In this document: positions 1 to 50,073 of the stretch, one piece after another
How the letters are laid out: each line of letters opens with the position of its first letter
Position numbering within the stretch: position 1 is the first letter of the stretch
From: Lachnospiraceae bacterium
GTDB taxonomy: Bacteria; Bacillota_I; Bacilli_A; Erysipelotrichales; Erysipelotrichaceae
DNA: 50,073 bases
NCBI GenBank assembly: GCA_963659075.1
Contig: CAVKTV010000002.1
Span: 1-50,073, forward strand
Reading direction: 5' to 3'
Made by a program: the position numbers and the translations under genes
The notes under the pieces: model-generated
Database searches by the model: none
What the model saw: the letters and a program-made list of their open reading frames with translations, nothing else
Told to the model about the DNA's origin: nothing

Positions 1-55
1 TACAGGGTGACATTTTCCCTTAACAATGGGGTGACAAAATCGCTTAACGGCGACA
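1..55. mobile_element. Terminal inverted-repeat end of an IS21-like insertion sequence (rest outside window)
   Basis: Reverse complement reads TGTCGCCGTTAAGCGATTTTGTCACCCCATTGTTAAGGGAAAATGTCACCC: 5'-TGT terminus plus two tandem copies of a TTAAGnGAnnnTGTCACCC repeat, typical of IS21-family ends. No transposase in window. Confidence 0.55.
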
Positions 56-104
56 GAAATGAGTTTTTCTTTTCAAATGAAACGTTTCCACGTATAATAA
101 AGGC

Positions 105-330
105 ACTGAAAAGCGAAGAAGAGAAGAGTAGTTCGGAAGTTGATTTTAGAGAACAAATGGTTGGTGCAAATTTGTATTGATGAAGAATGAAGATGGACTT
201 GGAGCTGGATATTTAAATAGGATATCCCGGAAGAACTCCGTTAAAACTAGTGAGAGTCTTTATATATTTATAAAGGAAGATAAAGGTGGTAACGCGTGCA
301 AGACGTCCTTTCATTTGGGATGTCTTTTTC
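105..330 (+). promoter_or_regulatory. T-box riboswitch (Met specifier) upstream of metG
   Basis: AGTAG/AGAGA/GGTGCAA stem I motifs; GAAG-ATG specifier at 193-195; T-box AAGGTGGTAACGCG at 283-296; terminator AAGACGTCC..GGATGTCTTTTT at 300-329; TATAAT at 93-98. Confidence 0.9.
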
Positions 331-349
331 TGTTTGAGGAGGTGTAAAA

Positions 350-2290
350 ATGGAAAATAAGGGACCATATTATTTAACAACTGCGATTGCGTATACATCA
401 GGAAAACCACATATTGGTAATGTATATGAAATCGTATTAGCGGATGCAATCGTTCGCTATAAAAGACAAGTGGGCTACGATGTTCGTTTCCAAACAGGAA
501 CAGATGAACATGGTCAAAAGGTAGAAGAAAAGGCAAATAAAGCTGGAATTTCTCCTAAAGCATTTGTTGATCAAGTTTCACAAGAAATCAAAGAACAGTT
601 TGATGTTATGAATGTTTCTTATGATAAGTTCATGAGAACAACAGATCCATATCATGAAAAACAAGTACAAAAGATTTTTAAGAAACTTTATGATCAAGGT
701 GATATTTATAAAGGTCACTATGATGGATTGTATTGTCAAGAATGTGAAGCATTCTATACACCATCTCAAATCACAGAAGAAGGAAAATGTCCTGTTTGTG
801 GTGGTGAATTAAAAGAAATGCAGGAAGAAGCATATTTCTTTAAGATGAGTAAATATGCAGATCGTTTAATGCAGTATATTGAAGATCATCCTCATTTTAT
901 TCAACCTGAAAGTAGAAAGAATGAAATGATCAATAACTTCTTGAAACCTGGTCTTCAAGATTTATGTGTTTCTCGTACTTCATTTAAATGGGGCATTCCT
1001 GTAGACTTTGATCCAAAACATGTTGTATATGTTTGGATTGATGCCTTAACAAACTATATTACTGGTCTTGGTTATGATGTAGATGGAAATCATGATCCAC
1101 TTTATAAGAAATATTGGCCAGCTGATTTACACTTGATTGGTAAAGATATTGTTCGTTTCCATACGATCTATTGGCCAATCATGTTGATGGCTTTAGATGT
1201 ACCACTACCTAAACAAATCTTTGGTCACCCATGGTTATTAACAGGCGACTCTAAGATGAGTAAGTCAAAGGGTAATGTTATTTATGCAGATGATCTAGTA
1301 TCTCTATTTGGTACAGACGCTGTGAGATATATCATGTTACATGAAATGCCATTCGGACAAGATGGTCATATCACATATGAGCTCATGGTTGAAAGAATCA
1401 ATAGTGATCTTGCGAATAACTTAGGTAACTTAGTTAATAGAACACTATCTATGGAAAATAAATACTTCAATGGGGTAGTCGCTAATCCAAATGAAGTAGA
1501 AGATGTTGATGCAGATTTAAAACAAGTTGTCACAAATACAGTAAAACTTGTTGATGAATCTATGGATACATTACATGTTGCCGACGCAATTGATCATATC
1601 TTAGATTTATTCTCTAGATGTAATAAGTACATTGATGAAACAGAACCATGGAAACTCGCAAAGGATCCTGAAAAGATTGGTAGACTCGCAACAGTACTTT
1701 ATAACTTGTTGGAATCTGTAAGAATTGGTGCGATTCTATTGAAGCCATTCTTACCAGAAACTGCTGAAAAGATTCTTGTTTCATTGAATACAACAAAAAC
1801 AACTGAAGACGATCTAACATTTGGTTTACTAGAAAAAGGCATTCAAATAACAGATAAACCAGAAATCTTGTTTGCGAGACTAAAAGAAGATGAAGTAAAA
1901 GAAAAAGTTTCCGCAATTCAAGATAAGATCAAGAAAGAAGTAAAACAAGCTAAAGTGGAAAAGAAATCTGAAGTTACAATTGATGATTTCTCTAAACTTG
2001 ATCTAAGAGTAGGAAAAGTATTATCTTGTGAAAAGCATCCAGATGCTGACAAGCTATTGATCTTAAAAGTTGATCTAGGAGAAGGACAACCACGTCAAAT
2101 CGTTTCTGGACTAGCTGCTTCTTATACGCCAGGTCAAATGATTGGTAAGCATATTGTAGTGATTGCCAACTTAGCCCCTGCAGTGATTCGTGGTGAAGAA
2201 AGTAATGGAATGTTACTTGCTGGTAAAGAAAACGGTCAAATTGCCGTCGTTGAAGTAAATGGATTATCTGCCGGAACAAAAATTAGCTAA
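350..2290 (+). CDS. metG: Methionyl-tRNA synthetase with C-terminal tRNA-binding domain
   Basis: HIGN and KMSKS motifs, GTDEHG, Zn-knuckle CxxC..CxxC, C-terminal OB-fold (LDLRVG..HPDADKL); GAGGAGG RBS; Met T-box upstream. Confidence 0.98.
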   Translation: MENKGPYYLTTAIAYTSGKPHIGNVYEIVLADAIVRYKRQVGYDVRFQTGTDEHGQKVEEKANKAGISPKAFVDQVSQEIKEQFDVMNVSYDKFMRTTDPYHEKQVQKIFKKLYDQGDIYKGHYDGLYCQECEAFYTPSQITEEGKCPVCGGELKEMQEEAYFFKMSKYADRLMQYIEDHPHFIQPESRKNEMINNFLKPGLQDLCVSRTSFKWGIPVDFDPKHVVYVWIDALTNYITGLGYDVDGNHDPLYKKYWPADLHLIGKDIVRFHTIYWPIMLMALDVPLPKQIFGHPWLLTGDSKMSKSKGNVIYADDLVSLFGTDAVRYIMLHEMPFGQDGHITYELMVERINSDLANNLGNLVNRTLSMENKYFNGVVANPNEVEDVDADLKQVVTNTVKLVDESMDTLHVADAIDHILDLFSRCNKYIDETEPWKLAKDPEKIGRLATVLYNLLESVRIGAILLKPFLPETAEKILVSLNTTKTTEDDLTFGLLEKGIQITDKPEILFARLKEDEVKEKVSAIQDKIKKEVKQAKVEKKSEVTIDDFSKLDLRVGKVLSCEKHPDADKLLILKVDLGEGQPRQIVSGLAASYTPGQMIGKHIVVIANLAPAVIRGEESNGMLLAGKENGQIAVVEVNGLSAGTKIS

Positions 2291-2297
2291 TTGAATC

Positions 2298-2320
2298 GGG
2301 ACTCTAATGAGTCTCTTTTT
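2298..2320 (+). terminator. Intrinsic terminator after metG
   Basis: GGGACTC-TAAT-GAGTCTC followed by a T-run. Confidence 0.75.
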
Positions 2321-2337
2321 CATGTTATACTTAGTAC

Positions 2338-3111
2338 ATGGAAAAATTCACGGTAGTTGCACGTCCTGATGAATTATCAGGTGCGTTAGAAAAAAAGATT
2401 GAAACAGAATTATTAAAACATGATTTTGTTAGAGATGATGAGAATCCAGAAATCGTTATCGTTGTTGGTGGCGATGGCACTTTTATTTATGCGGTACATC
2501 AGTTCATTGATCGACTACAAGATGTTTGTTTTTATGGTTTGCATACAGGTACATTAGGTTTTTATTCCGACTATCAAGATTGTGAATTGAATGAATTTTT
2601 AAATGTTTTAATTGAAAGAACGGGACGTGAAGAACAATTATCAGTTTTACGTGGTGAAGTGAATCAAAAAAGATTTTATGCGTTAAATGAGATACGTATT
2701 GAAAATGCAGCTAGAACACAAGTGATGGATGTCTATGTAAATGATGTTTTATTAGAAACATTTAGAGGAACAGGGATGTGTGTTTGTACACAACTTGGTT
2801 CCACTGCGTATAATCGTTCTTTAGGTGGTGCAGTCATTCAAGAAGGATTGGATCTAATTGAGATGAGTGAGATATCTGGTATTCATCATAGTAAATATAG
2901 AAGTTTAGATGCACCATTTGTATTAAAGAATGATAGTGTAATTCGCTTTGAATCAGAATCATTTGATGGTGCTTTATTAGGTGTAGATAGTGATGTATAT
3001 CCTCTGGAGAATGTACAATCTATTGAAATTAAGATATGTTCTGCTAGACGTATTAGAGTGTTAAGAGGAAAGAACGTTTCTTATTTTGAACGTTTAAAGA
3101 CTTTGTATTAG
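2338..3111 (+). CDS. nadK: NAD kinase
   Basis: GGDGT, GTLGFY, ALNE and GSTAYNRSLGG motifs. Confidence 0.93.
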   Translation: MEKFTVVARPDELSGALEKKIETELLKHDFVRDDENPEIVIVVGGDGTFIYAVHQFIDRLQDVCFYGLHTGTLGFYSDYQDCELNEFLNVLIERTGREEQLSVLRGEVNQKRFYALNEIRIENAARTQVMDVYVNDVLLETFRGTGMCVCTQLGSTAYNRSLGGAVIQEGLDLIEMSEISGIHHSKYRSLDAPFVLKNDSVIRFESESFDGALLGVDSDVYPLENVQSIEIKICSARRIRVLRGKNVSYFERLKTLY

Positions 3112-3121
3112 GTGAAGTATT

Positions 3122-4660
3122 ATGAAAAAGTGGAGAGGATTATTTGAAATCGTTAAGTTTCCAATTGAAATATTATTGATTGCGTTTTTAATTACAGGAA
3201 TTGGAAATCTTCTAACAAATAATATTTTTGGAATTGTATATTTAATCAATAATGATTATATAAAGATGTTTGCGGAAATATTAATGAAAGTTGGACAATT
3301 TATTATTGTTAATTTTCCATTGTTATTCTTATTAAGAATCGTATCTAGAAAGAATGGTTCTAGTGTAACAATTATTAGTGCACTTGTTGGATATATTGCG
3401 TTTTTATGTACGACAATGATTGTCGCAAAATCAGATATGACTTCTAGTGCGTATTCATCTATATTAGGATTGAGTTTATCAAAATCAACAATTTCTACAT
3501 ATACAGGCACAACAAAATATCCCCTACAAACAGGATTGTTAGGAATTGGAATTATCGCACTTGGTGTATTGCTTGCGTTTCATCAATCAAAGAAGAAAAG
3601 TGAATATGGATTGTTTTCATTTATCTCAAAAGAATCTTCTTGTTTGATTAATGTATTATTCTATTCTGTAATCATGGGAATTCTATTCTCTATTGGTTGG
3701 CCATTTGTAATGGTTGCGGTAAATAAACTTGTTTCATTTATCTCTGTTGATACGACAAATCCAGTCAATCTAACGTTGTATGGTATCTTAGAAGCGTTTT
3801 GTTCTACATTAAATCTAGGTACATGGATTCGATCTCCTTTCTGGTTTAATAGTAATGGAGGAAGTTGGATTGGTATGACAGGTGCAGTAGCTACGGGAGA
3901 TGTATCCGTTTGGGCGGCACAAATCGCTTCTGGAAGTGTTAGTGGGCAAGTTGGTAGATTTATTACACCATATTATATTTTGAATCTATTTGCGATTCCT
4001 GGAATGATATGGGGCATGTATTCTTTAGAAACAAATCCATTAAAGAAACCAAAGATGAGGATGATTTGTATCATCGCAACATTAACATCATTCCTTTCAG
4101 GAACATTACTGCCAATGGAACTATTGTTATTATTCTTAGCACCATTGTTATATGTAGCACATCTTGCGTGTACTGGATTGTTGTATGGTGTTCTACAAGG
4201 TTTACATTTATACCTAGGTTTTAATTCTTCGGAAGTATCTACGATGACTGCTTTACCAGGTACATTGCCAGAACTCATTACATATATTTCTAATAAACAG
4301 TTTCAAACAACGATTCTATTCTTAATGATCATTGGTGCTGTTATGATGTTGTTATATTTCTTTATGACAAGATTCTATTTTGAAAGTATCGCAATTGATT
4401 TGTTTAGAACAGGTGATAAAGAACGTTTGATTAAAGGCGTATTGAAAGCTATGGGCAATTTGGAAAATATCAAAGCGATGGAATCTGATTGTTTTTGTTT
4501 ATCAGTCGCAATCTATGATTCTGATAAATTTGATATTTCTAGATTAAAGAAATTAGGCGCAAGTAAAGTTGTAGAAACGAATACTGGTTATGATATTTAT
4601 TTGGGCTCGACGAGTACAATCGTAAGAAAAGGAATTGAAAAAGAGAAGCGGAATGACTAG
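3122..4660 (+). CDS. PTS glucose-family EIIC membrane domain with a degenerate C-terminal EIIB-like domain
   Basis: About 10 TM segments; NFPLLF, PFWF, GD, GRF and 'FLSGTLLPMELLLLFLAPLLY..H' resemble EIIC(Glc); C-terminal 'MGNLENIKAMESDCFCLSV..D..LKKLGA' aligns to EIIB but lacks the CxTRLR motif. Confidence 0.75.
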   Translation: MKKWRGLFEIVKFPIEILLIAFLITGIGNLLTNNIFGIVYLINNDYIKMFAEILMKVGQFIIVNFPLLFLLRIVSRKNGSSVTIISALVGYIAFLCTTMIVAKSDMTSSAYSSILGLSLSKSTISTYTGTTKYPLQTGLLGIGIIALGVLLAFHQSKKKSEYGLFSFISKESSCLINVLFYSVIMGILFSIGWPFVMVAVNKLVSFISVDTTNPVNLTLYGILEAFCSTLNLGTWIRSPFWFNSNGGSWIGMTGAVATGDVSVWAAQIASGSVSGQVGRFITPYYILNLFAIPGMIWGMYSLETNPLKKPKMRMICIIATLTSFLSGTLLPMELLLLFLAPLLYVAHLACTGLLYGVLQGLHLYLGFNSSEVSTMTALPGTLPELITYISNKQFQTTILFLMIIGAVMMLLYFFMTRFYFESIAIDLFRTGDKERLIKGVLKAMGNLENIKAMESDCFCLSVAIYDSDKFDISRLKKLGASKVVETNTGYDIYLGSTSTIVRKGIEKEKRND

Positions 4661-4680
4661 CGTATGCTAGTTTTTCTTTT
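4656..4680 (+). terminator. Intrinsic terminator
   Basis: ACTAGC-GTAT-GCTAGT followed by TTTTCTTTT. Confidence 0.6.
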
Positions 4681-4712
4681 CTGAGAAATGAAAGTGATAT
4701 AATAATGCCATT

Positions 4713-7247
4713 ATGACAAAAGAAAAAACATATTCACCAATGATGCAACAATATCTCAAAGTGAAAGAGAACTATCCAGATACTTTAGTGTTCTATCGTA
4801 TAGGAGATTTCTATGAGATGTTTTTTGATGACGCAAAGATTGCATCAAAAGAATTAGATTTAGTTTTAACAGGGAAAAATGCTGGTGTAGAAGAAAGAAT
4901 ACCAATGTGTGGTGTTCCTCATCATGCGGTTTCTTCGTATATTCAAAGACTTGTTATTAGAGGGTATAAGATCGCAATTGTTGAACAAGTACAAGATCCT
5001 AAGGAAGCAAAGGGAATCGTACAAAGAGATGTCATTCGTGTAATCACACCTGGTACAGTGATGGATGAAATCACAGATGAAAAGTCATCTGTTTATTTAG
5101 CGGCAATTACAGATTATGCGTATGGATATTCGATTGCGTTTGTGGAAGTATCTACAGGTGAGAATTATGTTGAAAATTGTGAACATAAGGATTCTGTTTT
5201 ACTACAATTGATATTAAAGAATAACGCAAGAGAAATTGTTGTTCATAAAGGTTTTAGAGAAAAAATCATCAAACAATTAAGAAATATGCAAGTAACGATT
5301 TCTTATTGTGAAGAAGATTCTATTGGAGAACAATATGCACCATTATGTGAAACTATCACAAAAGACTATGATAGAAAATCATATGGTTTGATGTTGCATT
5401 ATCTAGAAGAAACACAAAAACATATCTTATCTCACTTACAACCATGTACTGTTGAAACAGAAAGTGCATCTTTGTATATGGATTATTCCACAAGAATGAA
5501 TCTAGAACTCACAAAACCATTACATGAAAATGGAAAGGCAATTACACTATGGTCATTTTTAGATGTGTGTAGAAGTGCTATGGGTTCTAGACAATTAAGA
5601 AAGTGGATTGAGAAACCACTCATTGATCAAGATGCGATTGAAAGAAGATACGCAAAAACAGAGTGGTTGATGAAGAACTTTATGCCTAGAGCGTCTATTC
5701 GTGATTCTTTATATAACATTTATGATCTTCAAAGATTAATCGCAAGATGTGCTTTGAATACAGCCAACGCAGTAGATACGTTAAGATTATCTAAGACATT
5801 AGGAGAGGTTCCTAATATATTAGAGAAAATCAATTGTGAAGAATTCAAAGAATATCAAAATGTAGATCCACTCACAAAATTATATGATCAATTAAAAGAT
5901 GCATTCGTAGAGAATCCACCAGTAACACTTAATGACGGTGGAATCTTTGTGGATGGTTATAATACAGAATTAGATGAAGCCCGTTCGATTCAAAGAGGTG
6001 GAAAAGATTTCATTTCTACTTTAGAAGCACAAGAGAAAGAAAGAACTGGCATTAAAACATTAAAGGTTGGATACAATAAAGTGATTGGATATTTTATTGA
6101 AATATCCAAAGCAGCCGCAAAAGAAGTAAAACCAGAATGGGGATATATTCGTAAACAAACATTAACAAATAATGAAAGATTTATTTCTCCAGAACTCAAA
6201 GAAAAAGAAGATATGATTCTTCACGCGGAAGAAAATGCAATCCGCATTGAAAAAGAATTATTTAATCAATTGTTAGAAGAAATCAAAAAGTATTTACCAC
6301 AATTACAAAAACTCGCAAAGGCATTGGCGGAAATTGATTGTTATTGTGCATTAGCAGAAGTATCTAGTAAATATCATTATGTAAAACCTACATTTACAGA
6401 AGATGCATTAGAAATCCAAGGTGGAAAACATCCAATCTTAGATGAAATGATGAAGAATCCTAGATATGTCGCAAATGATGTAAAGATGAATAAAGATAAT
6501 AGTATTTTATTGATTACTGGTCCTAACATGGGTGGTAAATCTACATACATGCGTCAAACAGCTTTGATTATTGTGATGGCACAAATTGGTTGTTTTGTTC
6601 CATGCAAGGCATGTTTAATGCCGGTGTTTGATAAGATTTTTACACGTATTGGTGCGAGTGATGATATTTTGAGTGGACAATCTACTTTCATGGTTGAAAT
6701 GACAGAGGCAAATCGTGCGTTACAAGAGGCAACAGATAAGTCTTTGATCTTATTTGATGAAATTGGTAGAGGTACATCTACATATGATGGCATGGCTTTA
6801 GCACAAAGTATGATTGAATATATCGCAACATGCCTGCATGCGAAAACAATGTTTTCCACACACTATCATGAATTGACGATGTTAACAGATAATGTTCCAT
6901 GTGTTAGAAATGTGCATGTTGTTGTGAAAGAAGACAATGATGAAGTGACTTTCTTATATAAGATAAAAGAAGGACCTGCAGGACAATCTTATGGTATTAA
7001 CGTCGCAAGACTTGCGGGTTTACCAGAAAGTGTTTTATCTCGCGCGAAAGAATTACAAAAAGAACTTGAAAGTAAAAAACGTATTGTCCAACAAAATTTC
7101 CAACTTGTAGAAATGACAAAAGAAGATAAACAAGCAGATGCAATTCATGAGATGTTACAAGCAATTGATATTGATGATATGTCACCAAGAGATGCATGGG
7201 TGATGTTGAATGATTTGTGTGAAGAGGAAAAGAAGAATGGAAAATAA
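4713..7247 (+). CDS. mutS: DNA mismatch repair protein MutS
   Basis: PMMQQY, GDFYEMFF, TGPNMGGKST, DEIGRGT and SYGI motifs. Confidence 0.98.
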   Translation: MTKEKTYSPMMQQYLKVKENYPDTLVFYRIGDFYEMFFDDAKIASKELDLVLTGKNAGVEERIPMCGVPHHAVSSYIQRLVIRGYKIAIVEQVQDPKEAKGIVQRDVIRVITPGTVMDEITDEKSSVYLAAITDYAYGYSIAFVEVSTGENYVENCEHKDSVLLQLILKNNAREIVVHKGFREKIIKQLRNMQVTISYCEEDSIGEQYAPLCETITKDYDRKSYGLMLHYLEETQKHILSHLQPCTVETESASLYMDYSTRMNLELTKPLHENGKAITLWSFLDVCRSAMGSRQLRKWIEKPLIDQDAIERRYAKTEWLMKNFMPRASIRDSLYNIYDLQRLIARCALNTANAVDTLRLSKTLGEVPNILEKINCEEFKEYQNVDPLTKLYDQLKDAFVENPPVTLNDGGIFVDGYNTELDEARSIQRGGKDFISTLEAQEKERTGIKTLKVGYNKVIGYFIEISKAAAKEVKPEWGYIRKQTLTNNERFISPELKEKEDMILHAEENAIRIEKELFNQLLEEIKKYLPQLQKLAKALAEIDCYCALAEVSSKYHYVKPTFTEDALEIQGGKHPILDEMMKNPRYVANDVKMNKDNSILLITGPNMGGKSTYMRQTALIIVMAQIGCFVPCKACLMPVFDKIFTRIGASDDILSGQSTFMVEMTEANRALQEATDKSLILFDEIGRGTSTYDGMALAQSMIEYIATCLHAKTMFSTHYHELTMLTDNVPCVRNVHVVVKEDNDEVTFLYKIKEGPAGQSYGINVARLAGLPESVLSRAKELQKELESKKRIVQQNFQLVEMTKEDKQADAIHEMLQAIDIDDMSPRDAWVMLNDLCEEEKKNGK

Positions 7248-10086
7248 TAAATTAATTATTCGTGGTGCACGTGAAAACAATTTAAAAAATATTTCCTTGG
7301 AAATACCAAAGAATTCTTTAGTTGTTATGACAGGTTTATCTGGTAGCGGAAAAACTTCTCTTGCGTTTGATACGATCTATGCGGAAGGTCAAAGAAGATA
7401 TGTGGAATCTTTATCTGCTTATGCTAGACAGTTTTTAGGTGGCGTAGAAAAACCTGATGTGGAATCTATTGAAGGACTTTCTCCCGCAATCTCCATTGAT
7501 CAAAAAACGACTTCTAATAATCCACGTTCAACTGTTGGTACTGTTACAGAAATCTATGATTATTTGAGATTGTTGTACGCAAGATGTGGAACACCATATT
7601 GTCCAAATCACAATATTCCTATTACTGGTCAAACGATTACAGAAATGGTTGATACAGTTATGTCTTTTGAAGATCGTTCTCGTTTAACGATATTAGCTCC
7701 TATTGCACGAAATAAAAAAGGAACATTTAAAGATTCTTTTACGAAGTTATTAAAAGAAGGTTATATTCGTGTTCGTGTAGATGGTGAAATTAAATTATTA
7801 GAAGATGACATTGAACTAGAAAAGAATCAAAGACATGATTTAGATGTAGTTATTGATAGAATTATTAAAAATGAAGATTCTAGAAGTAGAATCCATGATT
7901 CTATTGAAACAGCTTTGAAGCTAGGTGAAGGAAAAGCTTTGGTTTTGAATGGGGAAGAAGAGAAACTATTCTCAGAAAACTATAGTTGTCCTATTTGTGG
8001 ATTCTCTGTAGGAAATCTAGAACCAAGACTATTTTCATTCAATGCACCATTAGGAGCGTGTGATGTATGTCATGGATTAGGAATCACAGAAGAAGTTGAT
8101 ATATCAAATTTGATACCAGATGATTCATTATCTATTCGACAAGGTGGTATTCGTTATTATAAGAATATTGTGGATACAGACAATATTGAGTGGCAAACAT
8201 TTACGGTTTTATGTAGAGCTTATAAAATTGATTTAGATAAACCTATTTCAACATTCACGAAAAAACAATTAGAAATCATATTACATGGATCTGATAAACC
8301 TATTAAATATACAATTATTTCATCTGGTGGTAATCGCTATGATAAGAATGATTATATTGAAGGTGTAAAAGATATGATTGAAAGAAGATATGTGGAAACA
8401 ACATCTTCTTGGCATAAAGAATGGTATCACTCTTATATGATTGAAAGTCCTTGTCCTAAGTGCTCTGGTAAAAGATTAAATGAACAAGCTTTATCTGTAA
8501 GAGTTGGTGATAAAAATATTGCGCAATTTACAGAAATGTCTGTTTTAGAAGCAAATGAATGGATGACAAACTTAAAACTAGACACTGAAAAAACAAAGAT
8601 TGCGGAAATGGTGTTAAAAGAAATTGGTTCTAGATTAAAGTTTTTAAGTGATGTCGGATTGAATTATCTAACATTAGATCGTTTAGCTGGAACGTTATCT
8701 GGCGGAGAGTCGCAACGTATTCGTTTGGCAACACAGATAGGTTCTCAATTATCAGGAGTCTTATATGTTATGGATGAACCAAGTATTGGGTTACATCAAA
8801 GAGATAATTCAAAACTTATTCAAACAATGAAAAAGATGAGAGATCTAGGCAACTCACTCATTGTTGTAGAACATGACGAAGAAACAATGACAGAAGCAGA
8901 CTGGATCGTTGATATTGGACCTGGTGCAGGGGTACATGGTGGAGAAGTTATGGCATCTGGTACACCGCAACAAGTAATGCAGGTAGAACAATCGATTACC
9001 GGTCAATATTTATCAGGCAAGAAATTAATTCCTGTTCCAGAAAAAAGAAGAAAAGGAAATGGATGTTCCATTGAATTAAAAGGTGTTGAAGAACATAATC
9101 TTAAGAAAATCAATGTAAAGATTCCATTGGGTAAATTTGTTGTTGTGACAGGTGTCAGTGGTTCTGGTAAATCTACATTGGTAAATGATGTATTTATGAA
9201 AGCTGTTCTTTTAAATCTTGGAAGACAAAAAATAAAACCAGGTAAATATAAAACAATCAAAGGATTAGAGAATATTGATAAATTAGTTCAAATCGATCAA
9301 CAACCAATTGGTAGAACACCAAGAAGTAATCCAGCTACATATACAGGTGTATTTGATGATATTCGTGATGTATTCGCTAAGACACCAGAAGCTAGAATGA
9401 GAGGCTATGATAAAGGTAGGTTCTCATTCAATACAAAAGGTGGTAGATGTGAAGCTTGCCAAGGTGATGGCGTAAAAGTGATTCGTATGAATTTCTTGCC
9501 TGATGTGTATGTGCCTTGTGAAGTGTGTCATGGACAAAGATATAATGAAGAAACATTACAGTGTACATACAAAGGAAAGAATATCTTTGATGTATTAGAA
9601 ATGTCTGTGGAAGAAGCTTTGTTATTCTTTGCCAATCACCCAAAGATCAAAAAGAAACTTCAAACATTATATGATGTAGGATTAGGCTACATGAAATTAG
9701 GTCAATCTTCTACAACACTATCGGGTGGTGAGGCACAACGTGTCAAGCTCGCCAGTGAACTACAAAAACCCGCAACAGGTAAAACAGTCTATATTTTAGA
9801 TGAACCAACAACAGGATTGCATACAGATGATGTAAAACGATTGATTTCAGTCTTACAAAGAATCGTAGATAATGGAGATTCTGTTGTGGTAATTGAACAT
9901 AATCTAGATGTTATTAAATGTGCAGATTGGATCATTGATCTAGGACCGGAAGGTGGAGATGGTGGAGGAAGCGTTGTCGCAACAGGTACACCAGAACAAG
10001 TCTCTAAAGTTGAAGGATCTTGGACAGGCCAATATCTGAAAAAAGCGCTCGAATGGACGAAAGAACATCAAGTAGGGAAAGTATGA
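7237..10086 (+). CDS. uvrA: Excinuclease ABC subunit A
   Basis: GARENNLKN, two Walker A motifs (GLSGSGKT, GVSGSGKS), Zn fingers, LSGGE. ATG at 7237 overlapping the mutS end is more likely than 7210. Confidence 0.98.
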   Translation: MENNKLIIRGARENNLKNISLEIPKNSLVVMTGLSGSGKTSLAFDTIYAEGQRRYVESLSAYARQFLGGVEKPDVESIEGLSPAISIDQKTTSNNPRSTVGTVTEIYDYLRLLYARCGTPYCPNHNIPITGQTITEMVDTVMSFEDRSRLTILAPIARNKKGTFKDSFTKLLKEGYIRVRVDGEIKLLEDDIELEKNQRHDLDVVIDRIIKNEDSRSRIHDSIETALKLGEGKALVLNGEEEKLFSENYSCPICGFSVGNLEPRLFSFNAPLGACDVCHGLGITEEVDISNLIPDDSLSIRQGGIRYYKNIVDTDNIEWQTFTVLCRAYKIDLDKPISTFTKKQLEIILHGSDKPIKYTIISSGGNRYDKNDYIEGVKDMIERRYVETTSSWHKEWYHSYMIESPCPKCSGKRLNEQALSVRVGDKNIAQFTEMSVLEANEWMTNLKLDTEKTKIAEMVLKEIGSRLKFLSDVGLNYLTLDRLAGTLSGGESQRIRLATQIGSQLSGVLYVMDEPSIGLHQRDNSKLIQTMKKMRDLGNSLIVVEHDEETMTEADWIVDIGPGAGVHGGEVMASGTPQQVMQVEQSITGQYLSGKKLIPVPEKRRKGNGCSIELKGVEEHNLKKINVKIPLGKFVVVTGVSGSGKSTLVNDVFMKAVLLNLGRQKIKPGKYKTIKGLENIDKLVQIDQQPIGRTPRSNPATYTGVFDDIRDVFAKTPEARMRGYDKGRFSFNTKGGRCEACQGDGVKVIRMNFLPDVYVPCEVCHGQRYNEETLQCTYKGKNIFDVLEMSVEEALLFFANHPKIKKKLQTLYDVGLGYMKLGQSSTTLSGGEAQRVKLASELQKPATGKTVYILDEPTTGLHTDDVKRLISVLQRIVDNGDSVVVIEHNLDVIKCADWIIDLGPEGGDGGGSVVATGTPEQVSKVEGSWTGQYLKKALEWTKEHQVGKV

Positions 10087-10139
10087 TTTTTCTCTACTTT
10101 TTGTATATGATATAATGTACGCAATCGGAGGTTTGTGAT

Positions 10140-11102
10140 ATGGCCGAAAATGTATACGAAAAAAAAGTAACAATTCGTGAATTGGTTGATTTTTTTAAGT
10201 TTGAAAGATTGACAGGTGATGAAAAATCCTTAGATCGTTGGACGGTCGTACCAGACGTTAATCGTCCGGGATTTGAACTATGTGGATTCTATAAAATGGC
10301 AGAACCACGCAGAATTGTGATTCTTGGTAATAAAGAATCTGAATTTATTCATACAATGTCAGAAGCTGATCAAAGAACACGTTTTCCTTTGATTACAGAT
10401 GGTTTAACACCTGCATTGATTATTTCAAAAAATAATGAACTTCCTCCAATTTTAAAAGAAATTGCGGAGGAAACAAATTTCCCTGTTTTGAGAACAAATA
10501 TGGAAACATATCGTTTGATGGCAGATATTATTACTTACTTAGATGAAAAACTCGCACCAGAAGATACAATGAGTGGAACATTAATGAGTATTCGAGGCGT
10601 TGGTGTTTTATTGACTGGTGAATCTGGAATGGGTAAAAGTGAAACTGCATTAGAATTGATTCGCCAAGGAAATGTATTGATTTCAGATGATAGAGTTGAT
10701 GTGATGCATATTCATAATCATATTCTAGGACATGCCCCAGAAATCATTAAAGGACTTCTAGAAATCAGAGGCATTGGTATCATTGATGTTGAAAAGATGT
10801 TTGGTGCGATGTCAATTACTGATTCTGAAAATGTTGATTTAGTTATTAAACTTGTCCCATTTGAAGCAGAAGCGGATTATAACAGACTAGGTGATGAAAC
10901 AATGCGTTATACAAGAATCTTGAATGTGCTTGTTCCAACAATCATCTTACCTGTATCTGCTGGTAGAAATACTGCTGCTTTAATTGAATCAGCAGTATCA
11001 AATTTCAGATTGAGTGAAGCTGGTTTCAATAGTGCAGATGAAGTAAGAGAAAGATTTAATGATTTTATGAACAAAGCTAACGAAAGGAATGGTAAAGCAT
11101 GA
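10140..11102 (+). CDS. hprK: HPr kinase/phosphorylase
   Basis: GESGMGKSE, LISDDRV, LEIRGIGII and PVSAGRN motifs; GGAGG RBS; TATAAT upstream. Confidence 0.97.
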   Translation: MAENVYEKKVTIRELVDFFKFERLTGDEKSLDRWTVVPDVNRPGFELCGFYKMAEPRRIVILGNKESEFIHTMSEADQRTRFPLITDGLTPALIISKNNELPPILKEIAEETNFPVLRTNMETYRLMADIITYLDEKLAPEDTMSGTLMSIRGVGVLLTGESGMGKSETALELIRQGNVLISDDRVDVMHIHNHILGHAPEIIKGLLEIRGIGIIDVEKMFGAMSITDSENVDLVIKLVPFEAEADYNRLGDETMRYTRILNVLVPTIILPVSAGRNTAALIESAVSNFRLSEAGFNSADEVRERFNDFMNKANERNGKA

Positions 11103-12445
11103 TTTGGTTCCCTGATTTAGCCACGATTGTAGCAGTAGGGGGAATTACAATTAAGTGGTACGCTGTAACTTTAGTTTTGGGATGTATCGTAGGTTACTTG
11201 TATTTATCACAAGTCATGAAACTACATGGTTATAAACAAGCAGTTTCAGATGATCTTCTAGTACTTATATTAGTGAGTGCAATCATAGGGGGGAGATTTT
11301 TTTGGGTCTTAGAGAATTTTAAGAACTATTCTATGTATGCATGGTATGTATTCGCGATTGGTGATGGAGGATTAGATATTCTAGGTTCCTTACTATGCAT
11401 TAGTTGTGTTGTATTGAAATATGGGAAGAAACATCATCTATCTTTTCGAAGAACGATGGATGTTATTTCTACCGCAATGTTGATAACATTAATCATAGCG
11501 CGTATTGGTAGAGCGTTGGAATTATCTACGGTATGGTATTGTGTTGCGATAAATATCTTTGAATTTTTGATTATCTACTATGTCATGAGAACATATTCTC
11601 CAAATCGAAAAAGAGGAGATGCATTTTGTGCCATGTTGATGTTAACGGGCTTTGATCGATTAGCTACGATGGTATTCCGTTGGGATCCTCTTTCTGTCAA
11701 CAACATTTTTGTTTGTGTGGTTGCGGAAGTGGTTGGTGTAATGATTTGGGCTTATTCTAGATTCTTTGATAAGAGAAAACCTGTTATTTTATTTGACTTT
11801 GATGGAACTATCATGGATAGCGAACAAATGATTGTTGGATGTTTTGCGTATTTGTTTCAAAAATATGGTGATATCAATGATTTCACAAAAGAAATTCAAC
11901 AAGAAGTATTTGGACCACCATTAAGAGAAGAATTAAAGAAGTTATTCCCTGATCAAGATACAGACTTATTGATGAAGGATTACTCAGAGTTTCAAAAGTC
12001 TTTACCAGGAAGACATTTGGTTTCAACATTGCCTCATGTTGTAGATGTTTTAAAAGAATTAAAAAAACAAGGTTATGTAACCGCAATTGTTACTTCTAGA
12101 TTATCTGAAAGTTGTGAAACTTGGGTGGAAGATCTTGAAATTGAAGAATACTTTGATTTAATTGTTGGAACAGAAAGATATCGTCACGCAAAACCAAATC
12201 CAGATGGAATTATTGAAACATGTGAAATGTTAAATACAGGACATGATAGTGTTGTGTATGTTGGAGATAACGTTTCTGATGTGCAGTCTGGTAAAAATGC
12301 GGGTGTATATACAATTGCGTTTATTACAAATCATGAAAAAGAAGAGAAAATCAAAGCTGAAAAACCAAACGCAACAATTTATGATTTCTCAGATTTATTA
12401 TCTATATTGAATGAAAAACATGATTGGAGCAATGATTTAATTTAG
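11099..12445 (+). CDS. Fusion of a degenerate Lgt-like membrane domain and a HAD-family (PpaX-like) phosphatase
   Basis: N-terminus has Lgt-like IKWYA, IIGGR and GGL; C-terminus (from ~11771) has FDFDGT, KPNP and YVGD..DV; located after hprK, as lgt and ppaX are in Bacillus. Confidence 0.85.
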   Translation: MIWFPDLATIVAVGGITIKWYAVTLVLGCIVGYLYLSQVMKLHGYKQAVSDDLLVLILVSAIIGGRFFWVLENFKNYSMYAWYVFAIGDGGLDILGSLLCISCVVLKYGKKHHLSFRRTMDVISTAMLITLIIARIGRALELSTVWYCVAINIFEFLIIYYVMRTYSPNRKRGDAFCAMLMLTGFDRLATMVFRWDPLSVNNIFVCVVAEVVGVMIWAYSRFFDKRKPVILFDFDGTIMDSEQMIVGCFAYLFQKYGDINDFTKEIQQEVFGPPLREELKKLFPDQDTDLLMKDYSEFQKSLPGRHLVSTLPHVVDVLKELKKQGYVTAIVTSRLSESCETWVEDLEIEEYFDLIVGTERYRHAKPNPDGIIETCEMLNTGHDSVVYVGDNVSDVQSGKNAGVYTIAFITNHEKEEKIKAEKPNATIYDFSDLLSILNEKHDWSNDLI

Positions 12446-12472
12446 TCTTAGCTATGTGCTAAGGCTTTTTTT
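12444..12472 (+). terminator. Intrinsic terminator
   Basis: AGTCTTAGC-TATGT-GCTAAGGCT followed by a T-run. Confidence 0.7.
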
Positions 12473-12533
12473 AAGATGAAAGATAGTGATAAATGTTTTA
12501 AAATAGATAAAAGAAAACTTGGAGGCGCATCTT

Positions 12534-13406
12534 ATGGAAAAAAATAAAAGAGTTGTACTTGTATCAGGAATGAGTGGCGCTGGCAAGAGTGTTGCGACAA
12601 GATGCTTAGAAGATATGGGATATCATGTCATTGATAATTTTCCGGTACAATTAGTATCTTTGTTGGTAGATATGATAGAAACAAGTATTGATCCAAGATA
12701 CAGTTATATTGCCTTATCTACTTCTGCGCAAGATTTTGCGGATTTCTTAAGATTGTTGAAGGGACAAAACTTTGAAGTACAAGTTTTATTTTTAGACGCA
12801 AATGATTCTGTTTTATTACATCGTTATAAGAGTACGAGAAGAACACATCCATTATTATTAAGTAATACATGTAATACATTGGATGAAGCAATTGCGGTAG
12901 AAAGACAGATGTTCTCAAAGAATATGAATCATTCATTTGTGATGATTGATACATCATTCTTATCTGATAAAGAATTTAAGAAACGAATTGAATCTTATTT
13001 TTCTAAAGAACAAGTTCCAGCGTTCTCTATATCATTTGAATCATTTGGTTATAAATATGGTGTGCCAATGGATGCGGATCTAATGATTGATGTGCGTTTC
13101 TTACCAAATCCATTTTGGGAAATACGTTTAAGACCATATAACGGAAATGATAAATGTGTATATGACTATGTCATGGAAAAAGAACAAACAAAAGAGTTCT
13201 TAGATAAATTAACTACTTTCATGGATTATGCGTTAGAACAATACGCAAATGAAGGGAAGAATCATTTCACAGTAGCGATCGGTTGTACAGGGGGACAGCA
13301 CCGTTCAGTAGCGATAACAAATTGGTTGTTTGACCACTATAGTAAAAAATATAGATGTTATAAACAACACCGTGAAGAAAAGGAATGGATGCGTGATGAA
13401 GAATAA
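12534..13406 (+). CDS. rapZ: RNase adapter RapZ/YvcJ
   Basis: SGMSGAGKS, SFGYKYG, DVRFLPNP and GCTGGQHRS motifs; GGAGG before ATG 12534. Confidence 0.95.
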   Translation: MEKNKRVVLVSGMSGAGKSVATRCLEDMGYHVIDNFPVQLVSLLVDMIETSIDPRYSYIALSTSAQDFADFLRLLKGQNFEVQVLFLDANDSVLLHRYKSTRRTHPLLLSNTCNTLDEAIAVERQMFSKNMNHSFVMIDTSFLSDKEFKKRIESYFSKEQVPAFSISFESFGYKYGVPMDADLMIDVRFLPNPFWEIRLRPYNGNDKCVYDYVMEKEQTKEFLDKLTTFMDYALEQYANEGKNHFTVAIGCTGGQHRSVAITNWLFDHYSKKYRCYKQHREEKEWMRDEE

Positions 13407-14346
13407 GAAGGTCGTAGTAATTGGTGGAGGTCATGGTCAATCTACCATTTGTAGAGGTATTAAAAATATTGATGGATTAGATATCAGTGCCATTGTTACG
13501 GTAGCTGATGATGGTGGTTCGACAGGTAGATTGCGTAAGAAATTTCATATTCCTGCGATGGGCGATATTCGTAATGTCATGATATCTTTGAGTGCCAATG
13601 ATGATTTGATGACAGATTTAATGGATTATCGTTTTGATGATCCAGATGGAACGGAAGAAGATATCGCAGGCCACAATTTAGGGAATTTAATATTAACAGC
13701 ATTAACGCAAAGCTGTGGCTCATTTTTAGAAGCAGTACAAAAAGTACAGAGTATTTTAAATGTAAAAGGAAAAATCATTCCTGCAACAACACAGGTGATT
13801 ACATTGTACGCACAAATGGAAGATGGTGTCATTGTACGTGGTGAAGCAAATATTCCAGATGTAAATAATAGAATACGCAAGGTGTTCTATGAAACTTATG
13901 TTCGAGCAGAACAAGAAGCAATTCAAGCGATTGAAGAAGCAGATTTGATTATTTATGGAATTGGTTCAGTCTATACAAGTATTCTTCCAAATGTTATTAT
14001 TCCTGATATTTGTTCTGCATTAAAGCGAGCAAAAGGAAAGAAAGTATATTTCTGTAATGTGATGAGTCAACCTGGAGAAACGGATGACTATAGTGTAGAA
14101 GATCATGTGGATGCCTTATTAAGACATGGTGCTCCAGTGGATGAAGTTGTTGTAGCCAATGATCCAATTCCTGATGAAAGCATCAAGGCGTACGCTGCGC
14201 AAGGTAGTACAGTTGTTAAGATAAAGAGTGATGAACATCCATATAAAATATTAGAAGAATCATTATTATATTTTGATGGTCATTTGATTCGCCATGATCC
14301 TTCTAAAATAGAAAAAGTTGTAGAAAAATTATTGGGAGAAGAGTAG
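13396..14346 (+). CDS. yvcK: YvcK/GlmR (CofD-like) gluconeogenesis and cell-wall factor
   Basis: GGGHG, TVADDGGSTG, GDIRN and GSVYTSILPN motifs; between rapZ and whiA. Confidence 0.95.
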   Translation: MKNKKVVVIGGGHGQSTICRGIKNIDGLDISAIVTVADDGGSTGRLRKKFHIPAMGDIRNVMISLSANDDLMTDLMDYRFDDPDGTEEDIAGHNLGNLILTALTQSCGSFLEAVQKVQSILNVKGKIIPATTQVITLYAQMEDGVIVRGEANIPDVNNRIRKVFYETYVRAEQEAIQAIEEADLIIYGIGSVYTSILPNVIIPDICSALKRAKGKKVYFCNVMSQPGETDDYSVEDHVDALLRHGAPVDEVVVANDPIPDESIKAYAAQGSTVVKIKSDEHPYKILEESLLYFDGHLIRHDPSKIEKVVEKLLGEE

Positions 14347-15281
14347 TGTCATTTTCATCTAACGTTAAACAAGAAGTTTCACAAAAAATCATGGAAGGTA
14401 ACGATGCGCGTGCAGAGTTATCTGCTTTAGTGCAGATGACATCTTCTTTATCATTTTCAAATCGTGGTATGACAATTTTAGTGTCTGTTGAAAATGCGGC
14501 AGTCGCTAGAACAATCTATCGTATGATCAAAGAAAGATATAATAGTGAAATAGAATTGTTCGTTAAGAAAAAAATGAATTTAAAGAAAAACCGTATTTAT
14601 GGTTTACGTGTTTTATCTGGTGCACCTGTAATATTAACAGAACTTGGAATCTATAGTGCACGTGGTTTGTTACAAAAACCATTACAGAAAATCGTAGCTT
14701 CTGATAATAACGCAAGAGCGTATTTAGCTGGAGCGTTTCTAGCAGGAGGTTCTATTAATCCTCCTGAAAAGTCGGATTATCATTTAGAAATCACAGCCGC
14801 AAATGAAGAACATGCATATTTTATAAGAGATTTAATGAATCGTTTCTATTTGAATGCGAAAGTCATCGAAAGAAGAAATAAGTTTATTGTTTATATGAAA
14901 GCGGCAGAAAAGATTGCGGATTTTTTAAGAATCATTGAAGCAGATCAAGCATTATTTGATTATGAGAATATCCGTATTGAAAGAGATTTAGCTAACAATA
15001 TTCAACGCTTAAATAATATTGATGTCGCAAATGAAATGAAGGCTCAATCAGCAGCACTCAAACAATTAGAAGATATCAAAAAGATAGAAGATCGTGGAAG
15101 ATATGATGCATTAGACCAGAAACTAAAAGATGTCATTGAAATTCGTAAAGAGTATCCAGAAGCTTCGTTGAATGAATTGTGTGCATTGTTGGAAGAAAAA
15201 ACAAAGAAAAAAGTATCGAAATCTGGAATGCGCCATCGTTTTGTAAAGATTCATGATATCGCAACAGATGGAGAAGAATAA
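14346..15281 (+). CDS. whiA: DNA-binding protein WhiA
   Basis: GTG start, MSFSS.VKQE, AYLAGAFLAGGS, YHLEI, NRL-like helix and C-terminal HTH (VSKSG); conserved rapZ-yvcK-whiA order. Confidence 0.95.
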   Translation: MSFSSNVKQEVSQKIMEGNDARAELSALVQMTSSLSFSNRGMTILVSVENAAVARTIYRMIKERYNSEIELFVKKKMNLKKNRIYGLRVLSGAPVILTELGIYSARGLLQKPLQKIVASDNNARAYLAGAFLAGGSINPPEKSDYHLEITAANEEHAYFIRDLMNRFYLNAKVIERRNKFIVYMKAAEKIADFLRIIEADQALFDYENIRIERDLANNIQRLNNIDVANEMKAQSAALKQLEDIKKIEDRGRYDALDQKLKDVIEIRKEYPEASLNELCALLEEKTKKKVSKSGMRHRFVKIHDIATDGEE

Positions 15282-15282
15282 A

Positions 15283-15411
15283 ATGATAGTGATTATCATT
15301 GTAATTGTATTGATGTTTCTGATGGGGTATCTGAGAACAAGAAGATTGATGGATGATGTAAATCAAATTGGAAAGGAAAACAAAGAAGATGATCAAAAGA
15401 GCAGAAGTTGA
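15283..15411 (+). CDS. Putative 42-aa single-TM small protein (MIVIIIVIVLMFLMGYLRTRRLMDDVNQIGKENKEDDQKSRS)
   Basis: Begins 2 nt after the whiA stop with GGAG upstream and overlaps the next gene start; hydrophobic N-terminal helix, basic stretch and acidic tail. Below the ORF-track length cutoff. Confidence 0.55.
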   Translation: MIVIIIVIVLMFLMGYLRTRRLMDDVNQIGKENKEDDQKSRS

Positions 15412-16303
15412 AAATATAGAAGAAATCAAAGAACTTTGGAAAATTTGTTTTCCAGATGTTGATGAAAGATATAGAGATTTCTTTTTTAAATATATCTTAA
15501 AACCAGAAGATTGTTTTATTAAAGTTTTAGAAGGAAAGATCGTTGCGACATTAGTTCGAAATGTACATGAAATGATGTTTAATTCTAGAGTTTTACAAGC
15601 AAGTATGATCATGGGGGTTTGTGTACATCCAGATTATAGACATAGAGGATATATGCATGAGCTTATGGATATTACAGTTGATGCTTGTGAACATAGCGAA
15701 CTTTTAACTTTGATTCAAACAGAAAAACCAGAGGGTTATGAACCATTTGGTTTCAAAACGATTTATCATCGAACACAATTTCAAATTGAAAGAAAAGACG
15801 TCAAAAGAATTACAAATTTTGGCTGTGCATATGATCCTTCACCAATTGATTTATTAAAAGTATACTCTGCGTTTATTAAACGTTTTAATGGTTTCTATAC
15901 AAGAGACTTAGATTATTTTGTGAATTATAAAAAAGAAGTGAAAGCAGTCGGTGGAAAAATCGTTGCGTATTACAATGGCAAAGATCAGATACAAGGATAT
16001 GCAGCAATGATTCCTGAAGGGAATCAATTAAAAGTACAAGAATTGATTTATTTGGATTCTATGTCTTTGATGAAATTGTGTAATGCGGCATTACAAGAAA
16101 AGAAGATCGTAAATCTATATGTATCTGAAGCAGAAGATTTATCTAAAGTATTCCCTGATGCGAAGAAGAGAGTTTATGATTCAACAATGGTACGATTGAA
16201 CGATTCAAAATTATTTTCTAAAGTTTTTAGAACACAAGTGAATACAGTTCAAGAGGCATTTCATCTATCTAGAAAACCACTGAATTTAAATGAATTCTTT
16301 TAG
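15389..16303 (+). CDS. GNAT acetyltransferase (Eis-like N-terminal domains)
   Basis: Acetyl-CoA motif GVCVHPDYRHRGYM and Y..FGF; AAAGGA upstream of ATG 15389. Confidence 0.85.
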   Translation: MIKRAEVENIEEIKELWKICFPDVDERYRDFFFKYILKPEDCFIKVLEGKIVATLVRNVHEMMFNSRVLQASMIMGVCVHPDYRHRGYMHELMDITVDACEHSELLTLIQTEKPEGYEPFGFKTIYHRTQFQIERKDVKRITNFGCAYDPSPIDLLKVYSAFIKRFNGFYTRDLDYFVNYKKEVKAVGGKIVAYYNGKDQIQGYAAMIPEGNQLKVQELIYLDSMSLMKLCNAALQEKKIVNLYVSEAEDLSKVFPDAKKRVYDSTMVRLNDSKLFSKVFRTQVNTVQEAFHLSRKPLNLNEFF

Positions 16304-16371
16304 AAATGAATGATTATTTCATACTTGGGAAGAAATAGCATGAAAAAAGATGTAAATTAAATAATTCACAA

Positions 16372-16400
16372 TTGACGTTAGGCACGGATAATTCTATAAT
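16372..16400 (+). promoter_or_regulatory. Sigma-A promoter of gap
   Basis: TTGACG-N17-TATAAT. Confidence 0.8.
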
Positions 16401-16435
16401 TTAATAGCAACAAAAGGAGGTCTTTTAAGACAATT

Positions 16436-17467
16436 ATGACAGATGTAAGAGTTGCTATTAATGGTTTTGGCCGTATTGGCCGTCTTGCTTTCAGACAAAT
16501 GTTTGATGCTGAAGGATATGAAGTAGTTGCTATCAACGACTTAACAACACCTCATATGCTAGCTCATCTTCTAAAGTACGATTCATCTCAGGGTCGTTAC
16601 GTTGAAATTGGTCACGAAGATGACGTTACAGCTGATGACGAAGCTGGAACAATCACAGTTAAAGGAAAGACAATTAAGATTTATAAGGAACCAGATGCTA
16701 ATAACTGCCCATGGGGTGATTTAGATGTTGATGTAGTTCTTGAATGTTCAGGTTTCTACACATCTAAGGCTAAGGCACAAGCTCATATCAATGCTGGTGC
16801 TAAGAAGGTAGTTATTTCTGCTCCTGCAGGAAATGATCTTCCAACAATCGTTTACAACGTTAACCATGAAACATTAACAGCTGATGACAAGATCATCTCT
16901 GCTGCTTCATGTACAACAAACTGCTTAGCTCCTATGGCTAAGGCTCTAAACGATTTAGCTCCAATTGAATCTGGTATCATGTGCACAATCCATGCATACA
17001 CAGGTGACCAAATGATTCTTGATGGTCCTCAGAGAAAGGGTGACCTAAGAAGATCTAGAGCTGGTGCAGTTAACATCGTTCCTAACTCAACAGGTGCTGC
17101 TAAGGCTATCGGTCTTGTAATTCCTGAATTAAATGGTAAGTTAATCGGTGCTGCTCAACGTGTACCTACTCCTACAGGATCTACAACATTATTATTCGCA
17201 GTTGTAGACAAGGCTGTAACAGTTGAAGAAGTTAACGCTGCTATGAAGGCTGCTGCTACTGAATCATTCGGTTACAACACAGACCAAATCGTATCTAGCG
17301 ATATCGTTGGTATGAGATATGGTTCATTATTCGATGCTACACAGACAATGGTTTCTCCATTAGCTGATGGCAAGACACAAGTTGAAGTAGTTTCTTGGTA
17401 TGACAATGAGAACTCTTATACTTCTCAAATGGTTCGTACAATCAAGTACTTCGCAAACGTTAAGTAA
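16436..17467 (+). CDS. gap: Glyceraldehyde-3-phosphate dehydrogenase (type I)
   Basis: [21 protein letters not shown] and SWYDNE motifs; highly expressed codon bias. Confidence 0.98.
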
Positions 17468-17484
17468 TTGCTTATTTGACTCTT

Positions 17485-17514
17485 AAAGGATGTTAGTTTC
17501 TAACATCCTTTTTT
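17485..17514 (+). terminator. Intrinsic terminator after gap
   Basis: AAAGGATGTTAG-TTT-CTAACATCCTTT followed by a T-run. Confidence 0.85.
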
Positions 17515-17674
17515 GTGGTTTGTAAAACAAAAAAAGAGTCGCTACAAAAGTGACTCTCAACATATTAATTATACAAAAAATAAAATTAAAAAAATAGACT
17601 ATTCTTACAGAAAAAATAAGCTATATTATAAGTACAAAGAAGAGATAACCAATCTTCTAATGGAGGTCATAAAT

Positions 17675-17980
17675 ATGGAAGGACCAGGAATTTATTAAGA
17701 GCGACTGAAAAGTCGCACATAAAAAGTGAATAATCTGAAGCTGAGCACAAAAGAACAACTAATAGATTCAATATTCGAAAAAACTTATCATAAAATATTG
17801 TTAAACAATAAAAAAGATAAGAATACATGCCGAGATTATAAGCGAAGAAAGTAGTATTTGAATAATATCCAGATTGAGATGACAAATATTACATTCAATG
17901 AACTGATAAAAGAAGACAAGGAAAGAAGAAAAGAAATCTATCAGAATCATAAGTGCACAATGGTTCGCAAAATTAGTTAA
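17675..17980 (+). pseudogene. Probable decayed ~100-codon gene, or a 7-aa leader peptide MEGPGIY
   Basis: Strong RBS GGAGG, ATG 17675; one frame continues to TAA 17978-17980 with stops only at 17696, 17720 and 17852; followed by a terminator. Confidence 0.4.
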
Positions 17981-18011
17981 GTATAAGTAAGCGGAAAGCT
18001 ACAGATTAGAT

Positions 18012-18039
18012 AGGGAATCCTAAAATAGGATTCCTTTTT
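18012..18039 (+). terminator. Intrinsic terminator
   Basis: AGGGAATCCTA-AAA-TAGGATTCCTT followed by a T-run. Confidence 0.8.
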
Positions 18040-18092
18040 GGTTGTTGAAAATGCATAAGTAAGCCATTAAAATAGAAGTGGTGGAGGTAAAT

Positions 18093-20252
18093 ATGAATAA
18101 ATTACCTGAAAAATTATCAATGTTACGAAAATACAATAATCTATCTCAAGGTGATCTTGCGAGCCGATTAAGTGTTCCAGTAACAGAATATATGCAATGG
18201 GAGAATGGAAATAATATCTGTTCTATTCAATATTTAAAAAAGATGTCTGATATATTTGGGATTTCTTTAGATGATTTGTTAGACAACACAAAAACAATCG
18301 TGATTCCAGAACCTAAATTAGATCAAAGTGTAAATATTCCTTTTCATGGTGGACAAGACATTAACGCAACACAGGTTTATGGTCAAGATTTAGGCCAAAC
18401 AATGCAAGCGACACAACAATTCTCTACATTTGATAATGACGAGGATGAAGATACTGGTCATACTAGAGTTATGGATACTTCTTCTATTTCAGATGTTAAT
18501 GAACCTCAACAATCAAAGTATGATGAGGATGAAGATGAAGAATATGAAGAACCAAAACCAGTAAAGAAGAAGAAAAAACCACAGCACAATGATAAGAAAA
18601 AGAAACAAACAATGATTATTATTAGTGCTGTTGCGGCATTGATATGTGTTATCGCAATTGTAATTTTCTTGCTTACAAATGCAGGATTAAATTTGAAAGT
18701 TGGAAGTGAAAATCGTATTGCGGTAGGAGATACGTATTCTTTATATGTAGATAACCAAGGATCTATTAAGAAGTATGGTACTTTTAATCCTTCTACTGCC
18801 TTTACAAACGCTGTCCAAGTTTCTGCCTTTGATGATCACGCTGTTGCTTTATTAAGTAATGGAACAGTTGTAAGTTCTGATGGCAATTCAGAAGTAAGCA
18901 GTTGGAAAAACATTCAACATATCGCTGCTGGTAAAGATCATACAGTTGGTGTGACAGAAGAAGGAAAAGTGGAATGTGCTGGTAATGAAGATGCATGTAA
19001 AGTATCTTCATGGAGTAATATTTCTTCTGTTTATGCAGGGAATGGATTTACGATTGGTCTAACAAATGATGGTGCTGTAAAAGTTTCTGGTAATAATACA
19101 GATGCGGTTGCGAATCTTTCTAATGTAAGACATATCAGTACATCTGATAATAGTATCGTAGTAACAAAGAAAGATGGAACTGTAACGGTATATCCAATTG
19201 GTTCTTCTACTACAATGGATACTAGCACTTGGACAGATATTCAATCTACAGCTGTTGGTGACAATTTAGTTGTAGGTTTAAAGAAAGATGGAACAGTCAA
19301 TATATCTTATTCTGATGAAGAAGTTGTTAATAAAGTGACTGCTTGGAAGAATATTAAATATATTGCCGCAAATGGCACAACAGTAGTTGGTATTGATTCC
19401 TATGGAAAGATGCATGGTGCTGGTGATAATACATACAACCAATATGTAGATACAACAAGTGATGATTCAGATTCTGATACAGATCAATTAGATGAAGTAA
19501 AGAACATTCAAGTAAACGCAACAACAGCCAATGTTGTTATTAAATGGGATACAGTAGAAAATGCATCTTACTATGAAGTTACTGTAAATACTTCACCAGA
19601 AACTTCCACAAAAACATCTTCTAATTCCATTAGTATTCCTTCATCTTCTTTGACAGATGGAGAATCCTATACAGTCACTGTTACTGCGAAGTCTGATGAT
19701 GAAAATGTTAAGGAGTCCTCAGCGACATATACATTTACATATACAGCTAAGACAGTTCAATTAAGTACACCAAGTGGAATTACTGCCACAACAACAAATG
19801 ATGGATGGATGATTCAATGGACTGCAGTAGAACACGCAACATCCTATAAACTGTCTATTGATGGTGGTGCTGAATTTGAAGTTGATGGCAATAGCTATAC
19901 AGACACTGGTATGGAACAAGAAGGGAATCATACCGTAACAGTTAAAGCTTGTTCATCTGATACAACATATACGGAAAGTGAAGTTGCCACAACAACTTTA
20001 CAATATACGACACAATCTATTCGTATTAGTTTGTATTATGTAGATGGCAATCAAACATACAAAGGTGATACGACAGTTATGGCTAAGGTTGGATTGAACT
20101 ATACTTGGAAGGATCTAGATGCATTAGCTGGCAATTTTGCGGCAAGCCAAGGCTGGACAGTTAATGATGGTACAACACGTATTTTATCTGGAACAAGTGT
20201 TGTCAATATTACAGTCACAGATTCTGGTGCACCTGTAGAAGGACAACAATAA
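18093..20252 (+). CDS. Membrane-anchored protein: XRE HTH, acidic linker, TM helix, 7-blade RCC1/BLIP-II-like propeller, two FN3-like domains
   Basis: LRKYNNLSQGDLA..WENG..FGISLDDLL (XRE); poly-K then hydrophobic TM; repeats such as IAAGKDHTVGVTEEGKV and VYAGNGFTIGLTNDGAV; W..VE.A.SY...Y.VTV.A FN3 pattern twice; GGAGG before ATG 18093. Confidence 0.8.
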   Translation: MNKLPEKLSMLRKYNNLSQGDLASRLSVPVTEYMQWENGNNICSIQYLKKMSDIFGISLDDLLDNTKTIVIPEPKLDQSVNIPFHGGQDINATQVYGQDLGQTMQATQQFSTFDNDEDEDTGHTRVMDTSSISDVNEPQQSKYDEDEDEEYEEPKPVKKKKKPQHNDKKKKQTMIIISAVAALICVIAIVIFLLTNAGLNLKVGSENRIAVGDTYSLYVDNQGSIKKYGTFNPSTAFTNAVQVSAFDDHAVALLSNGTVVSSDGNSEVSSWKNIQHIAAGKDHTVGVTEEGKVECAGNEDACKVSSWSNISSVYAGNGFTIGLTNDGAVKVSGNNTDAVANLSNVRHISTSDNSIVVTKKDGTVTVYPIGSSTTMDTSTWTDIQSTAVGDNLVVGLKKDGTVNISYSDEEVVNKVTAWKNIKYIAANGTTVVGIDSYGKMHGAGDNTYNQYVDTTSDDSDSDTDQLDEVKNIQVNATTANVVIKWDTVENASYYEVTVNTSPETSTKTSSNSISIPSSSLTDGESYTVTVTAKSDDENVKESSATYTFTYTAKTVQLSTPSGITATTTNDGWMIQWTAVEHATSYKLSIDGGAEFEVDGNSYTDTGMEQEGNHTVTVKACSSDTTYTESEVATTTLQYTTQSIRISLYYVDGNQTYKGDTTVMAKVGLNYTWKDLDALAGNFAASQGWTVNDGTTRILSGTSVVNITVTDSGAPVEGQQ

Positions 20253-20261
20253 GGAGATATT

Positions 20262-20474
20262 ATGGATAAAGTTTGGTATTACATGAAAAAAGATAAATCA
20301 AAATATGGTCCTTATTCAGATAAAGAATTATGTGCATTGATCCATCAAGGAATTATTGATGCGGATGAATATATTTGGATGACAGACATGAAGGGATGGC
20401 TGAAAGTACAGAATTCAATTTATTCTGAATATATTCCAAGCGATGATGAAGATTCATTAGATGATTTATTTTAA
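20262..20474 (+). CDS. Stand-alone GYF_2/DUF4339-like small protein
   Basis: WYY......GPYS..EL..LI..G.I.....IW...M.GW pattern; AAGGAG RBS. Confidence 0.8.
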   Translation: MDKVWYYMKKDKSKYGPYSDKELCALIHQGIIDADEYIWMTDMKGWLKVQNSIYSEYIPSDDEDSLDDLF

Positions 20475-20500
20475 GCGGTAGAGTTTTCTATCGCTTTTTT
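20473..20500 (+). terminator. Intrinsic terminator
   Basis: AAGCGGTAGA-GTTT-TCTATCGCTT followed by a T-run. Confidence 0.75.
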
Positions 20501-20519
20501 GTGTTATACTTGTTTCATT

Positions 20520-20728
20520 GAAACCGTTGAAGGGAAATAGTAGAGATTTTTGAAGCATAGAAGAGAATGGCATATTTGGTGAAAGTGCTTATGTGAATGA
20601 ATCTTGAATGCATCCTTGAGGGCTTTATCGATAATGTAGATAAGGACGTTAACTGCGTTAAAGTATATGAGAAGTAAGAAAAGTGGGACCACGTTATAGA
20701 CGTCTTTTTAGTGAGACGTTTTTATTTT
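20520..20728 (+). promoter_or_regulatory. T-box riboswitch (Cys specifier) upstream of cysS
   Basis: AGTAG/AGAGA/GGTGAAA motifs; GAA-TGC specifier at 20609-20611; T-box AAAGTGGGACCACG at 20680-20693; terminator GACGTCT..AGACGTTTTT. Confidence 0.88.
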
Positions 20729-20738
20729 GGAGGGAGTT

Positions 20739-22076
20739 ATGATCAAACTATATAATAGTAAAACATTAAATGTAGAAGAATTTAAACCAATCAAAGAAGG
20801 CCATGTAGATATGTATGTATGTGGACCAACTGTATATAACTACGCACATATTGGAAATGCGAGACCAATGGTTGTTTTTGATGTGCTAAAAAGATTATTT
20901 GAAGCAGAAGGATACAGCGTTACTTATGTATCTAACTTTACAGATGTAGATGATAAGATTATCAATAAGGCAATTGAGGAAAACACAACAGAGGCAGTTA
21001 TTGCACAAAGATATATTGATGCGTATCAAGAAGTGCGACAATTATTAAATACAGAAGTTCCGGATATTACACCAAGAGTTACAGAAACAATGGATGGAAT
21101 CATCTCATTTGTTAAGGAATTAGTTGATAATGGAAGTGCGTATGTATCAGAGAATGGTGATGTTTATTTCTCTGTTGATGCGGATGAAAAGTATGGTGAA
21201 ATATCTCATCAAAAATTAGATCAATTAGAAGCTGGTGCGAGAATTGAAGTGAACGATGGTAAGAAAAATCCATATGATTTTGCGTTGTGGAAAAAGACTG
21301 ACAAGGGGATTCAATGGGATTCTCCATGGGGAAAAGGTAGACCTGGATGGCATACAGAGTGTGTTGTCATGATTAATCAAAATCTAGGAGAGTATATTGA
21401 TATTCATGGTGGTGGAATGGATTTGAAATTCCCTCATCATGAAAACGAAGTAGCACAACAAGAATGTACACATCATAATTCGTTAGCGAATTTCTGGGTA
21501 CATAATGCGATGATCAATATTGATGGTCAAAAGATGAGTAAGTCTTTGGGAAATACTCTATGGGCGAAAGATATTGTAGAAAAATTAGGAACAAATCTAA
21601 CAAGATGGTTAATGAGTTCTGTACATTATAGAAAAGAATTGAATTTCTCTGAAGAAACAGTAGAAACTGCACGTAAAGAATTAGACAAAGTTTTAAACCC
21701 ACTTAAACAAATTGATATTAAATCTCAATTATCAAATGTTACATTAAATGATTCCTATGATGAAGAAAGTTATAGAGAATTCTTAAATCAATTAGATGAT
21801 GATCTTAACACACCAAATGCCTATACTGTTATCTTCGATACAATGAAGAAAATCAATCAAGGTTTACGTACAAAAGAACCAGATTGGGATACGCTAGGCA
21901 AACTTAGAAACTCTGTAGTCAAGATGTTAGATATCTTAGGTATTGTCGTTGATAAAGTAGTGTTAAGTGAAGAAGATAAAACAATTTTTGAACAATGGAA
22001 TTTAGCGAAATCTCAAAAAGATTGGGGTGCGGCAGATAAATATCGTAATCAATTAAGTGAGAAAGGTTTATTGTGA
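20739..22076 (+). CDS. cysS: Cysteinyl-tRNA synthetase
   Basis: YVCGPTVY, HIGNAR, GRPGWHTEC, FPHHENE and KMSKS motifs; Cys T-box upstream. Confidence 0.98.
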   Translation: MIKLYNSKTLNVEEFKPIKEGHVDMYVCGPTVYNYAHIGNARPMVVFDVLKRLFEAEGYSVTYVSNFTDVDDKIINKAIEENTTEAVIAQRYIDAYQEVRQLLNTEVPDITPRVTETMDGIISFVKELVDNGSAYVSENGDVYFSVDADEKYGEISHQKLDQLEAGARIEVNDGKKNPYDFALWKKTDKGIQWDSPWGKGRPGWHTECVVMINQNLGEYIDIHGGGMDLKFPHHENEVAQQECTHHNSLANFWVHNAMINIDGQKMSKSLGNTLWAKDIVEKLGTNLTRWLMSSVHYRKELNFSEETVETARKELDKVLNPLKQIDIKSQLSNVTLNDSYDEESYREFLNQLDDDLNTPNAYTVIFDTMKKINQGLRTKEPDWDTLGKLRNSVVKMLDILGIVVDKVVLSEEDKTIFEQWNLAKSQKDWGAADKYRNQLSEKGLL

Positions 22077-22456
22077 TGAACACAAATGCATGTTCAGGAA
22101 GAACACTTGCTTTTTTGGGGGATGCGGTTTGGTCGCTTCTTGTTAGAGAATATTTGATTGAAAGTGGTGAAGGAAAAGGTAAGAAACTTCAAAAAGATAG
22201 TATTGCGTATGTCAGTGCGAAAGCACAAGCAAATTTCTATACACTTCTACATGAACAACAATTCTTTACAGAAGAGGAAGAAGAAGTTTTCCACAGAGGA
22301 AGAAATGCGAATGATGGTGCAACTCCTAAAAGTACCGATGTTCAAACATATCGAATATCTACTGGATTTGAAGCAATCTTAGGTGCTTTGCATTTAGAGG
22401 GTAAACAAGATAGGATCCGTGAGATATTTGATGAAGTAATAAAAGTGAAAGGTTAA
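22073..22456 (+). CDS. mrnC: Mini-ribonuclease III
   Basis: LAFLGDAV, VSAKAQA, RGRNA and TGFEA.LG motifs; follows cysS. Start could be ATG 22076. Confidence 0.93.
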   Translation: MMNTNACSGRTLAFLGDAVWSLLVREYLIESGEGKGKKLQKDSIAYVSAKAQANFYTLLHEQQFFTEEEEEVFHRGRNANDGATPKSTDVQTYRISTGFEAILGALHLEGKQDRIREIFDEVIKVKG

Positions 22457-22460
22457 TCGT

Positions 22461-23168
22461 ATGTATATATATGGAAAGAATCCTGTAAGACAATTATTTT
22501 TGGAACATAAAGAAGTAAAAGAATTAATTCTGTCTGTACAAGATAAAGAACTAGAATCCTTCGCCCAAAGAAATCATGTCAAAATCAAAAGGACAGATAA
22601 AAAGAATCTATCTAAGATAACGGGAACAGAACGCCATCAAGGTGTTTGTGCATTAGTGAATGATTATCAAACATATACATTAGAAGAATTGATGCAGAAT
22701 AAAAATGGAGAGCATGGTTTATTGATCTTGTTAGATGAACTAGAGGACCCTCATAATCTAGGCGCAATTCTAAGAAGTGCAGATGCGGTAGGCGCAACAG
22801 GTGTTATCTTTAAAAAAACACACGCCGTTGGATTAACACCAACAGTAGCGAAAGTATCTGCGGGTGCAATTGATACTGTGAAGTGTGCCGCTGTTACAAA
22901 TCTATCACGTGCCATTGAAACACTTCAAAAGAATGGCTGGTGGGTCGTTGGAACAGATATGAATGGACAAGATTATAGACAATTGAATTATGATTTTGAT
23001 TGTGTTCTAGTCATTGGTAATGAAGGAAAAGGTATTTCTAGATTGATTAGAGAAAAATGTGATTATGTTGTAAAGATTCCTATGGTTGGTAAGATTGAAT
23101 CTTTGAATGCTTCTGTATCTGCAGGGGTGTTGATGTATGGCATTTTTAATGCTAGAAATCCTATGTAA
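22461..23168 (+). CDS. rlmB: 23S rRNA (Gm2251) methyltransferase, TrmH/SpoU family
   Basis: HQGV, DPHNLGAILRS, GNEGKG and SLNASV motifs. Confidence 0.95.
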   Translation: MYIYGKNPVRQLFLEHKEVKELILSVQDKELESFAQRNHVKIKRTDKKNLSKITGTERHQGVCALVNDYQTYTLEELMQNKNGEHGLLILLDELEDPHNLGAILRSADAVGATGVIFKKTHAVGLTPTVAKVSAGAIDTVKCAAVTNLSRAIETLQKNGWWVVGTDMNGQDYRQLNYDFDCVLVIGNEGKGISRLIREKCDYVVKIPMVGKIESLNASVSAGVLMYGIFNARNPM

Positions 23169-23299
23169 TTTTCCACAATTGAATGTTTATAAATGTAGGT
23201 TTTCCACAAAGAATACCTACTTTTTGTTTGGAAAAATGGAACAAGTTAGCTGACAAATTTCTCTTGATAACGTGTAAAAATGAAATCGGAGGAAATGTT

Positions 23300-23902
23300 A
23301 TGAAAGATTATAATATTTATGAATTGATATATTTGTATCATTGTGGAAGTAATTGTGCTTTAGATATCATTCAAGATGAAATGAATGATCAACTATTTTA
23401 TTGGACAGAAGAAAAAGTGGAAATGAATAGAGGAATCTATAGAATGTATTTTGAAGATCTTTATCAAGAATCTCTTTTAGGATTATATGAGGCAGTCAAT
23501 ACATATCGAGATGATAAAACTGCATCCTTTATAACATTTACGAAGACAATCGTTGATAGAAGATTGACCAATTTCACTATGAGAAATTTAAAAGGAAAAG
23601 AAAAATCAAAAGAGTTATCTATTGATGCGGAAATGATGAGCGAGAGAAGCTATATTGAAAATATTCCTACGAAGGATTCTTTATCTGTTCCAGAATATAG
23701 ATTGATTTTTCATGAATGTATGGAAGAAGTTGGAAGGACGGTACAAGAATTTAGCGTTGCGGAAAGACAAGTCATGAATGAGTGGATTGATGAGAAAACA
23801 TATATTCAAGGAAGTCGTAATTTGAACATGTCAACAAAAACATATGAAGGAAAATTACGCAAAGTGAAAAAAGCATTAAGAAATACATGCTTAAACGCAT
23901 GA
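23300..23902 (+). CDS. Alternative sigma factor, SigH/ComX-like
   Basis: EDLYQE..LGLYEAV..Y...K.ASF.TF region 2 motif and region 4 HTH; syntenic with sigH (rlmB..rpmG); GGAGG before ATG 23300. Confidence 0.8.
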   Translation: MKDYNIYELIYLYHCGSNCALDIIQDEMNDQLFYWTEEKVEMNRGIYRMYFEDLYQESLLGLYEAVNTYRDDKTASFITFTKTIVDRRLTNFTMRNLKGKEKSKELSIDAEMMSERSYIENIPTKDSLSVPEYRLIFHECMEEVGRTVQEFSVAERQVMNEWIDEKTYIQGSRNLNMSTKTYEGKLRKVKKALRNTCLNA

Positions 23903-23965
23903 AATAGTTTGCGTTGGATGATTTGTTGTGTTAGAGTATTAAAGCATTTGAAGGAGTTTTTCGTA

Positions 23966-24121
23966 ATGGCAAAAGATGATAAGGCAATCTTGGCCTGTGA
24001 AGTGTGTCTTTGCAGAAACTACACTACACACAGATCAAAGAAGAACAATGGCAAACGATTGGAGTTAAGAAAGTTTTGCCCACATTGTGGAAAAGTAACA
24101 CTCCATAAAGAAACAAAGTAG
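23966..24121 (+). CDS. rpmG: 50S ribosomal protein L33 (Zn-binding type)
   Basis: CEVC..RNY.T...[11 protein letters not shown]...TLHKETK; AAGGAG before ATG 23966. Confidence 0.96.
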
Positions 24122-24130
24122 GAGGTTTCT

Positions 24131-24400
24131 ATGGCAGAAGAAACTAAAAAAGTAAAAGAGAAAAAAGTAAAAGAAAAGAAACCAAAAGTTAAGAAAGATC
24201 ATTGGTTTTCAATTAGTGGAATTCGTAAAGAAGCAAAGAGAGTTAGATGGCCACATTGGAAGAGTGAAGGACAAAGTAATCCTGGTATTTTCCAAAATTC
24301 TGGTGAAGTTATTCTATTTACAGCGTTCTTTGCGTTATTCTTTGTGCTTTGCGAATTTGGAATTACATTCTTATTAAAGTTAATTGGAATTGGAGCGTAA
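24131..24400 (+). CDS. secE: Preprotein translocase subunit SecE
   Basis: E.KRVRWP followed by a single TM helix; between rpmG and nusG. Confidence 0.9.
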   Translation: MAEETKKVKEKKVKEKKPKVKKDHWFSISGIRKEAKRVRWPHWKSEGQSNPGIFQNSGEVILFTAFFALFFVLCEFGITFLLKLIGIGA

Positions 24401-24403
24401 TAT

Positions 24404-24982
24404 ATGTCAGAAATGGATATGAGTTTATTAGATGATGAAAACAACAAACGTTGGTATGTTGTTAATACATATTCTGGACATGAAAACAGAGTAAAAGAAA
24501 ATCTTGAAAAACGTGTTGAAACAATGGGTATTCAAGATTGTTTGTTTAGAATCGTAGTCGCTGAAGAACCTGAAATCGAAATCAGAGGAAACAAGAAAAT
24601 TGAAAAGATGCATAATCTTTTCCCTGGTTACGTATTTGTTGAAATGAAGATGACAGATGAAGCTTGGTATGTTGTAAGAAACACACCAGGAGTAACTGGA
24701 TTTATTGGTTCATCAGGTGGTGGTGCAAAACCATTCCCTGTTTCTCCAGATGAAATGGAATCTATTCTAAGAAGAATGGGACAATCTGATAAGAAAGTCG
24801 TTGTAGACTTTAAGATTGGTGACACTGTTAAGATCTTGACAGGTCCATTCCAAAACATGGAAGGAACAATTTCTACTATGAATGATCAAACTCAAACAGC
24901 TGATGTATTGATCAACTTATTTGGTAGAGAAACACCTGCCACAGATATCGGATATAACGATCTCGAAAAAGTAGATGAATAA
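24404..24982 (+). CDS. nusG: Transcription termination/antitermination factor NusG
   Basis: WYVVNTYSGHE, FPGYVFV, VRNTPGVTGF and KOW GPF motifs. Confidence 0.98.
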   Translation: MSEMDMSLLDDENNKRWYVVNTYSGHENRVKENLEKRVETMGIQDCLFRIVVAEEPEIEIRGNKKIEKMHNLFPGYVFVEMKMTDEAWYVVRNTPGVTGFIGSSGGGAKPFPVSPDEMESILRRMGQSDKKVVVDFKIGDTVKILTGPFQNMEGTISTMNDQTQTADVLINLFGRETPATDIGYNDLEKVDE

Positions 24983-25006
24983 GATTTGCGAAAGCGAATC
25001 TTTTTT
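24981..25006 (+). terminator. Intrinsic terminator after nusG
   Basis: AAGATTTGC-GAAA-GCGAATCTT followed by a T-run. Confidence 0.8.
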
Positions 25007-25007
25007 A

Positions 25008-25103
25008 TTGACAAGCACCCTGGTTAAGAAGTAATATATTTGGGCACGAAAGTGCATCTTTTATGTATGCGTGGGAGGGAGAAGAAAACTTCCGTTTACC
25101 ACT
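25008..25103 (+). promoter_or_regulatory. rplK promoter and probable L1-binding leader hairpin
   Basis: TTGACA (25008) ...TAATAT (25032); GTGGGAGG...GGAGAAG/CTTCC...ACCAC hairpin at 25071-25102 of the type found before Firmicute rplK. Confidence 0.6.
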
Positions 25104-25136
25104 GCATGCGGATTTTCTAAAAAGGAGGAAAACCAC

Positions 25137-25553
25137 ATGGCAAAGAAAATTACAAAAATTTCTAAGCTTCAGTTCCCAGCTGGTGGCGCTAAACCAGGTC
25201 CAGCTCTAGCTGCAGCAGGTATTAACATGCCTCAGTTCTGTACAGCATTCAATGATCAGACTAAGGACAGACATGGTGACATCGTTCCAGTTATCATCAC
25301 AGCTTATGAAGACAAGTCTTTTGATTTCGTATTAAAGACAACTCCAGCAGCAGTTCTATTAAAGAAAGCTGCAGGAATCCAAAAGGGTTCTGGAACACCA
25401 AACACAGTTAAGGCTGGTAAAGTAACAAAGGCTCAATTACAAGAAATCGCTGAGTACAAGATGCCAGACTTAAACGCAAATGATGTAGAAGCAGCAATGA
25501 AGATTATTGCTGGTACAGCTCGTAACATGGGCATCGAAGTGGAGGGTGAATAA
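25137..25553 (+). CDS. rplK: 50S ribosomal protein L11
   Basis: GPAL..GIN...FC..FN..T, KTTPAA.LLKKAAG and KMPDLNA motifs; AAGGAGG before ATG 25137. Confidence 0.98.
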
Positions 25554-25555
25554 GC

Positions 25556-26233
25556 ATGGCAGGTAAGAAGTACGCAGCTGCTCTTTCACAAGTAGATCGC
25601 AGCAAAACATATGATTACAAAGAAGCAATCGCTTTAGCTAAGAAGATTTCTTCTACAAAGTTTGATTCTTCCGTTGAAGTTTCATTCTTCTTAAACGTTG
25701 ATCCAAGACAAGCAGATCAAAACATCCGTGGTGCTATGGTATTACCAAACGGTACAGGTAAGAGCCAAAAGGTTCTTGTTATTACACAAGGTGCTAAGGA
25801 AGAAGAAGCAAAGAATGCAGGTGCTGACTATGTTGGTGGTGCAGACATGCTTGAAAAGATCCAAGGTGGTTGGTTTGACTTCGATATTATCGTAGCTACA
25901 CCAGACATGATGGGTCAACTTGGTAAATTAGGTAGAGTATTAGGCCCTAAGGGATTAATGCCAAACCCTAAGACAGGTACAGTTACTATGAACGTAGCTC
26001 AAGCTATCGATGAAATCAAGAAGGGTAAAGTTGAATACCGTGTTGATAAAGATGGCAACGTTAACGTTATGATTGGTAAGTGCTCATTCACAGAAGAAGC
26101 ATTAGCTGAAAACTACAAGGCTTTATTTGATCAAATCAATAAGGTTAAGCCAAACTCAGTTAAGGGTGCTTATATCAAGAAGATCACAGTATCCACAACA
26201 ATGGGTCCTGGTATCATCGTGACAGCTGAATAA
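25556..26233 (+). CDS. rplA: 50S ribosomal protein L1
   Basis: [23 protein letters not shown] and STTMGPG motifs. Confidence 0.98.
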
Positions 26234-26246
26234 TCATGAAAGAATG

Positions 26247-26269
26247 GAGAAGCATATGCTTCTCTTTTT
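26247..26269 (+). terminator. Intrinsic terminator after rplA
   Basis: GAGAAGC-ATAT-GCTTCTC followed by TTTTT. Confidence 0.8.
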
Positions 26270-26327
26270 CATTTAGATTTCACATCTTAAACATATAGAT
26301 AACACAAAATTCGGTTAATATACTACC

Positions 26328-26418
26328 ATCAGATAGAGATATCTGATATTTAATTTTCATAAATTTTTCTCCCATTTTGAAAAGACTGTTTAATCAATAG
26401 TCTTTTCATTTTCTTTTT
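26328..26418 (+). ncRNA. Candidate ~90-nt small RNA with an anti-SD/anti-AUG single-stranded region
   Basis: TAGATA-N17-TATACT upstream; 5' hairpin ATCAGATA-GAGA-TATCTGAT; unpaired TTTTCATAAATTTTTCTCCCA; terminator TGAAAAGACTG..TAGTCTTTTCA with T-tail. Confidence 0.5.
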
Positions 26419-26462
26419 GGAAGAAGTGATTATAATAAATGTATTAGTTAGAGGTGATTAAC

Positions 26463-27536
26463 ATGTTGAATGAAAAAAGAATGAACGCTGTATTAGAAAA
26501 ACTCGATACAAATCAGATGTTAATATCTGATCCATTCGCAATCTATTATTTAACTGGTAGATGGATTCATGCGGGAGAAAGATTTTTAGGATTGTTGATT
26601 CGTAAAAATCAAAAACCAATTTTATATTTAAATGAATTGTTCCGTTTTGATGAAGATCTTGGTGTCACAAAGAAAATGATTAAAGATACAGATCCAATTG
26701 CGGAATTGTTGAAAGCAGATGTAGATGCTTCTTCTGCATTAGGCGTTGATAAACTATTACCTGCGAAGTTTTTATTACCATTAATGGAAGGAAATGTAGC
26801 TTCTTCCTTTGTGAATGGTTCCGTAGCAGTAGATCATACGCGTGCAATTAAAGATGAAGTTGAAATTGAACTCATGAGAGAAAGCAGTCATATCAATGAT
26901 TTAGCGATGGCTGAATTTAAGAAATTACCAAAAGCAGGTATGAGTGAAGTTGAAGTTGCATCTAAGATGCTTGATATTTATAAGAGCTTTGGTGCAGAAG
27001 ATTATTCCTTTACACCAATCGTAGCTTTTGGGGTGAATGCTGCAGATCCACATCATATGCCAGACGAAACAATTCTTCATGAAGGAGAAGTTGTATTATT
27101 TGATGTTGGTTGTAAATATCATGAATATTGTTCGGATATGACACGTACTTTCTTCTATAAAGGAACTCCAAATGAAGAACAAAAAAGAGTTTACGATTTA
27201 GTTCGTAAGGCAAATGAAGATGCGGAAGCATATGTAAAACCAGGTGTAAGACTATGTGATATTGATTCTAAGGCGAGAGATGTTATTACAGAAGGTGGTT
27301 ATGGTCCTGACTTTACACATCGTTTAGGACATTTCATTGGTATTGAAGATCATGAATATGGAGATGTATCCCAAGCATTTACAGATTTAACACAAGTAGG
27401 AAATATCTTCTCAATTGAACCTGGTATCTATAATAAAAAGACTATGGGATGTAGAATTGAAGATTTGATTCTTGTCAAAAAAGATGGACATGAAGTATTG
27501 AACCATTATCCACATGATTTTGAAATCATTGAATAA
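26463..27536 (+). CDS. Xaa-Pro (amino)peptidase, M24 family
   Basis: R.IKD..E, PHH, D.G....YCSDMTRT, HRLGHFIG...HE, SIEPGIY and RIED motifs. Confidence 0.93.
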   Translation: MLNEKRMNAVLEKLDTNQMLISDPFAIYYLTGRWIHAGERFLGLLIRKNQKPILYLNELFRFDEDLGVTKKMIKDTDPIAELLKADVDASSALGVDKLLPAKFLLPLMEGNVASSFVNGSVAVDHTRAIKDEVEIELMRESSHINDLAMAEFKKLPKAGMSEVEVASKMLDIYKSFGAEDYSFTPIVAFGVNAADPHHMPDETILHEGEVVLFDVGCKYHEYCSDMTRTFFYKGTPNEEQKRVYDLVRKANEDAEAYVKPGVRLCDIDSKARDVITEGGYGPDFTHRLGHFIGIEDHEYGDVSQAFTDLTQVGNIFSIEPGIYNKKTMGCRIEDLILVKKDGHEVLNHYPHDFEIIE

Positions 27537-27538
27537 TT

Positions 27539-27712
27539 ATGAAAATCATTAAAAAGATTCTAGATAAGCTAAGTAAGTTCATCTCAAAAATCAGTGATAC
27601 AAGTATCACTGATGATAAATCAAATGATCCAATCCCAAAGCGTTCTGGACATATTTGGCTGAATGGAGGAGATCCAATGAATAATCTCTCTTCACGTAGA
27701 TTCAAAAAATAA
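27539..27712 (+). CDS. Putative 57-aa small protein with an amphipathic basic N-terminal helix
   Basis: MKIIKKILDKLSKFISKISDTSITDDKSNDPIPKRSGHIWLNGGDPMNNLSSRRFKK; starts 3 nt after the peptidase stop and ends just before a terminator; no clear RBS. Confidence 0.5.
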   Translation: MKIIKKILDKLSKFISKISDTSITDDKSNDPIPKRSGHIWLNGGDPMNNLSSRRFKK

Positions 27713-27717
27713 AGTAC

Positions 27718-27750
27718 AAAAAAACGTTACATGAAATGTGTAACGTTTTT
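27718..27750. terminator. Bidirectional terminator between convergent units
   Basis: A-run, AAAACGTTACAT-GAAAT-GTGTAACGTTTT, T-run. Confidence 0.8.
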
Positions 27751-28540
27751 AAAACTTTGAAAGACCATTCTTTCGTGCCATACGAATCATATGATCATAA
27801 ACTTTTGATCCAAATAATGCATACAGAATATTAACGATGATAAATACGATCCACTCTGCATTCATTGATAACAACATAGAACTACCAAATAAAACATTTC
27901 TGACTAAGTCTAATCCCCAAGTGAATGGGAATACTATTGCGATACTTCTAAATACGATAGGAAGTTGAATGACTGGGAAATATAAACCAGCTAAGAATGG
28001 CGCAATATTTGCGACCAAAGATACGATTTGATTTGCTTCTCTAAAGTAAATCGCAAGTCCCATCAACATTTCCGCAAATCCATATGTTCCAAATGCCATA
28101 ATTACAACAATCAATAAAATATTCAACAAAGAATATAATGACATTGTATTAAATGAAAAGATAATAAATAGAACAATCAAAGGTATCATTTCTAATACTA
28201 CAGATATAATTCCACTAACAGCCCAACCAAATATATAATGGATCCCTTTTAATGGCATACTCATCATATATTCAAAATTACCTTCTCTTAATTTTCTTCT
28301 GATTTCAAATACCGCAGACCACATATTCTCAATGAATTGCCAAAGTATCAAAGAAAATAACATGTATTGTATATATTCTGTTTTACTAGTAATACCTGAA
28401 ACTTGAAAATCACCAAATAACAATATCGCAATCGCTGGGAATACTAATAATACTGCATCCGTACTGGCAGAAAATAATTCAATCTTATAACGGAATTTCT
28501 CTTTCAATTCCATTGTTAATAACGTAATCGCTTTTACCAT
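27749..28540 (-). CDS. ABC-2 type exporter permease 2 (RiPP cluster)
   Basis: Six TM segments; EG.FEY....P, AGLYFP...LP and P.T...D..R ABC-2 motifs. Confidence 0.88.
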   Translation of the reverse strand: MVKAITLLTMELKEKFRYKIELFSASTDAVLLVFPAIAILLFGDFQVSGITSKTEYIQYMLFSLILWQFIENMWSAVFEIRRKLREGNFEYMMSMPLKGIHYIFGWAVSGIISVVLEMIPLIVLFIIFSFNTMSLYSLLNILLIVVIMAFGTYGFAEMLMGLAIYFREANQIVSLVANIAPFLAGLYFPVIQLPIVFRSIAIVFPFTWGLDLVRNVLFGSSMLLSMNAEWIVFIIVNILYALFGSKVYDHMIRMARKNGLSKF

Positions 28541-29262
28541 TGGTCTGTATCTCCATTCTTTCTAAGAATCTGAATATCATGATTCACTCTAGAATAACCA
28601 ATCAACGCAAATAGGAATGAAATACCTAAAGGTAATAATAACCAACATAGATTCATTGAGAAGATATCACTTCTCGTAAAAGCAATCGTATACGTCAAAG
28701 GAATCACATAGGATACAAATTGGATGATTCTTGGATATTTCTTAATGTCATAAGAATATCCAGAAAAGAAACCAATGACTTGTTGAACCAATGAATTAAT
28801 GGATCCTAATTTCTTCATATGCATAGATAAACAAAGAAACAAGATTCCCATATTCGCTACAACGACTTCATTCACAAATAAAATAAATAAGAATCTCATT
28901 AAATCAGGAATATGAATTCCTACTAATGAAAAAAAGAATATCTGTAATAAAGATATGATATATGTTTCAATAATCATCTGTAATGCTTTCGCAAGAAAGT
29001 ATTGTTGAAACTGTATTGGATATAAGAATAGATTTGTGAAAGTTCCATCTAATCTTTCTTCTGTGACAAACGCACCAATTGAAAAGAATGATTGATTCAA
29101 TCCATACCAACACAACATACCCTTTAAAGTAAGCACTTGTTGTTCTGCACTAACCATATAAATATATGGAGCTATCATAAAGAAAGTTCCAAATACCATA
29201 TTGATCAATAACCATTTATATCTAGAATCAGTCTTCAATAATCTCATCAAATGATTCCACAT
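28534..29262 (-). CDS. ABC-2 type exporter permease 1 (RiPP cluster)
   Basis: EER.DGT......P, FSG..Y....P and IPLTY motifs; AAGGAGG before ATG 29262. Confidence 0.88.
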   Translation of the reverse strand: MWNHLMRLLKTDSRYKWLLINMVFGTFFMIAPYIYMVSAEQQVLTLKGMLCWYGLNQSFFSIGAFVTEERLDGTFTNLFLYPIQFQQYFLAKALQMIIETYIISLLQIFFFSLVGIHIPDLMRFLFILFVNEVVVANMGILFLCLSMHMKKLGSINSLVQQVIGFFSGYSYDIKKYPRIIQFVSYVIPLTYTIAFTRSDIFSMNLCWLLLPLGISFLFALIGYSRVNHDIQILRKNGDTDQW

Positions 29263-29902
29263 ATTGAATATGACCTCCTTCAACCAAATAGTTTCGAACA
29301 TGATCTTTATTTGTAATGCCAGTATGAGAAACTAAGAAGATTGTTTTTCCTTGTTTCACATACTCTTGGAACATCTGTTCCACAATCAAACAAGTTTCTT
29401 TATCCAAACCATTCATGATTTCATCCGCATAAATAATTTCAGGATCATTCAAGAAAGCACGAGCAACCATGACTTTCTTTTTCATACCTGTAGAAAAATC
29501 TTCTACAAGTGTTTTATCATTTTTAATTTCTAATTGATTTAATAATGTATTAATTCTTTTATCTAATTCATTTTTTGAGATATGAAAGATTCTACCAATA
29601 TAATAAAGATTCTCATAAGCAGTTAACTTATGATATAAAGAACGATCATCTGCAGTAACGATACCAATATGATTGAGGTATTCATTTCTACACTTTTCAA
29701 TATCTTTACCTTTATATAAAACAGTACCAGAATCAGGAAGCATCAAACCATATAACATCTTTAAATATGTACTTTTCCCACAACCATTCTTACCATTCAA
29801 CAAATGAATATATCCATCATCAAATGACATTGTGATATGATCTGATACAACTTTATCTCCAAAAGATTTAGTAATATTATCTGTTTGTATTATCGCTGTC
29901 AT
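29228..29902 (-). CDS. ABC exporter ATP-binding subunit (RiPP cluster)
   Basis: Walker A GKNGCGKST, signature FSTGMKKK, Walker B IIYADE and H-loop VSH. Confidence 0.93.
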   Translation of the reverse strand: MTAIIQTDNITKSFGDKVVSDHITMSFDDGYIHLLNGKNGCGKSTYLKMLYGLMLPDSGTVLYKGKDIEKCRNEYLNHIGIVTADDRSLYHKLTAYENLYYIGRIFHISKNELDKRINTLLNQLEIKNDKTLVEDFSTGMKKKVMVARAFLNDPEIIYADEIMNGLDKETCLIVEQMFQEYVKQGKTIFLVSHTGITNKDHVRNYLVEGGHIQYVESFDEIIED

Positions 29903-31178
29903 GAACTCTAAATACCCCACTTTCTATTTCTTCAGTAATATAACGCAGACGAATTAAATATGGCATCTGTACTTCCATGATTTCTTTACGACAAGATTGA
30001 GGAATATTCTCTACACTAGCATCGTAAAAACAACCACCATTACATAATGCTAAATATTTGCAATTGACACAAGATTCAAATGTTTTGTTTGAAAAAGAAA
30101 CAAGTTTTTCAATATATAGCATTCTATTGTGTTGAATATCATTATAATCACAAATCTTAAATTCAGATACACCTAAAGCTGAAATGCATTTATAAATATC
30201 ACCATTAGGTGCGATTAATATGTCATTAGGTTCCTTCGCAATGCAAATTGGTGAAGGTATGATTTCAGTGGTGGAAATACCTTTTCTGATTTCCTTTTCA
30301 AGCAATTCTAAATAATTGCGATAGTATTGTTTTAGCTCGGGAATATGTTCTTTTGTATAGGAGGATTTTCCAAAAGGATGACACTCCATGCCATAGTTAA
30401 AAATAATACGAGGCTTCTCACAAAGAATATAATCTTTAAATTCGTTAATTAATAAATCAGTACTTTCATCAATATTGTCATAATTAGCTGTATCAATAAC
30501 AGAATTAATGATAATAGTAGCTTGTGTTTGTTCTAAAATTTTATGAATGTTAGAAATGCTTGCTTGGAAAGAATTGATGTTATTAGAAATACGTCTAGAA
30601 TTGTGAGTTGCTTCAGGACCGTCAATTGTAATTTGGATATGATTGATATTGTAACTGTTAATGAGATTTAAAACTCGTTGATCAATTAATGTTCCATTTG
30701 TTACAACACTATATGCAACATCTCCTATTTCTTCTTTGGCTATTTTTAATATTTGTTCGATATAAGGGATATTAAAAAATGGTTCACCACCAAATAAACA
30801 TACATTCAATTTATCAACATTGTGAAGTTCCATAAGATGCTTCCATTCAGTAACTCTTTCATGAGGATCCATTCTTTTATCTATTTCATGAATATTCTGT
30901 TGCATACAATAGACACACTTTAAATTGCATTTATATGAGAAAGCATCGGTTACCTGTAGAACAGATTTGTTTGCTTGTTTGATTGAATTGATAATATAGC
31001 GAGCAATGGAAGGACCATTAACATCCTCTGGAAGTAAGACACCTTCTGTAATAAGCTCTTTTTTAACTTCATCATCTATATCAATAGTTTCTAGATATTT
31101 AATGGCATCCGTATAAGGGTTGTACAATAAATAGCCTTTTTCATGTGGAATTATAAAAACATTATCTTTAAATTGCAT
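29877..31178 (-). CDS. Radical SAM/SPASM peptide maturase with an N-terminal RRE-like domain
   Basis: CNLKCVYC, FGGEP, TNGTL and ITIDG...H...R motifs; SPASM C..(NGDIYK)C..CVNCKYLALCNGGC..C; short N-terminal 'YLLYNPYT..ELITEGVL' domain; AGGAG before ATG 31178. Confidence 0.93.
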   Translation of the reverse strand: MQFKDNVFIIPHEKGYLLYNPYTDAIKYLETIDIDDEVKKELITEGVLLPEDVNGPSIARYIINSIKQANKSVLQVTDAFSYKCNLKCVYCMQQNIHEIDKRMDPHERVTEWKHLMELHNVDKLNVCLFGGEPFFNIPYIEQILKIAKEEIGDVAYSVVTNGTLIDQRVLNLINSYNINHIQITIDGPEATHNSRRISNNINSFQASISNIHKILEQTQATIIINSVIDTANYDNIDESTDLLINEFKDYILCEKPRIIFNYGMECHPFGKSSYTKEHIPELKQYYRNYLELLEKEIRKGISTTEIIPSPICIAKEPNDILIAPNGDIYKCISALGVSEFKICDYNDIQHNRMLYIEKLVSFSNKTFESCVNCKYLALCNGGCFYDASVENIPQSCRKEIMEVQMPYLIRLRYITEEIESGVFRVHDSDNTNR

Positions 31179-31198
31179 TTTGGTTCTCCTAATATTAA

Positions 31199-31227
31199 AA
31201 AGAAAAGGTGACATTACAAGTCACCCT
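31199..31227 (-). terminator. Attenuator/terminator hairpin between precursor and maturase
   Basis: Minus strand AGGGTGAC-TTGTAAT-GTCACCTT followed by TTCTTTT. Confidence 0.75.
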
Positions 31228-31231
31228 AAAA

Positions 31232-31309
31232 TTAATTGCGTTGTGATTTAATAGAGCATCCTTGAGCACAAACACGTACATCTTTAATTGCTTTTTCGAA
31301 TCTGCACAT
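31232..31309 (-). CDS. Putative RiPP precursor peptide MCRFEKAIKDVRVCAQGCSIKSQRN (25 aa)
   Basis: Perfect RBS AAGGAGGT 7 nt before ATG; first ORF of the rSAM operon; three Cys including CxxxC; followed by a stem-loop; absent from the ORF track. Confidence 0.85.
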   Translation of the reverse strand: MCRFEKAIKDVRVCAQGCSIKSQRN

Positions 31310-31366
31310 TTTAGAAACCTCCTTATTTTATTGAAGTATATACTTATCTTTCCTTAAGGTAATTCA

Positions 31367-31432
31367 ATTATAGGCGGCGAATAGTTGACTTTGAACTATC
31401 AGTTTGTTAGTCTTGCGATAACTAAAAGTTAT
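31367..31432 (-). promoter_or_regulatory. RiPP operon promoter with candidate LysR binding sites
   Basis: Minus strand TTCAAA(31395-31390)-N17-TATAAT(31372-31367); palindrome ATAACTAAAAGTTAT (T-N11-A) at 31418-31432, centred near -65; second inverted repeat ATAGTT-N7-AACTAT at 31381-31399 over the -35. Confidence 0.65.
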
Positions 31433-31449
31433 TACGAAGGTAGAAGCAT

Positions 31450-32280
31450 ATGTACAACAAATATTTAAAAACTTTTATTGAAGTAGCTGAGTATGGAAGT
31501 TTCACAAAAGCTGCAGAGCATTTATATATTTCTTCTGTGGGAGTGCAGAAACAGATTTCGAGCTTAGAAAAAGAATTAGATTTGAAATTGTTTGAAAGAA
31601 CAAAACAAGGGGTTGAATTGACTTACGCTGGTCAAAGAGTTTATAAGGATTCAAAGAAGTTAATCGAATTTTGTGATAATGAAATGGAAGCTATCAAGGA
31701 AAAAGAAAATAATTGTTTGAAAGTAGCGAATTTCATCATCAAAAATACAGACACAATAAATGAAAATATGTTAAAAAAATACAAAAAGAAGTTTATTATT
31801 CTTCCGTTTGTTTCTAAAGAGAAAAATGGTTTTGATGATATGGAAGAAGATGTGAAACAAGGTTTTGATGCTTTTATTTTCACTAAATTTGTTGATTCTT
31901 CAATGAAAGACTGGAATTATAAATATTTGTTTGATTCACCGCTTAAATTAATTGTTCCAAAAGGAAATGATTTATTTATGAAAAGAAAAATCAGTTACTC
32001 TGATTTAGAAAATACAAAAATATGTTTTTTTGCGAGAGGTTTATTGGAGGATTACGATAAGATTAGAGAAAAAATCAATCAAACTGTACCTAGTTTGAAG
32101 GCTATTGATTTTGAACCTGGAAAAATAACACTAAATGAAACTTTGAATATAATGGGGAATTATCCATTTGTAACAATTGATGGAATTGATTTTGTAGTAT
32201 CTAATAGTAAATCTATTCCTTTTTCATTTAATACAGATATTTCAATTGGACTTTATACAAAAACAAATTTCTTTGACTAA
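31450..32280 (+). CDS. LysR-family transcriptional regulator, divergent from the RiPP operon
   Basis: LKTF..VAEYGSFTKAAEHLYIS...V.KQISSLEKEL...LFERT..GV.LT.AG HTH; divergent substrate-binding domain. Confidence 0.93.
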   Translation: MYNKYLKTFIEVAEYGSFTKAAEHLYISSVGVQKQISSLEKELDLKLFERTKQGVELTYAGQRVYKDSKKLIEFCDNEMEAIKEKENNCLKVANFIIKNTDTINENMLKKYKKKFIILPFVSKEKNGFDDMEEDVKQGFDAFIFTKFVDSSMKDWNYKYLFDSPLKLIVPKGNDLFMKRKISYSDLENTKICFFARGLLEDYDKIREKINQTVPSLKAIDFEPGKITLNETLNIMGNYPFVTIDGIDFVVSNSKSIPFSFNTDISIGLYTKTNFFD

Positions 32281-32291
32281 TTAAAAACCAG

Positions 32292-33173
32292 TTAGTTTTC
32301 ATCTAACTGGTTTAAAAAGTTTGTTAATACATTACAGTAATGTTCATTTTGTTCCGCAAAACACATATGTCTAGCTCCGTCAAATAATTCCCATTGTGAA
32401 TGAGGGATATGATCAAACATTGTTTTGGCTACTAGTGGTGTACATAGATCATTTGTTCCTGACATGATTTGTGTTGGGACTGTAATTTCGTTTAAACTGT
32501 TTGTATATTCAAAAGCTTTGAGTGTTCCTGTTGGTGTATATTCGTTTGGTCCCCAACCATAGAGGTAACTTTCTGCACCACTCTTTTTCTTTCTTGTAAG
32601 ACATTCTGGATCAGTATCTTTGATACCTGCACAATGTTGTTTCATAAACACTTCATTTGCGTGTAGGTATTCTGGCTTATCCCAAATGTTATTTTCTTCA
32701 GCGTATTTGATTGCGTCTTGATCTTGTTTTGACATGAAAGTAATTAAACGATGTTGTTCTTTTGCCCATAAGGATGAGGAAGGTAATGTAGAAGATAATA
32801 CAATCCCTTTTACACCTTCTGGTTTTCTTTCAATCATATATTGGATAATCAACATGCCACCCCAAGATTGTCCTAATAAAATAACTTCTTTTAAATGAAG
32901 GTATTCTCTTAATGCGATGAGCTCGTTAATCCAAGTATCAGCGTTCCAAAGTTCTGGATGACCATCTAAATAACTATTTCCGCAACCTAATTGATCATAA
33001 GAAATGACTTTTCTTCCAGTTTCTGCGATACAATCTAACATTTCCATGTAGTTGTGTGTAGAGCCTGGTCCACCATGAATTAATACGATTGGTGTTTTAT
33101 CTCCACCATCTACAATACGATAATATGTTTGATATTCTAAATATGGCATGTAGCCTTCAATAATATTTTTCAT
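32292..33173 (-). CDS. Proline iminopeptidase-like peptidase (S33, alpha/beta hydrolase)
   Basis: HGGPG, YDQLGCG, GQSWGG nucleophile, G..D and terminal H. Confidence 0.9.
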   Translation of the reverse strand: MKNIIEGYMPYLEYQTYYRIVDGGDKTPIVLIHGGPGSTHNYMEMLDCIAETGRKVISYDQLGCGNSYLDGHPELWNADTWINELIALREYLHLKEVILLGQSWGGMLIIQYMIERKPEGVKGIVLSSTLPSSSLWAKEQHRLITFMSKQDQDAIKYAEENNIWDKPEYLHANEVFMKQHCAGIKDTDPECLTRKKKSGAESYLYGWGPNEYTPTGTLKAFEYTNSLNEITVPTQIMSGTNDLCTPLVAKTMFDHIPHSQWELFDGARHMCFAEQNEHYCNVLTNFLNQLDEN

Positions 33174-33193
33174 GCGAATATTTTAATATAAAT

Positions 33194-33763
33194 TTATGAG
33201 TTTTTTAATACTGCTGGGATAGAATGTGTAAATATCATTGAAATATAATCTACAAGTTGTTCTGTTGATCTTTGATTTGGTTCAGAGAATATAGATACAA
33301 GTGTAGAAGCTAATGCTTCTGTATAGAATTCAATTAAGAAGTTAATGAAATCTGTTGAAAGTGTTGGATTTAATTCGTCTTTTAAACCATTGATGATTTT
33401 AGATACAACATCCATAAAGTCTTTTTTAAAGAATCGTTTCATTTCTTCTCTACCAATACTAGAATATGCACAATTTAAAATGTGTGCATTTTTTTGTACA
33501 TAAGAAATGGTGAAGGAAACAGCTTCTTCATAATCTAATAGAAAGTCATAACTTTTTACGATTTCAATTGCTTCTTTATCGAGTATCCATTTCAATAGAT
33601 CATAGATATCTTGAAAGTGATAATAGAAGGTCTTTCGATTTACATTACATTCTTTGATTAATTCAGTCACTGTAATTTTATTCAGTGGCTTTTTCTGCAT
33701 GAGCTGTTTTAAAGTTTCTGCGAGTAAGTTTTTTGTCTGCAACGATGCTTCTTCATGTGTCAT
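33194..33763 (-). CDS. TetR-family regulator
   Basis: KPLNKITVTELI.EC.VNRKTFYYHFQDIYDLL HTH; divergent from the MMPL operon. Confidence 0.93.
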   Translation of the reverse strand: MTHEEASLQTKNLLAETLKQLMQKKPLNKITVTELIKECNVNRKTFYYHFQDIYDLLKWILDKEAIEIVKSYDFLLDYEEAVSFTISYVQKNAHILNCAYSSIGREEMKRFFKKDFMDVVSKIINGLKDELNPTLSTDFINFLIEFYTEALASTLVSIFSEPNQRSTEQLVDYISMIFTHSIPAVLKNS

Positions 33764-33943
33764 AAAATCACCTCGGTTTTATTATACATGTGTGTAGTAA
33801 ATCTTAAACCAACAATACAAAGCATATGAGTAATAATTTGGTCCACAAATGATATGTGTTTGTCCGTATTTACACATCTGTACCATATTTGTCCGTTTTT
33901 TTACCTTGAAATAAAAACTATATTTTTGTGCGAAGGAGGAAGT

Positions 33944-34252
33944 ATGTGGGAAAAGAAATATTGTATAGAGATGCAAGCACCATTGGGTATTCGAATGGGC
34001 ACACTTCTATTAAGAAATGAAAATGGATGCTTGGAAGGAACACTATATTTTTTAGACAAAGAAGAAAAGATGGTTGGCGTTCTTCGAGATGATGGTGTGA
34101 TTAAATTAAAAGGAATGATGACAACTGCAGTACGTTCTTTTCCAGTTTATCTTGAAGGAAATATAGTAAATGATGAATTGAATTTAATTGTGAAAAATCA
34201 TAAAAGAGAAATACATATAAAAGGAAAAGAAGTACATGAAGAAATTTTATGA
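33944..34252 (+). CDS. Small hypothetical beta-rich protein, first gene of the MMPL operon
   Basis: AAGGAGG before ATG 33944; M.APLG...G.L pattern; overlaps the next gene. Confidence 0.7.
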   Translation: MWEKKYCIEMQAPLGIRMGTLLLRNENGCLEGTLYFLDKEEKMVGVLRDDGVIKLKGMMTTAVRSFPVYLEGNIVNDELNLIVKNHKREIHIKGKEVHEEIL

Positions 34253-36299
34253 AAAGATAACAAATCATCAAAGATTGATCGTAGTGTTGTTTCTTGTGCT
34301 AACTGTAATATGCACGTTTGCGAAATCTTTGATATCTGTCAATTATGATATGACAGATTATTTACCAGAAGATAGTGCATCAACAGTTGCGCTAGATTCG
34401 ATGAGTGAAGAATTTGATCAAGGTATTCCAAATGCGAGAGTTATGTTGAAAGATGTAAGTGTCGCAGAAGCATTGGAATATAAATCGAAGATTGAAAATA
34501 TAGATGGTGTTACAGCAGTGACTTGGTTAGATGATACATGTGATATCAACGAACCGCTTGAAGTTATGGATCAAGATACTGTTGATTCATATTATAAGGA
34601 TGGAAATGCGTTATTCACTGTCACAATTGATGAAGATAAAAGAATTGATGCGTGTGATGAAATTAGAACAGTTATTGGCAACGATAACGCGATGACTGGT
34701 AGCGCTGTTTCTACTGCTACTGCGACAACTTCAACCGTAACAGAAATTCCAAGAGCAGCAGTCTTTGCGGTTCTATTTACATTATTAGTGTTGTTTATGA
34801 CAACAACATCTTATGTAGAGCCACTTGTAGTTATGATTGGACTTGGCGTCGCTGTCATGATCAATGCGGGAACGAATCTTATTTTTGGCGAAATATCATT
34901 CGTTACAAATGCGGCAGGTAATATTTTACAGTTGGCAGTTTCGTTGGATTATTCTGTATTCTTATTACATCGTTTTGAAGAATACAAAGATGATTATGAT
35001 GATCCTAGAGACGCAATGGTATATGCATTAACAAGTTCACAATCTTCTATTTTATCGAGCGGATTAACAACAGTTATTGGTTTTATTGCCTTGTGTTTAA
35101 TGCAATTTAGAATTGGACCAGATTTAGGACTTGCCTTAGCGAAAGGTATCGCAATTAGTTTGATTACAGTGTTTGTATTTATGCCTGCATTTATATTAAA
35201 AACATATAAATGGATCGATAAAACAAAACATAAAAGTTTTTTACCAACATTTGAAGGCTTTTCTAGATTTGTTACAAAGATGATGATTCCTTTCGCAATT
35301 ATATTTGCGGTTTTGATTGTTCCATCTTATTTGGCATCTAATAAGAATGATTTCTATTATGGATCATCCCATATATTTAATGAAACAACACAATATGGAA
35401 AAGATACACAAGCAATTGAAGATGTATTCGGAAAGAGTGATAACTATGTGTTGATGATTCCAAAAACATCTACCGCAATAGAGAAAGAATTATCAGATGA
35501 ATTACATGATATGAAACAAGTAACAAGTATCATATCTTATGTTGATACAGTAGGTGAAACAATACCTGAAACATATTTGGATACAGATACGTTATCTAAA
35601 TTGAATTCAGAGAATTACACAAGAATGGTTTTAAATGTAAGTGTAGATTATGAAGGCGATGAGACGTATTCATTGATTGAAGATATTCGTGATACGGCAG
35701 AAAAATATTATCCAGGAGAATGGTTATTGGCAGGTGAAGGTGTATCTACATTAGATTTAAAAGATACTGTTACTGCAGATATGGTGAAAGTAAATCTTCT
35801 GGCAATTGGTGCAGTCGTTATTGTACTTTTATTGACAATGAAATCTATTTCTCTACCTATATTATTAGTAGCTTCTATTGAAACAGCGATATGGATTGGA
35901 TTGTCTATTCCTTATTTTACTTCTTCTAACTTATTCTATATAGCGTACTTGATTATTAGTTCAATTCAACTTGGCGCAACAGTCGATTACGCAATCTTGT
36001 TAACTGAACGTTATTTAGAATATCGACAAGAATACACGAAAAAAGTAGCAATCCAAAAAACAGTACAAGCAGTTACTGCTTCTATATTAACTTCATCGAT
36101 TGTATTAACAGTCGTTGGATTCTTACTTGGATTCTTATCATCCCATGGACTATTGGCACAACTTGGTATGTTATTAGCGAGAGGAACAATTTGTTCATTT
36201 TTGATCGTATTGTTTGCATTGCCAGGATTGTTATATATATTTGATAAATTAATTCAAAAGACATCTTTAAATATGAAATTGAAAGAGGAAAAAGAATGA
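34236..36299 (+). CDS. MMPL/RND-family membrane transporter
   Basis: Two repeats of 1 TM + loop + 5 TM; YLP.D, LQLAVSLDYSVFLL.RF and QLGATVDYAILL..RY motifs. Confidence 0.9.
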   Translation: MKKFYEKITNHQRLIVVLFLVLTVICTFAKSLISVNYDMTDYLPEDSASTVALDSMSEEFDQGIPNARVMLKDVSVAEALEYKSKIENIDGVTAVTWLDDTCDINEPLEVMDQDTVDSYYKDGNALFTVTIDEDKRIDACDEIRTVIGNDNAMTGSAVSTATATTSTVTEIPRAAVFAVLFTLLVLFMTTTSYVEPLVVMIGLGVAVMINAGTNLIFGEISFVTNAAGNILQLAVSLDYSVFLLHRFEEYKDDYDDPRDAMVYALTSSQSSILSSGLTTVIGFIALCLMQFRIGPDLGLALAKGIAISLITVFVFMPAFILKTYKWIDKTKHKSFLPTFEGFSRFVTKMMIPFAIIFAVLIVPSYLASNKNDFYYGSSHIFNETTQYGKDTQAIEDVFGKSDNYVLMIPKTSTAIEKELSDELHDMKQVTSIISYVDTVGETIPETYLDTDTLSKLNSENYTRMVLNVSVDYEGDETYSLIEDIRDTAEKYYPGEWLLAGEGVSTLDLKDTVTADMVKVNLLAIGAVVIVLLLTMKSISLPILLVASIETAIWIGLSIPYFTSSNLFYIAYLIISSIQLGATVDYAILLTERYLEYRQEYTKKVAIQKTVQAVTASILTSSIVLTVVGFLLGFLSSHGLLAQLGMLLARGTICSFLIVLFALPGLLYIFDKLIQKTSLNMKLKEEKE

Positions 36300-38128
36300 A
36301 AACAATTAAGAGAATTGGGTTATGTAGTTTAAGTGCTTTATTGTTGATGCCTTGCGTTACAGTAAAAGCAGAAGAAACAAATGAAAAAGAAGAAGTTATA
36401 TATGTTATGATGGATTCTAATGGAAATCAGAAAAGCACAAATGTTGTAAATATATTTGATGGTGGAGATATCGTAGACTATGGAAATTATAGTTCTGTTA
36501 AGATGCTTACAACAAATGATGTAATATCACAAAATGGAGATGAAATCACATTTCATTCAGATGCGGATAGAGTTTATTATCAGGGAACAATGGATAATCC
36601 AGAAATTCCTTGGAATATTGAAATCAAGTATTATATGAATGATGTAGAATATACACCATCTGAAATTGCTGGAAAAAGTGGCGATTTGAAAATTAAGTTC
36701 GTTGTAACGAAAAATGAGAATTGTGATAAAGACTTTTATGACAATTATGCATTACAAGCCTCCTTTACTTTAGATACAGATCAATGTAGTGATATTGATG
36801 CGGAAGGTGCAACAATCGCTAATGTAGGTAACGATAAACAATTAACATATACGATTCTTCCTGGAAAAAGAATTGATACAGAAATCACAGCGACTGTGAA
36901 AGATTTTGAAATGGATGCGGTAAGTATCAATGGTGTGAAACTAAATCTAAATGTTGATATTGATACTTCAGAATTAACAGATAAAGTATCTGAGTTGATT
37001 GACGCAACAAATGAATTGAATGATGGGGCTTCTACTCTAGCAGATGGAACGTCTTCTGTATCTGATGGAACAGGAAGCGTAAAAGATGGTGTAGGTTCCG
37101 TGTATTCTGGAGTGGAATCTTTAGATGAAGGTATTGCGTCTTTGCGATATGGTGTAGGAGCAATGCAGAATGCGTTGAGTACTTTAAGTAGTAATTCTAC
37201 AACCTTAACAAGTGGCTCAACAGAAATGAAGAATGCATTGGATGAATTGAATACAAAATTAAGTGCACTTTCTTTAGATACACAACAATTACAACAATTA
37301 GTTGATGCGAATGGTAAGATTGCGGGAGGAATCGCAGAATTGTATAAACAGTCAACCCAACTAAGTGAAAATGCAACCACTTTAAGCACACAAAATACAA
37401 ATACAGCTAACGCATTGAAAGCATATGCGGAAAAATTAGATCAAGAAAATCAAAAAGAACTAGTTACTCAACTTAATAACACAGCTACTTTATTAGAAAC
37501 TAATAAGCAAGTACTTGGAGGTGTACAACAATTATCAGAAGGATTGAAATCTTTGAATGAACAATATGGACAATTTACTAGTGGAATGAATTCATTAGTT
37601 GATTCATTGAATGTCATCGTAGGAAATATGAATCAATTAAAAGAAGCAGTATCTACGATATCTGAAAAATATCAATCATTAGATTCTGGTGTTCAAACAT
37701 ATACAGACGCTGTTAACTCTTTGAATGAAGGGTTTGGAAATATCACAAGTGGTGTGAGCCAATTGGCGAGTGGAAGTAAGAACTTATTGGATGGCACAGG
37801 AACATTGAATTCTGGTGTATCTGAATTATATGATGCAACACAACAACTATGTGATGGAGCTACTACTTTAGCGAATGGTACAAATACAATGAATGAAGAA
37901 GTATCAGGAATGGATACAGAAATTGATGATAAGATTGATGAAGTTTTAGATTCTTTACAAGGTACTGGTGAAGTTGTTTCTTTTACATCTGATAAGAATA
38001 CGAATGTAAAGAGTGTTCAGTTTGTACTAAAAACAGATGAAATTAAGAAAGCAGAAACAGAGGAAGTAGAAGATACTACAGAAAAAGAAGAAAGCTTTAT
38101 TGATAAACTAAAAGCATTATTTGAGTGA
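36296..38128 (+). CDS. Secreted coiled-coil protein with xxxLxxG heptad repeats (YhgE/Pip-like), MMPL partner
   Basis: Signal peptide ending VKA-E; KEEVIYV N-terminal motif; LNDGASTLADG-type heptads on both sides of a long helical hairpin; SVQFVLKT C-terminal motif. Confidence 0.75.
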   Translation: MKTIKRIGLCSLSALLLMPCVTVKAEETNEKEEVIYVMMDSNGNQKSTNVVNIFDGGDIVDYGNYSSVKMLTTNDVISQNGDEITFHSDADRVYYQGTMDNPEIPWNIEIKYYMNDVEYTPSEIAGKSGDLKIKFVVTKNENCDKDFYDNYALQASFTLDTDQCSDIDAEGATIANVGNDKQLTYTILPGKRIDTEITATVKDFEMDAVSINGVKLNLNVDIDTSELTDKVSELIDATNELNDGASTLADGTSSVSDGTGSVKDGVGSVYSGVESLDEGIASLRYGVGAMQNALSTLSSNSTTLTSGSTEMKNALDELNTKLSALSLDTQQLQQLVDANGKIAGGIAELYKQSTQLSENATTLSTQNTNTANALKAYAEKLDQENQKELVTQLNNTATLLETNKQVLGGVQQLSEGLKSLNEQYGQFTSGMNSLVDSLNVIVGNMNQLKEAVSTISEKYQSLDSGVQTYTDAVNSLNEGFGNITSGVSQLASGSKNLLDGTGTLNSGVSELYDATQQLCDGATTLANGTNTMNEEVSGMDTEIDDKIDEVLDSLQGTGEVVSFTSDKNTNVKSVQFVLKTDEIKKAETEEVEDTTEKEESFIDKLKALFE

Positions 38129-38135
38129 TTTGTTA

Positions 38136-38283
38136 TTGACAGATTGAAAAAATATGATAATATATGTCAGCGTTATCAAATACCATAGACAGTAACGGCG
38201 GAAGCTTAATTATGTTACCGAGGTGAATGAAAGCTAACTATTAGACTTTAATGCCCTCGTGAATTCCGCGAGGGCTTATTTAT
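38136..38283 (+). promoter_or_regulatory. rplJ promoter and L10 leader (L10-L12 autoregulatory RNA)
   Basis: TTGACA 38136 with TGnTAATAT; AGACAGTAAC..TTAA..GTTACCGAGG motif; terminator GCCCTCGTG..CGCGAGGGC with T-rich tail. Confidence 0.8.
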
Positions 38284-38317
38284 GTGTATGCGATAACTAG
38301 AAAAGAAAGGTGATTGA

Positions 38318-38890
38318 ATGAATCAGACTGTTTTAGAAGGTAAGAAGACTGTTGTTTCTGAAATCGAAGACAAGTTTAAGAATTCTGGATCCACTGTTGT
38401 CGCAGAGTATCGTGGACTTAGCGTAGCTGAAGTTACTGAACTCAGACGTGCATTAAGAGCTGAAGGCGTAGAAATGAAAGTATATAAGAATACTCTTGCT
38501 TCTATCGCTGCTGACAATGCAGGATACGGTGAATTAAAAGATTCTTTGACAGGTCCTAATGCATTAGCATTCGGTCAAGATGAAACTGCAGCTGCTCGTG
38601 TAATGGCAAAGTTTGCTAAAGATCATGAAGCACTTGTACTTAAGGCAGGTATCGTAGAAGGTAAGGTTGTTGATACAAACACAATCAAGGAACTATCTTC
38701 ACTGCCAAACAGAGAAGGCATGCTCAGTATGTTGTTATCTGTATTAAACGCTCCTGTAACTTCATTTGCTCGTGCGGTAAATGCTGTTGCTGAAGCAAAA
38801 CCAACTGATGGAGCTAGTGCTCCTGTAGCTGAAGAAGCTCCAGTTGCTGAAGAAACAAAAGAAGAAGCTGCAACAGAGGCAGCTGCCTAA
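38318..38890 (+). CDS. rplJ: 50S ribosomal protein L10
   Basis: YRGLSV..VTELR, KVYKNTL, GPNA and LPNRE motifs; Ala/Glu-rich tail. Confidence 0.97.
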
Positions 38891-38904
38891 GGAGGAAAAG
38901 AAAA

Positions 38905-39276
38905 ATGGCAAAGTTAACACAGGATGAAATTCTTGCTTATTTAGATGAAGCAACAATTCTTGAATTAAATGAACTCGTAAAAGCAATCGAAGAAAAGTAT
39001 GGCGTATCCGCTGCTGCTCCAGTTGCTGTAGCTGCTGCAGGTGATGCTGCTGCTTCTAACGAACCAAGCTCAGTAACAGTTACATTAAAGGATGTAGGTG
39101 CTACTAAGGTTGCAGTTATCAAGGCTGTTAGAGAAATCACAGGTCTTGGACTTGTTGATGCTAAGAAGCTTGTTGATGCTGTTCCAGCTGAAATCAAGAA
39201 GGATATTGCTCCTGAAGAAGCTGAAGAAATCAAGAAGAAGCTTGAAGAAGCAGGCGCTGCTGTTGAAGTTAAGTAA
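38905..39276 (+). CDS. rplL: 50S ribosomal protein L7/L12
   Basis: [34 protein letters not shown] and LEEAGA.VEVK motifs. Confidence 0.98.
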
Positions 39277-39299
39277 TTAACAAAACAAAATATTAATTG

Positions 39300-39326
39300 A
39301 AAGGCCGAATGAATTGTTCGGCTTTT
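39300..39326 (+). terminator. Intrinsic terminator after rplL
   Basis: AAGGCCGAAT-GAATT-GTTCGGCTTT followed by T. Confidence 0.7.
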
Positions 39327-39351
39327 CGCCCAATAGAAAGGATTTAGTTAT

Positions 39352-39951
39352 ACGGCACATTATTTCACCGACAACACGAATCTAGAAAAAAACCGGAAGG
39401 AACATTCTTTCCGGTTTTCGGGCGTATTATTCACTTTTATAACAGACAATGGTGTCTTTGCGAAACAAGGCATTGATTATGGTTCTGAAGTATTGTTGAA
39501 TGCAGTACAAAAAGTGGGGATACATGGAAAAGTTCTAGATATGGGTTGTGGATATGGAACGTTGAGTGTTGTGATGAAGAAACTAAATCCTTCCTGTTCT
39601 GTTGTATCTGTTGACGTAAATCCTAGAGCTGTTGAATTGACAGAAATCAACAGTCAACAGAATGGCTGTGAGGTGACAGCTTTTGTCTCAAATGGTTTTG
39701 AGAATGTACATGAACAATTTGACTATGTGATTACAAATCCTCCAATACGAGCTGGTAAAAAAGTAATCTATCAAATGTTTGAAGAAGCATATGAACATTT
39801 GAATGAGAATGGTGAATTGATTGCGGTCATTCGTAAAAAACAAGGGGCAGAAAGTGCTGTAAAAAAATTTAATGAAATCTTCTCGAATTGTGAGATTGTT
39901 TCCCGTGACAAAGGATATTGGATTTTGAGAAGTAAAAAATTGACGGGTTGA
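39352..39951 (+). CDS. RsmC/YbxB-like class I SAM methyltransferase, apparent ACG start
   Basis: In-frame AHYFTDN..TDNGVF....IDYGS upstream of the track start, then LDMGCGYG, DVNPRA and TNPPIRAGK; AGAAAGGA 9 nt before ACG 39352; syntenic between rplL and rpoB. Confidence 0.85.
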   Translation, partial: TAHYFTDNTNLEKNRKEHSFRFSGVLFTFITDNGVFAKQGIDYGSEVLLNAVQKVGIHGKVLDMGCGYGTLSVVMKKLNPSCSVVSVDVNPRAVELTEINSQQNGCEVTAFVSNGFENVHEQFDYVITNPPIRAGKKVIYQMFEEAYEHLNENGELIAVIRKKQGAESAVKKFNEIFSNCEIVSRDKGYWILRSKKLTG

Positions 39952-39968
39952 TGGTTCTATGCTAATAT
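39940..39968 (+). promoter_or_regulatory. rpoBC promoter
   Basis: TTGACG-N17-TAATAT with an extended -10 TG. Confidence 0.65.
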
Positions 39969-40051
39969 TGTAAATTGTAAAAAAGTCGAATATTTGGGTA
40001 GGGGATTTATGCCCTTTTTCGACGTTAGCGATGCTACGAAAGGATGGTTAT

Positions 40052-43000
40052 ATGGAAAAAGCAAAAACATACCATGAAGTGCATTACGGTAATAAAGCTG
40101 TACGTAGAGATTATTCTAAGATTTCTTCAGGTCTTGCAATGCCAGATCTAGTTGGTATTCAAACAGATTCTTATGAATGGTTTTTAAAGGAAGGTATCAA
40201 AGAAGTATTTAATGATATCTATCCAATTACAAACTATAACAAAGACATTCGTTTGAAATTTTTAGACTACGAATTTGGTGAACCAAAATATTCTATTAAT
40301 GAATGTAAGTACAGAGAAACAAACTACTGTGCTCCTTTAAGAGCGAAGATGGAATTAGAAGTTCAGGATGCTGAAACTCATGAAGTTATTACAAAATGGG
40401 AAGAAGTATTCTTGGGTGATTTCCCTCTTATGACTCCAACTGGAACATTCATTATTAATGGTGCTGAAAGAGTTATTGTATCTCAGATCGTAAGATCTCC
40501 AGGTGCTTATTTTGATATTGTCTCTGATGAAAGAAGTGGTAGAGATACTTATACATGTGAACTCATCCCTTCTAGAGGTACATGGTTAGAATTCATGTCT
40601 GATGACAAGAAAGCTGCATTAGGCAGAATTTTAAACGTATCTGTTGATAGACGTAGAAAGATTCTTTCCACAATTTTATTCAAAGCTATCGGTATGAGCT
40701 TGAATGAAGAAAAAGGTGAAGATGCATTTGATACAACAAAGATGGAAAAATTCTTGAAAGCTTTAAACATGGATGTTTATAGCGATGTTGTTGTACCAGA
40801 AGAAGATAGAAAATTCCAAAATGATTATATGCTTCTTTATACATCTGTATTTGGAAACTACGAAGAAGTTAAGAATACATTAAATGCGGATAAGACAGAT
40901 ACAACAAATGATGCATTATTAACAATTTATGAAAACCAAAGAGCTGATGAAATCGCAACTGTTGAAGGTGCGTTGAACTTAATGGATGCAAAGTTCTTTG
41001 ATTATAGAAGATATGACTTAACTAAGGCTGGTCGTTATAAGACACGTAACAAGTTAAATATCTTAGATCGTATGTTAAATCATACAATGGCTGAAGATCT
41101 TGTTGGTGCTGATGGAAAAGTTCTTGTTAAGAAAGGTACATTCATTAACAAAGAATTAAGAAATGAACTTCGTGATGAAATCAACAAGGGAATTGCGCTA
41201 AAGGCATTACCATTTGTTCATAAGTTCTCTCATCCTACTGTATCAGAAGTAGCTACTAAAGATTACTATGCATTAGTTGGTAGAATTTTAGCTGATGATT
41301 TAGATGGTGAAACAGAAAGAACTGAATTTGAAGAAGGTACAGTACTTACTTTAGAAGATGCTAAGGCAATTTCTAAAGAATTTGATACTGTAAAGATTTA
41401 TACAGGAATCGTAGCACAAGAAGTTAAGGTTACAAATTCTAATGTTAATGCAGTTCTTGATTTAGGTTCTAGACTTTATGTTGTTGGTAGAGTTACGGAA
41501 GATGATGCCGATCTATGCGATGAAGATGGCGAATATCTCATTCCTAGATATTTACCTGATTACTCAGTAGAAAAGGTATCCAATACTACAAAAGAAGCTA
41601 TCGTAGCTGAAGCAACAAAGAGTGGAAATGTTTCTGTATGGTTAGTTGGTGCTGCTGTACAAGAAGTAAAAGTAAATACTGAAGATGGACATCCAGTTAA
41701 TTTGATTGGTATTGATCCATTAAATGATAAACATACAATTACAATCAGTGATATGTATGCTTTATATAACTATGAATTAACAATGTTTGATGGTGTTGGA
41801 TCACAAGATGACATTGATATGCTCGCTAATAGACGTATCCGTACTGTTGGTGAATTGATTCAAAACCAATTCCGTATTGGTTTAAGCCGTATGGAAAGAG
41901 TTGTTAAGGAAAGAATGTCAATCGCTGAAGTTGCAAATTTGACACCAAAAACTTTAACAAATACACGTCCATTGACTGCGGCAATCAAGGAATTCTTCTC
42001 ATCCTCACAATTATCACAATTTATGGATCAAGAAAACCCACTTGCTGAATTGTCTAATAAGAGACGTATTTCTGCATTAGGTCCTGGTGGATTAACTCGT
42101 GAAAGAGCATCTTTCGAAGTTCGTGATATTCATAACTCACATTATGGAAGAATCTGTCCTATCGAAACACCTGAAGGTCCAAACATTGGTTTGATCAATA
42201 ACTTAACAACTTATGCAAGAGTTAATGAATATGGTTTCATTGAAACGCCATATAGAAAAGTTGAAAAAGATGGAACATTAACAGATGACATCGTTTATAT
42301 GGATGCGAATGAAGAATATGATCATGTTATTGCGCAGGTAAATGAAACTAAGGATGGCAAACTTGTAGGTGATCAAGTGGTTGCTCGTATTGCGGGTGAA
42401 ACTGTCATGGTAGATAAAGAAGATGTTGAATACGCTGATGTATCTCCAAGACAAACAGTTTCTGTTGCGACTGCGTGCGTTCCTTTCTTGGAAAACGATG
42501 ACGGACACCGTGCGTTAATGGGTGCCAACATGCAAAGACAGGCAGTACCTCTATTAAATCCACATTCTCCATATGTAGGAACAGGTATGGAACACGCTGT
42601 TGCTAGATATTCTGGTGCGGCTGTTGTATGTACTGGTGAAGGTGTTGTTGCTTATGTTGATGCAGATAAGATTGTTGTTCAAGAAGATAGTGGTAAAGAA
42701 AAGGTTTATGATTTGATCAATTATGCTAGATCAAATGCTTCTACATCTATCGTACAAAAACCTATTGTATGGGATGGAGAAAAAGTAAAACCTGGTGATA
42801 TCTTAGCTGATGGACCAGCTATGCAGAATGGTGAACTTGCGTTAGGTCAAAACGTAACAGTAGCCTTTATGACATGGCATGGTTATAACTATGAAGACGC
42901 TATTATCATGTCTGAAAGAATGCAATCAGAAGATTTCTATACTTCTGTTCATATTGAAGAATATGATATTGAATGTCGTGAAACAAAACTTGGTTCAGAA

Positions 43001-44212
43001 GAAATTACAAGAGATATTCCTAACGTTAGCGAAAGTGCATGCAAGAACTTAGATGCTAGAGGTATCGTAAGAATTGGTGCTGAAGTTAAAGAAGGGGATA
43101 TTCTTGTTGGTAAAGTTACACCTAAGGGACAATCTGAAATTTCACCTGAAGAAAAGTTATTATTAGCTATCTTTGGTGAAAAGAGCAGAGAAGTTAGAGA
43201 TAACTCCTTGAAGGTTCCACATGGTGGTGCTGGTATCGTACATAGTGTACGAGTGTTCAATCGTAAAGATGATCATGAATTAGCTCCAGGCGTAAATGAA
43301 ATGGTTAGAGTTTACATCGTTCAGAAGAGAAAGATTTCTGAAGGTGATAAGATGGCCGGACGTCATGGTAACAAGGGTGTTATTTCTAAGATCAATCCTG
43401 TAGAAGATATGCCATATATGGAAGATGGAACTCCTATTGATATCATGTTGAACCCATTCGGTGTTCCTTCTCGTATGAATATTGGACAGGTACTTGAATT
43501 ACATTTAGGTATGGCTGCAAAGAGCTTAGGCGTTAAGTTCGCTACACCTGTATTCGATGGTGTATCAAACGAAGATTTGAAAGATATCATGAGTGAAGCA
43601 AATGTTTCTAGTGATGGTAAATATGTACTTCATGATGGACAAACTGGTGAAGCTTATGATGAAAGAATCTCTGTTGGTGTCATGTATATGATCAAACTTG
43701 CACACATGGTTGACGATAAGTTACATGCTCGTGCAACGGGTCCTTACTCACTTGTAACTCAACAGCCTTTAGGTGGTAAAGCACAAAATGGTGGTCAGAG
43801 ATTTGGTGAAATGGAAGTTTGGGCTCTTGAAGGTTATGGAGCTGCACATACATTACAAGAAATCTTAACAGTTAAATCTGATGATATCATGGGTCGTACA
43901 AAGACTTATGAAGCAATTGTTAAGGGTAGAGATCTTCCTGAACCTGGTATTCCAGAATCATTCAGAGTTATGGTTCATGAATTACAAGCATTAGCATTAG
44001 ATGTTCGTATGATGGATGATGATGGCACTGAAATGGATCTCAAACAGATGGAACAAGAAGAACTCAAAGAAGAAACAAAGAGTGATTTAAATCGTCAACA
44101 ATATGTTAACGATGCAGAAGAATTAGGATTAACAATCAAGGATAGTCTTGAAGAAGACATTCCTGAAGCTGCTGTTGTAGGTATTGACGATACTTTAGAT
44201 TCAGATGAATAA
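40052..44212 (+). CDS. rpoB: RNA polymerase beta subunit
   Basis: [42 protein letters not shown] and GGQRFGEME motifs; AAGGATGG before ATG 40052. Confidence 0.99.
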
Positions 44213-44227
44213 GGAGGATGAAGTCAG

Positions 44228-47200
44228 ATGAATATTAACAACTTTACAGCAATTAAAATCGGACTTGCATCACCTGAAAAAATCCATGAGTGGTCTTATG
44301 GAGAAGTGAAGAAGCCTGAAACAATTAACTATCGTTCTCAGAAACCTGAGAAAGATGGTTTATTCTGCGAGCGTATTTTTGGTCCTCAAAAGGATTGGGA
44401 ATGTGCTTGTGGAAAGTATAAGAAGATTAGATATCAAGGTGTAGTTTGTGATCGATGTGGTGTTGAAATTACAAAGAGTAGCGTTCGTAGAGAACGTATG
44501 GGTCATATCGATCTAGCTGCTCCAGTTGCTCATATTTGGTATTTAAGAGGAATTCCAAGCAGAATGAGTTTACTTCTCAATGTTGCTCCTAAGCAATTAG
44601 AAGAAGTTGTGTATTTCGTAAGTTGGATTGTTACTGATCCAGGAGATACAGATCTCAAATACAAGGATATTCTTTCTGAAAAGCAATTACGTGAAGCTAC
44701 TGTTAAATTTGGACCTGGTTCTTTCTCTGCACAAACTGGTGCTGAAGCAATCAAAGTTTTACTTGAACAATGTGATGTTCAAGGCGAATATGATGCAATT
44801 CAAAAAGAACTAGAAAAGGCTACAGGTGAAAAGAGAAAGAAGCTCATCAAGAGACTTGAAACAGTTGAAGCTTTCTTGAAATCAGACAATAAGCCTGAAT
44901 GGATGATTCTTACAACATTACCTGTTATTCCACCAGATTTAAGACCAATGTTACAGTTGGATGGTGGTAGATTCGCTACTTCTGATTTAAACGATCTTTA
45001 TAGAAGAGTTATTACAAGAAATAACCGTTTAAAGAAATTATTAGAATTAGGAACACCTGCAATTATCGTTCAAAATGAAAAGAGAATGTTACAAGAAGCA
45101 GTTGATGCTTTGATTGATAATGGTCGTCGTTCTAAACCTACTACAGGTGCTGGTGGACGTGCATTAAAATCACTATCTCATTCATTGAAAGGTAAGCAAG
45201 GTCGTTTTAGACAAAACTTATTAGGTAAGCGTGTTGACTTCTCTGGTCGTTCAGTTATCGCAATTGGACCTAAGTTGAAGATGAGTGAATGTGGATTACC
45301 AAAGGAAATGGCTATTCAGCTTTATAAACCTTTCGTTATCAACGAACTTGTAAATCAACATATCGCAACAAACTCAAAGACAGCTGAAAAATTAATTGCT
45401 CGTCAAGATCCAAGAGTTTGGGATTGTGTTGAACAAGTAATTGATGGACATCCAGTATTCTTAAACCGTGCACCTACATTACATAGATTAGGTATCCAAG
45501 CTTTCTTCCCTAAATTAGTAGAAGGTAGAGCTATTCGTGTACATCCATTAGTATGTCCAGCTTTCAATGCTGACTTCGATGGTGACCAGATGGCTGTGCA
45601 TCTTCCTTTGGGAGAAATGGCTAGAGCTGAAACAGAAGTATTAATGCTTGGTGCTAATAATATCCTCGGTCCTAAGGATGGACAACCTATCGTTACTCCT
45701 GGACAGGACTTAGTACTTGGTAACTTCTATTTGAATATGGAAGAAACACAAGATGAGTTCTATCAAAAGGCTGATGCTTTAGACAAGTTAAATGAACCTG
45801 TTGAAGCAGAAAGATGGAGAAGATATGGTGACAATGAAGGTCATGTCTTCAAGGATAGAAATGAAGTATTAATGGCATACCAAACAGGTGTTGTTCATTT
45901 ACATACTAGAATTGCGTTACCTGCAAATTGTGTTGGTAAGACATGCTTTACAGAAGAACAAAATGAAAAGTATTTATTAACAACAGTTGGTAAGATTATT
46001 TTCAATGAGGCTATGCCTGCTGATTTCCCATATATCAATGAAGCTACAGGTGAAAATCTAAGAAGGACACCTGATGAAGACTTTGTACCAATGGGAACAG
46101 ATATTAAGAAAGAAATTGCTTCTAGAAAATTACATAGTGAATTCAAGAAGAAGGATCTTGGTAATTTAATTGCAGCTATCTTCGCAAAATATAAGAATGG
46201 TAATGGTTTTGTGGATTCAGATACTCCAAGAACATCTGATGTATTGGATGCATTAAAGGATCTAGGTTATCAGTATTCTATGATTGCTGGTATGACTGTT
46301 GCCTTGTCTGATATTTCTGTTGCACCTCATAAAGATGAGATGGTAGCAGAAGGTAGAAAGAAAGCCGATGTATTGAACCATTTAAGAGACAGAGGTCTTT
46401 TGACTCCTCAAGAATGGGAAACACAATTCCAAGTTGTTTGGAACGATGTTAAGGAACAAGTCGGCGACTCTTTGATGAATTCTTTACCAAGAATGTCACC
46501 TATTAACATGATGGCTGTATCTGGTGCCCGTGGTAACAAGAACCACTTTACTCAGCTTGCTGGTATGAGAGGTCTTATGGCTCGTCCTATTCAGTCTAAG
46601 ACAAAGGGTTACCAACCAAGTATTATCGAAGTCCCAATTTACTCTTCATTCCGTGAAGGTATGACAGTTGCTGAATTCTTTATGTCATCACATGGTGTAC
46701 GTAAAGGTCTAACAGATACTGCGTTAAAGACAGCTGAATCTGGTTACTTAACAAGACGTCTTGTTGATGTAGCGCAAGAAGTTGTTATTACAGAAGATGA
46801 TTGTGGAACTGAAAAGGGCTATTTGGTTGATGGTTCTAAGGCTTATACAGATCAACTTGGTAACGTTAAAGAAGATACTTATGGTGCTCTTTACGACAAC
46901 AAGAATGGTTCTATCATTGAATCAATGAAAGATCGTATTGCGGGATATTACACAGCAAGTGATGTTGTAGATCCTAAGAGTGGTGAAGTTATTTGCGAAG
47001 CAGATACATATATTACAGATGATATGGCTGCTACAATTGCTGCAACACACGCACAAGTTATGATCAGAAACGTATTTACTTGTGAAGCTGAAAGTGGTAT
47101 CTGCCGTAAATGTTATGGTAGAAACATGGCTACAGGTAATCTTGTAGAAGAAGGCGAAGCAATTGGTATTATGGCTGCCCAAGCAATTGGTGAACCTGGT

Positions 47201-48124
47201 ACTCAGCTTACAATGAGATCTTTCCACTCTGGTGGTGTAGCTACTGCCGGTGGTGATATTACACAGGGTCTTCCTCGTGTAGAAGAATTGTTCGAAGCTC
47301 GTACACCAAAGGGTGTTGCAGTTATTTCTAAGATTGATGGTGAAATCGTTGATATTAGAGACAATGATAATAATACAGGACGTATTGTTACAGTCGCTAA
47401 CGCAACAGAATCCATTGAACACAAGTGTGACCTTACACAGATCATTCGTCCTTGGATGAAAGTTGGTACAACTGTTCACGCTGGTGAAAAACTAACAGAA
47501 GGACAGATTGCACCTAAGGAATTACTTGAAGTTGCAGGTGTATCTGCAGTTCAAGAATATATCTTGAAAGAAGTTCGTAAGGTTTATGCTTCTCAGTCTA
47601 TCGATATTTCTGATAAGCACTTGGAAGTTATGATTAGACAAATGATGAAGAAAGTCATTGTGATTGAACCTGGTGATTCAGGATTATCTGCTGGACAAAC
47701 TTTATCATTACATAACATGAATGCAATTAATGAAGATCTACTCGATGAAGGTAAAGCTCCTGCTAAGTTTGGACCAATTATGCTTGGCATCTCCAAATCT
47801 GCAGTTGAAACGGATTCCTTCTTGTCAGCAGCTTCCTTCCAGGAAACTACTAGAGTATTAACTGAAGCAGCTATTAAGGGTAAAGTTGACCACTTAGAAG
47901 GTTTGAAAGAAAACGTATTGATTGGTAAGCTCATCCCTGCTGGAACAGGTAGAGATTTTGATAGAGAAACATCTAGAAAAATCAATGATTTAGCGCAAAG
48001 AATGATTGAAGCACGTCATGAAAGAAATGCGAAATTCGAAGCTGAAGCAGAACCTACTCTTCCAGAAGATGTTGTTAATGTAAATAACGATAGAGAAGAT
48101 TCAAATACAACTTCTGAAGAATAA
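44228..48124 (+). CDS. rpoC: RNA polymerase beta' subunit
   Basis: [31 protein letters not shown] and SFQET motifs. Confidence 0.99.
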
Positions 48125-48130
48125 AAACGA

Positions 48131-48160
48131 AAACTCTTATGATTGATTTCATAGGAGTTT
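48131..48160 (+). terminator. rpoC terminator hairpin, U-tail abutting the ISL3 end
   Basis: AAACTCTTATGA-TTGATT-TCATAGGAGTTT followed immediately by the IS inverted repeat. Confidence 0.7.
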
Positions 48161-49878
48161 GGTAAACCAAATTCTTATGGGGGAAGTCCAAAGTTTAGTG
48201 GGGACGACTTCTGGGGTTTACACCAAAAATAAAAGATGAAGATAAGACCATGGTTAGGTGGTTAAATCTTCATCTTTTTAAATGCTTAGGTCAAAGTAAT
48301 GAATTTTTATTTAGTGATTATTTGTTCTTCTTTTTCGGAACACCTTGAATAGGTGTGTATTCTCTTTGAGACCAAAGTATTCTATTTCTAGCGAATTCAA
48401 AATTATCAATACCACGAGAATTAGAACGCAAAGAAGAAGGGATGTTATTAAATCCTTCCATAGGACCATTAGAAAGTCTTCTTAATCATTCACCATATTT
48501 TGTGTGTGAATCACCAGAAACGTAAGTGAACGAATTGATTATTTCTTTATGATATCTAAGTAATAGATTAGAAAAACTATTAAAGAAATTGATCTCACAA
48601 TTCTTATAGATATCTATGATTTCATCCAAACGTTTGGAAGCCTCATCTAAATCATTAATGTAGTTTCCGTTAAAGTTTTCGTATATTTGTTTTAATTCAA
48701 GAATACGTGAGAATTTCGGATCAAGATCTAGGAACATCCTTGTCCAATCATAAGTGTCTAGATATTGATTAAGAAACCGATTGTAATGCCTTGGGAGGTA
48801 TGTGATGTTGTTAGGATTCATAAGTAATACCCATTTGGCATTGTTGAGTATATAGACTTCTCTGCTTGTCTTTTGTGTTTCAAAATCATGATTGTTTCTA
48901 TAATTCCTTTCTTCTAATTCTTTTCTATCTCTTTCCTGATATTTCTTTTTCACTTCATTGATATATCTGTTTATATAGGAAAGGATCCATTTGATGACAT
49001 GGAAGGAATCAACGATAGAAACGGCATTTTTAAGATAAGTAGAGGCATAATTGATATATGGGTTATACATGTCAGAAACGATGTATTTAACACCATCACG
49101 TTCTTTCTTAGGAATCGACATCCAGTAGTTATGCATCTGTGCTTGTAGCCTGCTAGGAACGATATCAAGTATCTCACCAGTAACAAAGTCCATAATGACT
49201 ACTGCATACTTTTGTTTAGGACCGATGTTTAAATAGACTTCGTCAATGGAAATGATTTCGGTAAGAGATAATCTTGGTAGATTGACATATTCTTCAAATA
49301 TCTCATGAACATAAGTGTCAGATACATTGTATCGTGCTTCAACTTGCCTACATGTAAGATGAATATCTTTCATATCATTAATAATCATTAGTGGAACGAT
49401 CTTTGTGTTCTTCTTACCAGGTTCAATAAATGAATATTGATCGGTGTAAGAATAATTACAACTTTTATTAGAACAATTCCATCTTCTACCAATCAATGTG
49501 ATGTCTAAATCATATCCATCTTGTAATACAGGATTGTTAGGGTGTCTTATTAAACGTCCTTTAGAATGTAATTTTGAACCACATATAGGACAATAACAGA
49601 CCGTTTTTGTTTTCTCGATTGTTACATATTTAGTATGACCTTCAATACGGAAGTCTGTGACTTCACAATCATTATCAGTTAAATTTAAAATTTCTTTAAT
49701 AGCTGTGCTATTATAATTCATGTCTTCCTCCTTAATTTTGACTCAAGCAATCAAATAGTAAGAAGGATAAACAAAAAAGGCAAATCAATGCCTTTTTTAA
49801 TATCTAAATTAGACCCCAAAAGTGAAGACCCCATTCGTTGACCCCAAAAGTCGAGACCCCGCTAGAGTTTGGTTAGCC
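48161..49878 (-). mobile_element. ISL3-family insertion sequence (1718 bp)
   Basis: Terminal IRs GGTAAACCAAATTCT (48161) and AGAGTTTGGTTAGCC (ending 49878); subterminal GGGG/GACCCC repeats at both ends; internal ISL3 transposase; no 8-bp target duplication visible. Confidence 0.85.
48318..49721 (-). pseudogene. ISL3-family transposase interrupted by an in-frame TGA at 48486-48488
   Basis: CPICG..C..C zinc finger, SIDEVY, SDMYNPY and DSFHV motifs; after the TGA the same frame continues LRRLSNGPMEGFNN..RG..NFEFARNRIL to TAA at 48318; AAGGAGG RBS. Confidence 0.88.
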
Positions 49879-49880
49879 TG

Positions 49881-49904
49881 AGCTTACGGAAAGGTAAGCT
49901 TTTT
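49881..49904 (+). terminator. Terminator-like hairpin right of the IS
   Basis: AGCTTAC-GGAAAG-GTAAGCT followed by TTTT. Confidence 0.6.
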
Positions 49905-49940
49905 GTTTAAAAAAATAAAACTTATCTATATAATAACGAA

Positions 49941-50073
49941 GTAGCATAGCTACGAGTTCCGGGCATTTCCCCGCAGCTCTGCTGCGTAGATGCCTGAGCA
50001 AGATAACTGGAGCGTGAAAGCGCGACAGTTTACGCCGAGAAGACGAGGCGTATAATATCTTGAGAAGGGACGA
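49941..50073 (+). other. GC-rich multi-hairpin element (structured RNA or mobile-element end), truncated by the window edge
   Basis: Stems GGGCATTT/AGATGCCT, CGCAGC/GCTGCG, CAAGAT/ATCTTG, AACTG/CAGTT, GCGT-GAAA-GCGC and TACGCC/GGCGTA. Confidence 0.5.

Follow-up and report, generated by a model that had tools for sequence, protein, structure and literature searches.

The locus lies in a stretch of 50,073 nucleotides from a Lachnospiraceae bacterium (assembly GCA_963659075.1, contig CAVKTV010000002.1; Erysipelotrichaceae in GTDB), the whole of which is called the window here. Six genes there form a unit devoted to the production and export of a very small enzyme-modified peptide, whose family has no name (Table 1). 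The original prediction had listed these parts from the DNA letters, and sequence inspection and a Pfam search confirmed all of them at the positions given there, including the ABC ATPase, the two ABC-2 permeases and the divergent LysR-type HTH protein, in which the Pfam LysR_substrate domain found no match. In three relatives, the flanking peptidase genes directly adjoin, with the cassette and the LysR gene gone, and this empty site confirms the cluster and its limits as drawn. The flanking prolidase and proline iminopeptidase, considered as cluster members or leader peptidases, were rejected because the two genes are neighbours where the cassette is absent. The cluster had been called apparently complete, which needs qualifying, no leader peptidase being present within the cassette.

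Table 1. Features of the peptide cassette, in positions of the window
Feature	Position	Strand	Evidence
Bidirectional terminator, common to convergent prolidase gene	27720..27750	.	Folding versus shuffles
ABC-2 permease 2, 263 aa	27749..28540	-	PF01061
ABC-2 permease 1, 242 aa from ATG with RBS	28534..29262	-	PF01061; longest ORF from 29301
ABC transporter ATPase	29228..29902	-	PF00005; overlaps maturase gene end
RRE-radical SAM-SPASM maturase, 433 aa from ATG with RBS	29877..31178	-	PF04055, AlphaFold model
Terminator-like hairpin between precursor and maturase	31205..31227	-	Folding versus shuffles
Precursor peptide, 25 aa	31232..31309	-	Conserved across loci, sequence
Ribosome-binding site AAGGAGGT of precursor	31317..31324	-	Sequence; 7 nt before ATG
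Sigma-70-like promoter TTCAAA-17-TATAAT	31367..31395	-	Motif match; TATAAT invariant in 4/4 loci
T-N11-A inverted repeat ATAAC-N5-GTTAT, candidate LysR operator	31418..31432	.	Sole window match
LysR-type regulator, 276 aa, divergent, part of inserted unit	31450..32280	+	PF00126

Of the transcription signals, the hairpin behind the precursor (z -3.57, equally stable in 1 of 200 shuffles) probably sets the excess of precursor mRNA, and the bidirectional terminator is similarly distinct (z -3.50, 0 of 200). The predicted promoter fares less evenly: the motif match alone is not above chance (40 sites, 39.2 expected), and it is the TATAAT element, identical in all four aligned loci, that speaks for it.

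The maturase has a radical SAM domain (PF04055, E 8e-18), whose CxxxCxxC motif (C84/C88/C91) is kept in all 35 family proteins. The same 35 proteins keep seven SPASM-spaced cysteines (C312, C331, C370, C373, C379, C383 and C396), which bears out the Cys-rich SPASM domain of the prediction, though neither the Pfam SPASM model nor the Pfam RRE model matches the enzyme. In the AlphaFold model (pLDDT 90), residues 1-69 form three strands and then helices, and the model aligns to CteB over residues 4 to 416 (Z 26.0, rmsd 3.8, 375 aligned); starting at residue 4, this alignment takes in the N-terminal RRE, so that the short RRE-like N-terminus is supported at the level of the model. CteB is the best PDB match both by sequence and by Foldseek, at an identity of only 15-19%; anSME equals it by Z score and EpeE is far lower (Z 16 versus 26). 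A published warning applies to such comparisons, namely that full-length likeness mispredicts chemistry (PMC10288494), and the seven-Cys SPASM spacing is one described as leaving an open iron on AuxI (PMC13692751).

By phylogeny (support given as SH-aLRT only, row SCIFFmat_L247 left out) and by profile, the maturase falls into a distinct clade of radical SAM/SPASM enzymes. It stays under all NCBIfam cut-offs shown, the best models being maturases of Cys-rich peptides: CefB (NF038107, Cys-every-fifth) with 138 bits against a cut-off of 600, Clo7bot (TIGR04334) 113/600, TIGR04463 111/525, geopeptide (TIGR04280) 110/400, PapB (NF047865) 100/340 and SCIFF (TIGR03974) 65/425. The first four cover most of the length and give the highest scores (110-138 bits), all below 30% of their cut-offs (400-600 bits), and their Cys-repeat precursors are absent here. 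The family is marked by D78, a position that is D/E in 35 of 35 members and mostly I/L/V in 119 outgroup proteins, and by N261-x-G263-x-x-C266-x-P268, in which the eighth cysteine, C266, is found in 33 of the 35 (Ser in the other two) and sits after the last barrel strand of the model. Two proteins considered as members, L014 and L021, were rejected at 30-31% identity and with the motif precursor absent; L014 also lies outside the clade on the tree.

The small ORF is indeed a conserved precursor, present at 25 of 26 assessable homologous loci (23 intact with 25-44 residues, two with an in-frame TGA, one without precursor). Among the 14 loci fetched once the motif was already fixed, 12 carry an intact copy, against a background of loose C-x4-[QP]-R small ORFs near 17 of 146 non-family radical SAM loci; family loci are not independent, groups of three and four Thermotogota loci having identical peptides. 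The window precursor consists of a basic leader of about 16 residues and the core C18-S-I-K-S-Q23-R24-N. Across 19 distinct precursors only Cys18, always residue 17-19, and Arg24 are invariant, while Gln23 occurs in 18 and is replaced by Pro in one; position +4 from the invariant Cys is S, G or T, with Gly in two. Every precursor has two or three cysteines in total, and 15 have one at +7, which is missing from the window and from L002, L003 and L004. The Ser and Arg of the core are preserved via different codon families, and the window and L004 precursors differ by three synonymous and no non-synonymous codon changes. The expected absence of aromatic residues from the core was borne out; the proposed conserved pattern FEK..K.V.VC..GC fails across homologues, and C-x4-Q-R is fixed instead.

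Together, the radical SAM domain, the seven SPASM cysteines, the RRE and the conserved co-located precursor sustain the reading as a radical SAM/SPASM RiPP cluster. Precursor and maturase also fall outside every named family tested, as had been suggested, given the NCBIfam cut-offs and the absent motifs; NCBIfam precursor models gave no meaningful match to 15 precursors. Family loci span Bacillota and Thermotogota, and one member is named from Thermococcus. A first search for relatives found none in 60 other genomes, a plasmid collection gave no match at E 1e-40, the ESM Atlas returned generic radical SAM clusters only, and a metagenome scan, which served as background, held only distant radical SAM genes among the matches listed (at least 80 loci). 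No description of the precursor/maturase family was found in the literature searched; one peptide with the motif appears in a published table, where it is given as a singleton without characterisation, and BAL80230.1, considered as a member of this enzyme family, is absent among the accessions listed for 20 clusters.

We regard it as probable that the locus is a RiPP cluster of this unnamed family operating, overall, as follows. LysR would bind its box at about -65 and switch the operon on, and the 25-residue precursor would be produced in excess. Its basic leader would dock on the maturase RRE, by analogy with CteB, and a SAM-derived radical would abstract hydrogen from a residue at +4 to +6 relative to Cys18, whereupon Cys18, held by the open iron of auxiliary cluster I, would close one thioether ring; the family-specific acidic D78 probably grips Arg24. 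The leader would be cut off by a host protease, and the ABC trio would export the small ring and protect the producer.

The likely product thus described has a single thioether, joining Cys18 to a residue further along the peptide. As the L005 precursor has no second core Cys, a Cys-to-Cys link cannot be the conserved bond. Our tentative choice of acceptor is Gln23, at a carbon beside its amide; Arg24 and Ser22 at its alpha carbon (two relatives have Gly here) are weaker candidates, to a like degree, and a different acceptor would be surprising. In ranthionines, acceptor carbons adjoin an amide, hydroxyl or acid (PMC8326336). The proposed chemistry is akin to that of the ranthipeptides freyrasin/PapB and NxxC/NxxcB, where a Cys-to-side-chain thioether is formed beside an acid or amide; unlike these, the precursors here lack C-x3-D repeats (+4 being S, G or T) and the N-x-x-C motif (Asn at -3 in 1 of 19), and the acceptor candidate is Gln or Arg after the Cys. 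The fixed cysteine-x-x-x-x-glutamine-arginine core points, as far as sequence can, to a ring closure of undescribed type, and no Cys-to-Gln or Cys-to-Arg side-chain linkage was found in the literature searched. Against the proposed chemistry stand the low identity to CteB, its tie with anSME and catalytic-site residues that differ from those of SCIFF maturases. C266 could itself occupy the open iron or donate hydrogen, and Arg, not Gln, is the invariant partner of the Cys, one precursor having Pro at the Gln site.

As for the role of the product, a narrow antimicrobial with self-protection has an even chance, a kin-specific signal is rather unlikely, and another role is less likely still. The signal would be read by LysR and exist as interchangeable alleles (pherotypes), so that the regulator is central to it. 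The window LysR is 64% identical to the L002 copy and 34-36% to the L003 copy. Its box, of which the window has no second copy (chance would give 0.24), is centred about 65 nt before the inferred operon transcript start, the usual position for LysR operators, and overlaps the regulator's own promoter region. It is kept in L002 and L250, and in L003 both arms are altered (ACAAC-N5-GTTGT) along with a change in the LysR HTH, a co-variation that argues for LysR control at this site, as predicted. The signal reading gains from this, from the comparison with L003, in which the block of LysR, operator, precursor and maturase residues 1-410 has 51-69% DNA identity and gives way sharply near 29950 to 83-94% identity over the tail of the maturase and the transporter, and from L190, which is flanked by a divergent HTH_3 regulator. 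Moreover, SCIFFs are listed as quorum-sensing peptides (PMC8326336). Against it, the block may reflect a single replacement by an allele of distant origin, without ligand co-evolution, and a strongly divergent allele was encountered just once. Small metabolites are the usual ligands of LysR proteins. The regulator is found in four genomes with the same insertion site and at none of the other loci inspected; it is local to one insertion site and no family trait, most family loci being without a nearby regulator. Finally, of 11 genomes of the genus with the transporter trio, four keep it intact although they have no working maturase, which fits immunity better. In layout, the locus matches the minimal cassette of streptococcal RaS-RiPPs (streptosactin, TQQ, RRR, QMP), with regulator, short precursor, hairpin, radical SAM enzyme and transporter; those have SHP/Rgg regulators in place of the LysR at this site, none of their motifs occurs here, and the present family is spread over Bacillota and Thermotogota loci.

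It is unlikely that the precursor is a cut-down SCIFF, retaining the leader and the last ring with the Cys-rich middle deleted. The systems are alike in that SCIFF/thermocellin (CteA/CteB, Tte1186) also uses a fused RRE-radical SAM-SPASM enzyme with seven SPASM cysteines and a short basic leader ending near GGC, and the SCIFF tail C-T-V-G-N-Q-x-C lies in the same register as C-x-x-x-S-Q-R-C. The first report of a Cys-to-i+5 spacing concerned these peptides, in a source that also describes a reassignment (PMC8326336). On the core profile, three SCIFF precursors score above at least 99.6% of 500 shuffles (88-97% on the leader), in a test chosen only after the likeness was noticed. However, the full precursor HMM does not match SCIFFs, which have six Cys in about 45 residues, compared with one invariant Cys among two or three in 25-44 here. 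The maturase, far under the SCIFF cut-off and off the SCIFF clade, is 23-27% identical to three SCIFF maturases, is distant from two on the tree, and at six catalytic-site positions (taken from PMC10288494) reads M-F-T-T-I-S where those three read F-F-T-S-H-Q. The window operon also has a dedicated ABC transporter, and two genomes hold both systems separately.

That the enzyme forms no thioether, the invariant Cys only binding the cluster or forming a disulfide, appears improbable. It would then epimerise a core residue with Cys266 as hydrogen donor, or make a TqqB-like ether from Ser/Thr to Gln. C266 has the place after the last barrel strand that we take to be that of the EpeE donor Cys; it is Ser, however, in two family proteins, one of which (P0067) appears matched to an intact typical precursor, and the EpeE fold match is, as noted, far below that of CteB. 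An S-Q or T-Q dipeptide occurs in 17 of the 19 precursors, less one S-P, and TqqB joins adjacent Thr-Gln, yet it is only marginally active with Ser (PMC9389541). Where Gly stands at +4, no ether is possible, and the T-Q-Q motif of rotapeptides is absent, +4 to +6 being [SGT]-[QP]-R. Least of all do we expect a crosslink within C14-A-Q-G-C18 with Cys14 as donor, the core originally proposed: the window and L002, L003 and L004 share Cys14 and all lack the +7 Cys, and a second, lineage-specific ring or disulfide from Cys14 is possible, but Cys at -4 occurs in only 3 of the 19 distinct precursors and the spacer to Cys18 is unconstrained (A-Q-G, S-K-S, A-D-R), which makes this reading of the core wrong.

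A distant relative, L190, has an in-frame TGA at codon 19 of its precursor, the invariant Cys site, in a host that uses selenocysteine (G738, with selA, selB and selD all over cut-off). On the precursor HMM, this TGA-bearing precursor outscores 13,734 decoy ORFs (E 0.037). The SECIS model asks for a loop of 3-9 nt led by G, placed 16-37 nt downstream of the UGA, and an energy of -7.5 kcal/mol or below (PMC13188914); the hairpin after the L190 TGA fits in loop and spacing (22 nt) and misses in energy (-6.0; z 0.5-0.8), as do four of five of the host's own Sec sites in the same 45-nt span. No second lineage was found with TGA at the invariant Cys: one of three selA-bearing hosts has it and the other two use Cys. 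Selenocysteine and a nonsense change are about equally probable explanations, and this lineage may make the same ring with selenium in place of sulfur. A selenocysteine-bearing RiPP precursor is already on record, selenobacteriocin (TIGR04081; PMC13188914), with an SGUG motif and, reportedly, thio(seleno)oxazole products; the candidate Sec of L190 stands instead where a thioether-type core has its donor Cys. It is a long shot that a single Cys-to-Gln/Arg side-chain ring in a widespread family, a selenoether lineage and a regulator, operator, peptide and enzyme swapped as one block all hold together.

New crosslinks have come from almost all new subfamilies of radical SAM RiPPs, and the present subfamily gives an unusually clean prediction: its 25-residue substrate can be synthesised and has a core of seven residues with a single invariant cysteine. 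The natural variants are ready mutants: +4 may be Gly, Ser or Thr, +5 may be Pro, and a second Cys may stand before, stand after or be absent. Members carry the names of cultured thermophiles, which should make the enzymes tractable. The window's site offers a test case for a LysR protein reading a modified peptide. Thioether maturases accept selenocysteine, which was shown only with synthetic peptides (PMC10177961); if the L190 TGA encodes selenocysteine, this family would provide a natural case.

All parts of the radical SAM RiPP cluster named in the original prediction are present in the window sequence (see the table). The cassette has a GC content of 29%, versus 33% for the genome. The prolidase and proline iminopeptidase genes that flank the cassette are adjacent in three other members of the genus (G015, G410 and G341), with both the cassette and LysR absent between them. 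Given this uninterrupted pair, the inserted unit was delimited as running from the LysR gene to the second permease gene (27749-32280), and both peptidases, adjacent at sites devoid of the cassette, were ruled out as cluster members. The distribution is patchy: counting the window's own genome, the maturase profile matches 6 of 401 genomes at family level and 7 of 401 at order level. A further insertion (window 33194-38300, with a TetR regulator, a small ORF and a 687-aa membrane protein among its contents) lies between the iminopeptidase gene and rplJ and is absent from the comparison loci L002, L003 and L224-L226. The ribosomal proteins of L002, L003 and L010 are 95-99% identical to those of the window, and the record titles of L002, L003, L006 and L010 name unrelated taxa (Eubacterium, Duodenibacillus, Oscillospiraceae, Bifidobacteriaceae); these taxon labels look unreliable.

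Features of the cluster in the window
Feature	Position	Strand	Context	z
Precursor ORF, 25 codons	31309-31232	minus	preceded by AAGGAGGT	
Hairpin with U tract		minus	between precursor and radical SAM gene	-3.57
Radical SAM gene, 433 aa		minus		
ABC ATPase and two ABC-2 permease genes		minus	downstream of radical SAM gene	
Bidirectional terminator			operon end	-3.50
LysR-type gene		plus	divergent from operon	

Besides the window, 28 family loci were collected, of which 26 could be assessed (L010 and L013 both start inside the maturase and were left out). An intact small ORF with the motif C-x4-[QP]-R is found in 23 of the 26 (L002-L009, L011, L012 in part, L030, L179-L188, L243, L244), these loci not being independent, as identical peptides occur within L179-L181 and within L185-L188. 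Two more loci (L190 and L286) have an in-frame TGA in the motif-bearing ORF, and L168, whose maturase is broken, has no precursor. The ORF lies immediately upstream of the maturase, the exception being L007, with two downstream copies (7398-7478 and 7778-7858, both ahead of the transporter genes, Gln being replaced by Pro in one of them); an S41 peptidase gene is located ~1 kb upstream of that maturase. The motif was defined on the first locus set, and 12 of the 14 loci added later carry it intact; as background, 17 of 146 non-family radical SAM loci have a small ORF with a loose motif (same strand, within 1.5 kb). At one non-family locus, 75- and 93-residue Cys-rich ORFs, with Cys at about every fifth residue, lie upstream of the maturase (L021:5377-5913).

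Two further precursors were taken from the protein database. Across 19 distinct precursors, counted from the invariant Cys (Cys18 in the window, always at residue 17-19), Cys and the Arg at +6 are present in all, and position +5 is Gln in 18 and Pro in one. Position +4 is Ser in 16, Gly in two and Thr in one; Gly at -1 occurs in 16, Cys at +7 in 15, Cys at +2 in eight and Cys at -4 in only three. Thus, while the cluster observation stands and its interpretation holds in part, the proposed C14-C18 core is not the conserved unit and gives way to C18-x-x-x-S22-Q23-R24. Nine precursor pairs show 55 synonymous versus 58 non-synonymous codon differences (individual pairs range between 3:0 or 10:2 at one end and 1:3 or 4:12 at the other), and Ser and Arg are conserved across different codon families, which argues for selection acting on the peptide. 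In two database proteins (P0004 and P0005) the N-terminal extensions resemble, by eye, the precursor region in another reading frame; such out-of-frame extensions would, we infer, account for the peptide being overlooked by gene callers.

On the maturase side, when 5.8 billion proteins were searched, 27 matches scored above 200 bits and the next best 108. When a profile, whose own members score high by construction, was run against 1.84 billion representatives, 21 matches exceeded 320 bits and the others reached at most 256. A quick tree places the window maturase in one 28-row clade (SH-aLRT 97), together with every other full-length maturase in the tree whose precursor is intact or has TGA at the Cys (12 in all), and a 7-row sister group joins it to form 35 rows (SH-aLRT 91). 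Seven SPASM Cys and the family-specific D/E78 are invariant in 35/35 proteins, and a second family-specific mark, C266, is kept in 33/35 (Ser in two). Among the source names of family proteins are Sedimentibacter, Roseburia, Marinitoga, Thermococcus, Peptoniphilus and Caldanaerobacter subterraneus MB4 (AAM24389.1), and the profile matches 11 of the 151 genomes from the phylum to which L011 belongs (Thermotogae). None of the 25 NCBIfam models shown reaches its cut-off on the maturase (top, CefB, 138/600 bits). The structure model (pLDDT 90) is closest to the SCIFF thioether synthase CteB by Foldseek (E 3e-16); by VIA-align anSME and CteB tie, CteB alone among the compared structures covering the N-terminal RRE. 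A second, unrelated rSAM/SPASM gene adjoins the family cluster at two Thermotogota loci (L011:588-1871, L192:1418-2692), and in L192 two near-identical 474-476-aa ORFs lacking a Pfam match flank the cluster. The window's own genome has two more rSAM/SPASM-like genes below the SCIFF cut-off (G000:C66:4060-5088, G000:C67:566-1552).

The best reading of these sequences is a product with a single thioether, predicted from one invariant substrate Cys, a seven-Cys SPASM domain and CteB as nearest structure; such SPASM spacing is described, in the accessible part of PMC13692751, as leaving an open iron. Since the L005 precursor has no second core Cys, the acceptor would not be Cys. Side-chain acceptors known so far, according to the available text of PMC8326336, are carbons adjoining amide, hydroxyl or acid, and, as i+5 spacing has precedent in the sources available, Gln23 is favoured as the predicted acceptor. 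Arg24 is a candidate as the only invariant one among candidate acceptors, and Ser22 only at its alpha carbon, because Gly occurs at that position. The catalytic-site residues differ from those of SCIFF maturases at 4 of 6 positions, which counts against certainty on the chemistry, and C266 could alter it. No leader peptidase is encoded within the window cassette.

In L190 (genome G738, same family as the Sedimentibacter genome of L038) a TGA codon occupies the invariant-Cys position of an otherwise typical core; this TGA may encode selenocysteine, a reading to which we give slightly less than even weight. In L190 the maturase gene and the two transporter genes are all intact, selA, selB and selD all exceed their cut-offs in G738, and a SECIS-like five-pair Watson-Crick stem with a G-led loop begins 22 nt past the TGA. 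Such a stem-loop is found at four of five of the host's own Sec sites, 71 of 1742 random TGA sites and one of 15 Cys-type precursors. However, the hairpin is weak (-6.0, z <1) and misses the energy limit published in PMC13188914 (as given in its accessible part), and two other selA-bearing hosts have Cys, not TGA, at the invariant position. The alternative, a nonsense TGA, is easily reached in this ORF, because 17 further single-base changes in it would also create a stop. The L190 precursor is at 6878-6979, and an insertion sequence lies just past the divergent HTH regulator. At L286 the TGA is nonsense, at +4, in a host that lacks selA and whose transporter gene is split. There (L286:1375-1467; L287:5866-5958) a peptide upstream of a sister-clade maturase has its C-x4-Q-R core interrupted by the TGA; this decayed locus shows that the motif also reaches the sister clade. 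Both PapB and Tte1186, ranthipeptide maturases, tolerate Sec in synthetic peptides (accessible text of PMC10177961), and another precursor family that carries Sec, TIGR04081, has been recorded (PMC13188914, same part).

Upstream of the operon, ATAAC-N5-GTTAT at 31418-31432 occurs once in the window, against 0.24 sites expected (21 of 100 shuffles contain one), and lies ~65 nt before the inferred transcript start. This candidate operator is kept in L002 and L250 and altered on both arms in L003. Against L003, DNA identity is 51-69% from LysR to maturase residue 410, versus 83-94% for the maturase tail and transporter and 78-85% for the flanking peptidases; against L002, the values are 71-87% for the LysR-to-410 block and 87-90% for the transporter. 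By these block-wise identities, the regulator, the operator, the peptide and the enzyme have travelled as a unit on at least one occasion. LysR is present in four genomes at this insertion site (window, L002, L003, L250), and among 116 genus genomes, homologues of its C-terminal domain more than 50% identical occur only in two of these four. It was not seen beside L005-L009, L011, L030 and L190-L193, and L190 has a divergent HTH_3 regulator in its place.

Two transporter types occur in the family, an ATPase with two permeases or two fused ABC genes (L008, L009, L030, L190). The second permease is found in 11 of the 116 genus genomes; among those 11, three carry the trio intact without a maturase in the vicinity, and a fourth carries it intact with a broken maturase and no precursor (L264, L265 and L284 in G341, G410 and G327; L168 in G173). 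In G341 and G410 the trio follows an asnA-like gene. The transporter-only pattern is compatible with self-protection, and hence with an antimicrobial product.

Tests for membership in SCIFF, CefB, Clo7bot, TIGR04463, geopeptide, PapB, NxxC and TQQ were negative, and the resemblance of the family core to the SCIFF tail comes from a post hoc test. In the literature searched we found no paper on the family, which may be drawn in subscription papers or in an ABC-filtered atlas outside this coverage. In the available portion of PMC10288494, one table lists, for BAL80230.1, a peptide that ends in the motif, classed as 'Other Uncharacterized, Singleton', and its spreadsheet (as distinct from the SI PDF) holds none of three family accessions looked for; the PMC9062424 supplements contain none of four terms looked for. 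Related literature includes PMC11851443, PMC9389541 and bioRxiv 10.1101/2022.07.06.499078. The cluster probably works like a ranthipeptide system. It represents a new family of a known class; the linkage in the predicted product is probably new, and a natural selenium form of it is possible.
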